46,548 nucleotides of DNA from Bacteroidales bacterium (GTDB taxonomy: Bacteria > Bacteroidota > Bacteroidia > Bacteroidales > VadinHA17): the NCBI GenBank assembly GCA_035530535.1, contig DATKUS010000184.1, positions 1-46,548 of the forward strand. Direction: 5' to 3'. The notes beneath the pieces are model-generated. The model did no database searches and had not been told where the DNA came from. It saw nothing but the letters and a program-made list of their open reading frames with translations. Each line of letters opens with the position of its first letter. Within the stretch, counting starts at the first letter, position 1. A program made the position numbers and the translations under genes. This document shows positions 1-46,548 of the stretch, one piece after another.

Positions 1-212
1 CTGAAAAAAACTGATAATCACCATATTCAGGTAATTAAATAACCTGCCGGATTCCTGGCTCCATTCACCACAACAGGATTTGTCATTTTGAACTGTTCCT
101 TGATTGAGATGTTAATAATTCATCCATCAAACAATTAGTGCATTGATTATGCAGTTAATTACTTTTACGGCCAGATTTCGTAGACTATTCATCAAACTTA
201 CAGCCAAGAATT

Positions 213-844
213 ATGAAGCAATGGGATAAAGATCAAATCATCAGCCAGGAGGGAAAAGTTATCATCATAACCGGGGGAGGAAGTGGCATTGGCCTCGAGG
301 CTGCTGAAGCACTTGCTTCAAAAGGAGCAGAGGTGATAATTGCCGTTAGGAATACCGAAAAGGGGAACAGAGCGGCAGTCAGGATCAAAACAGCTTATTC
401 TGAAGCAAAGATAAGCGTCATGCATATCGATCTGGGTGACCTGAGCAGTGTAAGACAATTTGTGGATCAATTTAAAAACCGGTACAACCGTCTCAGCATT
501 TTAATAAACTATGCGGGCGTAATGGTGCCACCTTACCGTAAGACAATAGATGGTCATGAACTTCAGCATCGTCTTAATTGTAATGGTGCAGGAACAAAAA
601 GTGTGGCATGCCACCCTGGAATTTCGAATACTAACCTTGTTTCAAGAGGATCAGGCAAGGAAGCCGGATGGGTTCTCAAACAGGCGATGAAGATGGTGGC
701 ACAACCGGCGAGGAGTCTGTTATTTTCAAGGCAGACATAGCCACAAAACTCTGGGATCTCTCTGAAAAGCTTACAGGGGTAAAGGTCCCTCACTCAAATT
801 CTGACTGTTACGCGGAAAGTACAGAGACTAAGCTGTTGAGCTAA
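213..844 (+). pseudogene. Degraded short-chain dehydrogenase/reductase (SDR) gene
   Basis: ORF 213-740 opens with a classical SDR Rossmann motif (VIIITGGGSGIGLE) and LINYAGV (NNAG-like). It then runs from ...TIDGHELQ straight into ...KSVACHPGISNTNL, so the ~90-100 aa that normally carry the catalytic Ser and YxxxK are missing. The usual SDR C-terminal tail (ADIATKLWDLSEKLTGVKV) is readable only in a different frame (731-844). Confidence 0.6.
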
Positions 845-982
845 AGAAATAAAATACCTTGAAAGCATGGGAAACACAGACAAACAGTGGAAAAATATCT
901 ACCTGGCAGGCTGTCTGACGCTTTCCGGTTAGTATTGTATAGTAAATCAAAACTTTTTCCATTCCTTTGTGTTTTAGTATTA

Positions 983-1402
983 ATGAAAAGAACAGCTTCA
1001 ATATTACTGGTCCTCGTAATCCTGCTTGCAGGATTTCAGGCTGTGATCTCCACGCATTTCTGCGGTGGAGTGATTGCTGACACTAAAGTTTCACTGGCAG
1101 GCCATCTGGCCACCTGCGGGATGGAGGGTAATGAAAGGACCTGCCCTGTATCAGGAAGCAATCTTAAAAGCCATTGCTGTGAGGATCAGATTAATATTGC
1201 AGGTGTTGTAAATGTTTTTACAATGCCGTTTTCCGGAGCAGAGAACAATTTTAAAGATTTTTCAAACGTCTCCTCTGTGCCGATAAACGGTTTTTCTCTT
1301 TTATCTGTCTCATCCACAACATCGTTCACAAATTTCTACCCGCCTGGAGGCTATCAGACCAGCTCTGTCAGCCTTGAGCAAATTTGTGTTTTCCGTATTT
1401 GA
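983..1402 (+). CDS. Small membrane-anchored Cys-rich protein (HYC_CC_PP-like)
   Basis: Track ORF 887-1402. The first ATG followed by a signal/anchor helix is at 983 (MKRTASILLVLVILLAGFQAV). It has ordered motifs H-F-C (THFCGG), CC (SHCCED) and PP (FYPPGG). From memory this pattern matches a Bacteroidota small-protein family named HYC_CC_PP that sits beside metal-efflux operons. Confidence 0.6.
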   Translation: MKRTASILLVLVILLAGFQAVISTHFCGGVIADTKVSLAGHLATCGMEGNERTCPVSGSNLKSHCCEDQINIAGVVNVFTMPFSGAENNFKDFSNVSSVPINGFSLLSVSSTTSFTNFYPPGGYQTSSVSLEQICVFRI

Positions 1403-1499
1403 ATTTTTACGACTTAATATCCATATCAATTGGCTATCAATCACCATTTGATCTGTTCTGTTTATTTATATTATTTAATAATCGTAAATCTTCAATAAA

Positions 1500-1862
1500 A
1501 TGAAAAATTCAAAAATATTTTTTACACTAATATTTGTTTTGGGAATAGCTTTGAATGCAACTGCCCAGACTATTGATCATTCAAAAATGATTGCCCTGAA
1601 AACCGAATCGTTTAAGGTGTGGGGTAATTGCGACATGTGTAAGGACAGGATTGAGAGTACTGTAAAGGTAGCCGGTGCTACAGCAGCAGATTGGGACTCA
1701 AAAACAAAGTTGCTTTCAGTAACCTTTGATCCAGCCAAAACCAGTACGGATTCACTGAGTAAAAAAATTGCTGCAGTGGGACATGATACTGACAAGTTCA
1801 AAGCTCCTGATGATGTTTATGCCAAACTCCCGGGATGCTGCCATTATGAAAGAAAGAAATAA
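1500..1862 (+). CDS. Secreted HMA-like heavy-metal-binding protein (GNCxMC variant, C-terminal CC)
   Basis: Has a signal peptide (MKNSKIFFTLIFVLGIALNATAQ), the motif WGNCDMCKDRIE in place of the HMA GMxCxxC, and a C-terminal PGCCHYERKK. It is a clear paralogue of the C-terminal domain of the adaptor at 7300-8874. Confidence 0.75.
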   Translation: MKNSKIFFTLIFVLGIALNATAQTIDHSKMIALKTESFKVWGNCDMCKDRIESTVKVAGATAADWDSKTKLLSVTFDPAKTSTDSLSKKIAAVGHDTDKFKAPDDVYAKLPGCCHYERKK

Positions 1863-1972
1863 GGTTCAGGCCGCCATTTAGCGGCAATCTTTTTCCGGCA
1901 GGCCGCCGGAAATGAATCCTCATTTACGGTGGCCTTTCTTAAATTTCTGTGTATTCTAAGAACTAAAATATC

Positions 1973-4900
1973 ATGTTTAACCGACTCGTAAAGTATTTCC
2001 TTGAAAACCGGTTGATAACCTTCCTATTTCTCATCACATTTGTTGTAATGGGACTGGTTACCATGCCATTTCCGCTTAAGGCGAGGTTTCTTCCGCGTGA
2101 TCCGGTGCCTGTGGATGCAATCCCTGACATCGGGGAAAACCAGCAGATAGTGGCAACAGAATGGATGGGCCGTTCCCCGAAAGATATCCAGGACCAGGTT
2201 ACCTATCCGCTTACAACTGCCCTGTCAGGTATTCCCGGCGTTCAGACCATCAGGAGCACTTCAATGTTCGGAATGTCATTCATTTACATCATCTTCAAGG
2301 ACAATGTTGAGTTCTACTGGAGCCGTTCCAGGATACTCGAAAAACTCAGCTCTCTACCTCCGGGCACTTTGCCGGAGGGTGTGCAACCTACCCTGGGGCC
2401 GGATGCTACCGCTCTCGGACAGATCTACTGGTACACTCTTGAAGGCCGCGATCCGGCAACAGGAAAACCCAACGGTGGATGGGATCCGCAGGAGCTTAAG
2501 ACAATACAGGATTTTTATGTAAAGTACAGCCTTTCTGCAGCTGAAGGGGTTTCAGAGGTGGCATCTGTCGGCGGATTCATTAAAGAATACCAGGTTGATA
2601 TTAATCCCGATGCTCTTAAGGCTTTCAGCGTGTCCGTCATGGATGTCATGAATGCAGTACAGAAGAGCAACCTCGATATCGGGGCCGAAACCATCGAACT
2701 TAATAATGTAGAATATATCATCCGGGGTCTTGGTTATGTAAAAAGTCTGGATGACGTTGAATTATCTGTTGTTGCCGTCCGCAATAATGTGCCTGTTCGT
2801 ATCAAGGATGTTGCCCAGGTTAATTTTGGACCTGCTCCCCGTCGCGGAGGCCTTGATAAAGACGGAGCAGAAGCCGTCGGAGCAGTTGTTGTTGCACGTT
2901 ACGGCTCAAACCCGATGGAGGTAATAAACAATGTAAAAGAAAAAATCAGGGAAATTGAATCAGGTCTGCCGCAAAAAACCTTACCCGACGGGACTGTTTC
3001 CAAAGTTACAGTGGTACCCTTTTATGACAGAACGGGACTGATCAAAGAAACTATAGGCACACTTGAATCCGCTCTTTCTCATGAGATTTTGATCAGCATC
3101 ATTGTGATTATTGTCCTGGTACTTAATCTCCGTGCTTCACTTATCGTCGCTGGATTATTACCGATAGGCGTTTTAATGACGTTTATACTTATGCGTTTTT
3201 TCGGTATTGACGCCAACATAGTTGCATTATCCGGTATTGCTATAGCCATCGGTGTAATGGTTGATATTGGTATAGTGGATGTGGAGAATATTCTCCGGCA
3301 CCTTGAAATGCCTGAGAACAATGGAATCCGCGGCAAAAAGCTGACGCAGGTGATCTATCAGGCCACAACAGAGGTCCGCGCTGCAGTAGTGACTTCCATA
3401 GCGACCACCATTGTAAGCTTCCTTCCTGTATTTGCAATGCAGGCCCAGGAAGGAAAGCTCTTTCATCCGCTGGCATGGACCAAGACATTTGCACTTCTTT
3501 CTGCATTCATATTGGGTATAGTTGTATTGCCCACCCTTGTTCATATTTTCTTTAATATCCGTTTCGACAGAAAAAAAATCAGGAAGATTTGGAACGGTGC
3601 ACTGGTATTGGCCGGTATTTTCTTTGCGGTTATATGGCACACCTGGCCTGTCCTTGCTTTGACAGCCCTTGGTATAAACAACCTTCTTGACAACAGATGG
3701 CCGGAGAAGCGCAGGGAATTTCCAAACTACATTAATATTGCGGTAACTGTTCTTGTTGCGGCCTGGTACCTGTCAGCCGAGTGGCTGCCACTTGGAGCCC
3801 ATAACAGCGAATTCGTCAACTTTCTCTTTGTGGCAGGGATAATATCAGTCATTCTCCTTGCATTAATGTCAATGGTGCATTATTACGAGAAGATACTCCG
3901 CTGGGCCCTGGCCAACAAATGGAAATTCCTGATGATCCCCGCTTTTACCCTGCTTTTTGGAGTTCTGGTATGGCAGGGTACAGAAGGGATCTTCGGCTTT
4001 ATTGCTACCGGCGCAGAGAAAGTGGGCTGGAAAAATTTTCGGCAGACAGGAGCATGGCAGAGTTCAGTACGGGCATTTCCCGGCACAGGGAAGGAATTCA
4101 TGCCTTCGCTCAATGAAGGATCCTTTCTGCTTATGCCCACAAGCATGCCGCATACCGGCATCGAAAAGAACCTTGATTATATTGAAACACTCGATAAGAG
4201 ACTGTCTGCCATACCCGAAGTGGAAGTTGCAGTTGGTAAATGGGGCCGTGTAAACTCTGCCCTTGACCCGGCCCCTGTGCAGATGTTTGAAAACACCATT
4301 AACTACCGATCTGAGTACATTCTTGATGAAAACGGCCATAGAATGAAGTTTAAAATTGACCGGAACGGTAACTTTATTTTACTTAATAATTCGATATACT
4401 GTCCTGATAAAGACCTGTTCAGGGCTATACCCTCAGACAGCCTGATTCAGGATAAAAAAGGAGAATATTTTCGTCAATGGCGGCCGCAGATCAAAAAACC
4501 CCAGGATATCTGGAATGAGATTGTCAAGGTGACCGATATTCCGGGACTAACATCTGCGCCAAAATTGCAGCCCATTGAGACTCGTCTTGTAATGCTGTCG
4601 ACAGGGATGCGTGCCCCGATGGGGCTGAAGGTGTACGGCCCTGATCTTAACTCAATAGAACAGGCAGGAATGTTGTTTGAGAAGGCTTTGAAGGAGGTGC
4701 CTTCAATTAAGAGCTCAGCTGTCTTTTATGACCGGGCTGTAGGCGCCCCATATCTCGAGATCAAACTTGACCGCGAGGCAATGGCACGCTACGGCATGAC
4801 AGTCAGCGATGTACAGGAGATATTGCAGGTGGCGATTGGAGGAATGACACTTTCTACGTCTGTGGAAGGCCGGGAACGATTCCCGCTGAGGGTAAGGTAT

Positions 4901-5845
4901 GCCCGCGAACTACGTGATAACCCTGAAGATCTGAAACGTATCCTGGTGCCTGCAATGAATGGGGTACAGATACCCCTGGGAGAAATTGCAGATATTGATT
5001 ACACACGCGGAGCACAGATGATAAGAAGTGAGAATACTTTTCTTGTTGGATATGTCATCTTTGATAAGACGGAGGGGAAGGCTGAAGTTGATGTTGTAGA
5101 GGAAGCAGGTAAAATTTTAAAAGAGAAAATTGACTCGGGTGAATTAACGCTGCCATACGGTGTAACTTACAAATTTGCAGGTAATTATGAGAACCAGTTG
5201 AGAGCAACAAAGAGGCTGTCAATAGTTGTTCCTGTCAGCTTGCTATTAATCTTGCTGTTGCTTTATTTCCAGTTCCGGACGATAACAGCTTCACTTATTC
5301 ACTTTTCAGGTGTTTTTGTCGCTTTTTCCGGCGGTTTCGTCATGCTGTGGCTGTATGGACAGGATTGGTTCATGAATTTCTCATTGGCCGGATTAAATCT
5401 GCGTGACATATTCCAGATGCATCCGATTAACCTTAGTGTTGCGGTGTGGGTGGGATTCATCGCACTATTCGGAATTGCCACAAACGATGGCGTAATAATG
5501 GGTACATACATTCACCAGGTCTTTCAGGAAAAGAACCCGGCAACAGTACATGATGTCAGGGAGGCCGTTGTGCTTGCCGGGAAAAAAAGAGTTCGACCTG
5601 CAATGATGACAACAGCTGTTGCAGTAATAGCATTGCTGCCGGTGCTTTCTTCAACGGGCAAAGGAGCTGATATAATGGTCCCAATGGCAATCCCGGCCTT
5701 TGGAGGGATGATAATACAGGTAATGACAATATTCGTAGTACCACTTTTGCAGGCAATATGGAGAGAAGGTATTGTAAGTCGTAAGATTCATACTGCTGCT
5801 CAAACTATTATTAATCCAACGGAAAATGAAAATGACGGTATATAA
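1973..5845 (+). CDS. CusA/CzcA-family heavy-metal efflux RND permease (expanded, 1290 aa)
   Basis: Has the RND layout: an N-terminal TM helix, large periplasmic loops and two TM bundles. HME-RND-like blocks include GENQQIVATEWMGRSPKDIQDQVTYPLT, GGFIKEYQVDINPDAL, ALSGIAIAIGVMVDIGIV and ATNDGVIMGTYI. It sits with TolC-like and adaptor genes. Confidence 0.9.
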   Translation: MFNRLVKYFLENRLITFLFLITFVVMGLVTMPFPLKARFLPRDPVPVDAIPDIGENQQIVATEWMGRSPKDIQDQVTYPLTTALSGIPGVQTIRSTSMFGMSFIYIIFKDNVEFYWSRSRILEKLSSLPPGTLPEGVQPTLGPDATALGQIYWYTLEGRDPATGKPNGGWDPQELKTIQDFYVKYSLSAAEGVSEVASVGGFIKEYQVDINPDALKAFSVSVMDVMNAVQKSNLDIGAETIELNNVEYIIRGLGYVKSLDDVELSVVAVRNNVPVRIKDVAQVNFGPAPRRGGLDKDGAEAVGAVVVARYGSNPMEVINNVKEKIREIESGLPQKTLPDGTVSKVTVVPFYDRTGLIKETIGTLESALSHEILISIIVIIVLVLNLRASLIVAGLLPIGVLMTFILMRFFGIDANIVALSGIAIAIGVMVDIGIVDVENILRHLEMPENNGIRGKKLTQVIYQATTEVRAAVVTSIATTIVSFLPVFAMQAQEGKLFHPLAWTKTFALLSAFILGIVVLPTLVHIFFNIRFDRKKIRKIWNGALVLAGIFFAVIWHTWPVLALTALGINNLLDNRWPEKRREFPNYINIAVTVLVAAWYLSAEWLPLGAHNSEFVNFLFVAGIISVILLALMSMVHYYEKILRWALANKWKFLMIPAFTLLFGVLVWQGTEGIFGFIATGAEKVGWKNFRQTGAWQSSVRAFPGTGKEFMPSLNEGSFLLMPTSMPHTGIEKNLDYIETLDKRLSAIPEVEVAVGKWGRVNSALDPAPVQMFENTINYRSEYILDENGHRMKFKIDRNGNFILLNNSIYCPDKDLFRAIPSDSLIQDKKGEYFRQWRPQIKKPQDIWNEIVKVTDIPGLTSAPKLQPIETRLVMLSTGMRAPMGLKVYGPDLNSIEQAGMLFEKALKEVPSIKSSAVFYDRAVGAPYLEIKLDREAMARYGMTVSDVQEILQVAIGGMTLSTSVEGRERFPLRVRYARELRDNPEDLKRILVPAMNGVQIPLGEIADIDYTRGAQMIRSENTFLVGYVIFDKTEGKAEVDVVEEAGKILKEKIDSGELTLPYGVTYKFAGNYENQLRATKRLSIVVPVSLLLILLLLYFQFRTITASLIHFSGVFVAFSGGFVMLWLYGQDWFMNFSLAGLNLRDIFQMHPINLSVAVWVGFIALFGIATNDGVIMGTYIHQVFQEKNPATVHDVREAVVLAGKKRVRPAMMTTAVAVIALLPVLSSTGKGADIMVPMAIPAFGGMIIQVMTIFVVPLLQAIWREGIVSRKIHTAAQTIINPTENENDGI

Positions 5846-7280
5846 TAAAATTCTTATCAGCTTTATTGCACTGGGTTGCTGGCAGGTCAGTTACAGTCAG
5901 CAATATCCTGATTCACTGATCAGCTACCTCGAAATTGCCGCAAAAAGCAATCCTGCGGTTCAGCAAAAGTTGAGCGAATATAGGGCAGCATTGCAAAAGA
6001 TACCGCAGGTGGGCTCTCTGTCAGACCCCGAGTTAAGTCTTGGACTCTTCCTGAAACCGATGGAGCTCGTCAACGGTAAGCAGCTTGCAGATATAAAGCT
6101 GATGCAGATGCTGCCCTGGTTCGGGGTTCTGAAATATGCAAAAGATGAAATGAGTTTTTTGGCAAATGCGAAATTTGAACTTCTCCGCGATGCCAGATTT
6201 CAGGTTTATTATGATGTGGAGCGTACCTGGTATGAACTGTATAAAGTCAGGAAGGAGATTAGTATTTCGGAAAAAAATATTGACATTCTTAAAGTAATTG
6301 AACGCCTTGCACTGGTGAGGTTTCAGACAGCTCCGCCCGGAGGCACTGGAACGCCGTCACAGGAGTCAGGCATATCTTCAACCTCTTCCTGGAATGGCAG
6401 TACCGGTTACTCATCAGGAATGCAAGGCATGGGAGGTACGCAGAGTAATTCAGTTTCATTACCGTCAGGTCAGGCTTCGTCTTCCATGGCGGCAGGCGCA
6501 ATGGGTTCTTCCTCAGGCGGCTCAGGTCTTGCGGACGTCTACAGGATCATGATCGAGAGCGGAGACCTTGAAAATGACCTGGCTTCACTTAAAAATGTGG
6601 AGCGGACGTTGGTTGCCCGGTTTAACAGTTATCTCAACAGGACACCTCTCTCGCAGGTTTTCACATTTGATGTCTTATCAGCTGATTCACCAGGTTTGGC
6701 ACTTATTGCAATACCCGACAGTATCACTGCACAAAATCCCATGCTGACAATGCTGCAATATGAAGAGCAGGCTTTGGAAGCGCGGAAGAATATGGTGATA
6801 AGAATGGGTTATCCTATGGTTGGTCTGGGAGTGAATTATTCGCTTATTGGCAGGAACAAAATGTCAGCTTCCTCAATGAACGGAATGGACATGATAATGC
6901 CCATGGTATCAGTAACATTGCCTGTCTACAGAAAGAAATACAGGGCCATGCAAACAGAAGCCGATTTGCTCAGAACAGCAGCATCAAAAAACTACCAGTC
7001 CATTGCCAACTCATTACAGACAGAGTATTACCAGGCAGTACAGATGTATGAAGATGCGCAGCGACGGGTCAAACTCTATGAAAGCCAGTACCAGCTGGCT
7101 TCCAGATCACTGGATCTGATAATGAAAAGTTTCTCAGCATCAACGTCAACATTGACAGATGTTCTGCGTGTGCAACAGCAGACACTGGATTATGAGCTAA
7201 AACAAGTAGAAGCTGTGGCTGATCTGAATACGGCTGTTGCATGGTTGAATCGATTGATGGCACATTCACAAACAGAGTAA
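5826..7280 (+). CDS. TolC-family outer membrane efflux protein
   Basis: Has a signal peptide (ISFIALGCWQVSYSQ) and the two-repeat helical/beta layout typical of outer-membrane factor (OMF) proteins. It overlaps the RND gene by 20 nt. It carries a Ser/Gly/Met-rich insert (6327-6527). Confidence 0.85.
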   Translation: MKMTVYNKILISFIALGCWQVSYSQQYPDSLISYLEIAAKSNPAVQQKLSEYRAALQKIPQVGSLSDPELSLGLFLKPMELVNGKQLADIKLMQMLPWFGVLKYAKDEMSFLANAKFELLRDARFQVYYDVERTWYELYKVRKEISISEKNIDILKVIERLALVRFQTAPPGGTGTPSQESGISSTSSWNGSTGYSSGMQGMGGTQSNSVSLPSGQASSSMAAGAMGSSSGGSGLADVYRIMIESGDLENDLASLKNVERTLVARFNSYLNRTPLSQVFTFDVLSADSPGLALIAIPDSITAQNPMLTMLQYEEQALEARKNMVIRMGYPMVGLGVNYSLIGRNKMSASSMNGMDMIMPMVSVTLPVYRKKYRAMQTEADLLRTAASKNYQSIANSLQTEYYQAVQMYEDAQRRVKLYESQYQLASRSLDLIMKSFSASTSTLTDVLRVQQQTLDYELKQVEAVADLNTAVAWLNRLMAHSQTE

Positions 7281-7299
7281 CTCTGAAAAATTCAAGAAA

Positions 7300-8874
7300 A
7301 TGAAAAAGATAAAAATATTTTCAAATAAATATCTGATATACAGTCTGATCCTGTTAACAGGTTTATTAATCGGGTGGGTCGTTTTCCATCCTTCACAAAA
7401 AAATGAAGAGAAACATGATCACTCCACCGAGGCAGTTCAGGCAACTGTCTGGACATGCGCCATGCACCCCCAGATAAGAATGTCAGAACCGGGTAAATGT
7501 CCGATTTGCGGCATGGATCTGATACCGCTTGCGCAGAGCGGCACCTCAGCAATCGATCCCGATGCCATCCATCTTAGTAAAGAAGCTGCCCAGCTGGCCA
7601 ATGTTCTTACAACGGTTGTCACCAAACAGAAGCCTGTGAAGGAGGTGCGTCTATACGGTAAAGTACAGGCAGATGAAAGGCTTATCCAGAGTCAGGTGGC
7701 CCATATTCCGGGACGTATAGAACGTCTCAGCGTTAACTTTACGGGTGAATCGGTTGTGAGAGGGCAGGTGCTTGCCGGCATTTATTCTCCGGAACTGATT
7801 ACCGCGCAGCAGGAACTGCTGGAAGCTGCAAAGACTAAACAGTTGCAGCCTGCAATCTATGATGCAGCAAAAGAGAAGCTGCGCCAGTGGAAGCTTACAG
7901 ATGAGTTGATTGAATCAATTGAGGCTTCGGGAACACCTCAGACAACTGTCGAAGTAGTATCGAATACCAGCGGTATAGTCACATCGCGTCTTGTAAACAC
8001 AGGCGATTATGTTTCGCAGGGCACCACACTATTCACTATTGCCGACCTTTCAAAGGTCTGGGTGTTATTTGATGCCTATGAGACTGATCTTCAGTATTTA
8101 AATAAAGGAGAGAAGATTTCGTTCACTCTGCAGGCACTGCCGGGTAAAGATTTTTCAGCGAATATTGTCTTTGTTGACCCTGTTATTGACCCGGTTACAC
8201 GAGTGGCAAAAGTAAGGGTTGAAACAGAAAATCAGTCAGGAAAACTAAAACCTGAAATGTTTGCATCCGGGATTGTCTCGTCGAACCTTGAGGAATACGG
8301 TAGCAGTATTATTATTCCGCGTTCAGCGGTTCTATGGACTGGAAAGCGCTCCCTTGTATATGTAAAACAGCAGGGGAGTGATGAACCGATTTTCAAGATG
8401 CGTGAAATTGGCCTGGGGCCATTGCTTGGTGAGAGTTATGTTGTCACTGACGGTTTGTCGGTAGGTGAGGAGATTGTTACCAGCGGGACCTTCAGTGTTG
8501 ATGCGGCAGCCCAGCTGGCAGGGAAAACCAGCATGATGAATCCTGAAGGAGGAATCACTTCAACAGGCCATGATCATGGGAATATGCAAAACATGCCGGG
8601 AGGTAGCAATCTGCAGCACGAAATGTTCACTGTATCAGGAAACTGCGATATGTGCAAGGAGAGAATTGAGTCCGCCGCTAAATCGGTCAGCGGAGTTACA
8701 TCGGCAACCTGGGATAAAGACACAAAAGAGGCTCACGTTGAATTTGACGGTACCGCCACTTTACTCATTACCATTCAAAAGGCAATTGCGGCTGCAGGCC
8801 ATGATAATGGCAAATACAGAGCTCCTGACGATGTTTATAACAGTCTTCCGGAATGCTGCCTCTATAGAAAATAA
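7300..8874 (+). CDS. Efflux RND periplasmic adaptor (CusB-like) with an N-terminal Cys/His metal motif and a C-terminal HMA-like domain
   Basis: Has an N-terminal anchor and WTCAMHPQIRMSEPGKCPICGMDLIP (7450-7527). The membrane-fusion core includes GRIERLSVNFTGESVVRGQVLAGIYSPEL and KVWVLFDAYETDL. The C-terminal SGNCDMCKERIE...PECCLYRK is paralogous to the protein at 1500-1862. Confidence 0.9.
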   Translation: MKKIKIFSNKYLIYSLILLTGLLIGWVVFHPSQKNEEKHDHSTEAVQATVWTCAMHPQIRMSEPGKCPICGMDLIPLAQSGTSAIDPDAIHLSKEAAQLANVLTTVVTKQKPVKEVRLYGKVQADERLIQSQVAHIPGRIERLSVNFTGESVVRGQVLAGIYSPELITAQQELLEAAKTKQLQPAIYDAAKEKLRQWKLTDELIESIEASGTPQTTVEVVSNTSGIVTSRLVNTGDYVSQGTTLFTIADLSKVWVLFDAYETDLQYLNKGEKISFTLQALPGKDFSANIVFVDPVIDPVTRVAKVRVETENQSGKLKPEMFASGIVSSNLEEYGSSIIIPRSAVLWTGKRSLVYVKQQGSDEPIFKMREIGLGPLLGESYVVTDGLSVGEEIVTSGTFSVDAAAQLAGKTSMMNPEGGITSTGHDHGNMQNMPGGSNLQHEMFTVSGNCDMCKERIESAAKSVSGVTSATWDKDTKEAHVEFDGTATLLITIQKAIAAAGHDNGKYRAPDDVYNSLPECCLYRK

Positions 8875-9091
8875 TCCTTTACATATTATTACCTTACCCC
8901 GTACTCTCCGTTTTACTACCTTTAGTGACCAATATTGTGCCCGACTCTGAAGATGCACGGGTAGCACAGGATAAAATTTATGAATGGGAAGACGAGTCCG
9001 GAATTTTATTATAGGCAAATAATTTTCGAATTGTATTTTTGGATCTCTTGCCGTATTATACCGGATTGATTTTTTCTTCAACTTTGTTATT

Positions 9092-10537
9092 GTGAAAAGG
9101 ATCAACTTCAAATCACTGTTAAAGATCATAGGACTGATCCTGATAATTATTTCAATATCATTCCTTCTCTGTATTCCGGTAGCCATTATATATTCAGAAT
9201 CTGCAGAGGCTTTTATCTTCTCATCACTTATCATTCTGGTCCCGGGTTTATTGATATTTTTTTTTGTAAGAAGCCCGATAAATGAAAAGATAAGTGTCAG
9301 GGAAGGGTACCTCGGAGTCACTATAGCATGGCTTACACTGGCTCTGGCAGGAACCCTGCCTTACATTCTCAGCGGCACTATTCCGGGTTTTGTCAATATT
9401 CTGTTTGAGACCGTTTCCGGATTTACCACAACTGGCGCCTCTATACTTCAGGATGTTGAAATACTTCCAAAATCCATTCTGTTCTGGCGAAGCCTTACTC
9501 ACTGGATAGGCGGTGTCGGAATAATTTTGCTCGTGATCATTATCCTTCCCACATTGAAGGTTGGAGGCTACAACCTCTTTTCCCTTGAATCATCAATGAA
9601 GCAGAAGATCCTGCCAAAAACAAAGTCAATTGCTTACAGGATCTTATTTATCTACCTGGGAATTACTATAGGTGAGATCATTCTTCTCAGTTTTGGAGGA
9701 ATGAGCCTTTTTGACAGTGTATGCCATTCATTCGGGACCGTGGCAACCGGGGGATTCTCAACCAGGAACACGAGTATTTCAGGATATTCATCTTACATAC
9801 AATATGTTATAGCCATATTCATGTTCATTTCAGCTACAAGCTATGTGGTCTTCTATTTCCTGGTTAAGGGGAAATTCAAAAAGGTTAGGGCAAATGAAGA
9901 ACTGAGGCTTTTTATTCTTTTCACTTCAGCATGTATAGCTTTTGTTACCCTGGTACTGTATTTCGGATCCAGCAGAACTTTTGAAGAGTCATTCCGTCAT
10001 TCTTTCTTCCAGGTCGTTTCTCAGATTTCTACTACCGGTTATGCAACTGCTGATTATATGTTATGGCCGCAAGTTGGATGGTTCTTTATGTTTATAATTA
10101 TGTTTGCCGGAGGATCAACGGGTTCAACAGCTGGTGGCATCAAGATGGCCAGACATCTAATTCTTCTTAAAAACCTTCGGAATATTTTTGTCAGGATCCA
10201 GCACAGCAGTGCAGTTCTCCCGGTCAGAATGGACGATAAAATTATTTCTGAGAATATCAACTTTATGATGCTGGTATTTATTCTGCTTTATTTTGTGATA
10301 TTTTTGACCGGAACGTTAATTATGATTGGTTCAGGCGTGCCTGTAGCTGAGTCAGCAGGTGCCAGTGCCACATCCCTGGCCGGAATAGGCCCCGGGCTTG
10401 GGCGCTCCGGTAACTTTGGCAATTATGCCCATTTTACAGCAGTGGCCAAATCGACAATGATTGCACTTATGATTATCGGTCGTCTGGAGCTTTTCACAAT
10501 CCTGGCTCTGTTCACACGTTCGTTCTGGAGAAATTAA
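9092..10537 (+). CDS. trkH: TrkH/KtrB-family potassium uptake membrane protein
   Basis: A polytopic protein with repeated selectivity-filter-like motifs (ETVSGFTTTGAS, TVATGGFST, QISTTGYAT, GGSTGSTAGGIK). It has a GTG start at 9092 and no in-frame ATG nearby. Confidence 0.85.
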   Translation: MKRINFKSLLKIIGLILIIISISFLLCIPVAIIYSESAEAFIFSSLIILVPGLLIFFFVRSPINEKISVREGYLGVTIAWLTLALAGTLPYILSGTIPGFVNILFETVSGFTTTGASILQDVEILPKSILFWRSLTHWIGGVGIILLVIIILPTLKVGGYNLFSLESSMKQKILPKTKSIAYRILFIYLGITIGEIILLSFGGMSLFDSVCHSFGTVATGGFSTRNTSISGYSSYIQYVIAIFMFISATSYVVFYFLVKGKFKKVRANEELRLFILFTSACIAFVTLVLYFGSSRTFEESFRHSFFQVVSQISTTGYATADYMLWPQVGWFFMFIIMFAGGSTGSTAGGIKMARHLILLKNLRNIFVRIQHSSAVLPVRMDDKIISENINFMMLVFILLYFVIFLTGTLIMIGSGVPVAESAGASATSLAGIGPGLGRSGNFGNYAHFTAVAKSTMIALMIIGRLELFTILALFTRSFWRN

Positions 10538-10572
10538 GTTCAAATATCACACGAGGCTTTGCACCGTCCAAA

Positions 10573-11715
10573 ATGCTAAAGATCATCAAAATAATATTTT
10601 CACTCCTGTTGCTGATTCTGCCCTTCAAATGCCTGGCGCAGGATAGTCTGGGAATGAAAGGACAGGCTTCTGCCTGGATGCTTTTCAACGGGGGCAACGA
10701 CCTGCCAGTATATGCTGGTGGCAGATACATCCCGCAGTTGAATCTCAACCTGCCGCTTAAGAACGATAAACACATTGACTTTGAAGCTTCATTAAACATT
10801 AACGGAAGCCTGGGACTTAATCCTTTTGACTCCGTAAAGGCTGACGGACAGGTAAAACCATACAGGCTATGGGCAAGGTATTCATCAAGGCAGTTTGAGA
10901 TCAGGGCAGGACTTCAGAAAATAAATTTCGGATCGGCATCTCTTATGCGTCCTCTTATGTGGTTCGACGAGGTTGACCCACGCGATCCCTTACACCTTAC
11001 AGATGGGGTATGGGGCATTTTAGGCAGATATTACTTCCTCAACAATGCAAATATATGGCTATGGGGTCTGTATGGCAATAAAGATCCAAGAGGCTGGGAT
11101 TTTGCAGGGACAAACACCCGTTATCCTGAAGTTGGAGGAAGAATACAGTTACCCGTCCCTAAAGGTGAGGCGGCCTTATCGTATAATTACAGGATTGCAG
11201 ACACCAGAAATCAGGGTGTCACCATTCCACAGTTCAGCGAGATCCCGGAAAACAGGATCGGTTTCGATATTAAACTCGATCTGGTTGTCGGCTTCTGGCT
11301 TGAAGGTTCCTGGGTGACAAAGAATAAGGACCTGGGCCGGCTTACCAACCATGAAATCCTGAATGCCGGTGTTGACTATACTTTTAGTATTGGTAACGGA
11401 TTATATGTGGTTTACGAACATCTGCTGGCCTCATATGACAGAGAGGCATTCAGATTTCAAGACAGAACATCATTTTCTCTTTTCACTGTTTCATATCCGG
11501 TTGGTCTCTTTGATAATATAAGCGGGATAATTTATTACGACTGGAAAAACAGAAAAGCCTATAGTTTTGTAAACTGGCAAAAACAGTTTAATAGTTTAAC
11601 TTTATACATTATGGGATATTGGAATCCCATGAACTACAATGTACCTGTTCAGGGAGGAGATAAGACCCTTTTTGCAGGGAAAGGAATCCAGATAATGCTT
11701 GTATTAAATCATTAA
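10573..11715 (+). CDS. Putative outer-membrane beta-barrel (porin-like) protein
   Basis: Has a signal peptide (LLLLILPFKCLAQ) and an alternating aromatic/hydrophilic beta-strand pattern. The block YRLWARYSSRQFEIRAGLQKINFGSAS...WFDEVDPRD is shared in form with the 447-aa protein at 30453-31796 (YLREAWCSYYNNILGISLGKKMINWGKTDFF...FNPTD). Confidence 0.6.
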   Translation: MLKIIKIIFSLLLLILPFKCLAQDSLGMKGQASAWMLFNGGNDLPVYAGGRYIPQLNLNLPLKNDKHIDFEASLNINGSLGLNPFDSVKADGQVKPYRLWARYSSRQFEIRAGLQKINFGSASLMRPLMWFDEVDPRDPLHLTDGVWGILGRYYFLNNANIWLWGLYGNKDPRGWDFAGTNTRYPEVGGRIQLPVPKGEAALSYNYRIADTRNQGVTIPQFSEIPENRIGFDIKLDLVVGFWLEGSWVTKNKDLGRLTNHEILNAGVDYTFSIGNGLYVVYEHLLASYDREAFRFQDRTSFSLFTVSYPVGLFDNISGIIYYDWKNRKAYSFVNWQKQFNSLTLYIMGYWNPMNYNVPVQGGDKTLFAGKGIQIMLVLNH

Positions 11716-11732
11716 AAATAAAATTATATCGG

Positions 11733-12440
11733 ATGGAAAATTCTTCAATCATTACCATTGATAAGCTTATCAAGCGATTTCCGGTCGGTAAAACCGAATT
11801 TACAGCCCTCAACAACATCAGTGTCAGTTTTGGTGCAGGGGAGTTTGCCGGTCTGGTAGGGCCAAGCGGATCAGGAAAAACAACACTTCTTAATATAATC
11901 GGTTCTCTTGACTCTCCCTCCGAAGGAGATGTTGGTGTGCTCGGCAAAGCTGTCTCATCGCTTAGCCATAAGGAATCGGCAAAACTCAGAAACCATCATA
12001 TCGGCTTCATCTTTCAGACCTATAATCTCTTGCCTGTTTATACCGTTTATGAGAATGTTGAGTTTGCACTTTTACTGCAAAAACTCTCCGGTTCAGAAAG
12101 AAGAAAGGCGGTGATGAACGCGCTGGAATGGGTGGGGCTGACAGATAAAGTGAAGTCGAGACCGTCAATGTTATCAGGCGGTGAATGCCAGCGTGTTGCA
12201 ATTGCGCGTTCGATGGTGAAGCGACCTGAGATTGTCCTGGCTGACGAGCCAACGGCAAACCTCGACTCTAAAAACTCCCATCATATTCTCCAGACGATGA
12301 AGAATCTTAACAGGGAGCTTAAAACCACATTCATATTTGCCACCCATGATGAGAAGGTGATGAAATACCTTGACCGTATTATTTCCCTGGAAGATGGGAA
12401 AATTGTCAGGGATGAACTGATACCTAACTCAAAAAGCTGA
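11733..12440 (+). CDS. ABC transporter ATP-binding protein (MacB/LolD-like)
   Basis: Has Walker A GPSGSGKTT, the signature LSGGECQRVAIAR, Walker B IVLADEPT and an H-loop ATHD. Confidence 0.9.
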   Translation: MENSSIITIDKLIKRFPVGKTEFTALNNISVSFGAGEFAGLVGPSGSGKTTLLNIIGSLDSPSEGDVGVLGKAVSSLSHKESAKLRNHHIGFIFQTYNLLPVYTVYENVEFALLLQKLSGSERRKAVMNALEWVGLTDKVKSRPSMLSGGECQRVAIARSMVKRPEIVLADEPTANLDSKNSHHILQTMKNLNRELKTTFIFATHDEKVMKYLDRIISLEDGKIVRDELIPNSKS

Positions 12441-12444
12441 AAAC

Positions 12445-13617
12445 ATGTTGTCAATAAAACTAGCATTTAAAAACCTGATGGGGGCAGGATTGAGAACATG
12501 GCTCAATGTCTCGGTCCTTTCCTTTGCGTTTGTGGTCATCATATTTTACAACGGCATGATAGACGGATGGAACAGGCAGAGCCGAATTGACACACAGGCA
12601 TGGGAGACAGGAGAGGGTGAGTTCTGGCACCCTGATTACGATCGTTATGATGCCTATACCATACAGGATTCGCACATGCCCATGTCAGCTGATATCCTTT
12701 CAGAGATAGGAAAGAAGAACCTTGTTCCCGAATTATTGGTACAGGCAACAGCTTTCCCCCAGGGGCGGATGCAGGGAGTAACCCTGAGGGGTATTGATCC
12801 CGGCCAGAAAATTCTGAAATTACCGACTTCAGCCCTTATTGAATCTGACGGCATTGATTATGCCGTCATCGGAAAAAGAATGGCCGAAACAGCTAAAATC
12901 GGCGTCGGCGACAAACTTCTGGTCAGGTGGCGCGATAAAAACGGCACTTACGATGCCCGGGAAATAGAGATAGCTTCCGTATTTAATTCGGATGTGCCTA
13001 CTGTTGACAGAGGACAGATCTATCTTCGTCTTGAAGTGCTTGAGGAAATGCTGGGAACAAAGAATGAAGCCACTTTGCTGGTTGCAGGTAAAAATTTTGT
13101 TCACAGGGACCTGATTGGCTGGGACTTTAAAGATCAGGGTTTTCTCCTGGCCGATATGGATAAAATCATTCAGGCAAAGAAGGCTGGAGGCACAATACTG
13201 GAAGGACTTTTACTGATCATTGCCCTTATAGCAATTTTTGATACACAGGTATTGTCAATATTCCGCCGGCAGAAAGAGATAGGCACCTATATTGCACTGG
13301 GAATGACACGTCCGCAGGTGGTAGGTATTTTTACCGTTGAGGGTGGTGCTCACAGCATTCTGGCAGCACTGCTTGGGGCGGTATACGGAATACCTCTGTT
13401 TATGCTGATAAATAAATCCGGGATCCCAATGGGATTCGCAAAGGGTGTGGACACAGATCTTCCCATTGGAGATGCTATATTTCCATACTATAGCCTTCAA
13501 CTGATAATCATCACCGTGATCCTTGTGGTTGTCACTGCAACAATAGTAAGCTATCTGCCAGCCCGTAAAATCTCGAAGATGAAACCCACAGATGCACTTA
13601 AAGGAAAACTCCAATGA
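12445..13617 (+). CDS. ABC transporter permease, FtsX/MacB-type
   Basis: Has an N-terminal TM helix, a ~220-aa periplasmic domain and a C-terminal FtsX-like 3-TM bundle ending ...YLPARKISKMKPTDALKG. It starts 4 nt after the ATPase gene. Confidence 0.85.
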   Translation: MLSIKLAFKNLMGAGLRTWLNVSVLSFAFVVIIFYNGMIDGWNRQSRIDTQAWETGEGEFWHPDYDRYDAYTIQDSHMPMSADILSEIGKKNLVPELLVQATAFPQGRMQGVTLRGIDPGQKILKLPTSALIESDGIDYAVIGKRMAETAKIGVGDKLLVRWRDKNGTYDAREIEIASVFNSDVPTVDRGQIYLRLEVLEEMLGTKNEATLLVAGKNFVHRDLIGWDFKDQGFLLADMDKIIQAKKAGGTILEGLLLIIALIAIFDTQVLSIFRRQKEIGTYIALGMTRPQVVGIFTVEGGAHSILAALLGAVYGIPLFMLINKSGIPMGFAKGVDTDLPIGDAIFPYYSLQLIIITVILVVVTATIVSYLPARKISKMKPTDALKGKLQ

Positions 13618-14888
13618 TAAAATTTTTATTTAAAGGAATCATAAGAGACAAGAGCAGGAGTCTGTTGCCAATAATTGTGGTAGCACTGGGCGTCTTCCTG
13701 ACTGTATTTATGAGTGGCTTCTTAAGAGGAGTATTCGGCGATATTTCAGATATCAACGCCAAATTCACTACAGGTCATGTTAAGATACTTACCCGTGCCT
13801 TTGCCGAAAACGAAAGCCAGATGCCCAATGACCTGGCACTGATGAATGTGCAGGAACTGATAAGTCAGCTTATAATCGATTATCCCGATATGGAATGGGT
13901 TGAAAGAATACATACCGGAGGATTACTGGATGTCCCGGACGAAAATGGTGAAACAAGGGAACAGGGGCAGGCGATCGGAACAGCTGTCGATCTGCTCTCT
14001 CCCACATCCAATGAACCGGAACGGATGAATGTTATTAAGTCAATAGTAAAGGGGTCATTGCCTGCCAGGCAGGGAGAAGCCCTTATAAGCGACGACTTTG
14101 CCGAGAGGTTCGGCGTGTCGGTAGGGGATGAGGTTACTCTTTTCGGGTCAACCATGAACGGAAGTATGATGTTTAAAAACTTCGTGGTCAGCGGAACACT
14201 GAGGTTTGGAAATACCATCCTTGATCGCGGCGCTATCTTCATGGATATAAGGGATGCACAACTGGCACTCGATATGGAAGATGCAGCGAGTGAGATACTC
14301 GGATACTTTAAGGACGGTGTTTATGATGACCTCAAGGCACAGCAGGTTGAAAAGTCATTTAATGCAAGATATTCCCTGGTGGACGATGAGTTTTCGCCTC
14401 AGATGTCACGTCTTGTTGAACAGGAAGGTCTTGGAGATTATCTTGCACTTGCTGAAAGTGCAGGGGCTATGATGGTGTTTATCTTTGTGATAGCAATGTC
14501 TATTGTATTGTGGAACACAGGTCTTCTGGGAGGCCTGAGAAGATACAATGAATTCGGTGTCCGCCTGGCCCTCGGTGAAGAGAAAAAGCACATTTATAAA
14601 ACTACAGTTTATGAGGCAATAATGATAGGGATCATCGGTTCAGTGGCAGGTACAGGCCTGGGATTGGCTGCCACCTATTATATGCAGTCCCACGGATGGG
14701 ATATCTCCGGCATTCTTAAAAATGTGGGAATGATGCTCCCCTCGGTTTACAGGGCCAAGGTAACTCCTGATCTGTTTTATATAGGCTTCTTCCCCGGAGT
14801 TATTGCAACAGTTCTTGGCAGCGCCCTTGCAGGTTTTGCCATTTATAAAAGAAAAACCTCACAACTGTTTCATGAACTGGAAGTATAG
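13614..14888 (+). CDS. ABC transporter permease, FtsX/MacB-type (second copy)
   Basis: Has the same architecture as the preceding permease. There is an ATGA start/stop overlap at 13614-17, consistent with translational coupling. Confidence 0.85.
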   Translation: MIKFLFKGIIRDKSRSLLPIIVVALGVFLTVFMSGFLRGVFGDISDINAKFTTGHVKILTRAFAENESQMPNDLALMNVQELISQLIIDYPDMEWVERIHTGGLLDVPDENGETREQGQAIGTAVDLLSPTSNEPERMNVIKSIVKGSLPARQGEALISDDFAERFGVSVGDEVTLFGSTMNGSMMFKNFVVSGTLRFGNTILDRGAIFMDIRDAQLALDMEDAASEILGYFKDGVYDDLKAQQVEKSFNARYSLVDDEFSPQMSRLVEQEGLGDYLALAESAGAMMVFIFVIAMSIVLWNTGLLGGLRRYNEFGVRLALGEEKKHIYKTTVYEAIMIGIIGSVAGTGLGLAATYYMQSHGWDISGILKNVGMMLPSVYRAKVTPDLFYIGFFPGVIATVLGSALAGFAIYKRKTSQLFHELEV

Positions 14889-14945
14889 CCATTTACAGAC
14901 AGTGGAATAGTTTTTGCAACAGTAATTTTAATTAACACACATAAG

Positions 14946-15680
14946 ATGAGAAAGATATTTCTGCTATTTGTACCGGCCCTTTTCCTGATGAGTTTCGAAG
15001 AACCCGATGCAAATACAATACTGGATAAAGTCGATAAGAATATGTCGTCAAGGAACAGGGTTTTTGAATCTGAAATGATCATCCACGGACATCGCGCCAG
15101 CAGGACAATTACATCCGTTTCATATTCGCAGGGCGACAAACAGTCATTTACGGAGTATCTCTCACCCGCCCGAGAACAGGGAACAAAGATGCTGAAGCTG
15201 GAAAATCAGTTGTGGATCTATTCTCCCTCGACAGACCGTACCATTCAGATATCGGGTCATATGCTGCGCCAGTCTGTAATGGGTTCTGACCTGTCATATG
15301 AAGATATGATGGATGACAGAAAGCTGACCGATATCTACTCTGCAAAAGTTACAGGTAATGAGATAGTTGACGGCAGAAGCACCTATGTGCTTGAATTAAC
15401 CGCCAAAGTCGATGATGCTGCTTATCATTCACAGAAGATATGGGTAGACACTGAAAGGTTTGTCCCTCTCAAACAGGAGATGTATGCAAGGAGTGGTAAG
15501 TTGCTTAAGCGTACAACTCTTTCGGATGTAAAACAGGTGCAGGGGCGGTGGTTCCCGATGAGAATGGTTTACAAAGATGTATTAAAAGATGGAGATGGAA
15601 CGGAGTTCAGAATGACAAGCGTAAAATTTGATCAGGCTATTCCTGAATATATCTTCACAAAAGCTGCCCTCAAACAGTAA
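14946..15680 (+). CDS. LolA-like 'outer membrane lipoprotein-sorting' family protein
   Basis: Has a signal peptide and motifs EYLSPAREQGTKMLKLENQLWIYSPSTDRTIQIS...SVMGSDLSYEDM. These parallel FLEPADVRGTSMLIV...MWIYLPALKRTRRIV...SFMSSEFSNADM in the protein at 27397-28167. Confidence 0.75.
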   Translation: MRKIFLLFVPALFLMSFEEPDANTILDKVDKNMSSRNRVFESEMIIHGHRASRTITSVSYSQGDKQSFTEYLSPAREQGTKMLKLENQLWIYSPSTDRTIQISGHMLRQSVMGSDLSYEDMMDDRKLTDIYSAKVTGNEIVDGRSTYVLELTAKVDDAAYHSQKIWVDTERFVPLKQEMYARSGKLLKRTTLSDVKQVQGRWFPMRMVYKDVLKDGDGTEFRMTSVKFDQAIPEYIFTKAALKQ

Positions 15681-15744
15681 GTAGATAATGATTTGGAAAA
15701 GATAATGCTGGCCAAAAATGATGAGACAGACGGCTGGCTATCAC

Positions 15745-16275
15745 TTATCTGAAGATCAGGGTAAACATAAGATATTTGAACAGCAGGCCTGCAACAGTAT
15801 AAATAACTGCATCCTTGATGCGATGCTTGAGCATACCTGCTGCCAGTGTGATGACCGGAGAGGAGAGAGGCAGGGCATTGAATACGAAAATGGCAATGTT
15901 GCCATATTTTCTGATCTTCGATTCGGCCTTCTCATATCTGCGTTTGCCAATAAACCTGTCGATGATCTTTTCGCTCAGCAAAAAACCTATCAGGTAATCA
16001 ATTGACTGGGCCAAAAGTGCCGTACAAATGGCCAGGGCATTAAGTACCCATACATTAACATTCCCTGAAAGATAATAAATGAAGGCTATCTCAACAGGCA
16101 TGAACAGGAAAAAGAGATATCCGGAGAAATTAACAATACCAAAGGAAAGAAGACCATGGTCTCCCGCACCATAATAAATATCCCGACCTATGGTCAGGGA
16201 GGCTATAGTTATGGCAGCAATTATCAGCAGGACTGAAACAGTCCACCGCGCGATATCTGCTTTGTTCCATTTCAT
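15745..16275 (-). CDS. YqaA/DedA (VTT-domain) family membrane protein
   Basis: A polytopic protein with blocks such as FLFMPVEIAFIYYL, AQSIDYLIGFLL and IFVFNALPLSSPVITLAAGM. The track ORF starts at a TTG (16329), and the first ATG (MKWNK...) is at 16275. Confidence 0.7.
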   Translation of the reverse strand: MKWNKADIARWTVSVLLIIAAITIASLTIGRDIYYGAGDHGLLSFGIVNFSGYLFFLFMPVEIAFIYYLSGNVNVWVLNALAICTALLAQSIDYLIGFLLSEKIIDRFIGKRRYEKAESKIRKYGNIAIFVFNALPLSSPVITLAAGMLKHRIKDAVIYTVAGLLFKYLMFTLIFR

Positions 16276-16345
16276 TCGCACAGCCCGGTAGATTTTTAAT
16301 AAATGTAATGAAATATCCTTACCCGCCAAATAAGGTTAAACAATC

Positions 16346-16813
16346 TCACCACCTGGTAAATGGTTTCTTCACCAGCATTGAGTTATAGTATCGCCGGACA
16401 CCTGTTACCTCCCCGCCAAGCCATTCCGGTCTCTCAAACAGCTCGTCCTCAGAGGTAAGCTCGACTTCAGCAATAATCAGTCCTGCATTTTCACCCGAGA
16501 ATTCATCGACTTCAAAAAGATGCTTTCCGCAGCGGACCTCATAACGGGTTTTTTCAATGAGGCCAGGTTCGCAAATAACAAGTAGTTCTTCAGCTTCTAT
16601 TACCGGGATCTCTTTTTCCCATTCATAGCGGGTTGCGCCTGATTCACTTCCTGATCCTTTTACAGTTATGAATCCTCTCTCACCTTTTATACGCACCCTG
16701 ACGGTTCGCTCCGGGACCGAAGAGAGGTATCCCTGAATGATCTTAATAGCTGTATCTGCCTCTTTCGGGAATTCGCATTTAACAAGAAACTTCCGCTCTA
16801 TTTCCAGTGCCAT
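16346..16813 (-). CDS. CYTH domain protein (triphosphate tunnel metalloenzyme)
   Basis: Has an N-terminal EIERKFLV motif followed by RVRIKGERGFITVKG and EVDEFSGENAGLIIAEVEL. Confidence 0.85.
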   Translation of the reverse strand: MALEIERKFLVKCEFPKEADTAIKIIQGYLSSVPERTVRVRIKGERGFITVKGSGSESGATRYEWEKEIPVIEAEELLVICEPGLIEKTRYEVRCGKHLFEVDEFSGENAGLIIAEVELTSEDELFERPEWLGGEVTGVRRYYNSMLVKKPFTRW

Positions 16814-16908
16814 AGCTAATGCATTACTATTTTGAATCCGTCAGTCACGCCGGACACTATAATAATGATGACATGAAGATAGTTGATTTGCCGCATATTT
16901 TAAAAGCT

Positions 16909-16947
16909 GTAAAAAAATAAGAGTGGTAACCTTAAGAGTTACCACTC
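16909..16947 (-). terminator. Rho-independent terminator downstream of the PepSY-like gene
   Basis: There is a perfect 10-bp stem (gagtggtaac / gttaccactc, 16921-16930 and 16938-16947) with a 7-nt loop. On the minus strand it is followed by a T-run (plus-strand aaaaaaataa, 16911-16920). Confidence 0.75.
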
Positions 16948-16997
16948 ATTACTTGAATATTTGACCCACAGGGTGTCAGAACCGGGATCGGGGAAAG

Positions 16998-17462
16998 TTA
17001 TTTTTCCTCCTTTTCGTCCTCTTCTTTCATTTCCTCTTTTGACAGAACTTTCCCTTCCGGATCAATGGCTGCCTCCATACTTGTTTCACCTTTTTCAAGG
17101 ACAAACTCATAGACCCTGGCATCCTTGGTTTCGGATATTTCTGACACTTTGATTTTAAAACCTGCGAACTCCTTGTCCAGGGTTGATTTTACAGCAGCAG
17201 GAATTTCTTTTGCTTTGATTTCATATTCTGTTTCCATCCAGTTTCCAGAATTGTCAAAGTTTGCTGTGTATTCTCTGCCGTCCATTTTAAATTCAGCTTC
17301 CAACTCTGTGTCGTTTTCCCTGCCCCATTCAACGTTGGTGGCCTTTGGAAATTTCTGTAAGAAGGCAGATGCAACCCCGGCAGGGACATCTTTGGCGGTT
17401 TGCCCGCAAGCGCTAAGACTTAATACAAAAGCTGCGGCCATAATTAAAACTGATGTTTTCAT
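16998..17462 (-). CDS. PepSY-like (putative beta-lactamase-inhibitor-like) lipoprotein
   Basis: Has a lipoprotein signal (FVLSLSAC) and two tandem ~60-aa halves (PAGVASAFLQKFPKATNVEW... and IPAAVKSTLDKEFAGFKIKV...), followed by an acidic tail. Confidence 0.7.
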   Translation of the reverse strand: MKTSVLIMAAAFVLSLSACGQTAKDVPAGVASAFLQKFPKATNVEWGRENDTELEAEFKMDGREYTANFDNSGNWMETEYEIKAKEIPAAVKSTLDKEFAGFKIKVSEISETKDARVYEFVLEKGETSMEAAIDPEGKVLSKEEMKEEDEKEEK

Positions 17463-17531
17463 TTTTTCTGGTTTTTAATTGTTAACTGACCAAAATTAAC
17501 TTCTGATTCTAAAGGAATCCTGAAGCAAGAA

Positions 17532-20500
17532 TTAATTATTTGGCTGAATCTGCTTTTTATTTTTGATAACCAGTTTTAACATGCCAGGTAACACGATGAG
17601 CAGTAATGGCAATGCAATTATCAAACCTCCTATAACAGCAATGGCCAGTGGCTGATGCATCTGTGCACCTGTACCTATACCGAGAGCAAGAGGAGCAAGG
17701 GCGACAATTGCAGCAGTGGCTGTCATCAATTTAGGCCTCAGACGGGCAGAGATTGCATAAATCAGTGCGCCGGAGACTGTTGAGGATTTTAACTCAGAAA
17801 GGAATTGCTGGACCGTAAATATGGAGTTTTCTCCTATGATGCCAATGATCATTATCAGTCCTGTGTAACTTCCTACATTTAAGGGAGTTCCTGTAAAGTA
17901 CAAAGCCATAAGACTACCTGAAATACCCAGGACGCTTATGAAAATTACAACCAGCGAAATTTTCAGGTCTTTAAACATGAACAATACGACGGTGAAGACA
18001 AGTAACCCGGCTGCAATAAGGATCTTCAGCAATTCCGCAAATGACTGTTGCTGTTCCGCATAAGCACCACCGTAGACAATCTGATATGAAGGTGGCAACG
18101 GCATTTTGGAGAGTTTCTTTTGAATGTCCTTCATCACGCTCCCCAGATCGCGTTCATTAAGTCTGGCTGTCACAACACCCATTGTCTGCAGGTTTTCGCG
18201 TTCAATTTCCGGAATACCATTGCTAATGGTAATTCCAGCAAACAAATCAATAGGCAGATAATCTCCTGATGAAGTACATATTTTTATCTGCCTGATCTTT
18301 TCGACTGACATTTTATTATTAATGGGAAATATCAGCCGGATATCCGTAAACTGTTCCTTTTCAGGAATTGAACCGACGACTGTACCTGACAGATAAGTCT
18401 CTATCTGAGCCTGCAGGTCGGAGGGGGTCAATCCGAATTGTTTCAGTTTGTTTTCATTGGGAACAATCCGGATCATGGGCCCGGCTATCACTATTCCGTC
18501 AAAAACATCAGCGGTGCCTGTCACAGTTGCCACAGTGTCAGCAATATGTTTTGACAACTCCATCAACTTCTCATGGTTATCGCCAAATATCTTTATCTCA
18601 ATGGGTTGGGCACTACTCATCAGATCGCCCAGCATATCCGTAATCACCTGCCCGAAATCGACAAGGAGGGCAGGTAATGCTTTTTCTACTTTTAAACGTA
18701 TATCATTGGACACCTCTTCAGTTGTCCTGCTTCTATCTGGATATAGTTCAATCAGAAAATCGCCGCTGTTGGGCTCTGTAATAAAAAATCCCATCTCGGT
18801 ACCTATGCGCCGTGAATAGGTTTTTACTTCCGGAATGCTTTCAATAATCTCATCAACCTCACTAAGCATCCTGTCTGTCTCCTCCAAAGAAGTCCCAGGG
18901 GGCGAATTGAAGTCCAGGACTATTGATCCTTCATCCATCTCCGGCAGAAATCCGGTAGGGAGCTTGGGCATTATTACTGCAATGGAGAATATCAGGAGTA
19001 AAACAAATGAGCCGGCTATATAAGGCCTTTTGAGAAAAAATTCAATCCAGCCATGAGTCTTTACGAGTTTTACTGTGGTACTTTCACCCAGGCCCTTATC
19101 TCTTGAGAAAAGCAGATAAATCACCGGTAACCCCAGCCAGGTAATAATAAAGGAACTGACAAGAGTAATGATCATTGTCTCTGTAAGTATCTTAAAATAA
19201 GCACCGGCAACACCTGACATTAACTCAAAAGGAATAAGGATGACAATGGTGCTCAGCGAAGAACTTATCATTGCCGGGAAGAGGAACTGAATGGCTTTAC
19301 CTATCAGTTCTTTTGGTTTTCTGTCAGGAAATTCTTCATGAGTCCTGTGAATTTGTTCAATTACTATAATTGCATCGTCTATTATAAGTCCGATTGATGC
19401 CGCAATGGCCCCAATGGTCATAATATTAAAATCAAAACCAATAAACGTGAGAGTAACAAATGTCAGGGCCAGAGTGAGGGGGATTGTGATCAAAATTACG
19501 GCGCTCGCTTTTAATGATCGCAGAAATATCATCACAACTACTATGGAAAGCAGTAACCCTATCCAAAGTACATCTATAATACTTCTGATACTGCTGTTTA
19601 CGAATTCAGCCTGGTTATAATAGGGCTTTAAAACTACTCCTTCAGGCAAAATGTCATTTAATTCTTTAGCTTTTTCGTTAACCTGCGATGCCACATCAAT
19701 CAGGTTACTCTGAGGCTGCTTGAGTACTGCCACCAGTGGCACATCTTTTCCATCGGCCTTGATCCTGACATACTCATTACGTTCAGCTATTTCCACTGTG
19801 GCCACATCTGAGACCCTCAGCCTCCGGATACCGTCATCAAAAAGTATCAGGTCTTCAAGCTGCTGTTTGTTCTTTATACTGGCGTCTGTAATTGTAAGGT
19901 ACAGCCTGTTGTAATCAATTGTGTAACCATTAGACCTGATAAAGTCAGTCTGCTGCAGAGAGTTATAAATTTCCTGAGGATTAATTTTCAGCAAACTTAA
20001 TTTCTGTTCATCGGGAATTATCCGGTATTCTTTTACTTTTCCCCCGATAATTTCGACAGAGGAGACACCCTTAATCCTCGAGATATATGGTTTTACAATG
20101 TATTCTGCAATCATTCTCAGCTCAACCTGGTCAAGGGTGGCTGACTGAAGCGAATAGCCCATAACCGGCAAAATGGAGGGATTCATTTTCTCGATCGTGA
20201 TACTTACATCAGCGGGCAGATCGTTTTTTATCTGTGAAATTTGCGATTCCACCTGTTGCTTGTCGAGGTCAATATCTGAGCCCCATTCCATAAAAGCAGA
20301 AATTTCGCAGCTTCCCATGCTGGTAATACTCCGTATCAGGTTAATGTTTTCAACTCTTTTAATTGCGTTTTCAAGCGGTTTGGTGACCGTAACCATCATT
20401 TTATCAACCGGTTGTTCTCCATTATCAGCAATTATCTTGATTTTCGGGAATGTGACATTCGGGAAGAGTGAGGTCTTCATGTTCTTATATGAAAATGCTC

Positions 20501-20567
20501 CCCCGATCAGGATGATCAGCAGAATGGCAGCTACCGGGCTTTTGAACCTGACAAATATCTTTTCCAT
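17532..20567 (-). CDS. Efflux RND transporter permease (AcrB-like)
   Basis: About 1010 aa with a 12-TM RND layout, including GAIAASIGLIIDDAIIVIEQI and GIIGENSIFTVQQF. The track start (20579) is a TTG. The ATG at 20567 lies 1 nt after the adaptor gene's stop. Confidence 0.9.
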   Translation of the reverse strand: MEKIFVRFKSPVAAILLIILIGGAFSYKNMKTSLFPNVTFPKIKIIADNGEQPVDKMMVTVTKPLENAIKRVENINLIRSITSMGSCEISAFMEWGSDIDLDKQQVESQISQIKNDLPADVSITIEKMNPSILPVMGYSLQSATLDQVELRMIAEYIVKPYISRIKGVSSVEIIGGKVKEYRIIPDEQKLSLLKINPQEIYNSLQQTDFIRSNGYTIDYNRLYLTITDASIKNKQQLEDLILFDDGIRRLRVSDVATVEIAERNEYVRIKADGKDVPLVAVLKQPQSNLIDVASQVNEKAKELNDILPEGVVLKPYYNQAEFVNSSIRSIIDVLWIGLLLSIVVVMIFLRSLKASAVILITIPLTLALTFVTLTFIGFDFNIMTIGAIAASIGLIIDDAIIVIEQIHRTHEEFPDRKPKELIGKAIQFLFPAMISSSLSTIVILIPFELMSGVAGAYFKILTETMIITLVSSFIITWLGLPVIYLLFSRDKGLGESTTVKLVKTHGWIEFFLKRPYIAGSFVLLLIFSIAVIMPKLPTGFLPEMDEGSIVLDFNSPPGTSLEETDRMLSEVDEIIESIPEVKTYSRRIGTEMGFFITEPNSGDFLIELYPDRSRTTEEVSNDIRLKVEKALPALLVDFGQVITDMLGDLMSSAQPIEIKIFGDNHEKLMELSKHIADTVATVTGTADVFDGIVIAGPMIRIVPNENKLKQFGLTPSDLQAQIETYLSGTVVGSIPEKEQFTDIRLIFPINNKMSVEKIRQIKICTSSGDYLPIDLFAGITISNGIPEIERENLQTMGVVTARLNERDLGSVMKDIQKKLSKMPLPPSYQIVYGGAYAEQQQSFAELLKILIAAGLLVFTVVLFMFKDLKISLVVIFISVLGISGSLMALYFTGTPLNVGSYTGLIMIIGIIGENSIFTVQQFLSELKSSTVSGALIYAISARLRPKLMTATAAIVALAPLALGIGTGAQMHQPLAIAVIGGLIIALPLLLIVLPGMLKLVIKNKKQIQPNN

Positions 20568-20568
20568 G

Positions 20569-21483
20569 TCACTTTTCAATCTTTACCTCAGTACTGTCAG
20601 CCATTCCGAATGCACCATCGCTGATTAACAGGTCATTAAGATTTAAAAGGGGTGAGAAGACCTCGACTGTCGAATCGTTTTCAATGCCTTTCGTCACCGG
20701 AACTTTTAAAGCCAGATTGTTGTCAGCGATTTTCATAACCCAGAATTCACTTTGTGTTTCATTGGCCATTACTGCATCCTTGTCAACCAGGAGGATCCCT
20801 GTATGTTTCTCAATTACCAGTTGAACTATCATGTTCAGGTTCTCCGGTAACGGCCGGTTTTGAGCCGGTTTGATCAAAACATTCTGAGTCTGGGATGTTT
20901 CATTGATTACCGGCAATACTTTGTACACATAACCGTCCATGGCAGTGTTGTCAGACAGAGTCATTCTGCACTTCATACCCTTTTTCAAAAGGGCATTGTA
21001 TTGAAACGGCACATTCATCTGAATGAAAAAATCGCCGGTCTCAACTATGCTGCACATCGCTCCTCCTTCAACAATATACCCGCCTGTCTCATTAATAATA
21101 AGCTCATTTATCATGCCTCCGGCAGGAGCGGTGACCTTTACAGTACCAGTGTTTATACCTGTGGCCCCCGGATCGTCCAGAGCCTTGCTCTCTCTGGTCT
21201 GCAGCTCGAATAAGACATCGTTTTTCTGAACGGTCTCACCAAAACTGATGTTTGATTTAACTACATACCCCGAAATAGGGGAGACGACTGTATTCTTTCT
21301 CAGATAGATTGTTTTCCCGTTCAGGCTCAGAATATTTTCAATATTGCCCCGGGCGACGGCAGTTGTCTTAACCGAAACCACCGGTACCTGTTCTGCCTCC
21401 TCAGAGACCCTGGGCCTGCAGGAAGAAAACATCTGAATAATGCTTGCAGCAAAAAACAAAATGAGTATCCTTTTCATTTTCAT
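20569..21483 (-). CDS. Efflux RND periplasmic adaptor subunit
   Basis: Has a lipoprotein signal (IIQMFSSC) and a lipoyl/beta-barrel pattern (VSPISGYVVKSNISFGETVQKNDVLFEL, VTAPAGGMINEL). Confidence 0.85.
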   Translation of the reverse strand: MKMKRILILFFAASIIQMFSSCRPRVSEEAEQVPVVSVKTTAVARGNIENILSLNGKTIYLRKNTVVSPISGYVVKSNISFGETVQKNDVLFELQTRESKALDDPGATGINTGTVKVTAPAGGMINELIINETGGYIVEGGAMCSIVETGDFFIQMNVPFQYNALLKKGMKCRMTLSDNTAMDGYVYKVLPVINETSQTQNVLIKPAQNRPLPENLNMIVQLVIEKHTGILLVDKDAVMANETQSEFWVMKIADNNLALKVPVTKGIENDSTVEVFSPLLNLNDLLISDGAFGMADSTEVKIEK

Positions 21484-21487
21484 AGTA

Positions 21488-22771
21488 TTAATAGTTCAGG
21501 TAATTAAATGAATTGACCAACAGTTGCCTTTCCGCCTTCAGCGTAAGGTTTTCCTGCCGGTTTGCATAAACATCTTTCAACATGTTCTTAAAATCCATCA
21601 CTGAAGCTTCACCCTGTGTGATCTCCTTGGAATAGACACTGTAAAGCTTGTCATACCTGTCTTTTTGCTGATTATTCAGGGTGATCCTCTGATCTACGGC
21701 AATTATCTGATTCAGTATTTTTCTTTTACTTATCTCATTCCGGGTCAGAAAATTTTCCTTTTCAAATTCCAGTGTCTGGATGTTCACAGCTGATTTTTCT
21801 CTTTGCGCATCCCGCTGCCTGCCGTCGAAAATATTCCAGGTAAAAGTTATCCCGGTACTTAATCCCAGCCTGTTGAATGCCGGCAGATAAACTGCATTCA
21901 ACCCCGAACTTGCAAACAGGTCCAGTTGCGGTTTATACTTTAGTTCATTTATTGCCTGATCGGCAAGGATGCTTAAACTATCAAGTTTAAAGGCTTCTGA
22001 AAACTTTGATTTGGGAATCATTTCAGAATCTAAGGACGGATCCGTATCAAGGAGTTCAACCCTGACTGTATCTTTTATTCCGCAGATAAGATTCAGGTCG
22101 TACATACCGGTTTCATATTCTGACTGGAACATTTTGTGTTCCGCCGTATAGTTCTGAACTTCTATCTGTAACAGCATCAGATCAGTCTGCTTATAAATGG
22201 CGTTCTGCACCAGTTTCTCCATTATCCCAACCTGGCTTTCCAATTCCTGCAGAAACAGCAGACTGTTATCTGTCTGCTTTTTTGATTTCAGGCAAAGCAG
22301 ATACTGGTACCCCACAAGTTGTTCAAGCTCGTGAATTGTCAGTGCAATGTTGTTTTCGTTGATCTGTTGCGACACACCTGCCTTGTCGGTATAGCTTTTC
22401 AGCCTGGACCCTGCCAGCAGCGGCTGTCTTACTGTGACAACTGCCTGATACTGTCCTCCGTCTGTCGCTGCCAGGTCATAACCTTCATAATTTGATGCAC
22501 CGGGAGATACCCATTCAAAACGATTTGCACCGTTATCATGTGAAATAATGGGAGCAAACAGGATGCCTGATTCAATGTTTATTTCAGGTTTTGAGAGAAT
22601 GCTGTTAATCTGCTTTAAATCAAGCGACACAATCTTATTCTCGTTCTTGCTTTTATTGATCAGGGGACTGCTTGATTTTGCATGTTCAATGTAAAAATCC
22701 AGATCCCGCTGTTGCGCGTGCAGACCTCCTGACATGATCAGAAGCAATATTGCAGCAATGGAAGTTTTCAA
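21488..22771 (-). CDS. TolC-family outer membrane efflux protein
   Basis: Has a signal peptide ending GGLHAQ and OMF-like repeats. It has an apparent TTG start at 22771; the next Met would remove the signal peptide. Confidence 0.8.
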   Translation of the reverse strand: MKTSIAAILLLIMSGGLHAQQRDLDFYIEHAKSSSPLINKSKNENKIVSLDLKQINSILSKPEINIESGILFAPIISHDNGANRFEWVSPGASNYEGYDLAATDGGQYQAVVTVRQPLLAGSRLKSYTDKAGVSQQINENNIALTIHELEQLVGYQYLLCLKSKKQTDNSLLFLQELESQVGIMEKLVQNAIYKQTDLMLLQIEVQNYTAEHKMFQSEYETGMYDLNLICGIKDTVRVELLDTDPSLDSEMIPKSKFSEAFKLDSLSILADQAINELKYKPQLDLFASSGLNAVYLPAFNRLGLSTGITFTWNIFDGRQRDAQREKSAVNIQTLEFEKENFLTRNEISKRKILNQIIAVDQRITLNNQQKDRYDKLYSVYSKEITQGEASVMDFKNMLKDVYANRQENLTLKAERQLLVNSFNYLNY

Positions 22772-22782
22772 TTTATTCAGAT

Positions 22783-24024
22783 TTAAGATTTTTGATTGAT
22801 GACGAAACAGTGAAGCTCATTCTTCAGATAGTGGATTTCAAGGTTATGAGTGTCACAGATCTTTTTAACAATAGCTAAGCCAAGACCGCTGGAATTTGAT
22901 TTGCCACTGGTGAAACGATTGAATATATTTCCATCTGTCAGAGAATTATCTTTGGCCGTATTACATAACTTAAAGACCTCTTTATTAATGACTACCTGTA
23001 TGCTGCCGCCCTTAATGTTATGGTTGACAGAATTGGAAAACAGATTATTAATTAATATTTCTGCAAGCTGTTCATTCATTCTAACTACAAAATCCTGTTC
23101 AACCTGAACATCAACTTTCAGTTCCTTTGATTCAAAAAGAGTCGAAAATTCTTCTGTTTTTCTGTTTACAAGTTCTTTAAGGGAGACTGTTTTGTCAGCT
23201 GCAAATTGTCTGTTTTCGATTTTTGTAAGTAACAAAAGGCTTTGATTGAGTGTTGAAAGTCTTTTTACCGCGCTGACGGATGTTGCCACCTTGGTGAAGG
23301 TTTCTTCATCCAGATCATGCTGTAAAAGTTCTTCAAGGTTGAGCAGGATAATTGAAAGCGGAGTCTGAATCTCATGCGACGCATTTTCACTGAATTCTTT
23401 CAGTGAGAGATAGTCAGTTTTCAATTTTCTGGTAAGGTCGGCCATCACCCTGTTTAAGCTATCAAACTCATCAATTCCTGATTTCACAAGCGAGATATCA
23501 TCTCTTCCGCTGAGACTGAAGTTTTCAATTTCACGCAGGTTATGCTCGAAATCGGACCAGACTGTTTTGTTCGTCTTCCTGGTGATAAAAAACGAAATAA
23601 TAAATGCACCGAAAAGGAGCACGAATAATGTCAGAGCAAGAACAATCACCAGGTCTTCATTTTCAAAGGCAGACTGACGCAGTTTTATCAGATAATAGGA
23701 ATCATTTATTTTGATCTTATTTGAATATTCCAGAAAAAACTCATTTTCATTTTCCAGTTCATTTCTGATCTCAACTTCTTTGAATAAAGGCTTTTGAATC
23801 ATGGTATCTTCAGCTTCTTTCACTTCAATTACAGGGTGCAGATTGGGTATTTCACCTGTCCTGAGAATCTGTTGCTCAATAAGATATTCTTTTGCCTTGA
23901 GATTCTCTTTTGCCCCTCTGATAATAATTACATGCAGGATAAAGTATCCGCCGACTGTAACCCCGGAAAGGATAAGAAAAAAGAATGTCAGGTAGTTACG
24001 GTTAATTTTTGTCAGGAATTTCAT
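22783..24024 (-). CDS. Sensor histidine kinase
   Basis: Has two TM helices, an H-box FSENASHEIQTPLS, an N-box NNLFSNSVNHN and a G-box SSGLGLAIVKKI. Confidence 0.9.
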   Translation of the reverse strand: MKFLTKINRNYLTFFFLILSGVTVGGYFILHVIIIRGAKENLKAKEYLIEQQILRTGEIPNLHPVIEVKEAEDTMIQKPLFKEVEIRNELENENEFFLEYSNKIKINDSYYLIKLRQSAFENEDLVIVLALTLFVLLFGAFIISFFITRKTNKTVWSDFEHNLREIENFSLSGRDDISLVKSGIDEFDSLNRVMADLTRKLKTDYLSLKEFSENASHEIQTPLSIILLNLEELLQHDLDEETFTKVATSVSAVKRLSTLNQSLLLLTKIENRQFAADKTVSLKELVNRKTEEFSTLFESKELKVDVQVEQDFVVRMNEQLAEILINNLFSNSVNHNIKGGSIQVVINKEVFKLCNTAKDNSLTDGNIFNRFTSGKSNSSGLGLAIVKKICDTHNLEIHYLKNELHCFVINQKS

Positions 24025-24698
24025 TTGTCTGTAAACTTGTATCCCATACCGTAAATAGTTTTTATATAGTCAGTTCCGCCAGCCAGCTTTATCTTCCTGC
24101 GTATATTATTCAAATGAGTGTAGATAAAATCGTAACTGTCAGATAAATCGATGCTGTCTTCCCACAGATGTTCAGCAATGGCTTCTTTTGTCAAAACCCT
24201 GTTCTTATTGATAATAAAGAATAATAGCAGATCGAACTCTTTCTTCGTTAAAGTAATTTCCTTACCGCTAATGGTAACGGATTTACTGTCAGCATTTACC
24301 ATTACCTCATTAAAATTAATTATGCTGGATCCGTCAAACTTTCGTCTTCTCAGTACTGCCCTGATCCTGGAATTCAATTCTGAGAGCTGAAACGGTTTAG
24401 CCAGGTAATCATCGGCTCCCAGATCGAGTCCTGTTATCTTTTCATCTGTCGAATTTCTTGCAGAAATGATGATTACTCCTGATCTGATCTGGCGTTTCTT
24501 TATTCTCTTCAATAATTCAAGCCCATTGCCGCCGGGCAAGGTAATATCCAGAAGGATCAGATCATACTCATATATTGATAATTTTTCATCAGCCCTCCGG
24601 AAATCCTCTGCCAGTTCGCAGATATATTTCTCTTTGGTAAGATAATTACTGATTGCGATCAGTAATTCTATTTCATCTTCAATTATCAGAATTTTCAC
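24021..24698 (-). CDS. OmpR/PhoB-type response regulator
   Basis: Has a receiver domain (ILIIEDE ... LILLDITLPGGNG ... DDYLAKPF) and a winged-helix output domain (LTKKEFDLLLFF, GMGYKF). It has a GTG start and a 4-nt ATGA overlap with the kinase gene. Confidence 0.9.
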   Translation of the reverse strand: MKILIIEDEIELLIAISNYLTKEKYICELAEDFRRADEKLSIYEYDLILLDITLPGGNGLELLKRIKKRQIRSGVIIISARNSTDEKITGLDLGADDYLAKPFQLSELNSRIRAVLRRRKFDGSSIINFNEVMVNADSKSVTISGKEITLTKKEFDLLLFFIINKNRVLTKEAIAEHLWEDSIDLSDSYDFIYTHLNNIRRKIKLAGGTDYIKTIYGMGYKFTDK

Positions 24699-24871
24699 AT
24701 AATAAAGATAAGGGATAATTCTAAAGGAAATCTAAAGATGATAGGAAAGTGGTGCCAGGGGAAAGGGTATTGAAAAGATTGAAATTAGCAATAGAATCTA
24801 GTTGGGCAACTTCAACATCAATAAATTATTGGAGTTGGTAAAGCTGGAACATTAATTCATGTTTGGGACTA

Positions 24872-25627
24872 TTATAAGCGGGTAAGCAGGGGTGCGGATA
24901 CTTTCCATATTCCTTCCTGATCATCGTCTTCAATTACTGAAATAGTTTTCCTGTTTATTTTTATTACCCTGCCATGCCGGACAATTCCGCTGTAATCCTT
25001 CCAGGATACTTTCTGACCAGGTTGAAACTGTGAATTTTGAGCAAGTCTGTACAGGTCATCCATGATTTTGATCCGGTGCATGATCATTTTATTAACTGCA
25101 ATCAGTTCTGACCTGTCGAGAGAATTCAATATTTGTGCAACCTTCTCCATCGTTTGATTCATGATTTTAATTTTATCGTCAATTGAGATTGCAATAAAAC
25201 CATCTTTGTCTAGCAATTTGTACAATAAAGTTAATCTAGGGTACATCATGCAAAGCCACTTATCGTGCCTTGCCAGGTCATCAATCCCAATTGCAGCTTC
25301 CTTCCCGTTTTCTTTTGCCTTCAGAGTTGCCTCAAGCCATTTCCTGATCTTCGGATGGTTTACATTGTCATTATATACCCAGTTCTCATTTCCGGTGTTA
25401 TAAGGCGGATCTATATAAATACATTTGATTTTCCCCTCATACTCAGGCAATAGGCTTTTCAGGGCTTCGAGGTTATCTCCATGAATGATCTTATTACCGC
25501 TATTTACCGGTTCCTCTGATTCACCTTTAGCTACACTAAAGCCATATTTATGCTCCAGTATCTTAAAGGGTACCTCCCTGTGGTGATTTATTACTTTCTC
25601 TTTTCCTATCCAGCTCAATGTCGGCAT
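24872..25627 (-). CDS. Chimeric ORF: N-terminal ~150 aa of a type III-like (Mod) N6/N4 DNA methyltransferase joined in frame to an unrelated ~95-aa C-terminal segment
   Basis: The N-terminus reads LSWIGKEKV...IIHGDNLEALKSL...IYIDPPYNTGNE (DPPY at 25400-25411) ...HDKWLCMMYPRLTLLYKLLDKDGFIAISIDD. After that, similarity to methyltransferases stops and there is no downstream AdoMet-binding motif. The tail (possible own start MNQTMEKV at 25162) looks like an independent small protein (QKVSWKDYSGIVRHGRVIKINRKTISV). Confidence 0.6.
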   Translation of the reverse strand: MPTLSWIGKEKVINHHREVPFKILEHKYGFSVAKGESEEPVNSGNKIIHGDNLEALKSLLPEYEGKIKCIYIDPPYNTGNENWVYNDNVNHPKIRKWLEATLKAKENGKEAAIGIDDLARHDKWLCMMYPRLTLLYKLLDKDGFIAISIDDKIKIMNQTMEKVAQILNSLDRSELIAVNKMIMHRIKIMDDLYRLAQNSQFQPGQKVSWKDYSGIVRHGRVIKINRKTISVIEDDDQEGIWKVSAPLLTRL

Positions 25628-25893
25628 ATTGTTTACTTCCTATTAACTTTTAAATTCCTTATGTAACCTGATTCAGGTCGGGATAAACTCACAAAAATTA
25701 CGTTCCTTTATTTTGCTAAACCTGACAGATAAAGCCAAAAATATACATAATAAAGGAAATCATGAAGAAAAAGAACTGGCCGACTGTGCAAAGTTGGAGA
25801 TATGACGAAATGTACTAAAATGGTCAACATTTATAATAATAGCCATATTGAGGCGGGTAAGGTACTTCCCGCAAAGCTCTTTAAGAACGGGAA

Positions 25894-27303
25894 TTACTTT
25901 CCGATGCAAAAGTTTTTAAAGATGTCTCCGAGTATTTCATCACTTGTGATCTTTCCCGTGATCTCTCCAAGAAAGTAAATTGCCTGCCGGATATCTGTTG
26001 CAATAAGTTCCGTGGGGATGCCGTTCCTGAATCCTTTCAGGGCCCTTTCCAGGCTTGCAGAGACATTTATTAGTGCGTGCCAGTGCCTGGCGTTGGATAC
26101 AATATACTGAGGCATTTTAAGACCGCCTGTTTCAACTGACCTGATAAGATGCTGCTTGAGATCTTCAATGCCCGTAGATTCCCTGGCTGAAATAAACAGA
26201 GGAGCAAATCCTCCTGAATCTGTCAGAGTCTTTCTCAGACTACCGGTCTGACCTGTTGTCAGCAGATCTGTCTTGTTTACTACAAGAATAATCTTTGACC
26301 CGGGAGCTGTCTGAATGTTTTTTACAGAGTTGTAAAAAGAGATAATATCATCAGGATTATCGGTAGCTTCACTGACAGCCAGTACTACTGCAGCCTGGCT
26401 TACTTTTGATAATGTCCGCTCAATTCCCTGTGCCTCAATCTTGTCCTCAACCGTTTCCTTCCTCAACCCTGCAGTATCTATAAACCTGAACATCAGTCCG
26501 CCGAGATGAATGACCTCCTCAACCGTATCACGCGTTGTCCCAGGTATTTCCGAGACGATTGCTCTTTCTTCCTGGAGCAGCACGTTCAGCAACGACGATT
26601 TTCCTACGTTTGCCCTTCCCGCTATCACCACAGGAATCCCTTTCCTGATTGCATTACCAAGGCGGAATGACGAGGCAAGAGTATCTACAAGGCTCCTGAT
26701 CCTGATTATCGTTTCAGTCATCATGCCCCTGTCAGCAAAAAGTATATCCTCCTCACTGAAGTCGAGTTCCAGCTCTATCAGCGCGGCAAAATGCAGAAGC
26801 TCCTGCCTGAGCTTTTCTATCTCGGCAGAGAAGCCTCCCCTGAGCTGTGTTGCTGCAAGGCGATGGGCGGCTTCAGAGTCAGAAGCAATAATGTCAGCCA
26901 CAGCCTCTGCCTGTGAAAGATCCATCTTTCCGTTCATAAAGGCGCGCATGGTAAACTCACCGGGATTGGCAGGAATGGATCCTGACCTTATCAACAGCTC
27001 CATTATCTTTTCCTGGATATAATGTGAAGCATGACAGCTGATCTCAACCATATCTTCACCGGTGTAGGAGAGGGGTGCCCTAAATAGGGAAATCAGGACT
27101 TCATCAAGGAATTCATCCGCCGAAGATAGGGTCCCGAAAATCAATGAATACCCCTTCGCACTAACTATATCTATTTGATCATCAGAAGGTTTAAAGATTT
27201 CCTTCACCATCTTTATGGCATCAGGTCCTGAAATCCTGACAATTGCAATAGCTCCGCCCCCCGATGTGGCAGGTGCGCATATAGTTGTTCCTTTTTGAAC
27301 CAT
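25894..27303 (-). CDS. mnmE: tRNA modification GTPase MnmE
   Basis: Has N-terminal TICAPATSGGGAIAIVRISG, G-domain motifs GRANVGKSS, DTAG and NKTD, and the hallmark C-terminal FCIGK. The track start (27312) is a GTG. The ATG at 27303 gives a canonical N-terminus. Confidence 0.95.
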   Translation of the reverse strand: MVQKGTTICAPATSGGGAIAIVRISGPDAIKMVKEIFKPSDDQIDIVSAKGYSLIFGTLSSADEFLDEVLISLFRAPLSYTGEDMVEISCHASHYIQEKIMELLIRSGSIPANPGEFTMRAFMNGKMDLSQAEAVADIIASDSEAAHRLAATQLRGGFSAEIEKLRQELLHFAALIELELDFSEEDILFADRGMMTETIIRIRSLVDTLASSFRLGNAIRKGIPVVIAGRANVGKSSLLNVLLQEERAIVSEIPGTTRDTVEEVIHLGGLMFRFIDTAGLRKETVEDKIEAQGIERTLSKVSQAAVVLAVSEATDNPDDIISFYNSVKNIQTAPGSKIILVVNKTDLLTTGQTGSLRKTLTDSGGFAPLFISARESTGIEDLKQHLIRSVETGGLKMPQYIVSNARHWHALINVSASLERALKGFRNGIPTELIATDIRQAIYFLGEITGKITSDEILGDIFKNFCIGK

Positions 27304-27396
27304 GTTATTCACAATGGCTCAAAGGTATTAAACATAGTTTTCTTAACAAGTATCAGTAAATATTATTCAGTTTTAAAACGTCATTGACACAAAAGT

Positions 27397-28167
27397 CTAC
27401 CTGGCAAGGTTCTCAACAGCGAATGTATTTTCCGGTATGTCTGCCGACGTGTTTATTTCATTATAGACAATCGTGGAGCTTCGTCCGTTTAGAAGGTTTT
27501 TTGCAACCATCTCCGTCATTATATACCCATCGCGTCCTTCAACCGGCTGTGAAGCCAGGATGTCAATATAACGGAAAAGGGTATTGTCATAATTATAATA
27601 CTCAATCTTCCTGACCTCGAGATCCTTTTTTCTGAGGTAAGTCACTTTGCGGCCATAACCGTACTCTTCAGCTTTGTCTTCGTTAATCGGCTTGCTTTCA
27701 ATTATCCAATCATCCCCGGTTCCCGACTGTGGCATGTGTGATATATTAAAATCTGAAAGCGTGGCAGAAGTCATATCGGCATTGGAAAACTCAGAGCTCA
27801 TAAAACTCTTGCCCTTTTCCGTGGAGACGATGCGCCTGGTCCTTTTAAGTGCGGGAAGGTAGATCCACATTTCGTCCTGCACATCCTCATTATCAACAAT
27901 AAGCATTGATGTTCCGCGGACGTCAGCAGGCTCAAGGAATCTGATCATTCTCTTTTCCGTTCCGCCGTAAATCTTTGAAATCATGCTGACCGTCCTGACT
28001 CTTGTGGCTCCGTTTTTCTCAATGATTGTCAGAGTCATTGTTGATTTTAGTGCTTGGATCATAGTGAGATCACGGCCCTTTTCCATAATCTGAACAGGAT
28101 CAGGCTGTTGTCCCGTGACTCCTGCGAAGGAGAGAACCAATGCTGACATTAACAACATCTTTTTCAT
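27397..28167 (-). CDS. LolA-like 'outer membrane lipoprotein-sorting' family protein
   Basis: Has a signal peptide (MSALVLSFAGVTGQ). Its motifs are shared with the protein at 14946-15680 (see that entry). Confidence 0.75.
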   Translation of the reverse strand: MKKMLLMSALVLSFAGVTGQQPDPVQIMEKGRDLTMIQALKSTMTLTIIEKNGATRVRTVSMISKIYGGTEKRMIRFLEPADVRGTSMLIVDNEDVQDEMWIYLPALKRTRRIVSTEKGKSFMSSEFSNADMTSATLSDFNISHMPQSGTGDDWIIESKPINEDKAEEYGYGRKVTYLRKKDLEVRKIEYYNYDNTLFRYIDILASQPVEGRDGYIMTEMVAKNLLNGRSSTIVYNEINTSADIPENTFAVENLAR

Positions 28168-30448
28168 TTCTTATCTTTTTATTGATTTTATGACTCAAAT
28201 CTGCCTCTATGAACGCCGGTTTGAATTTCAGCAGGAAAGCAGGTATTACAATGATGGAGAAAAGCAGGCAGGAACCAATGGAAAGCAGAACCATGTAGCC
28301 GAAGAACCTTATCGAGAGGAACCCGGAGAAGAAGGTAGCAGAAAAACCTGCCATGACACTCATCGCATTGATGATAATACTTCTTCCTGTTGTGCCATAT
28401 GTTTTCAGGATTGCCTCGCGGTGGCTGAGTCCGTTCCTCAGTTCGAAATTGTATCTCCACATGAATTGTATAGTAAAGTCCACACCAACACCTATCATTA
28501 TTGAAGAGAGGAGGGCAGTAGCAGCGTCAATGGCGATACCTGCCATACCCATGAAACCAAACTGTATGATAATTGACGCAGCAAGAGGTATAGAACCGAT
28601 GAGGCCTCCCTTCACCGATCTGAAAATTAGTGAAAGGAGCATAAAAACAGTCAGCAGGGCTATGAAAAGCGATGAGAGTTGTCCATTAATAATCTTCCTT
28701 GCAAAGTCAGCCATTATGATCGCGTAGCCGCCTACTGTGATCCGGGCCGGAAAATCTGACGTAAAGCGTTCAATATCCTCTCTTACAGCACGTATGATGT
28801 CATTATCCGGTTTTGAAAGTCTTATAAGTATATGGGCACCAGTATTTTCAAAATTCATCAGCTGGCTGAAATCATCAGGGTCTCCACTCATGTTGTAGAG
28901 CTCAAACATTTGGGCAATAGCATTGCCTGAAGCAGGTATCTGGTCATATTCAGGCTCTCCGGGTTCGTACAGAGCCTTGCTCATCTCCCTCACCACACCT
29001 GAAATGGAAAACACATTACCCACACCCTCAACACTTTTAAGGTGGAGAGTAAGATCATTAATACCTCTCATCACCAGCGGGTCTTTGATATCTCCTCTGA
29101 CCATTACAGAAATAGTCTGTGAGCCACCGAATTTTGCATTGATTATTTCGGAAGCCTTTCGCACCGGGTGTTTATGCGGAAAATAATTTTCCTGATTAGT
29201 GTCTGTTTTAAGTAAAAAGATGCCGGAGGAGGTAAGCAGTGTGATGGCGGCGGATATCACCAGGACCCTTCCCGGCCATTTGAGAACCACTTTTGACAAT
29301 CCGCTGATTGTCCTGTTGAGAACACCTCCTGATTCATGTGGTTCAGCAACAATCTTTTTTACCGGCTTCCTGAAAGAGATCATTGCAGGAATGAATAACA
29401 GGCTCATTGCCAGGGCAATGGATACGCCAATGGCTGCAAGGACTCCCAGTTGCCTTGCTGGAATGATGGAGTGGGCCAGAAGCCCGAGTATTCCAGCCAC
29501 GGTAGTAAGGCCGCTGAACAGTATCGGCATATTCAGTGATCCTGTAAGGGCATGGATCATCTCTTTGCTGGAGAGCTGTATGTCTGACCTGCACAGTTCC
29601 TGATATCTTGTTACAAGGTATATCCCGTAGTTGTTAGCCACCGATATCATAATTATCGGTACAAGAAGACTTAATATGGAGATCTTCCATCCGAACAACG
29701 GTATAAGTCCCATACTTACAGCTGTTGAAAGCACAACCACACTGAAAGGCATAAGTACACTCTTCCAGTCCCCCAGGGTCACCTTAAGGATTGTCAGCAT
29801 GATGATAAGGGCCAGTGGGATTAATACCATGGCATCATGATTCACATCCTCTACAATGAATCTCCGGATATATGGCAGTCCGCCCGTGAGCATTACCCCG
29901 CCTTCGCCGGAGGATGCAATTATTGAATCAATTTTCCCAAGTGTCACATTTTCCGGAACACCGGGATTAATTGTGCCGGTAATGGCAGCAGCGGTAAAGT
30001 CCGAAGAGACCACTACGTCGCGGGCAAACTGATTTGAGAGAATGTTTTTCTTAAGCTCAGCGATCTCCTCCTCCGTCTCCGGAATTTTGCTTACAAGCGG
30101 ATCAACTATCATCATTCCATCTTCACCTCGTATATTCCTTGCAGTATAAAGTGAATTGATAGTCCCCAGGCCCTCCAGTCTTTTGAATGCTCTGTCAACA
30201 TCCTTTATCTGCCTGAGATCATGTGTGGTAAGTACAGAGGTATCGGTATAAAGCGCGACTATCATGTCCTGTACCCCGAATTGCTGCTCTATTGAATCAG
30301 TGGCAACCCTGGAAGTCATGGACCGTGGCACATAATTACGTATTTCAGGATCCGTCTCGGCAGAGGGTATTAGTAATCCGAACGCCACTCCAGCCATAAC
30401 AGATAATGAAATAATAATCCACCTGTATTTTAATATTAAACCAGCCAT
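28100..30448 (-). CDS. MMPL/RND-superfamily exporter (782 aa)
   Basis: Has the two-fold repeat of 1 TM + periplasmic domain + 5 TM that is typical of MMPL/HpnN-like RND proteins (for example SLLVPIIMISVANNYGIYL and IMIGVGVDFTIQFMWRY). The last 68 nt overlap the next gene. Confidence 0.8.
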   Translation of the reverse strand: MAGLILKYRWIIISLSVMAGVAFGLLIPSAETDPEIRNYVPRSMTSRVATDSIEQQFGVQDMIVALYTDTSVLTTHDLRQIKDVDRAFKRLEGLGTINSLYTARNIRGEDGMMIVDPLVSKIPETEEEIAELKKNILSNQFARDVVVSSDFTAAAITGTINPGVPENVTLGKIDSIIASSGEGGVMLTGGLPYIRRFIVEDVNHDAMVLIPLALIIMLTILKVTLGDWKSVLMPFSVVVLSTAVSMGLIPLFGWKISILSLLVPIIMISVANNYGIYLVTRYQELCRSDIQLSSKEMIHALTGSLNMPILFSGLTTVAGILGLLAHSIIPARQLGVLAAIGVSIALAMSLLFIPAMISFRKPVKKIVAEPHESGGVLNRTISGLSKVVLKWPGRVLVISAAITLLTSSGIFLLKTDTNQENYFPHKHPVRKASEIINAKFGGSQTISVMVRGDIKDPLVMRGINDLTLHLKSVEGVGNVFSISGVVREMSKALYEPGEPEYDQIPASGNAIAQMFELYNMSGDPDDFSQLMNFENTGAHILIRLSKPDNDIIRAVREDIERFTSDFPARITVGGYAIIMADFARKIINGQLSSLFIALLTVFMLLSLIFRSVKGGLIGSIPLAASIIIQFGFMGMAGIAIDAATALLSSIMIGVGVDFTIQFMWRYNFELRNGLSHREAILKTYGTTGRSIIINAMSVMAGFSATFFSGFLSIRFFGYMVLLSIGSCLLFSIIVIPAFLLKFKPAFIEADLSHKINKKIRNEKDVVNVSIGSLLRRSHGTTA

Positions 30449-30452
30449 ATTC

Positions 30453-31796
30453 TCAGAAATCTATCCTTATTGAAAAGAAAGCGGCATTCATGAAATCATT
30501 AATTATATCATACAGACCGCCCTCAGAACCTGAGTAATACTCAAGTCCGGCGCACAGAGAAAGTCCGTCGGCGGGCTTATACTTTATCGAAGGTATCACT
30601 ACCAGGTCCTTTGAAGTGAAGTTGTACATCCCGGACAGTGAGGGTATCAGCTTGCCGTAGAGAGTCTCCGCCTCGATCCTTAAACCTGCCGAATGATAAT
30701 ATTCCCGGAGCTGATTATTATAAAGCCTGTTAAATGACTCTGTCTGCAACCGTACAAATTCCAATGGATTAAAACCGGGTGTCGCAAACAGTTCTGCGAG
30801 GGCTGCCGGATCAGGTTCCGTTCCGATAAGTGATCCATAAGGGGCATCGTAGAAATCCAGTACTTTTTTTCCTGAGTATTCAGCTGTTATCCGAAAAATC
30901 CCCGGCGTCCAGTCCATGCCGCCTACCCATACAACCTCGGGAAACGGAACTTCTTCATTGCCTTCTTTTCCAACAACAGGGTCTGACCAGGCGGCCGTCC
31001 CCCTTATAACAACCGCAGAAAGCACCGCCTCGAAGTCGATGCCGGCGCTGTTAATAATATAAGGTACTCCCTTAATTGACAGCAGTGGGATCATCGGGTT
31101 AGAGAAATCTGCAGACAACAGTTTAAGCCCCGGCATCAGATCAGGACCATGAAACCACTGAAGTCCGGCATCAACTCCCCTGAAAATAAAGTCTGTACGT
31201 ACTCCATAAGAAGAATAACCATTGGCCGACAGAAATCCTGATGGCAGATCCAGTGATATGCTTGCCGGGAGCGTCAGCGGTGCTGTCATTAAGATGGAAG
31301 GATTCCACAACGGGGCTGAGACAAAGGTGAGTTTGAAAGCCGGTGCCGGCGTAAACACAATTTCTGCAAGCAGGTTCCCGAGGTCGGCATCCTCACGGTC
31401 AGGACTCCTAAATGAATAGTCAGTCGGATTGAATCTAGAAAGCGGAGTGAAAAAGTCGGTCTTGCCCCAGTTTATCATTTTCTTACCCAGGGATATTCCT
31501 AATATATTGTTATAATATGAGCACCAGGCTTCACGAAGGTAAAAGTTGCTGACATCTTCACCAAATTGCTGTCCCGTTCTTAATCTCATGTCAGCAAAGC
31601 CCCTGAGACTTTTGTTATCGGATGCCGTAAGAGTAAATGCTGCATCTCCGGAAGCTGCATTTACATCATGGGTGTAATCGCCGGTACTCAGGTACATGCT
31701 TCCTCTTATGAAACCTCCGGGAGTGAAGTTTTTTTCCTGTGCCCACGAGGATAATGCGGGCAGGAATAATAACAAAAGGATAAACCAGCGCTTCAT
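30453..31796 (-). CDS. Putative outer-membrane beta-barrel protein (paralogue class of 10573-11715)
   Basis: Has a signal peptide (LPALSSWAQ), a beta-strand periodicity and a C-terminal aromatic residue (SIRIDF). It shares the LGKKMINWGKTDFF block with the other barrel. It ends 4 nt upstream of the MMPL gene's start. Confidence 0.6.
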   Translation of the reverse strand: MKRWFILLLLFLPALSSWAQEKNFTPGGFIRGSMYLSTGDYTHDVNAASGDAAFTLTASDNKSLRGFADMRLRTGQQFGEDVSNFYLREAWCSYYNNILGISLGKKMINWGKTDFFTPLSRFNPTDYSFRSPDREDADLGNLLAEIVFTPAPAFKLTFVSAPLWNPSILMTAPLTLPASISLDLPSGFLSANGYSSYGVRTDFIFRGVDAGLQWFHGPDLMPGLKLLSADFSNPMIPLLSIKGVPYIINSAGIDFEAVLSAVVIRGTAAWSDPVVGKEGNEEVPFPEVVWVGGMDWTPGIFRITAEYSGKKVLDFYDAPYGSLIGTEPDPAALAELFATPGFNPLEFVRLQTESFNRLYNNQLREYYHSAGLRIEAETLYGKLIPSLSGMYNFTSKDLVVIPSIKYKPADGLSLCAGLEYYSGSEGGLYDIINDFMNAAFFSIRIDF

Positions 31797-31905
31797 CTGA
31801 AATTGTTTTATACAAATTTCTCAAAGGCGATGAAACTTATCGACCGGACCGCTCAGACCGGACCCGTTAATGATGATGAAATGGTTCTTGCCGCTCGGAT
31901 AACAC

Positions 31906-33036
31906 TCAGGGTTTCCCGGTTCCCAGGGCTTGCCTGAACTGGCTTGGTGTCTTTCCTGTAAACGATTTAAAAAAGGTGTTAAAGGTTGATTTTGAATTGA
32001 ATCCTGAGTCAAAGGCAATGGCTAAAATTGTATATCGCTGGTATTTTGCATTACTGAGGCGGATGATCACTTCCTTCACTCTGTATTCATTAATGAAGGT
32101 GAAGAAGTTTCTGCCGTGTTTTTCATTTAATACTTCGGTGATATAATGCCTTGGTATTCCGGTCTTCCTGGCAAGGTCATGAATGGTAAGGTCACTGTCG
32201 AGGTATGGTTTTTCATTATCCATATATCCCAGCATCTTGCTCAGGTACTCATCAGCCTGATCCTTCCTGAGCCCACTGCGTGCGTACTTTCCCTGCACCT
32301 CTTTTTCCGCCTCGTCATCAGCTTCGTTCTCAGTAATGACATCAAAGATCACCGGTTGCCGAATTGCATAGAAGCTGTATGCAAATGAAAAAAATGTAAT
32401 AAAAATAAAGACGATAATATAGGGGTCGAACGGAAGCAGTCCGGCTATCAATTCAAATCCTCCCAGGAGAAAAACGACCAGGTAACCTATATAGAATGTT
32501 GCTGACAGGATCTTAAGCCAGTTGAGTGTTATCTTTGAGGGGGTGTAAGAGACTATATCACGGAGCCTTGATTGGTGATGCCGTATCTCGATGAATGAGA
32601 GGATGCTGTAGACGGTAATGGAAAGAAAGAAACTGATGCTGTAGACTATTCTGAGAGATATGAACCTGTCGACGATAAAGAATCCGCTGAGGTCGTCAAA
32701 AATAGGCTTATCCCTGAAGATGACCGATACAGTAAAAAATGCCAGGAATGGGATGAAATGAAGGCTGTTCCACGGAGAAAATCTCAGGTAGGGATCTGTC
32801 TGATGGCGAACATACAGGTAAAGCAGGGGACCGTATGTAAAAGCGATAAAGGGGAATGAGTACATTTCAAGTACCGTCCTGTTAATAAGTGCAAAAATCA
32901 GTTCGATGCAAAGGAGAAAGACCCATGCGGTCATCAGGCGGTTGGAGGTATTAAATGGTCTTCGGGTTGCAATGAGGAGACCGGCAAAAAATGACTGAGC
33001 AATTCCGATATACAGTATGGGTTCAATGAAATCCAT
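31906..33036 (-). CDS. Membrane-anchored AraC-family transcriptional regulator
   Basis: Has an N-terminal ~230 aa with multiple TM helices and a C-terminal AraC HTH pair (LTIHDLARKTGIPRHYITEVLN ... ILAIAFDSGFNSKSTFNTFFKSFTGKTPSQFR). Confidence 0.85.
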   Translation of the reverse strand: MDFIEPILYIGIAQSFFAGLLIATRRPFNTSNRLMTAWVFLLCIELIFALINRTVLEMYSFPFIAFTYGPLLYLYVRHQTDPYLRFSPWNSLHFIPFLAFFTVSVIFRDKPIFDDLSGFFIVDRFISLRIVYSISFFLSITVYSILSFIEIRHHQSRLRDIVSYTPSKITLNWLKILSATFYIGYLVVFLLGGFELIAGLLPFDPYIIVFIFITFFSFAYSFYAIRQPVIFDVITENEADDEAEKEVQGKYARSGLRKDQADEYLSKMLGYMDNEKPYLDSDLTIHDLARKTGIPRHYITEVLNEKHGRNFFTFINEYRVKEVIIRLSNAKYQRYTILAIAFDSGFNSKSTFNTFFKSFTGKTPSQFRQALGTGKP

Positions 33037-33083
33037 CAGAGTGACAATTATCAGTAAAATTAGTAAAAGGATTAAAAAAAATC

Positions 33084-33091
33084 TACTTTTG
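33084..33091 (+). promoter_or_regulatory. Candidate Bacteroidota -7 promoter box (TACTTTTG) for sucD
   Basis: Matches TAnnTTTG and lies 32 nt upstream of the sucD ATG, in the divergent intergenic region. The motif is short, so many chance hits are expected in a window of this size. Confidence 0.3.
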
Positions 33092-33122
33092 ATTTAAAGG
33101 TAATAAAAACAACAATATCCAT

Positions 33123-33995
33123 ATGAGTGTATTGCTCTCAGCAGAATCAAGGGTTATCGTGCAGGGTTTCACAGGCAGTGAAGGGACATTCCATGCAACA
33201 CAAATGATAGAATACGGCACAAAAGTGGTAGGAGGAGTCACCCCGGGAAAAGGAGGACAGGTTCACCTGAATCTTCCGGTATTCAATACGGTACGTGAGG
33301 CCGTGGCAGCCACCGATGCAGACACTTCGGTCATTTTTGTTCCTCCGGCATACGCTGCAGATTCAATTATGGAGGCAGCGGAAGGAGGCATAGGTCTGAT
33401 AGTGGCCATTACTGAGGGAATACCTGTTTCAGACATGGTAAGGGTCAAAGAATATATAAAAAAGTTTAAGACGGTGCTGATCGGTCCCAATTGCCCCGGT
33501 GTCATTACTCCCGGTGAAGCCAAGGTGGGGATCATGCCGGGATTTATCCATAAAAAGGGTTCTGTTGGTGTTATTTCGAGGTCCGGTACACTTACATACG
33601 AAGCGGTTGACCAGCTGACGAAGGCCGGTCTTGGTCAGTCGACATGTATCGGTATTGGCGGGGACCCCGTTATAGGAACAACATCTCTTGATGCCCTCAA
33701 GCTGATGATGGATGATCCTCATACTGAAGCGGTTGTTGTGATTGGAGAGATAGGAGGGGTGATGGAGACTGATCTTGCTTACTGGGTAAAGGAACACGGG
33801 ACAAAGCCTGTGATAGGCTTTATAGCAGGGCAGACAGCGCCCAAAGGGCGCAGGATGGGCCATGCGGGTGCTATCATCGGAGGCAAGAATGATACCGCCG
33901 GAGCAAAAATGAAGATCATGGCTGAGTGCGGGATACATGTGGTGGAATCACCCGCTGAAATAGGGATCATGGTATTAAAAGCTCTGAAAAAATAA
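33123..33995 (+). CDS. sucD: Succinate--CoA ligase subunit alpha
   Basis: Has [44 protein letters not shown] and the catalytic-His region MGHAGAII. Confidence 0.95.
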
Positions 33996-34122
33996 TTTTC
34001 TATATTTGTGCCTCAAAAAACAAGAGGATAAAACCTCCATGTATTATCATTTGTGAACACAATAGTATAATAATGAAGCACATGGAGATTCCATCATATC
34101 AAACAATTCAAATTATATTAAG

Positions 34123-34869
34123 ATGAAATTACTGGAAGGAAAGATAGCTGTTATCACCGGAGGCTCACGTGGTATCGGCAAAGGGATAGCTCTGAGGTTT
34201 GCCCGTGAAGGTGCAAACATAGCCCTGACAAACATCGTTGACAATGAGGAATTCACTTCTGCCGTAAATGAGATCGCGGCGCTGGGCGTGAAAGCAAAGG
34301 GATATGTTTCTGACGCTTCAGATTTTTTAGCTTCGGAAAAGATCATTGACCAAATAGTAGCTGATTTCGGCACCATTGATATACTTGTGAATAATGCCGG
34401 CATTACCCGTGACACACTGCTCATGAGAATGACAGAGGAGCAATGGGACCAGGTGCTGACGGTCAACCTGAAGTCGGTCTTCAACGTTACAAAGGCTTCC
34501 ATTAAGCCAATGATGAAGCAGCGGAGTGGCTCTATCATTAACATGAGTTCTGTGGTAGGAGTGACAGGCAATGCAGGGCAGGCCAACTACTCGGCATCCA
34601 AAGCAGGCATACTCGGTTTTACCAAGAGTGTTGCCAAGGAACTTGGTTCCAGAAATGTCAGATGCAATGCGATAGCCCCGGGATTCATACTGACTGAGAT
34701 GACAGACAAGCTTCCCGAAGATGTCAAGAATGAATGGATAACAAAGATACCTCTGCGTCGTGGAGGCACCACTGAGGATGTAGCAAACATTGCATTGTTC
34801 CTGGCCTCAGACCTGTCGTCATATGTGACCGGACAGACTGTCAATGTCTGCGGTGGCATGGTAATGTAA
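34123..34869 (+). CDS. fabG: 3-oxoacyl-[ACP] reductase FabG
   Basis: Has VITGGSRGIGKGIA, LVNNAGITRD, NMSSVVG, YSASKAG and GQTVNVCGGMVM. Confidence 0.9.
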   Translation: MKLLEGKIAVITGGSRGIGKGIALRFAREGANIALTNIVDNEEFTSAVNEIAALGVKAKGYVSDASDFLASEKIIDQIVADFGTIDILVNNAGITRDTLLMRMTEEQWDQVLTVNLKSVFNVTKASIKPMMKQRSGSIINMSSVVGVTGNAGQANYSASKAGILGFTKSVAKELGSRNVRCNAIAPGFILTEMTDKLPEDVKNEWITKIPLRRGGTTEDVANIALFLASDLSSYVTGQTVNVCGGMVM

Positions 34870-34876
34870 ATTTAAT

Positions 34877-34904
34877 TTTGCAATTAATTTATTTATTATA
34901 TTTG
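34877..34904 (+). promoter_or_regulatory. Candidate Bacteroidota promoter (-33 TTTG / -7 TATATTTG) upstream of the tRNA pair
   Basis: TTTG lies at 34877-34880 and TATATTTG at 34897-34904, with a 16-nt spacer. The pair sits between the fabG stop and tRNA-Thr. Confidence 0.4.
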
Positions 34905-34909
34905 CATCG

Positions 34910-34993
34910 GCAGGGCGCTATTCCCTCAAGCACGAGGAAATGCAGCGAGACATAATTATTCCACATTTATATCTTATGCGCCCTGCTTTTTTT
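34910..34993 (+). other. Long-range stem (9 bp) enclosing ~59 nt, followed by a T7 run, immediately 5' of tRNA-Thr
   Basis: gcagggcgc (34910-34918) pairs perfectly with gcgccctgc (34978-34986) and is followed by ttttttt (34987-34993). An inner imperfect hairpin ttccctc/gaggaa is also present. Confidence 0.4.
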
Positions 34994-35002
34994 ATTTTAT
35001 AT

Positions 35003-35074
35003 GCCTCCTTAGCTCAGTGGTAGAGCAGCTCACTCGTAATGAGCAGGTCGTGGGTTCAACTCCCATGGGAGGCT
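35003..35074 (+). tRNA. tRNA-Thr (anticodon CGU)
   Basis: Hand-folded cloverleaf: acceptor GCCTCCT/GGGAGGC, D arm GCTC-AGTGGTA-GAGC, anticodon arm GCTCA-CTCGTAA-TGAGC, variable AGGTC, T arm GTGGG-TTCAACT-CCCAT. No CCA is encoded. Confidence 0.9.
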
Positions 35075-35194
35075 CTGGGGGGAGTTGGAAGTGCCTGGAG
35101 TGAGTTAAAGTGAACTAAAGTTATAGGGAGTTTATACAGCAGTACTGCATGACTTAAGGACGGAGCTCAGTGACAGACATAAAAACAATTGTAT

Positions 35195-35266
35195 GCGGGA
35201 GTAGCTCAGGGGTAGAGCATCAGCTTCCCAAGCTGAGGGTCGAGGGTTCGAATCCCTTTTCCCGCT
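35195..35266 (+). tRNA. tRNA-Gly (anticodon CCC)
   Basis: Hand-folded cloverleaf: acceptor GCGGGAG/TTCCCGC, D arm GCTC-AGGGGTA-GAGC, anticodon arm TCAGC-TTCCCAA-GCTGA, variable GGGTC, T arm GAGGG-TTCGAAT-CCCTT. No CCA is encoded. Confidence 0.9.
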
Positions 35267-35277
35267 CAAATAAAATG

Positions 35278-35300
35278 AGGCTGCACAAGCAGCCTTTTAT
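35278..35300 (+). terminator. Rho-independent terminator after tRNA-Gly
   Basis: The stem aggctgc/gcagcct has a 4-nt loop (acaa) and is followed by ttttatt. Confidence 0.7.
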
Positions 35301-35330
35301 TATTTAGCCTGACCGACCGTGATTTATCAA

Positions 35331-35440
35331 AGGGAGGGAAGGATAAATTATAAAAACAAGCCACGGTAGTGGCTTTTTTGTTTGACAGCATCCTCTTCAG
35401 GGAACGCCGAGCCGGAGGTGAAGCAATCCCTTTTCCCGCT
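35331..35440 (+). repeat. Direct repeat copy A (~110 bp): hairpin plus T-run, spacer, and a degenerate tRNA-Gly 3' half ending in the tRNA 3' core
   Basis: Contains the hairpin agccac-ggta-gtggct plus T6 (35359-35379). It ends with aatcccttttcccgct (35425-35440), identical to tRNA-Gly positions 35251-35266. By eye it is roughly 85-90% identical to copy B over the last ~83 nt. Confidence 0.8.
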
Positions 35441-35869
35441 TACAGTAAATCAAAGAGTTAGACGCAATCTGACTCTTTTCTATTTGCTTGTTTGCACTCC
35501 ATTTGCATACTTCTCTATGGGATACGATACTCCGATATATGAGTGTTGATAAAATAAATGTTTTGTTCGTGCACTTTTTACACCGAAAATAGAAAAGGCA
35601 GCCCCGTGTCTGTCAAATATCCATTCGTCAAAATGTCTGCTGCTCAGAGTGAGCATAAATAGTTGAGGGCTGCCCGTATTTCAAAAGTAAATGATTAGTG
35701 AAAGCAAGGGTAAAAAGTTATTCACAAAGCAGGGCATTTTTGCCAAAAGTTATCAAAAGGTAAAATGTATCACAAAAGAAAAGGCAGCCCCCATTTATAG
35801 TCAATGTCTGCAAATTACCCCGGCCGGGGTGCTGCTGGAGGGGTTGTCCCATACCAAAGAAATGATGAC

Positions 35870-36094
35870 TTATTCCTTTTTAAATTGGCCAAAATGAATA
35901 AAAAGAAACAATATAATGGCCAGCAGGAAAAAGCTGCTAGCAGCATGAAAATAATTTACAATCTCTGTGCCAGCAAAAAATCTACAGGTAAGAATTGATT
36001 GAATTAATGCTAATAAGAGAAATAGTAATCCTATTCCAACAGAAATCCATTCAGTCCAGTTTAATACGTTCAAGAACCATTTTGTTGCTTTCAT
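35870..36094 (-). CDS. Hypothetical small membrane protein (74 aa, two TM helices)
   Basis: Has an ATG start and two clear hydrophobic helices (WISVGIGLLFLLLALIQSIL and SFFLLAIILFLFIHF). I recognise no family. Confidence 0.4.
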   Translation of the reverse strand: MKATKWFLNVLNWTEWISVGIGLLFLLLALIQSILTCRFFAGTEIVNYFHAASSFFLLAIILFLFIHFGQFKKE

Positions 36095-36145
36095 AGGTTT
36101 AAGTTTTCGTTAATAATCCTGATTAACTTTAATATCAAAGATAAT

Positions 36146-36177
36146 AAAAAGCCCCGGGAGCTGATTTCCGAGGGCTG
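36146..36177 (-). terminator. Probable terminator after the 145-aa gene
   Basis: The minus strand reads agccctcgg-aaatcagc-tcccggggct, a GC-rich imperfect stem, followed by tttttatt. Confidence 0.4.
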
Positions 36178-36210
36178 AAATGTCATATCGTTGGATAAAG
36201 ATAACTATGT

Positions 36211-36648
36211 CTATTTACATTCCTCAAATTCTTTGTCAAATTGAACTACATATTCACCATCGGGAGTAAGGGTAACATGAATAGTGCCGTGACCCATAAA
36301 CACCATTTTCCCATCAAGGAAAAATTTCCAAGAACCAGTCCAAGCATAATCTCCGGTTGGCCCCTCGGCGTAAGGGTGCCAATTATTATTTTGAATCTGC
36401 ATTAAAGTATATTCATTTTTCGTAATATCACCTTTCAAAGTGCCCCACATTTTTCCCTGCCAATGGCTATTTACAATAGTGCCCTGGTAGGATACAGTAC
36501 CATTCACATATTCATTGAAGCAGGGCAGATAATAAGGTATGAGGGTACCAGTTCCTTCGTACACTATTTTTTTCTCTTGAGCATCGGCTGTGCTTACAGA
36601 AAAGCATGCCACCAGACAGATTAAGAATAATAACTTTAGTGTTTTCAT
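36211..36648 (-). CDS. Hypothetical secreted protein (145 aa)
   Basis: Has a signal peptide (LLFLICLVACFSVSTADAQ) and a Trp/Gly/Tyr-rich, beta-type mature part. I recognise no family. Confidence 0.6.
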   Translation of the reverse strand: MKTLKLLFLICLVACFSVSTADAQEKKIVYEGTGTLIPYYLPCFNEYVNGTVSYQGTIVNSHWQGKMWGTLKGDITKNEYTLMQIQNNNWHPYAEGPTGDYAWTGSWKFFLDGKMVFMGHGTIHVTLTPDGEYVVQFDKEFEECK

Positions 36649-36812
36649 ATAAGTTGCCGGAGTTAAAACCCTGATTTATAAATAACTATCATTAAGACAA
36701 TCTGACCGGCCGAATGTGGTCAACGGAAACGGCTTTTGCAGTAAATTCCGAATTTTGTGAATAACACTGGCTTGATTTTTGTTATGAATACTTTAACACT
36801 AAACCTAAAATC

Positions 36813-37619
36813 ATGAAAAAGATAGCATTGATGTTATTCTGTGCTCTCATTCTCTCTTCATGCGAAAATGAAAAACTATTGATTGTTGAGAACACCGATA
36901 TTCCATTAATAAGTAAAATTCTGATTGATGGTGTATCGTATTATGAATATTCGTATAATGATGCAAATTTGCTTATTGAAGAAAAAAACAAATTCCATTA
37001 CACAAAGCACAACTACAACGACAATAACCTTTTATCATCTTCTGAATTTTATATGGACCCTGCAATGTTTAGCAGTAATAGCAGTGTAGTTGAAGCATCT
37101 TTGAATAGGAAAGAATGGGTTAATCCTGGTAATACAGCAAAAAGCCTTACACAGACGTTCGAGTATAACGGAAATGGTCAATTAGCCAGAAAAATTTATA
37201 CTCGGCCTTCCGTAACCAATTCAGAATACTCAGAATTTACCTTTGATAATGACAGAATTAGCAGGCAAACAATGTATTGGCAGAATGAAATGTCCTTCTA
37301 CGTTGACTATAAATATGATGAAAAAGGGAATTTACTTAAAGAATCAAAATTCCATGTGCCATCGACTGGAATTTCTGAGTTATGGACAACTACTGAATAT
37401 GAATATGATATCATGCATAATCCTTTTCAGGCATTTAAACGTTTAATATCTCCAAGTAAATATATCAACCCAAACAACATTACTAAAGAAACATATACAA
37501 TTCATTTTGATGTTGACCAGTGGACTCAAAAAGTGCAGATAACAACCAACTCATATGAATATGATGATAATGGCTACCCAATAAAAGTAAACGGGGTGGC
37601 CGAATATGTATATAAATGA
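36813..37619 (+). CDS. Hypothetical lipoprotein with YD/RHS-like short repeats
   Basis: Has a lipobox (ALILSSC). It carries repeated motifs of the Y-x-Y-D/N-x-x-G/N-x-L type: YSYNDANLLIEE, HNYNDNNLLSSS, FEYNGNGQLARK, YKYDEKGNLLKE and YEYDDNGYPIKV. The gene is very AT-rich. Confidence 0.6.
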   Translation: MKKIALMLFCALILSSCENEKLLIVENTDIPLISKILIDGVSYYEYSYNDANLLIEEKNKFHYTKHNYNDNNLLSSSEFYMDPAMFSSNSSVVEASLNRKEWVNPGNTAKSLTQTFEYNGNGQLARKIYTRPSVTNSEYSEFTFDNDRISRQTMYWQNEMSFYVDYKYDEKGNLLKESKFHVPSTGISELWTTTEYEYDIMHNPFQAFKRLISPSKYINPNNITKETYTIHFDVDQWTQKVQITTNSYEYDDNGYPIKVNGVAEYVYK

Positions 37620-37707
37620 TAATAAGCCATAAATCGTGATAATTTTCAGCAATAAATTTGACCGTTACAAATGAAAACCAGTCTCTTACCGATTCAGGGT
37701 TACCTGA

Positions 37708-37818
37708 AGGAGGGATGAGTAAATTGTGAAAAAAGAGCCACGGTAGTGGTTTTTTTGTTTGACAGCATTCTCCTCAGGAAACGTTGAGCCGCAGGCGAAG
37801 CAATCCTTTTCCCGCTCA
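37708..37818 (+). repeat. Direct repeat copy B (~110 bp), ending in the tRNA-Gly 3' core
   Basis: Contains the hairpin agccac-ggta-gtggtt plus a T-run (37736-37757), which also serves as a terminator for 36813-37619. It ends with aatccttttcccgctca (37802-37818), compared with aatcccttttcccgctca in tRNA-Gly. Confidence 0.8.
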
Positions 37819-37908
37819 CCGGATAAGCTTTATTTCGAGCCAGCCTATGTAGCTTTATGCCAGATAGCTACAAGCGGGCCTTTGATGTGAGGCGTGAAGA
37901 ATCTGAAT

Positions 37909-38625
37909 TCATGACACCACGTGCAGCGAAGGTGAGCCCTCCAAAGCCCTCACCATATATCTCATGTTCTTAGGATTAATTAAAAGAAGTGTAACCTCAT
38001 AAAAATACCCTTCCTCTGTCTCTTCCGTAAACCTGATTGAAGGCTCCTCCTTCAGATTGCTCCATGGAGCGTTAAGTACCGCAGAGCGGATAAGTGATTC
38101 CGCATTTTTCTTTTCAACAGACAGTTCGACCCTGACGTGAAGAGTATGCTCCTCATGGCCACCGGTATAGTTAAGTTCTGTTACAACCTCATTTATTATT
38201 CTGGAATAGGGAATCCTCAGGAGGAGTTTGCCATCATCTGTCAGTAATATCAGGCATGTAAGTTGCTGAGATTTAACCTGTCCTGAGAGATCGCCCACAC
38301 GTATTAACGAACCATTTCCCAGGTTATGCCTTATCCTGAAGGTTAATCCTGCAAAAACATCCCTCAGAAAAAACCATGAAGTAAGGCCGGCAACAATAAT
38401 TATCAGGGCATAAATAAGGTAATGGTAATAAAACTTATCTCTAAAAAGGTGATCCGCTGCCCAGAAAACAAATCCCAGCCAAAGTATAATCTCGGTACCC
38501 GTCATTAAATCTGACAGGCGATCCATGAGAGAGTGTTGTTTCATAAGGTCATTTAGCAAAAACCTTATGGTTTTAAACCCAAAATAGATCAGTGCTGCAA
38601 CAAAAAAGACAATAATTATATTCAT
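37909..38625 (-). CDS. Small MscS-family mechanosensitive channel-like protein
   Basis: Has three N-terminal TM helices followed by an MscS beta-domain pattern (GSLIRVGDLSGQVKSQQLTCLILLTDDGKLLLRIPYSRIINEVVTELNY). The track start (38634) is a TTG, and the ATG is at 38625. Confidence 0.6.
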   Translation of the reverse strand: MNIIIVFFVAALIYFGFKTIRFLLNDLMKQHSLMDRLSDLMTGTEIILWLGFVFWAADHLFRDKFYYHYLIYALIIIVAGLTSWFFLRDVFAGLTFRIRHNLGNGSLIRVGDLSGQVKSQQLTCLILLTDDGKLLLRIPYSRIINEVVTELNYTGGHEEHTLHVRVELSVEKKNAESLIRSAVLNAPWSNLKEEPSIRFTEETEEGYFYEVTLLLINPKNMRYMVRALEGSPSLHVVS

Positions 38626-38659
38626 CTCAGGCAAACTGAATTAGTTAATTGCAGAGTTT

Positions 38660-41600
38660 TCATAATGCCCTGCTTCTTTTTAAAGCCTTTATCAAATGAG
38701 GTTCTAAATAGTTATTTACAATATATAGGTTTTCTCTCTTTTCTTCGATCAGGCCTGCCCTTAACATTGAACCTATGACCTCACTTGTCCTGGCATCATC
38801 TGAGAAAAAGATCTTTGTGATCCTTTCCAAGGTCAGGCGCTTATGGAGGATAAGCTGTATTATCACAACTTTCCAGTCCTCATCCAGGTCGTCCAGTATT
38901 TTTGTGTCGGGTGGTTCCGGAACCCTTATAAAAATCTTCTTCTCTGAAACCTTATTAATGTTTGCCAGCCATGCTTTGAGAGCATTACCGGGATTTCCCT
39001 CAGAAAAATTAAAATACTTATTAAACAGGCTGGCCATGCGTATTTCTGACATTTCTTCCTCTTCCCTGCCATTAAGAACGAACCTCATTCCGCTGGAACG
39101 ATGCCTGCGGATAATTATATCCTGTATCTCTCTTGAATAGAAAGGCTTCAACGGTATGACACTTATGAATAGTTCCTGAAGATTTACTATTTTGTTCATC
39201 AGGTCAAAAGTGTAAGGATTCATGTTTACAATGAAGAGAATCCTGTCGGAATAGTCGTTGATAAGACCCATTAACAGCATTATCACTTCCCATCCTCCGG
39301 AGGAACGATCCCACCAGAGTTCCAGGTCATGAATTATGATAACACTCCGATGGGGTAGTGATTCCATGATTTCTTTCAGGCTACCACGTGAATTAGTGAC
39401 CTTTTTAAGCTCTTCGATGAAATCAGCCACCTGAACTGAGCCTGTATAAACGGGAAATAAATGAAAGACCTTCTCTTTCTTAAAGTGCCTCTCTGAGATA
39501 TACCTGCAAAAAGCAGTCTTGCCGGAGTTTCTGTCCCCGATAATCATTATTCCACCCTTATAGCCCGCATTATTTCGATCTATGCCAGCCATGAACATCT
39601 CTTCATCAGCTTCCCTTCCTATCCAGAAGTCTTCAATGATACTTGAACGCCCGCTGAACAGGTTCTTATAAAATTGAGGAAGCCTTTCAATGACCTTTGT
39701 ATCTGGACTGACTTGATCAATAAGGTCAAGAAGCTTTTGATTTCCCTTTATAGTATGTTCGGATTCATTTATTTTTTTTGTCAGTAATATCAGTTCACTT
39801 CTTGAATATAGTACTCTTGCAGTCAGATTTATAATAAAAAATCTCAACCGGCTGTAATATGCACCAACAGTCTTTTTAACCTTTATCCCCTTGTGTTCTC
39901 TGATAAATCCTGAATATTCTGAAAGGGTTAATGGTATCTGGTATGCTGATAATTTGCTGAACACCTCTTCAAGTGACCCTTCCATCAGTTCATTTATTTC
40001 TTCCTTAACCTGTTTGATCTTCCGTTCCTCTTTCAGGATTTTCTGACAAGCATCCTCAATAATCGGAGCGGCTACCTGAGGTCTGTCTGGCAGATCATCG
40101 GGAATATTTTCAAGGTTGAAGCGTGCAAAACTTAAAAGGTCATGAATGATAAAAATGGTATTCTTCAGCGATTCGGAAACGCTCTCCAAATGATCATAGA
40201 TTGTTCCGATGAACCGTGATTCGATATAGAATCGTGCGATTTTCTTCAAAGGAACATTCAGAACTTCGTCACTTTCGCTTTTGGTTGAATCAGTACTGTC
40301 TGAGGAAGCAATTAACAGGTTTTCAGGAAGGGTTTCGGATATCAGAAGTACATCTTTCCCGAACTGTTTAAAGTCTTTCAGCAAAGGAATATCCTCTTCA
40401 AGTGAACTTATGCTTGATTTTAATCCAGAGATTCTTCCAGGCTTAACACCTGACTTTAAAAGCTTTAACCTGAGTGATTCCAATTCCGTTCCGAAACGGT
40501 TATCAAGTTGGTAAGCTATCTCCAGGTTAAACTCGTTTATCTTGTCATTGATCCTGCTCTTTACCGATTGCAGAAGCACATCCATATGGATTTTATTGAC
40601 CTGGTGTAAAGAATGCTCGAACCATGCCTCTATAAATCCAAGATTCTTCCGTAACAGTTCCTCATAATACTTACTATTCCTTTGTCTCCACCTTATGCGG
40701 AAGTTGATGTCAACTTTACCCATGTCATTACTCATCTGCTGAAGATTCTTTTGCCACTCCAGCATAAGTCTGTTCCTTGTCTGATTCTTCAGATGATCTA
40801 AGCCCGACATAAATTCGCTGACCCTGTTTTCATTTGCCTTTTGGGTTATTAAAACAGAGGCAAGGAGATCATCTTTATTCATTGCCCTTTTATAGAGACT
40901 GTCAAGCATGGTGTCAACCGAGATAATCAATGATCTCATTTCAGAGTATTGAAGGAAAAGATCACTTCTGAACTTGCTGAGAAAAGCTAAAAGATAATAA
41001 TGCCGGTTATTACGTAAATAATATGAAGCAATAGAATGGTAGTGGATCTTCCCGGTTATCTGTGTCCTTGCAAAGGGGTGTAAGATGCGCATTCTGAGTA
41101 TAAACAATTTCAGTCGGAATGGATCATTCCTCTTAAGTTTAAGATCTTCCCTTTCATAAGGGATTGATATTTTCTGTGGAAACTTCCGGAGATCCTCGTC
41201 GAGGCGCTCAATATACCAGCTGATGCCGCTTGCCAATGCATCTCTCTGTATTCCGAGCTTATTATTTACAAGGTCAATAAAAACACGATTAGTCCTGAAA
41301 TAAAAGTCATTTTTTATTTTGATCAGTGACTTCTTTACCCGGTAAGTATCATCAAGGGTCTTCAGATTATCCAGCTGAATAATCACCGAGTTGCTTGCTG
41401 CCAGAAGCTCATTTGAAAGTTTCTGTAATTCAGAGAATACAGGGGTAAAAGCTTTTTCGAAGAAAAGGGACAGGACTTTTTGCCCGTTAGTATCTATCTT
41501 ACTGATGTCATCATTAATGATGCTGTACTTTGAAGGTACCAGTTCAGGCAATACAAGTTTCTGAGTATCAGGAGCAATATGCTCTTCAACCTGTTTTGTA

Positions 41601-43759
41601 TCAATTCCGAGGTCAAACGACTCAAACCTCGATGAACTATTCAAAAGCACAAATGTCCCGAGATGCTGTGAAAGAGTCATCACTTCATCATATGTTTCGT
41701 CAATATGCTGGTATTGCTTGTCAGGAATACCAATGAATGTCAGGTCAGTATTTGATGACTCGCGGCTTATGATCTCATTCTTTGGCAAAGCATCAACTGA
41801 ATTGTTAATGATTTTTATTTCGATGCTGATGCGGTACTTATTAGTAATATTTTGAAGGGTCCTGTAAATTGTCTCTTCCCGGTCACGGAGACTGTTTATT
41901 ACCAGCAACCGAATATGAGCATCTTTCCAGTCACCTGTTGACGTAAAATGTCTGAGAAGGAAGATCGAGAATGAAAGGTTGCTGCCCCAGCCACTCCACC
42001 ATACATCTATGGTTTTCTTGTCCCCGTATTTCTTCAGGAAGTTAAAACTGAGAAGAATGGTATTTAAGTCACTCTCCTCAAAGTTCTTTATAGCCTTTAA
42101 GAAATCCTCTTTATTGTTTTCATTCCTGCTCCACCCCATAAGAATAGTATCCGGCTCAACGCCGGAGAAACCGTAAACACGTGATATCTCATTCATTCCC
42201 TCATACACATTACGGCATTCATGTTGATGGATCATGAGTTCAACATTACTTCCGGAAGCAGAAAAATAGCGCCTGTCCTTTACCAGCTTTGGCTCCTTGG
42301 ACTCAATCATTTCAAAAGCTGAAAACATGCCAAGCCTGCCGCTGATGGCGCCGGCCATTTCAACGAGGTGGGGTCTTGCACTATCCTGACCGGAGAACAT
42401 AATAATATTAGGCCGCCAGTTGCGTGTGTTGATGGAAGACCTGTTCAGGCGCCGGAGACCTGCCCTGACAAGTGTGGACCACACACTGCTCCAGGCATCA
42501 CCGGTTTCAAGAACAAGTTGCCTCTGCTTCAGGAACAGAAAGAGCGCACCCAGAATTACTATTGCTCCAACCATTGCTAAGAAGTCAAGCTGTATCATTA
42601 CAATGACACAGGCCAGAAAACCAATTATGCTTACCCAGGCAGGTGTTTTGAAAGAGGGCCGGAAATCAGCACTGGTCAGAGATTCAAAAGCAGCGCTCAG
42701 GTTCAGGAATCCGTATGTGGTGATGAAAAAAATGGTGACGATCCGGGCTATGACATCCAGTTCCCCGATGAGAATGCCTGCTTCGGCAATAAAGAAAGTG
42801 AAAAGAAGAGCATTTCTGGGTTCCCTGGCAGCCCCGGTGCCGCGAGCAAAGATCCGTGGCGTAATCTTATCAATGGCTGTGGACTGCAGGATCCTGGGAG
42901 CAGCAAGGATACTGCCTAGGGCTGAACTTAATGTGGCTCCCCAGATACCAGCAATCACGAATTGAGGCACCAGGGATATCTTGAACAGTGCCTTGGAATC
43001 GGTGGCAAGAAATTCCCCATCAACGGTGTATGCAAAGAAAAATGCCAGAATGATATATACTACTAAACCGATCGATATGGCAGAAATAGTACCCAGGGGA
43101 ATGGATTTTTTTGGATCTTTCAGATCGCCTGACATTGAAACACCTGCTTCAAATCCGCACACAGCCGGGAAAAAGATACCAAAGAGTACTATAAGGGGAA
43201 CACCGGTGCCCTTGCCGAAAAAATTTGGCGTAGCAGGGGCCAGGTCATGATGACCAAAGAATATTGAGAGAAGAGAGAGAAAGATCGCTGCCATTATCAG
43301 ATACTGTGTCTTTATGGCCAGGGAAGTGCTTACGAAAGTTATTATTGTCACAACCAGCAGGATAATGCTCCCGGTAATCCTTATGTAGTTTATATCCATA
43401 GGAAGGTTCCAATAGTTAAGAAAACTTTCGGAAAAACCTATAAGATAAAGACTTACGCTGAATGACAACCCGACAAAAAGCGCCAGTCCCAGGGTTCCAC
43501 CTATGGGCAGACCAAGGCTTCTGGAAATAATAAAGTATGTCCCGCCCTCCTTGACCTTCTTATCAGTGGCAATGGATGACACACTCAACCCGGTGGTTAT
43601 TGAAATCAGATGAGCCACCACGATGATGCCCAAAGTACCTATTAGTCCTGCCTCACCCGATATCATCGGTAAGCGCATATACATTATCACCCCTAAAATG
43701 GTAAGTATGGAAGGAGTGAAAACTCCGCCAAAAGTCCCGAACTTTTTTCCTTTAGCCAT
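38660..43759 (-). CDS. 1,699-aa fusion protein: SLC12/CCC-type cation-chloride cotransporter (TM + C-terminal domain) + ~650-aa helical region + P-loop NTPase (Orc1/Cdc6- or STAND-like) + winged helix
   Basis: This is one uninterrupted ORF with an ATG start.
- aa 1-~430: APC-fold 12-TM region (GTFGGVFTPSILTILGVIMYMRL, FFPAVCGFEAGVSMSGDLKDPKKSIP, GATLSSALGSILAAPRILQ).
- aa ~445-715: SLC12 cytosolic domain (NWRPNIIMFSG, IDVWWSGWG, TDLTFIGIP).
- aa ~1378-1480: FWIGREADEE, Walker A GDRNSGKT (39515-39538) and Walker B VIIIHDLE (~39320-39344).
- Last ~90 aa: wHTH-like (LTLERITKIFFSDDARTSEVIGSMLRAGLIEE). Confidence 0.85.
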   Translation of the reverse strand: MAKGKKFGTFGGVFTPSILTILGVIMYMRLPMISGEAGLIGTLGIIVVAHLISITTGLSVSSIATDKKVKEGGTYFIISRSLGLPIGGTLGLALFVGLSFSVSLYLIGFSESFLNYWNLPMDINYIRITGSIILLVVTIITFVSTSLAIKTQYLIMAAIFLSLLSIFFGHHDLAPATPNFFGKGTGVPLIVLFGIFFPAVCGFEAGVSMSGDLKDPKKSIPLGTISAISIGLVVYIILAFFFAYTVDGEFLATDSKALFKISLVPQFVIAGIWGATLSSALGSILAAPRILQSTAIDKITPRIFARGTGAAREPRNALLFTFFIAEAGILIGELDVIARIVTIFFITTYGFLNLSAAFESLTSADFRPSFKTPAWVSIIGFLACVIVMIQLDFLAMVGAIVILGALFLFLKQRQLVLETGDAWSSVWSTLVRAGLRRLNRSSINTRNWRPNIIMFSGQDSARPHLVEMAGAISGRLGMFSAFEMIESKEPKLVKDRRYFSASGSNVELMIHQHECRNVYEGMNEISRVYGFSGVEPDTILMGWSRNENNKEDFLKAIKNFEESDLNTILLSFNFLKKYGDKKTIDVWWSGWGSNLSFSIFLLRHFTSTGDWKDAHIRLLVINSLRDREETIYRTLQNITNKYRISIEIKIINNSVDALPKNEIISRESSNTDLTFIGIPDKQYQHIDETYDEVMTLSQHLGTFVLLNSSSRFESFDLGIDTKQVEEHIAPDTQKLVLPELVPSKYSIINDDISKIDTNGQKVLSLFFEKAFTPVFSELQKLSNELLAASNSVIIQLDNLKTLDDTYRVKKSLIKIKNDFYFRTNRVFIDLVNNKLGIQRDALASGISWYIERLDEDLRKFPQKISIPYEREDLKLKRNDPFRLKLFILRMRILHPFARTQITGKIHYHSIASYYLRNNRHYYLLAFLSKFRSDLFLQYSEMRSLIISVDTMLDSLYKRAMNKDDLLASVLITQKANENRVSEFMSGLDHLKNQTRNRLMLEWQKNLQQMSNDMGKVDINFRIRWRQRNSKYYEELLRKNLGFIEAWFEHSLHQVNKIHMDVLLQSVKSRINDKINEFNLEIAYQLDNRFGTELESLRLKLLKSGVKPGRISGLKSSISSLEEDIPLLKDFKQFGKDVLLISETLPENLLIASSDSTDSTKSESDEVLNVPLKKIARFYIESRFIGTIYDHLESVSESLKNTIFIIHDLLSFARFNLENIPDDLPDRPQVAAPIIEDACQKILKEERKIKQVKEEINELMEGSLEEVFSKLSAYQIPLTLSEYSGFIREHKGIKVKKTVGAYYSRLRFFIINLTARVLYSRSELILLTKKINESEHTIKGNQKLLDLIDQVSPDTKVIERLPQFYKNLFSGRSSIIEDFWIGREADEEMFMAGIDRNNAGYKGGIMIIGDRNSGKTAFCRYISERHFKKEKVFHLFPVYTGSVQVADFIEELKKVTNSRGSLKEIMESLPHRSVIIIHDLELWWDRSSGGWEVIMLLMGLINDYSDRILFIVNMNPYTFDLMNKIVNLQELFISVIPLKPFYSREIQDIIIRRHRSSGMRFVLNGREEEEMSEIRMASLFNKYFNFSEGNPGNALKAWLANINKVSEKKIFIRVPEPPDTKILDDLDEDWKVVIIQLILHKRLTLERITKIFFSDDARTSEVIGSMLRAGLIEEKRENLYIVNNYLEPHLIKALKRSRAL

Positions 43760-43824
43760 ATATTTTTAATAAGTCAGCAACAGATATGACAATTTATACC
43801 TTTCACCTGATATTTCGTTATTAC

Positions 43825-43832
43825 CAAATATA
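43825..43832 (-). promoter_or_regulatory. Candidate -7 promoter box (TATATTTG on the minus strand) for the 1,699-aa gene
   Basis: Plus-strand caaatata is TATATTTG on the minus strand, 66-73 nt upstream of the ATG at 43759. I saw no convincing -33 TTTG. Confidence 0.3.
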
Positions 43833-44024
43833 TTAATTTTACCCATTGATATCGATCAGCCAGATGGAATTATTGAACCCATATACCGGTTGGATAAGGA
43901 AATACCATCACTTGAGTAGAAAGAAGAGGTCAAACCCTGAATAAAACCTTAGAGTAAGTTTGGCCAAAGTGAAGTAATTCTTTTCCCCGCTAAAAAAAAT
44001 AGAAAGACACACGTCTCTCCATTT

Positions 44025-44960
44025 TCAGTACTGTCTCAGAACTTCAATTCTCTTGTCTATCGGAGGATGCGTACTGAATAATGAGGCAAGGGAGATTGAA
44101 GCTCCTTTTTTATCTATCTCCCTTGGATTCTCAATGAAAAGCTGCGCAACATCATGACGTTCAACAGCCTCAATGCGTGGATCAGCCGATATCTTCTCAA
44201 GCGCAGAAGCCAGGGCAAGAGGCCTCTTAGTCATCATTGCAGATCCTGCGTCTGCCATAAACTCACGCTGCCTGGAAATGGCGAACCTGAATAACGATGA
44301 CAGAAGGTATCCTATTCCGGCCAGAAAGAGTGCGATCAGCACCATCCGGCCATCCTTTTTCCCGCGTCCTCCTCCGCTGAATCTGAAGGAACGAAGCAAT
44401 GCTTCAGTAATAAAAGCGAAAATACCTACGAATACTATCGAAATGATCAGCAGTCTGACATCACGGTTCCTGATATGTGTAAGCTCATGGGCAATGACAG
44501 CCTCAAGCTCCTCCTCATCAAGCTTATTGATTATACCGCTGGAAAGAGAAACAGTGAAAGTAGATTTGTTAATTCCACTTGCAAATGCATTCAGAGAGTC
44601 ATCATTGATCACATTAATTCTTGGCATTTGCATTCCGCTGCCGATGCACAGATTTTCAACAAGGTTGTAAATCCTCTTGTTCTCTTTCCGGCTCAGAGGT
44701 GCAGAGCCGGTGGCTTTTTCAATCATTTTGGAATGAGAGAAAAATGCAATGAAAAACCAGAGCAGTATGGCCATTGAAACCCATGGTATGATCCGCATGA
44801 ATGTCTGGTTGGAATATGCAATCCTGTAATCTGACTGGGACTGAGTAAAGTAAATAAAAAGCCACACCAGCCCAAAAATGACTACGGGAAAGAGAACAAG
44901 CAATACAACTGATTTGAAATTATTAGTCCAAATCTGCGTATTAAGTCCGATGTATTTCAT
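44025..44960 (-). CDS. M48-family (HtpX-like) zinc metallopeptidase
   Basis: Has N-terminal TM helices, HELTHIRNRD (HExxH), a further TM pair, and EFMADAGSAMMT plus STHPPIDKRIEVL at the C-terminus. Confidence 0.85.
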   Translation of the reverse strand: MKYIGLNTQIWTNNFKSVVLLVLFPVVIFGLVWLFIYFTQSQSDYRIAYSNQTFMRIIPWVSMAILLWFFIAFFSHSKMIEKATGSAPLSRKENKRIYNLVENLCIGSGMQMPRINVINDDSLNAFASGINKSTFTVSLSSGIINKLDEEELEAVIAHELTHIRNRDVRLLIISIVFVGIFAFITEALLRSFRFSGGGRGKKDGRMVLIALFLAGIGYLLSSLFRFAISRQREFMADAGSAMMTKRPLALASALEKISADPRIEAVERHDVAQLFIENPREIDKKGASISLASLFSTHPPIDKRIEVLRQY

Positions 44961-44965
44961 CTAAC

Positions 44966-45520
44966 CTAGAATTTTAAGGTAGGCGTCTCCTCAGCCTTCG
45001 TCCTGTCAGCACCCAGATCGTACATCGTTTCGCGTTTGAAACCGAACATACCTGCAAGCAGGTTTGATGGGAACGTCTCAACGGCGTTGTTCAGCTCCTT
45101 GGTTGCGGAGTTGAAGAACCTGCGTACGGCAGCGAGTTTATTTTCAATGTCTGATATCTCCTCCTGCAGTTGTATAAAGTTCTGGCTGGCTTTAAGATCC
45201 GGGTAAGCTTCCACAGCTACCCTCAGACCCTGCAGGGCTGAAGTCATATTTGCATCAGCGGCAATCTTCTCATTGATACCGCTGGCCTGCAGCGCACTGG
45301 CACGCGCATTGGTAATGTCAGTAAGCACAGTGCTCTCATGCTTCATATATGCTTTCACCGCCTCAACTAACTGAGGAATAAGATCAAGTCTCTGCTTAAG
45401 CTGCACATCAATGTCAGCAAAAGCATTTTCGCGATTGTTCCTTAGTTTTACTAACCTGTTGTAGAGTCCTATTGCAAAAAGGACCAGGACAATGAGAATA
45501 ATAAGAAATCCTATAAACAT
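44966..45520 (-). CDS. LemA family protein
   Basis: Has a single N-terminal TM helix and LemA blocks (YNRLVKLRNNRENAFADIDVQLKQRLDLIPQLVE, AVRRFFNSATKELNNAVETFPSNLLAGMFGF). It ends 5 nt upstream of the M48 gene's start. Confidence 0.9.
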   Translation of the reverse strand: MFIGFLIILIVLVLFAIGLYNRLVKLRNNRENAFADIDVQLKQRLDLIPQLVEAVKAYMKHESTVLTDITNARASALQASGINEKIAADANMTSALQGLRVAVEAYPDLKASQNFIQLQEEISDIENKLAAVRRFFNSATKELNNAVETFPSNLLAGMFGFKRETMYDLGADRTKAEETPTLKF

Positions 45521-45603
45521 ATCTGTCAGTATTAGTGTTTGTTCTGCTAAAATACAATAATAGCCTTATAATTTGTCACTACTTAATTATCTGTCAGGAA
45601 GTT

Positions 45604-45723
45604 TTAACTGCATTGACCCAGAATAAGCCAGATGACAATGAATACTACAATAGTTCCTACACAGCCACCGCCTAATTTCCAGGCCCCGAGGCCTGATATA
45701 AGTCCTCTTAATAAATTATTCAT
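45604..45723 (-). CDS. Candidate small membrane protein (39 aa), not in the ORF track
   Basis: Runs from an ATG at 45723 to a TAA at 45604-06 and encodes MNNLLRGLISGLGAWKLGGGCVGTIVVFIVIWLILGQCS. It has a Gly-rich amphipathic start and one clean TM helix. It lies 83 nt upstream of lemA, on the same strand. Confidence 0.4.
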   Translation of the reverse strand: MNNLLRGLISGLGAWKLGGGCVGTIVVFIVIWLILGQCS

Positions 45724-45884
45724 TTATGCTATTATTACTATCCAAATATACATCACATGTTTCTTTTTTATTACGGTATGCCAGTCAAGTTTCACTCATC
45801 GTTGCATAAATCGTCCAGGATAATTACTTTCACATCATAATTTAAGAACAATTGGTTGCTGCACAATCCCTTCCGGTAACATCC

Positions 45885-46548
45885 ATGAATACTAAACTCT
45901 TTTCCGACAAACCTTTCAAGAGACTTTACTACGGTGCCAGTTCGCTGCTGCTGTTCGTGCAGGAGATGCTTTCTCCGCCGAAAAACAGGGATCATAAACA
46001 AATACCTGTTATTATCAATAACTTCAACAGGCTCGACTCAATGAAACAGCTTATTTCAGCGATGGAGGAGAGAGGCTATAAGAATATCTTCATCATTGAT
46101 AACCTGTCAACGTATCCGCCACTCCTGGAATATTTTGTCTACACTGATTCAGATATTATTCCGTTAAAGGAGTATCCTGACGATTTTATGCTGGTTTTCA
46201 TGAATGCCCTCAAGAAGTACCGGATGGCCCGGAAAGTTGGTTTTTCACTTAAGATAGATGACCTGCCGGATTGCTATGCAATGAAAGACCAGGTAATTGA
46301 ATGGGAAAAGAAGTTTTTTGAAAGGAAAAGGGATGCATTGCTTTTCCGGGCATCCATTGACACCACCTTTGCCCTTTACAGGCCTCGCGCCAGACGCCGA
46401 CCTGCAAATTTCCACGCCGTGATGTTCCGCACTGCTTATCCTTTCATGGCAAGGCATATCCCGTGGTATGTCGATAGCCTCAATCCTGATGAGGAGAACA
46501 GGTATTATATGGAACACTCGCGTGTGCCTACCAGCTGGACCAGCAGGG
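45885..46548 (+). CDS. Glycosyltransferase-like protein, 3'-partial (runs off the window)
   Basis: My own translation, open from the ATG at 45885 to the window end: MNTKLFSD...KQIPVIINNFNRLDSMKQLISAMEERGYKNIFIIDNLSTYPPLLEYFVYTDSDIIPLKEYPDDF...KVGFSLKIDDLPD...ASIDTTFALYRP...ARHIPWYVD. It has a GT-A-like first strand, a DN-S motif and a DSD (DxD-like) motif. Confidence 0.45.
   Translation, partial: MNTKLFSDKPFKRLYYGASSLLLFVQEMLSPPKNRDHKQIPVIINNFNRLDSMKQLISAMEERGYKNIFIIDNLSTYPPLLEYFVYTDSDIIPLKEYPDDFMLVFMNALKKYRMARKVGFSLKIDDLPDCYAMKDQVIEWEKKFFERKRDALLFRASIDTTFALYRPRARRRPANFHAVMFRTAYPFMARHIPWYVDSLNPDEENRYYMEHSRVPTSWTSR

Follow-up and report, generated by a model that had tools for sequence, protein, structure and literature searches.

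A bacterial cation-chloride cotransporter with a C-terminal helical region, P-loop ATPase and winged helix, encoded next to an MscS-like gene

Introduction

The cation-chloride cotransporters (CCCs; SLC12, TC 2.A.30) of eukaryotes and archaea, among them NKCC, NCC and KCC, share a 12-TM APC fold followed by a cytosolic C-terminal domain. Their animal members act in cell volume, blood pressure and neuronal chloride, while the bacterial CCC transporters are, to our knowledge, almost unstudied. Regulation of transport by nucleotides is known from the RCK/KTN systems (Trk/Ktr/Kef), from CBS domains (OpuA, ClC), from the bCNG MscS-like channels and from the P-loop domain of KdpD. Among P-loop ATPases with other roles, the Pfam family AAA_22 includes the secretin-assembly ATPase ExeA/GspA, and the winged helices of STAND and ORC proteins frequently serve in protein contacts.

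Here we describe a gene found in a window of 46,548 nucleotides, the whole stretch of Bacteroidales DNA that was analysed (contig DATKUS010000184.1). Its product is an SLC12/CCC cation-chloride cotransporter with a self-contained module of about 965 residues on its cytoplasmic tail. Compared with known CCCs it extends some 980 aa beyond the C-terminal domain, and compared with the eukaryotic ones it lacks the N-terminal phospho-regulatory region.

Results

The fusion gene occupies positions 38660..43759 of the minus strand, the end coordinate taking in the stop codon. Its reading frame opens with an ATG, contains no internal stop and encodes 1,699 aa, arranged as CCC/SLC12 transporter, C-terminal domain, long-helix region, P-loop ATPase and winged helix. 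The 12 hydrophobic segments are all confined to aa 7-406. No segment of transmembrane grade occurs in the extension, which, being placed after the cytoplasmic C-terminal domain, is itself cytoplasmic, non-membrane and within reach of ATP. Scans for repeats, promoters and terminators around the gene gave nothing above chance. The original prediction, made from the sequence letters, had noticed this uninterrupted 5,100-nt frame, leaving its strand unnamed, and had divided it into four parts: a complete 12-TM APC-fold transporter with an SLC12-type C-terminal domain, about 650 aa of helical sequence with no recognised motif, an Orc1/Cdc6- or STAND-like NTPase with an FxGRE motif, Walker A and Walker B, and a terminal winged helix. 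Profiles, AlphaFold2 models and Foldseek bear out all four calls, as detailed below, and we consider the identity of the domains to be established.

The transmembrane domain (42425..43759, minus strand, aa 1-445) carries the 12 hydrophobic segments and is covered by Pfam AA_permease over aa 13-411 (E 1.1e-44). The protein matches TIGR00930, the K-Cl cotransporter family, with an E value of 2e-108, and the KCC, NKCC and NCC chains of the PDB with values from 1e-55 to about 1e-70, KCC and NKCC chains standing at about 5e-70 and KCC2 and KCC4 at about 1e-70. The cytosolic C-terminal domain (41615..42424, minus strand, aa 446-715) is supported by the PDB KCC alignments, Pfam SLC12 and the PF03522 matches of homologues: the KCC/NKCC alignments reach aa ~650-660 (aa 652-659 for KCC), Pfam SLC12 aligns to aa 558-662 with 24.9 bits, slightly under its 27-bit cutoff, and a precomputed PF03522 match is present in most homologues. 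Both hallmarks of a CCC, the 12-TM APC-fold permease domain and the SLC12-type C-terminal domain, are therefore found in this protein. TM8 reads ATLSSALGS, with Ser-Ser where the KCC counterpart STCGAGLQS has Gly-Ala, and we take this motif to be NKCC/NCC-like. One TM6 position is Cys in the window protein and Thr in both the family consensus and the KCCs; the roles that we presume for these TM6 and TM8 residues follow published structures. These clades also contain plain bacterial CCCs of about 720-765 aa (P0049; loci L018 and L032).

Between transporter and module lies a short linker (41558..41614, minus strand, aa 716-734), predicted with low confidence (pLDDT <50 at extension residues 1-14). 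Stand-alone forms of the module align from aa 717-734 onward, that is, they start directly after it. The conserved helical region that follows (39629..41557, minus strand, aa 735-1377) begins at an LPELxPSKY motif and includes two small beta insertions. In the AlphaFold2 model its ~640 residues form helices of 43-75 residues with pLDDT mostly between 80 and 95; the model of the 979-aa extension has a pTM of 0.53, which makes the placement of stalk against ATPase uncertain. Across the family the region keeps ~55-60% identity to the query and many invariant motifs. When PDB sequences were searched with a profile of it, no E value was better than 0.12 (apolipophorin-III, syntaxin), which is non-significant, and hhalign of its two halves gave no internal repeat. 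Foldseek, run with the model of 979 aa, listed mainly AAA+ matches and none for the helices. The ~640-aa region is thus helical, as predicted, with no known fold or family detected by profile search of the PDB or by Foldseek.

The P-loop ATPase core, an AAA+ base, spans 39149..39628 (minus strand, aa 1378-1537). It opens with an F/W-x-G-R-E motif at aa 1378-1383 and contains the Walker A sequence GDRNSGKT (nt 39515-39538, minus strand, aa 1408-1415) and the Walker B sequence IIIHDLE (nt 39320-39340, minus strand, aa 1474-1480), whose acidic pair has the unusual spacing D-x-E instead of DE. The helical lid (38924..39148, minus strand, aa 1538-1612) begins with the block KPFYSREIQDIIIRRH (aa 1538-1553), which ends in the invariant pair R1552-H1553, and carries EGNPG at aa 1587-1591. 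Structure prediction places the C-terminal winged helix at 38663..38902 (minus strand, aa 1620-1699), and the protein ends about 4 residues past the last helix of this domain. Conservation of the nucleotide-binding residues is near-universal among 254 distinct relatives: G1413 and R1552 are present in all 254, D1478 in 242, and K1414 and E1480 in 240 each. The conservation seen in these 254 sequences indicates that the ATPase site is under strong selection. At positions set from secondary structure and the general consensus, no conserved arginine finger (box VII) was found between beta4 and beta5, position 1523 being K/R in only 147 of the 254, and the sensor-2 arginine is absent, its position reading G-N-P-G. 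Hydrolysis may for this reason be slow, or the domain may be a switch that works by binding only.

Structure prediction was needed here because sequence and profile searches of the ATPase part were only marginal. Over the whole protein, Pfam and NCBIfam gave for the extension nothing but a sub-threshold AAA_16 match (15.9 bits against a cutoff of 32.6), a cutoff that divergent relatives exceed (34.9 bits for P0051, 38.1 bits for the module of L083). A profile of ATPase and winged helix matched PDB sequences marginally (RhoE 0.0013, MarR-like 0.013, Orc4 0.068). The AlphaFold2 model of aa 1340-1699 reaches a pLDDT of 90.2, and its top Foldseek matches in the PDB are archaeal Orc1/Cdc6 proteins, namely 2qby_A (E 1.7e-10), 1w5t and 1fnn (~1e-10). 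The alignment spans base, lid and winged helix over ~400 aligned columns at 12-15% sequence identity. The order base, lid, winged helix, the Walker A pattern GxxxxGK[ST] and the Walker B acidic pair are all those of Orc1/Cdc6; the arginine finger and sensor-2 arginine of that family are missing. The predicted likeness to Orc1/Cdc6 or STAND NTPases is in this way visible through structure prediction alone.

The fusion is widespread. Full-length forms account for 81 of the best 150 representatives at 50% identity and are spread over Bacteroidota, Calditrichota, Myxococcota, Leptospiraceae and others; databases label these proteins only as 'amino acid permease'. Representative hits numbered 3,934. 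The suggested search for the same domain order and for split versions found both, the latter in locus L083, where CCC and module are two separate genes. An artefact of assembly or frameshift joining two genes is ruled out, at a probability that we put close to nil, because ~45 homologous, independent clusters keep lengths of 1,691-1,703 aa with almost no indels and the fusion is uninterrupted in 61 of the 84 genome loci; what could speak for it is a few split or truncated entries (P0014, 1,042 aa; P0044, 1,452 aa; loci L024, L052 and L062).

The same module recurs with three kinds of ion-transport partner. It is fused to a Na+/H+ exchanger in P0051 (PF00999 + AAA_16 + AAA_22). Where it is a stand-alone protein of ~975-996 aa, a gene for a Na+/H+ exchanger lies divergently 57-99 nt upstream (L027, L028, L030, L033), and in P0050/L086 the module shares an operon with an MscS-like gene and a Na+/H+ exchanger. 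When the profile was used in a second, word-indexed protein search, the hits were for the most part short fragments and showed no further architectures. The carriers in culture, Flexithrix dorotheae, Fulvivirga marina, Enhygromyxa salina and Ekhidna, are marine or adapted to salt, a habitat that speaks weakly for a role in ion homeostasis. Literature searches found no published description of the fusion architecture. The original prediction, which knew of no such system, stands on this point; of its proviso that the architecture might be a common and characterised family, the first half turned out true and the second did not.

On the same strand, 34 nt downstream of the fusion gene, lies a gene for an MscS-like protein (37909..38625, minus strand) of 238 aa from its ATG; the mechanical reading frame starts at a TTG at 38634 and gives 241 aa. 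Pfam MS_channel_2nd (PF00924) matches it with 24.1 bits, above the 20.2 cutoff, and orthologous partners with up to 72 bits. The beta-domain, the pore-lining helix and the N-terminal TM helices of the MscS family can all be recognised, and the protein is a predicted channel. Of 84 loci, at least 68 have an MscS-like gene directly downstream of the module and in the same orientation, with gaps of -56 to +204 nt; many pairs overlap by 1-10 nt, often with overlapping stop and start codons, and the adjacency is seen across several phyla. The Na+/H+-exchanger fusion is likewise followed by an MscS-like gene, at a gap of +2 nt. Every MscS-like relative of 41-100% identity that was checked adjoins a module or shares a module-bearing contig; for the most distant small relative (P0238, 34% identity) the module is not adjacent. 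An adjacent MscS-like gene is absent from about 12-16 of the 84 loci, for instance those of Fulvivirga marina (L037) and Ekhidna (L038).

In many Bacteroidota loci a divergent Na+/H+ exchanger gene is located 50-210 nt upstream. The window locus has none, its upstream genes being an M48 peptidase and a LemA gene, and the wider neighbourhood is of a housekeeping kind (MnmE, SucD, tRNAs, RND efflux). The MscS-like gene and the Na+/H+ exchangers, which recur next to the module and also in place of the CCC in the fusion, are the most informative feature of these loci and had been missed by the original prediction.

Discussion

Our main reading, for which we see about an even chance, is that the module is a nucleotide-dependent switch coordinating cation/chloride transport with an MscS-like release valve. 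We infer the partnership of module and MscS-like protein from gene order and fusions. The helical stalk, ATPase and winged helix would act jointly with the downstream MscS-like channel protein. Nucleotide binding, and probably hydrolysis, would alter the conformation or the oligomeric state of the stalk, and this change would determine how active the attached transporter (salt uptake) is relative to the MscS-like valve (solute release), so that cytoplasmic Na+, K+ and Cl- and turgor could be adjusted to the energy or ionic state of the cell. In this scheme we infer that module and MscS-like protein are in physical contact, and likewise the sense in which regulation runs, the signal and the physiological role. 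The recurrence of the module in four arrangements, a Rosetta-stone pattern, was counted in favour of a coupling to ion transport. Since the tail is found again with a Na+/H+ exchanger and its gene is so firmly linked to that of an MscS-like channel, it is a candidate for a unit that regulates salt and turgor.

A different role would be that of a membrane-tethered transcription regulator, whose winged helix and Orc1/Cdc6-like ATPase bind DNA near the gene and couple the state of the transporter to expression. The possible site would be the intergenic region between the fusion gene and the Na+/H+ exchanger. DNA-binding initiators (Orc1/Cdc6, RuvB, TnsC) are indeed the best structural matches, the last domain resembles MarR-like wHTH proteins marginally (E 0.013), the exchanger is divergently transcribed in many loci and the stand-alone modules have no membrane anchor. 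However, the winged helix is near-neutral (mean net charge about +0.4) with an acidic wing (mean -1.4), the first half of its recognition helix is poorly conserved, and 63 upstream regions share no k-mer or palindrome above shuffle level, their common words being A/T-rich ones no more frequent than after shuffling. With no divergent partner gene at the window locus, and with winged helices of STAND and ORC type often used for protein contacts, we consider DNA-binding regulation unlikely. We hold equally improbable that the module is an assembly or remodelling ATPase, an AAA+ chaperone that would put together, insert or take apart the multimeric MscS-like channel or the dimer of the transporter instead of gating them. 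Its AAA+-type fold with a conserved site, its tight genetic coupling to a multimeric channel family and the AAA_22 match of divergent members would suit such a chaperone. A ring-forming motor is nevertheless unlikely when the conserved arginine finger and sensor-2 arginine are missing, the pore-loop-type clade is absent from the best structural matches, and a covalent 1:1 fusion to the transporter suits a regulator better than a catalytic chaperone.

The ~640-aa region of very long helices with its many invariant motifs might also be read as a structural scaffold that anchors or clusters the transporter at a pole or a cytoskeletal element, the ATPase controlling localisation only. This leaves the MscS-like partner, the Na+/H+-exchanger fusion and the soluble stand-alone forms unexplained, and we give it little credence. 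Hardly credible, too, is an anti-phage or abortive-infection device in which a STAND-like sensor opens or reverses an ion pathway on infection. It was proposed originally from the layout, in which a STAND-like NTPase comes after an effector and which resembles Avs-type systems, and PADLOC yields one very weak match, for P0051 (mad8, E 0.004). PADLOC gives no match for the window protein, its partner or P0050, the protein stops at the winged helix with no C-terminal sensor repeats, and the neighbourhood is housekeeping with no defence-island context. Moreover, the gene keeps its place beside ion-homeostasis genes from phylum to phylum and varies little in length or sequence, unlike fast-evolving defence genes. 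Of the three functions that the original prediction offered, the context therefore favours nucleotide-gated ion homeostasis and disfavours abortive infection and DNA-binding regulation.

If confirmed, the nucleotide-dependent switch would be a new mode of regulating secondary transporters and MscS-type channels, and a new helical domain of ~640 aa would acquire a function. A bolder version, which we regard as possible but rather doubtful, is that of a widespread osmoregulatory machine in which the switch on its ~640-aa stalk physically links a CCC or a Na+/H+ exchanger to the MscS-like valve. One nucleotide-controlled complex would then govern both influx and efflux, as a prokaryotic counterpart of the kinase-controlled cell-volume regulation by animal NKCC/KCC and NHE, and would be the first instance of a switch of AAA+/STAND type that gates secondary transporters and a channel of mechanosensitive type. 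With at least 81 clusters (50% identity) in several phyla, a large fraction of environmental bacterial CCCs bears this unannotated tail of ~980 aa, and experimental work is feasible in the cultured carriers Flexithrix dorotheae, Fulvivirga marina and Enhygromyxa salina.

Each part of the system can be set against a described relative. Eukaryotic CCCs are regulated by WNK-SPAK kinases, whereas here the fused ATPase would take the regulatory role. The partner resembles the MscS family in that three hydrophobic helices at its N-terminus precede beta and alpha-beta regions, but it is very divergent from solved MscS structures (PDB 4hw9, E 0.31), shorter at 238 aa, less Gly/Ala-rich in its pore-helix region and genetically tied to an ATPase module. 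With archaeal Orc1/Cdc6 (2qby, 1w5t, 1fnn) the module has in common the P-loop base, the helical lid, the C-terminal winged helix and an N-terminal 'GRE' helix, and its lid motif 'PF..xEI..II.RR' resembles their 'F.PY...EL..IL..R'. It departs from them in having 'GNPG' at the sensor-2 'GDAR', a D-x-E Walker B, no conserved arginine finger, a winged helix that is not basic and no origin or replication context. STAND NTPases of the AAA_16 type (PF13191; MalT/LAL-like, Avs-like) share the core of NBD, helical domain and winged helix, and we take 'HDLELWWERS' and 'EGNPG' to resemble the AAA_16 motifs 'DDLHWAD' and 'GGNP'. In contrast to STAND proteins, no sensor repeats (TPR, WD40, LRR) follow the winged helix, and the N-terminal 'effector' is a whole transporter plus the 640-aa helical region. 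Pfam and NCBIfam detected no family of the RCK/KTN, CBS, bCNG or KdpD type in the window protein. The concept is the same as in those systems, where ion and turgor homeostasis is tuned by a cytoplasmic domain that binds nucleotides and is either joined to an ion transporter or channel or specified by an adjacent gene, but the regulatory fold is an unrelated one, AAA+/STAND-like and carried on a long helical stalk.

The four-part fusion protein

The fusion gene (38660-43759, minus strand) is an uninterrupted ORF of 1,699 aa with an ATG start, and the N-terminus of its product, MAKGKKFGTFGGVF, agrees with the family consensus. The original prediction read four parts in this single ORF. All four are present according to profiles, PDB matches, AlphaFold2 and Foldseek, and its domain interpretation is supported for the CCC by profiles and for the ATPase and winged helix by modelling and Foldseek. 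Residues 1 to ~715 form a CCC/SLC12 transporter, which matches Pfam AA_permease (E 1.1e-44), TIGR00930 (K-Cl cotransporter, E 2e-108) and about 30 solved KCC, NKCC and NCC chains (E 1e-55 to 5e-70), whose alignments extend to aa ~650-660. The Pfam SLC12 C-terminal profile scores 24.9 bits on aa 558-662, for a cutoff of 27 bits. All 12 hydrophobic segments map to aa 7-406; hydropathy along the extension nowhere reaches transmembrane grade, which indicates that the extension is cytoplasmic. TM8 carries a Ser-Ser motif, which, by the residue roles in published NKCC1 structures, is a hint of Na+ coupling that does not establish Na+ as a substrate. At aa 200 in TM6 (codon 43159-43161), the window protein has a Cys ('FFPAVCGFEAG') whereas KCCs ('FPSVTGIMAG') and the family consensus ('FFPAVTGFEAG') have a Thr, a K+ ligand in solved CCCs.

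The helical region (aa ~735-1377, minus strand) was modelled by AlphaFold2 as successive helices of 43-75 residues with two small beta insertions (mean pLDDT 83.9; 80-95 in most helical blocks). It contains numerous invariant positions. Searches with this region gave no match in Pfam and no relative among PDB sequences (best E 0.12), and no internal duplication was found; a structure search, dominated by the AAA+ part, returned no match for the helices. Stand-alone modules of ~965-996 aa align from aa 717-734 of the fusion through its C-terminus and begin shortly ahead of an invariant LP.L.PS[KR]Y motif, which places the module unit, as judged from these alignments, at aa ~735-1699.

The ATPase and winged helix (aa 1378-1699, minus strand) were modelled separately from an 18-sequence alignment (pLDDT 90.2, pTM 0.88). 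The predicted fold is a five-stranded P-loop core followed by a helical lid and a winged helix. The top Foldseek matches in the PDB are archaeal Orc1/Cdc6 proteins (2qby_A, E 1.7e-10; 1w5t; 1fnn), with alignments of ~400 columns across core, lid and winged helix; eukaryotic ORC/Cdc6, RuvB, the PF01637 ATPase 2qen and TnsC come next. Residue conservation was counted across 254 distinct sequences of the module. In Walker A, G1413 is kept in all 254, K1414 in 240 (Arg in 11) and T/S1415 in 253; D1478 of Walker B is kept in 242, E1480 in 240, W1482 and W1483 in ~240, and N1512 and N1514 at the end of beta4 in ~210. The lid residues R1552 and H1553 are kept in 254 and 247 sequences, G1588 and G1591 in 253 and 245. 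The nucleotide site is under strong selection. In contrast to canonical AAA+ proteins, Walker B reads D-x-E and 'GNPG' replaces the sensor-2 'GDAR'; no conserved Arg occupies the expected arginine-finger position in the 254 sequences. 'HDLELWWERS' and 'EGNPG' resemble the STAND/AAA_16 consensus motifs 'DDLHWAD' and 'GGNP', and two divergent relatives of the module (P0051 and the L083 protein) pass the Pfam curated cutoffs for AAA_16 and AAA_22. Given these matches and the fold, we describe the domain as having an Orc1/Cdc6-like fold and STAND/AAA_16-like motifs, without strict membership of either family. It is more likely a binding or slow-hydrolysis switch than a ring motor.

Distribution and gene neighbourhood

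A search with the extension only retrieved ~45 clusters that share this architecture, are 1,691-1,703 aa long and have 33-83% identity. In a full-length alignment of 43 clusters indels are nearly absent, and identity to the query is ~55-65% in the extension and 80-95% in the membrane domain. An assembly or frameshift artefact joining two genes is ruled out by these clusters, and we give that explanation practically no weight. The ATPase and winged-helix profile retrieved 3,934 representative clusters at E <= 1e-3, of which 1,370 reach E <= 1e-30; full-length CCC fusions (>= 1,600 aa) make up 81 of the 150 best representatives. Module loci occur in Bacteroidales, Cytophagales (Fulvivirga marina, Ekhidna, Cyclobacteriaceae, Flexithrix dorotheae), Myxococcota (three Enhygromyxa salina strains), Calditrichota, Leptospiraceae, Latescibacterota and others, annotated only as 'amino acid permease/transporter' or 'hypothetical protein'. 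The expectation that prokaryotic CCCs stop short holds for plain CCCs of ~720-765 aa, which occur alongside the fusions, but is incomplete, since long fusions are widespread.

The partner gene (37909-38625, minus strand), 34 nt downstream of the fusion gene, encodes a small MscS-like protein (PF00924, 24.1 bits for a cutoff of 20.2). Among the 84 loci with sufficient downstream sequence, at least 68 have an MscS-like gene directly downstream of the module (gap -56 to +204 nt), and several seeming exceptions are over-extended ORF calls. Overlaps of 1, 4 or 10 nt in many loci suggest translational coupling. The 21 closer relatives of the partner (41-100% identity) lie on short contigs or on contigs matching module-carrying ones; the one examined sits immediately behind a module gene. 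No module adjoins the most distant relative (34% identity). In many Bacteroidota loci a divergent Na+/H+ exchanger gene (~420 aa, PF00999) lies 50-210 nt upstream. In the window, two same-strand genes directly upstream of the fusion gene (44025-45520, minus strand) take this position; they encode an M48/HtpX-like peptidase of 311 aa and a 184-aa LemA-family protein.

The module also occurs in other arrangements. In P0051 (1,507 aa) the module is fused to a Na+/H+ exchanger, with an MscS-like gene 2 nt downstream; stand-alone modules in Cyclobacteriaceae have a divergent Na+/H+ exchanger gene and a downstream MscS-like gene. In the P0050 operon, a stand-alone module (791 aa) is followed by a divergent 242-aa MscS-like protein (pairwise E 3e-4), then by a Na+/H+ exchanger. 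Two loci (L034 2807-5725, L042 1798-4722) carry a second, highly divergent paralogous module (~972 aa, AAA_22 match), head-to-head with the CCC fusion gene and with its own 317-aa MscS-like gene. L083 has a two-gene version, a 657-aa CCC and a 1,053-aa module. The splits in L083 (5894-11083) and L089 (1857-6967) nearly coincide, at query aa ~667-675 inside the CCC C-terminal domain, whose last stretch stays with the module; they may be natural two-gene forms or frameshifts.

Some further features were noted. In the most divergent CCC-fusion locus (L002 2479-3339, L003 2461-3321), a microbial rhodopsin gene (PF01036) adjoins the divergent exchanger gene and may be a further ion-pumping member of the neighbourhood. 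Downstream of the cluster, a Lentimicrobiaceae genome (L004 13731-15070) has three GIY-YIG genes in tandem, each of 101 aa. In the window, TATATTTG (43825-43832, minus strand), 66 nt upstream of the fusion start codon, fits the Bacteroidota -7 consensus, TAnnTTTG; a sigma-70 scan around the gene gave nothing exceeding chance. The fusion gene is 3.4 kb away from genes for tRNA-Thr(CGT) and tRNA-Gly(CCC) (35003-35267). The part of the window with the lowest GC (0.35) holds two small ORFs of secreted or lipoprotein-like type (36211-37619; one with a weak RHS-repeat match, the other without family). A DNA methylase gene (N6_N4_Mtase, 24872-25627) lies in a low-GC stretch (23001-26000; 0.37-0.38 against ~0.43-0.46 flanking), perhaps a small leftover of an acquired restriction-modification system.

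Proposed role

A cytoplasmic module with a conserved nucleotide site is tied, by fusion or genetically, to a CCC, a Na+/H+ exchanger and an MscS-like channel. The module could act as a nucleotide-dependent switch that, via the helical stalk, would set the activity of the attached transporter and would act on or with the MscS-like valve, so that salt uptake is balanced against release. We hold this whole reading, a nucleotide switch coordinating transporter and valve, to have an even chance of being right. Among the options of the original prediction, the conserved gene context favours a nucleotide-gated ion-homeostasis device.

A membrane-tethered DNA-binding regulator, also proposed there, is unlikely: the winged helix carries almost no net charge (mean +0.4), its wing is acidic (-1.4), its recognition helix is variable, and 63 loci share no common upstream motif. 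An assembly or remodelling ATPase is equally unlikely, as a ring motor is hard to reconcile with a 1:1 fusion and with the lack of an arginine finger. A purely structural scaffold would leave the partner genes unexplained and seems improbable. Slightly less probable still is the suggested abortive-infection or other anti-phage device: PADLOC matches neither the fusion gene nor its partner, sensor repeats are absent, and the neighbourhood is of housekeeping type, with stable synteny and highly conserved sequence.

Full-text literature searches found no description of a secondary transporter, CCC or other, fused to an AAA+/STAND-like ATPase, in line with the original prediction; a comparable pairing of ATPase and MscS genes was not found described either. 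The component folds are all of known kinds except the helical region; what is new is the domain combination and the conserved three-way association. We would place it among nucleotide-regulated ion transport systems, with a lesser chance that the complex is regulatory in a categorically new way. Animal cells gain volume through NKCC1 and NHE and lose it through KCCs and channels, under the control of kinases; in the system proposed here a fused ATPase would take that regulatory role.
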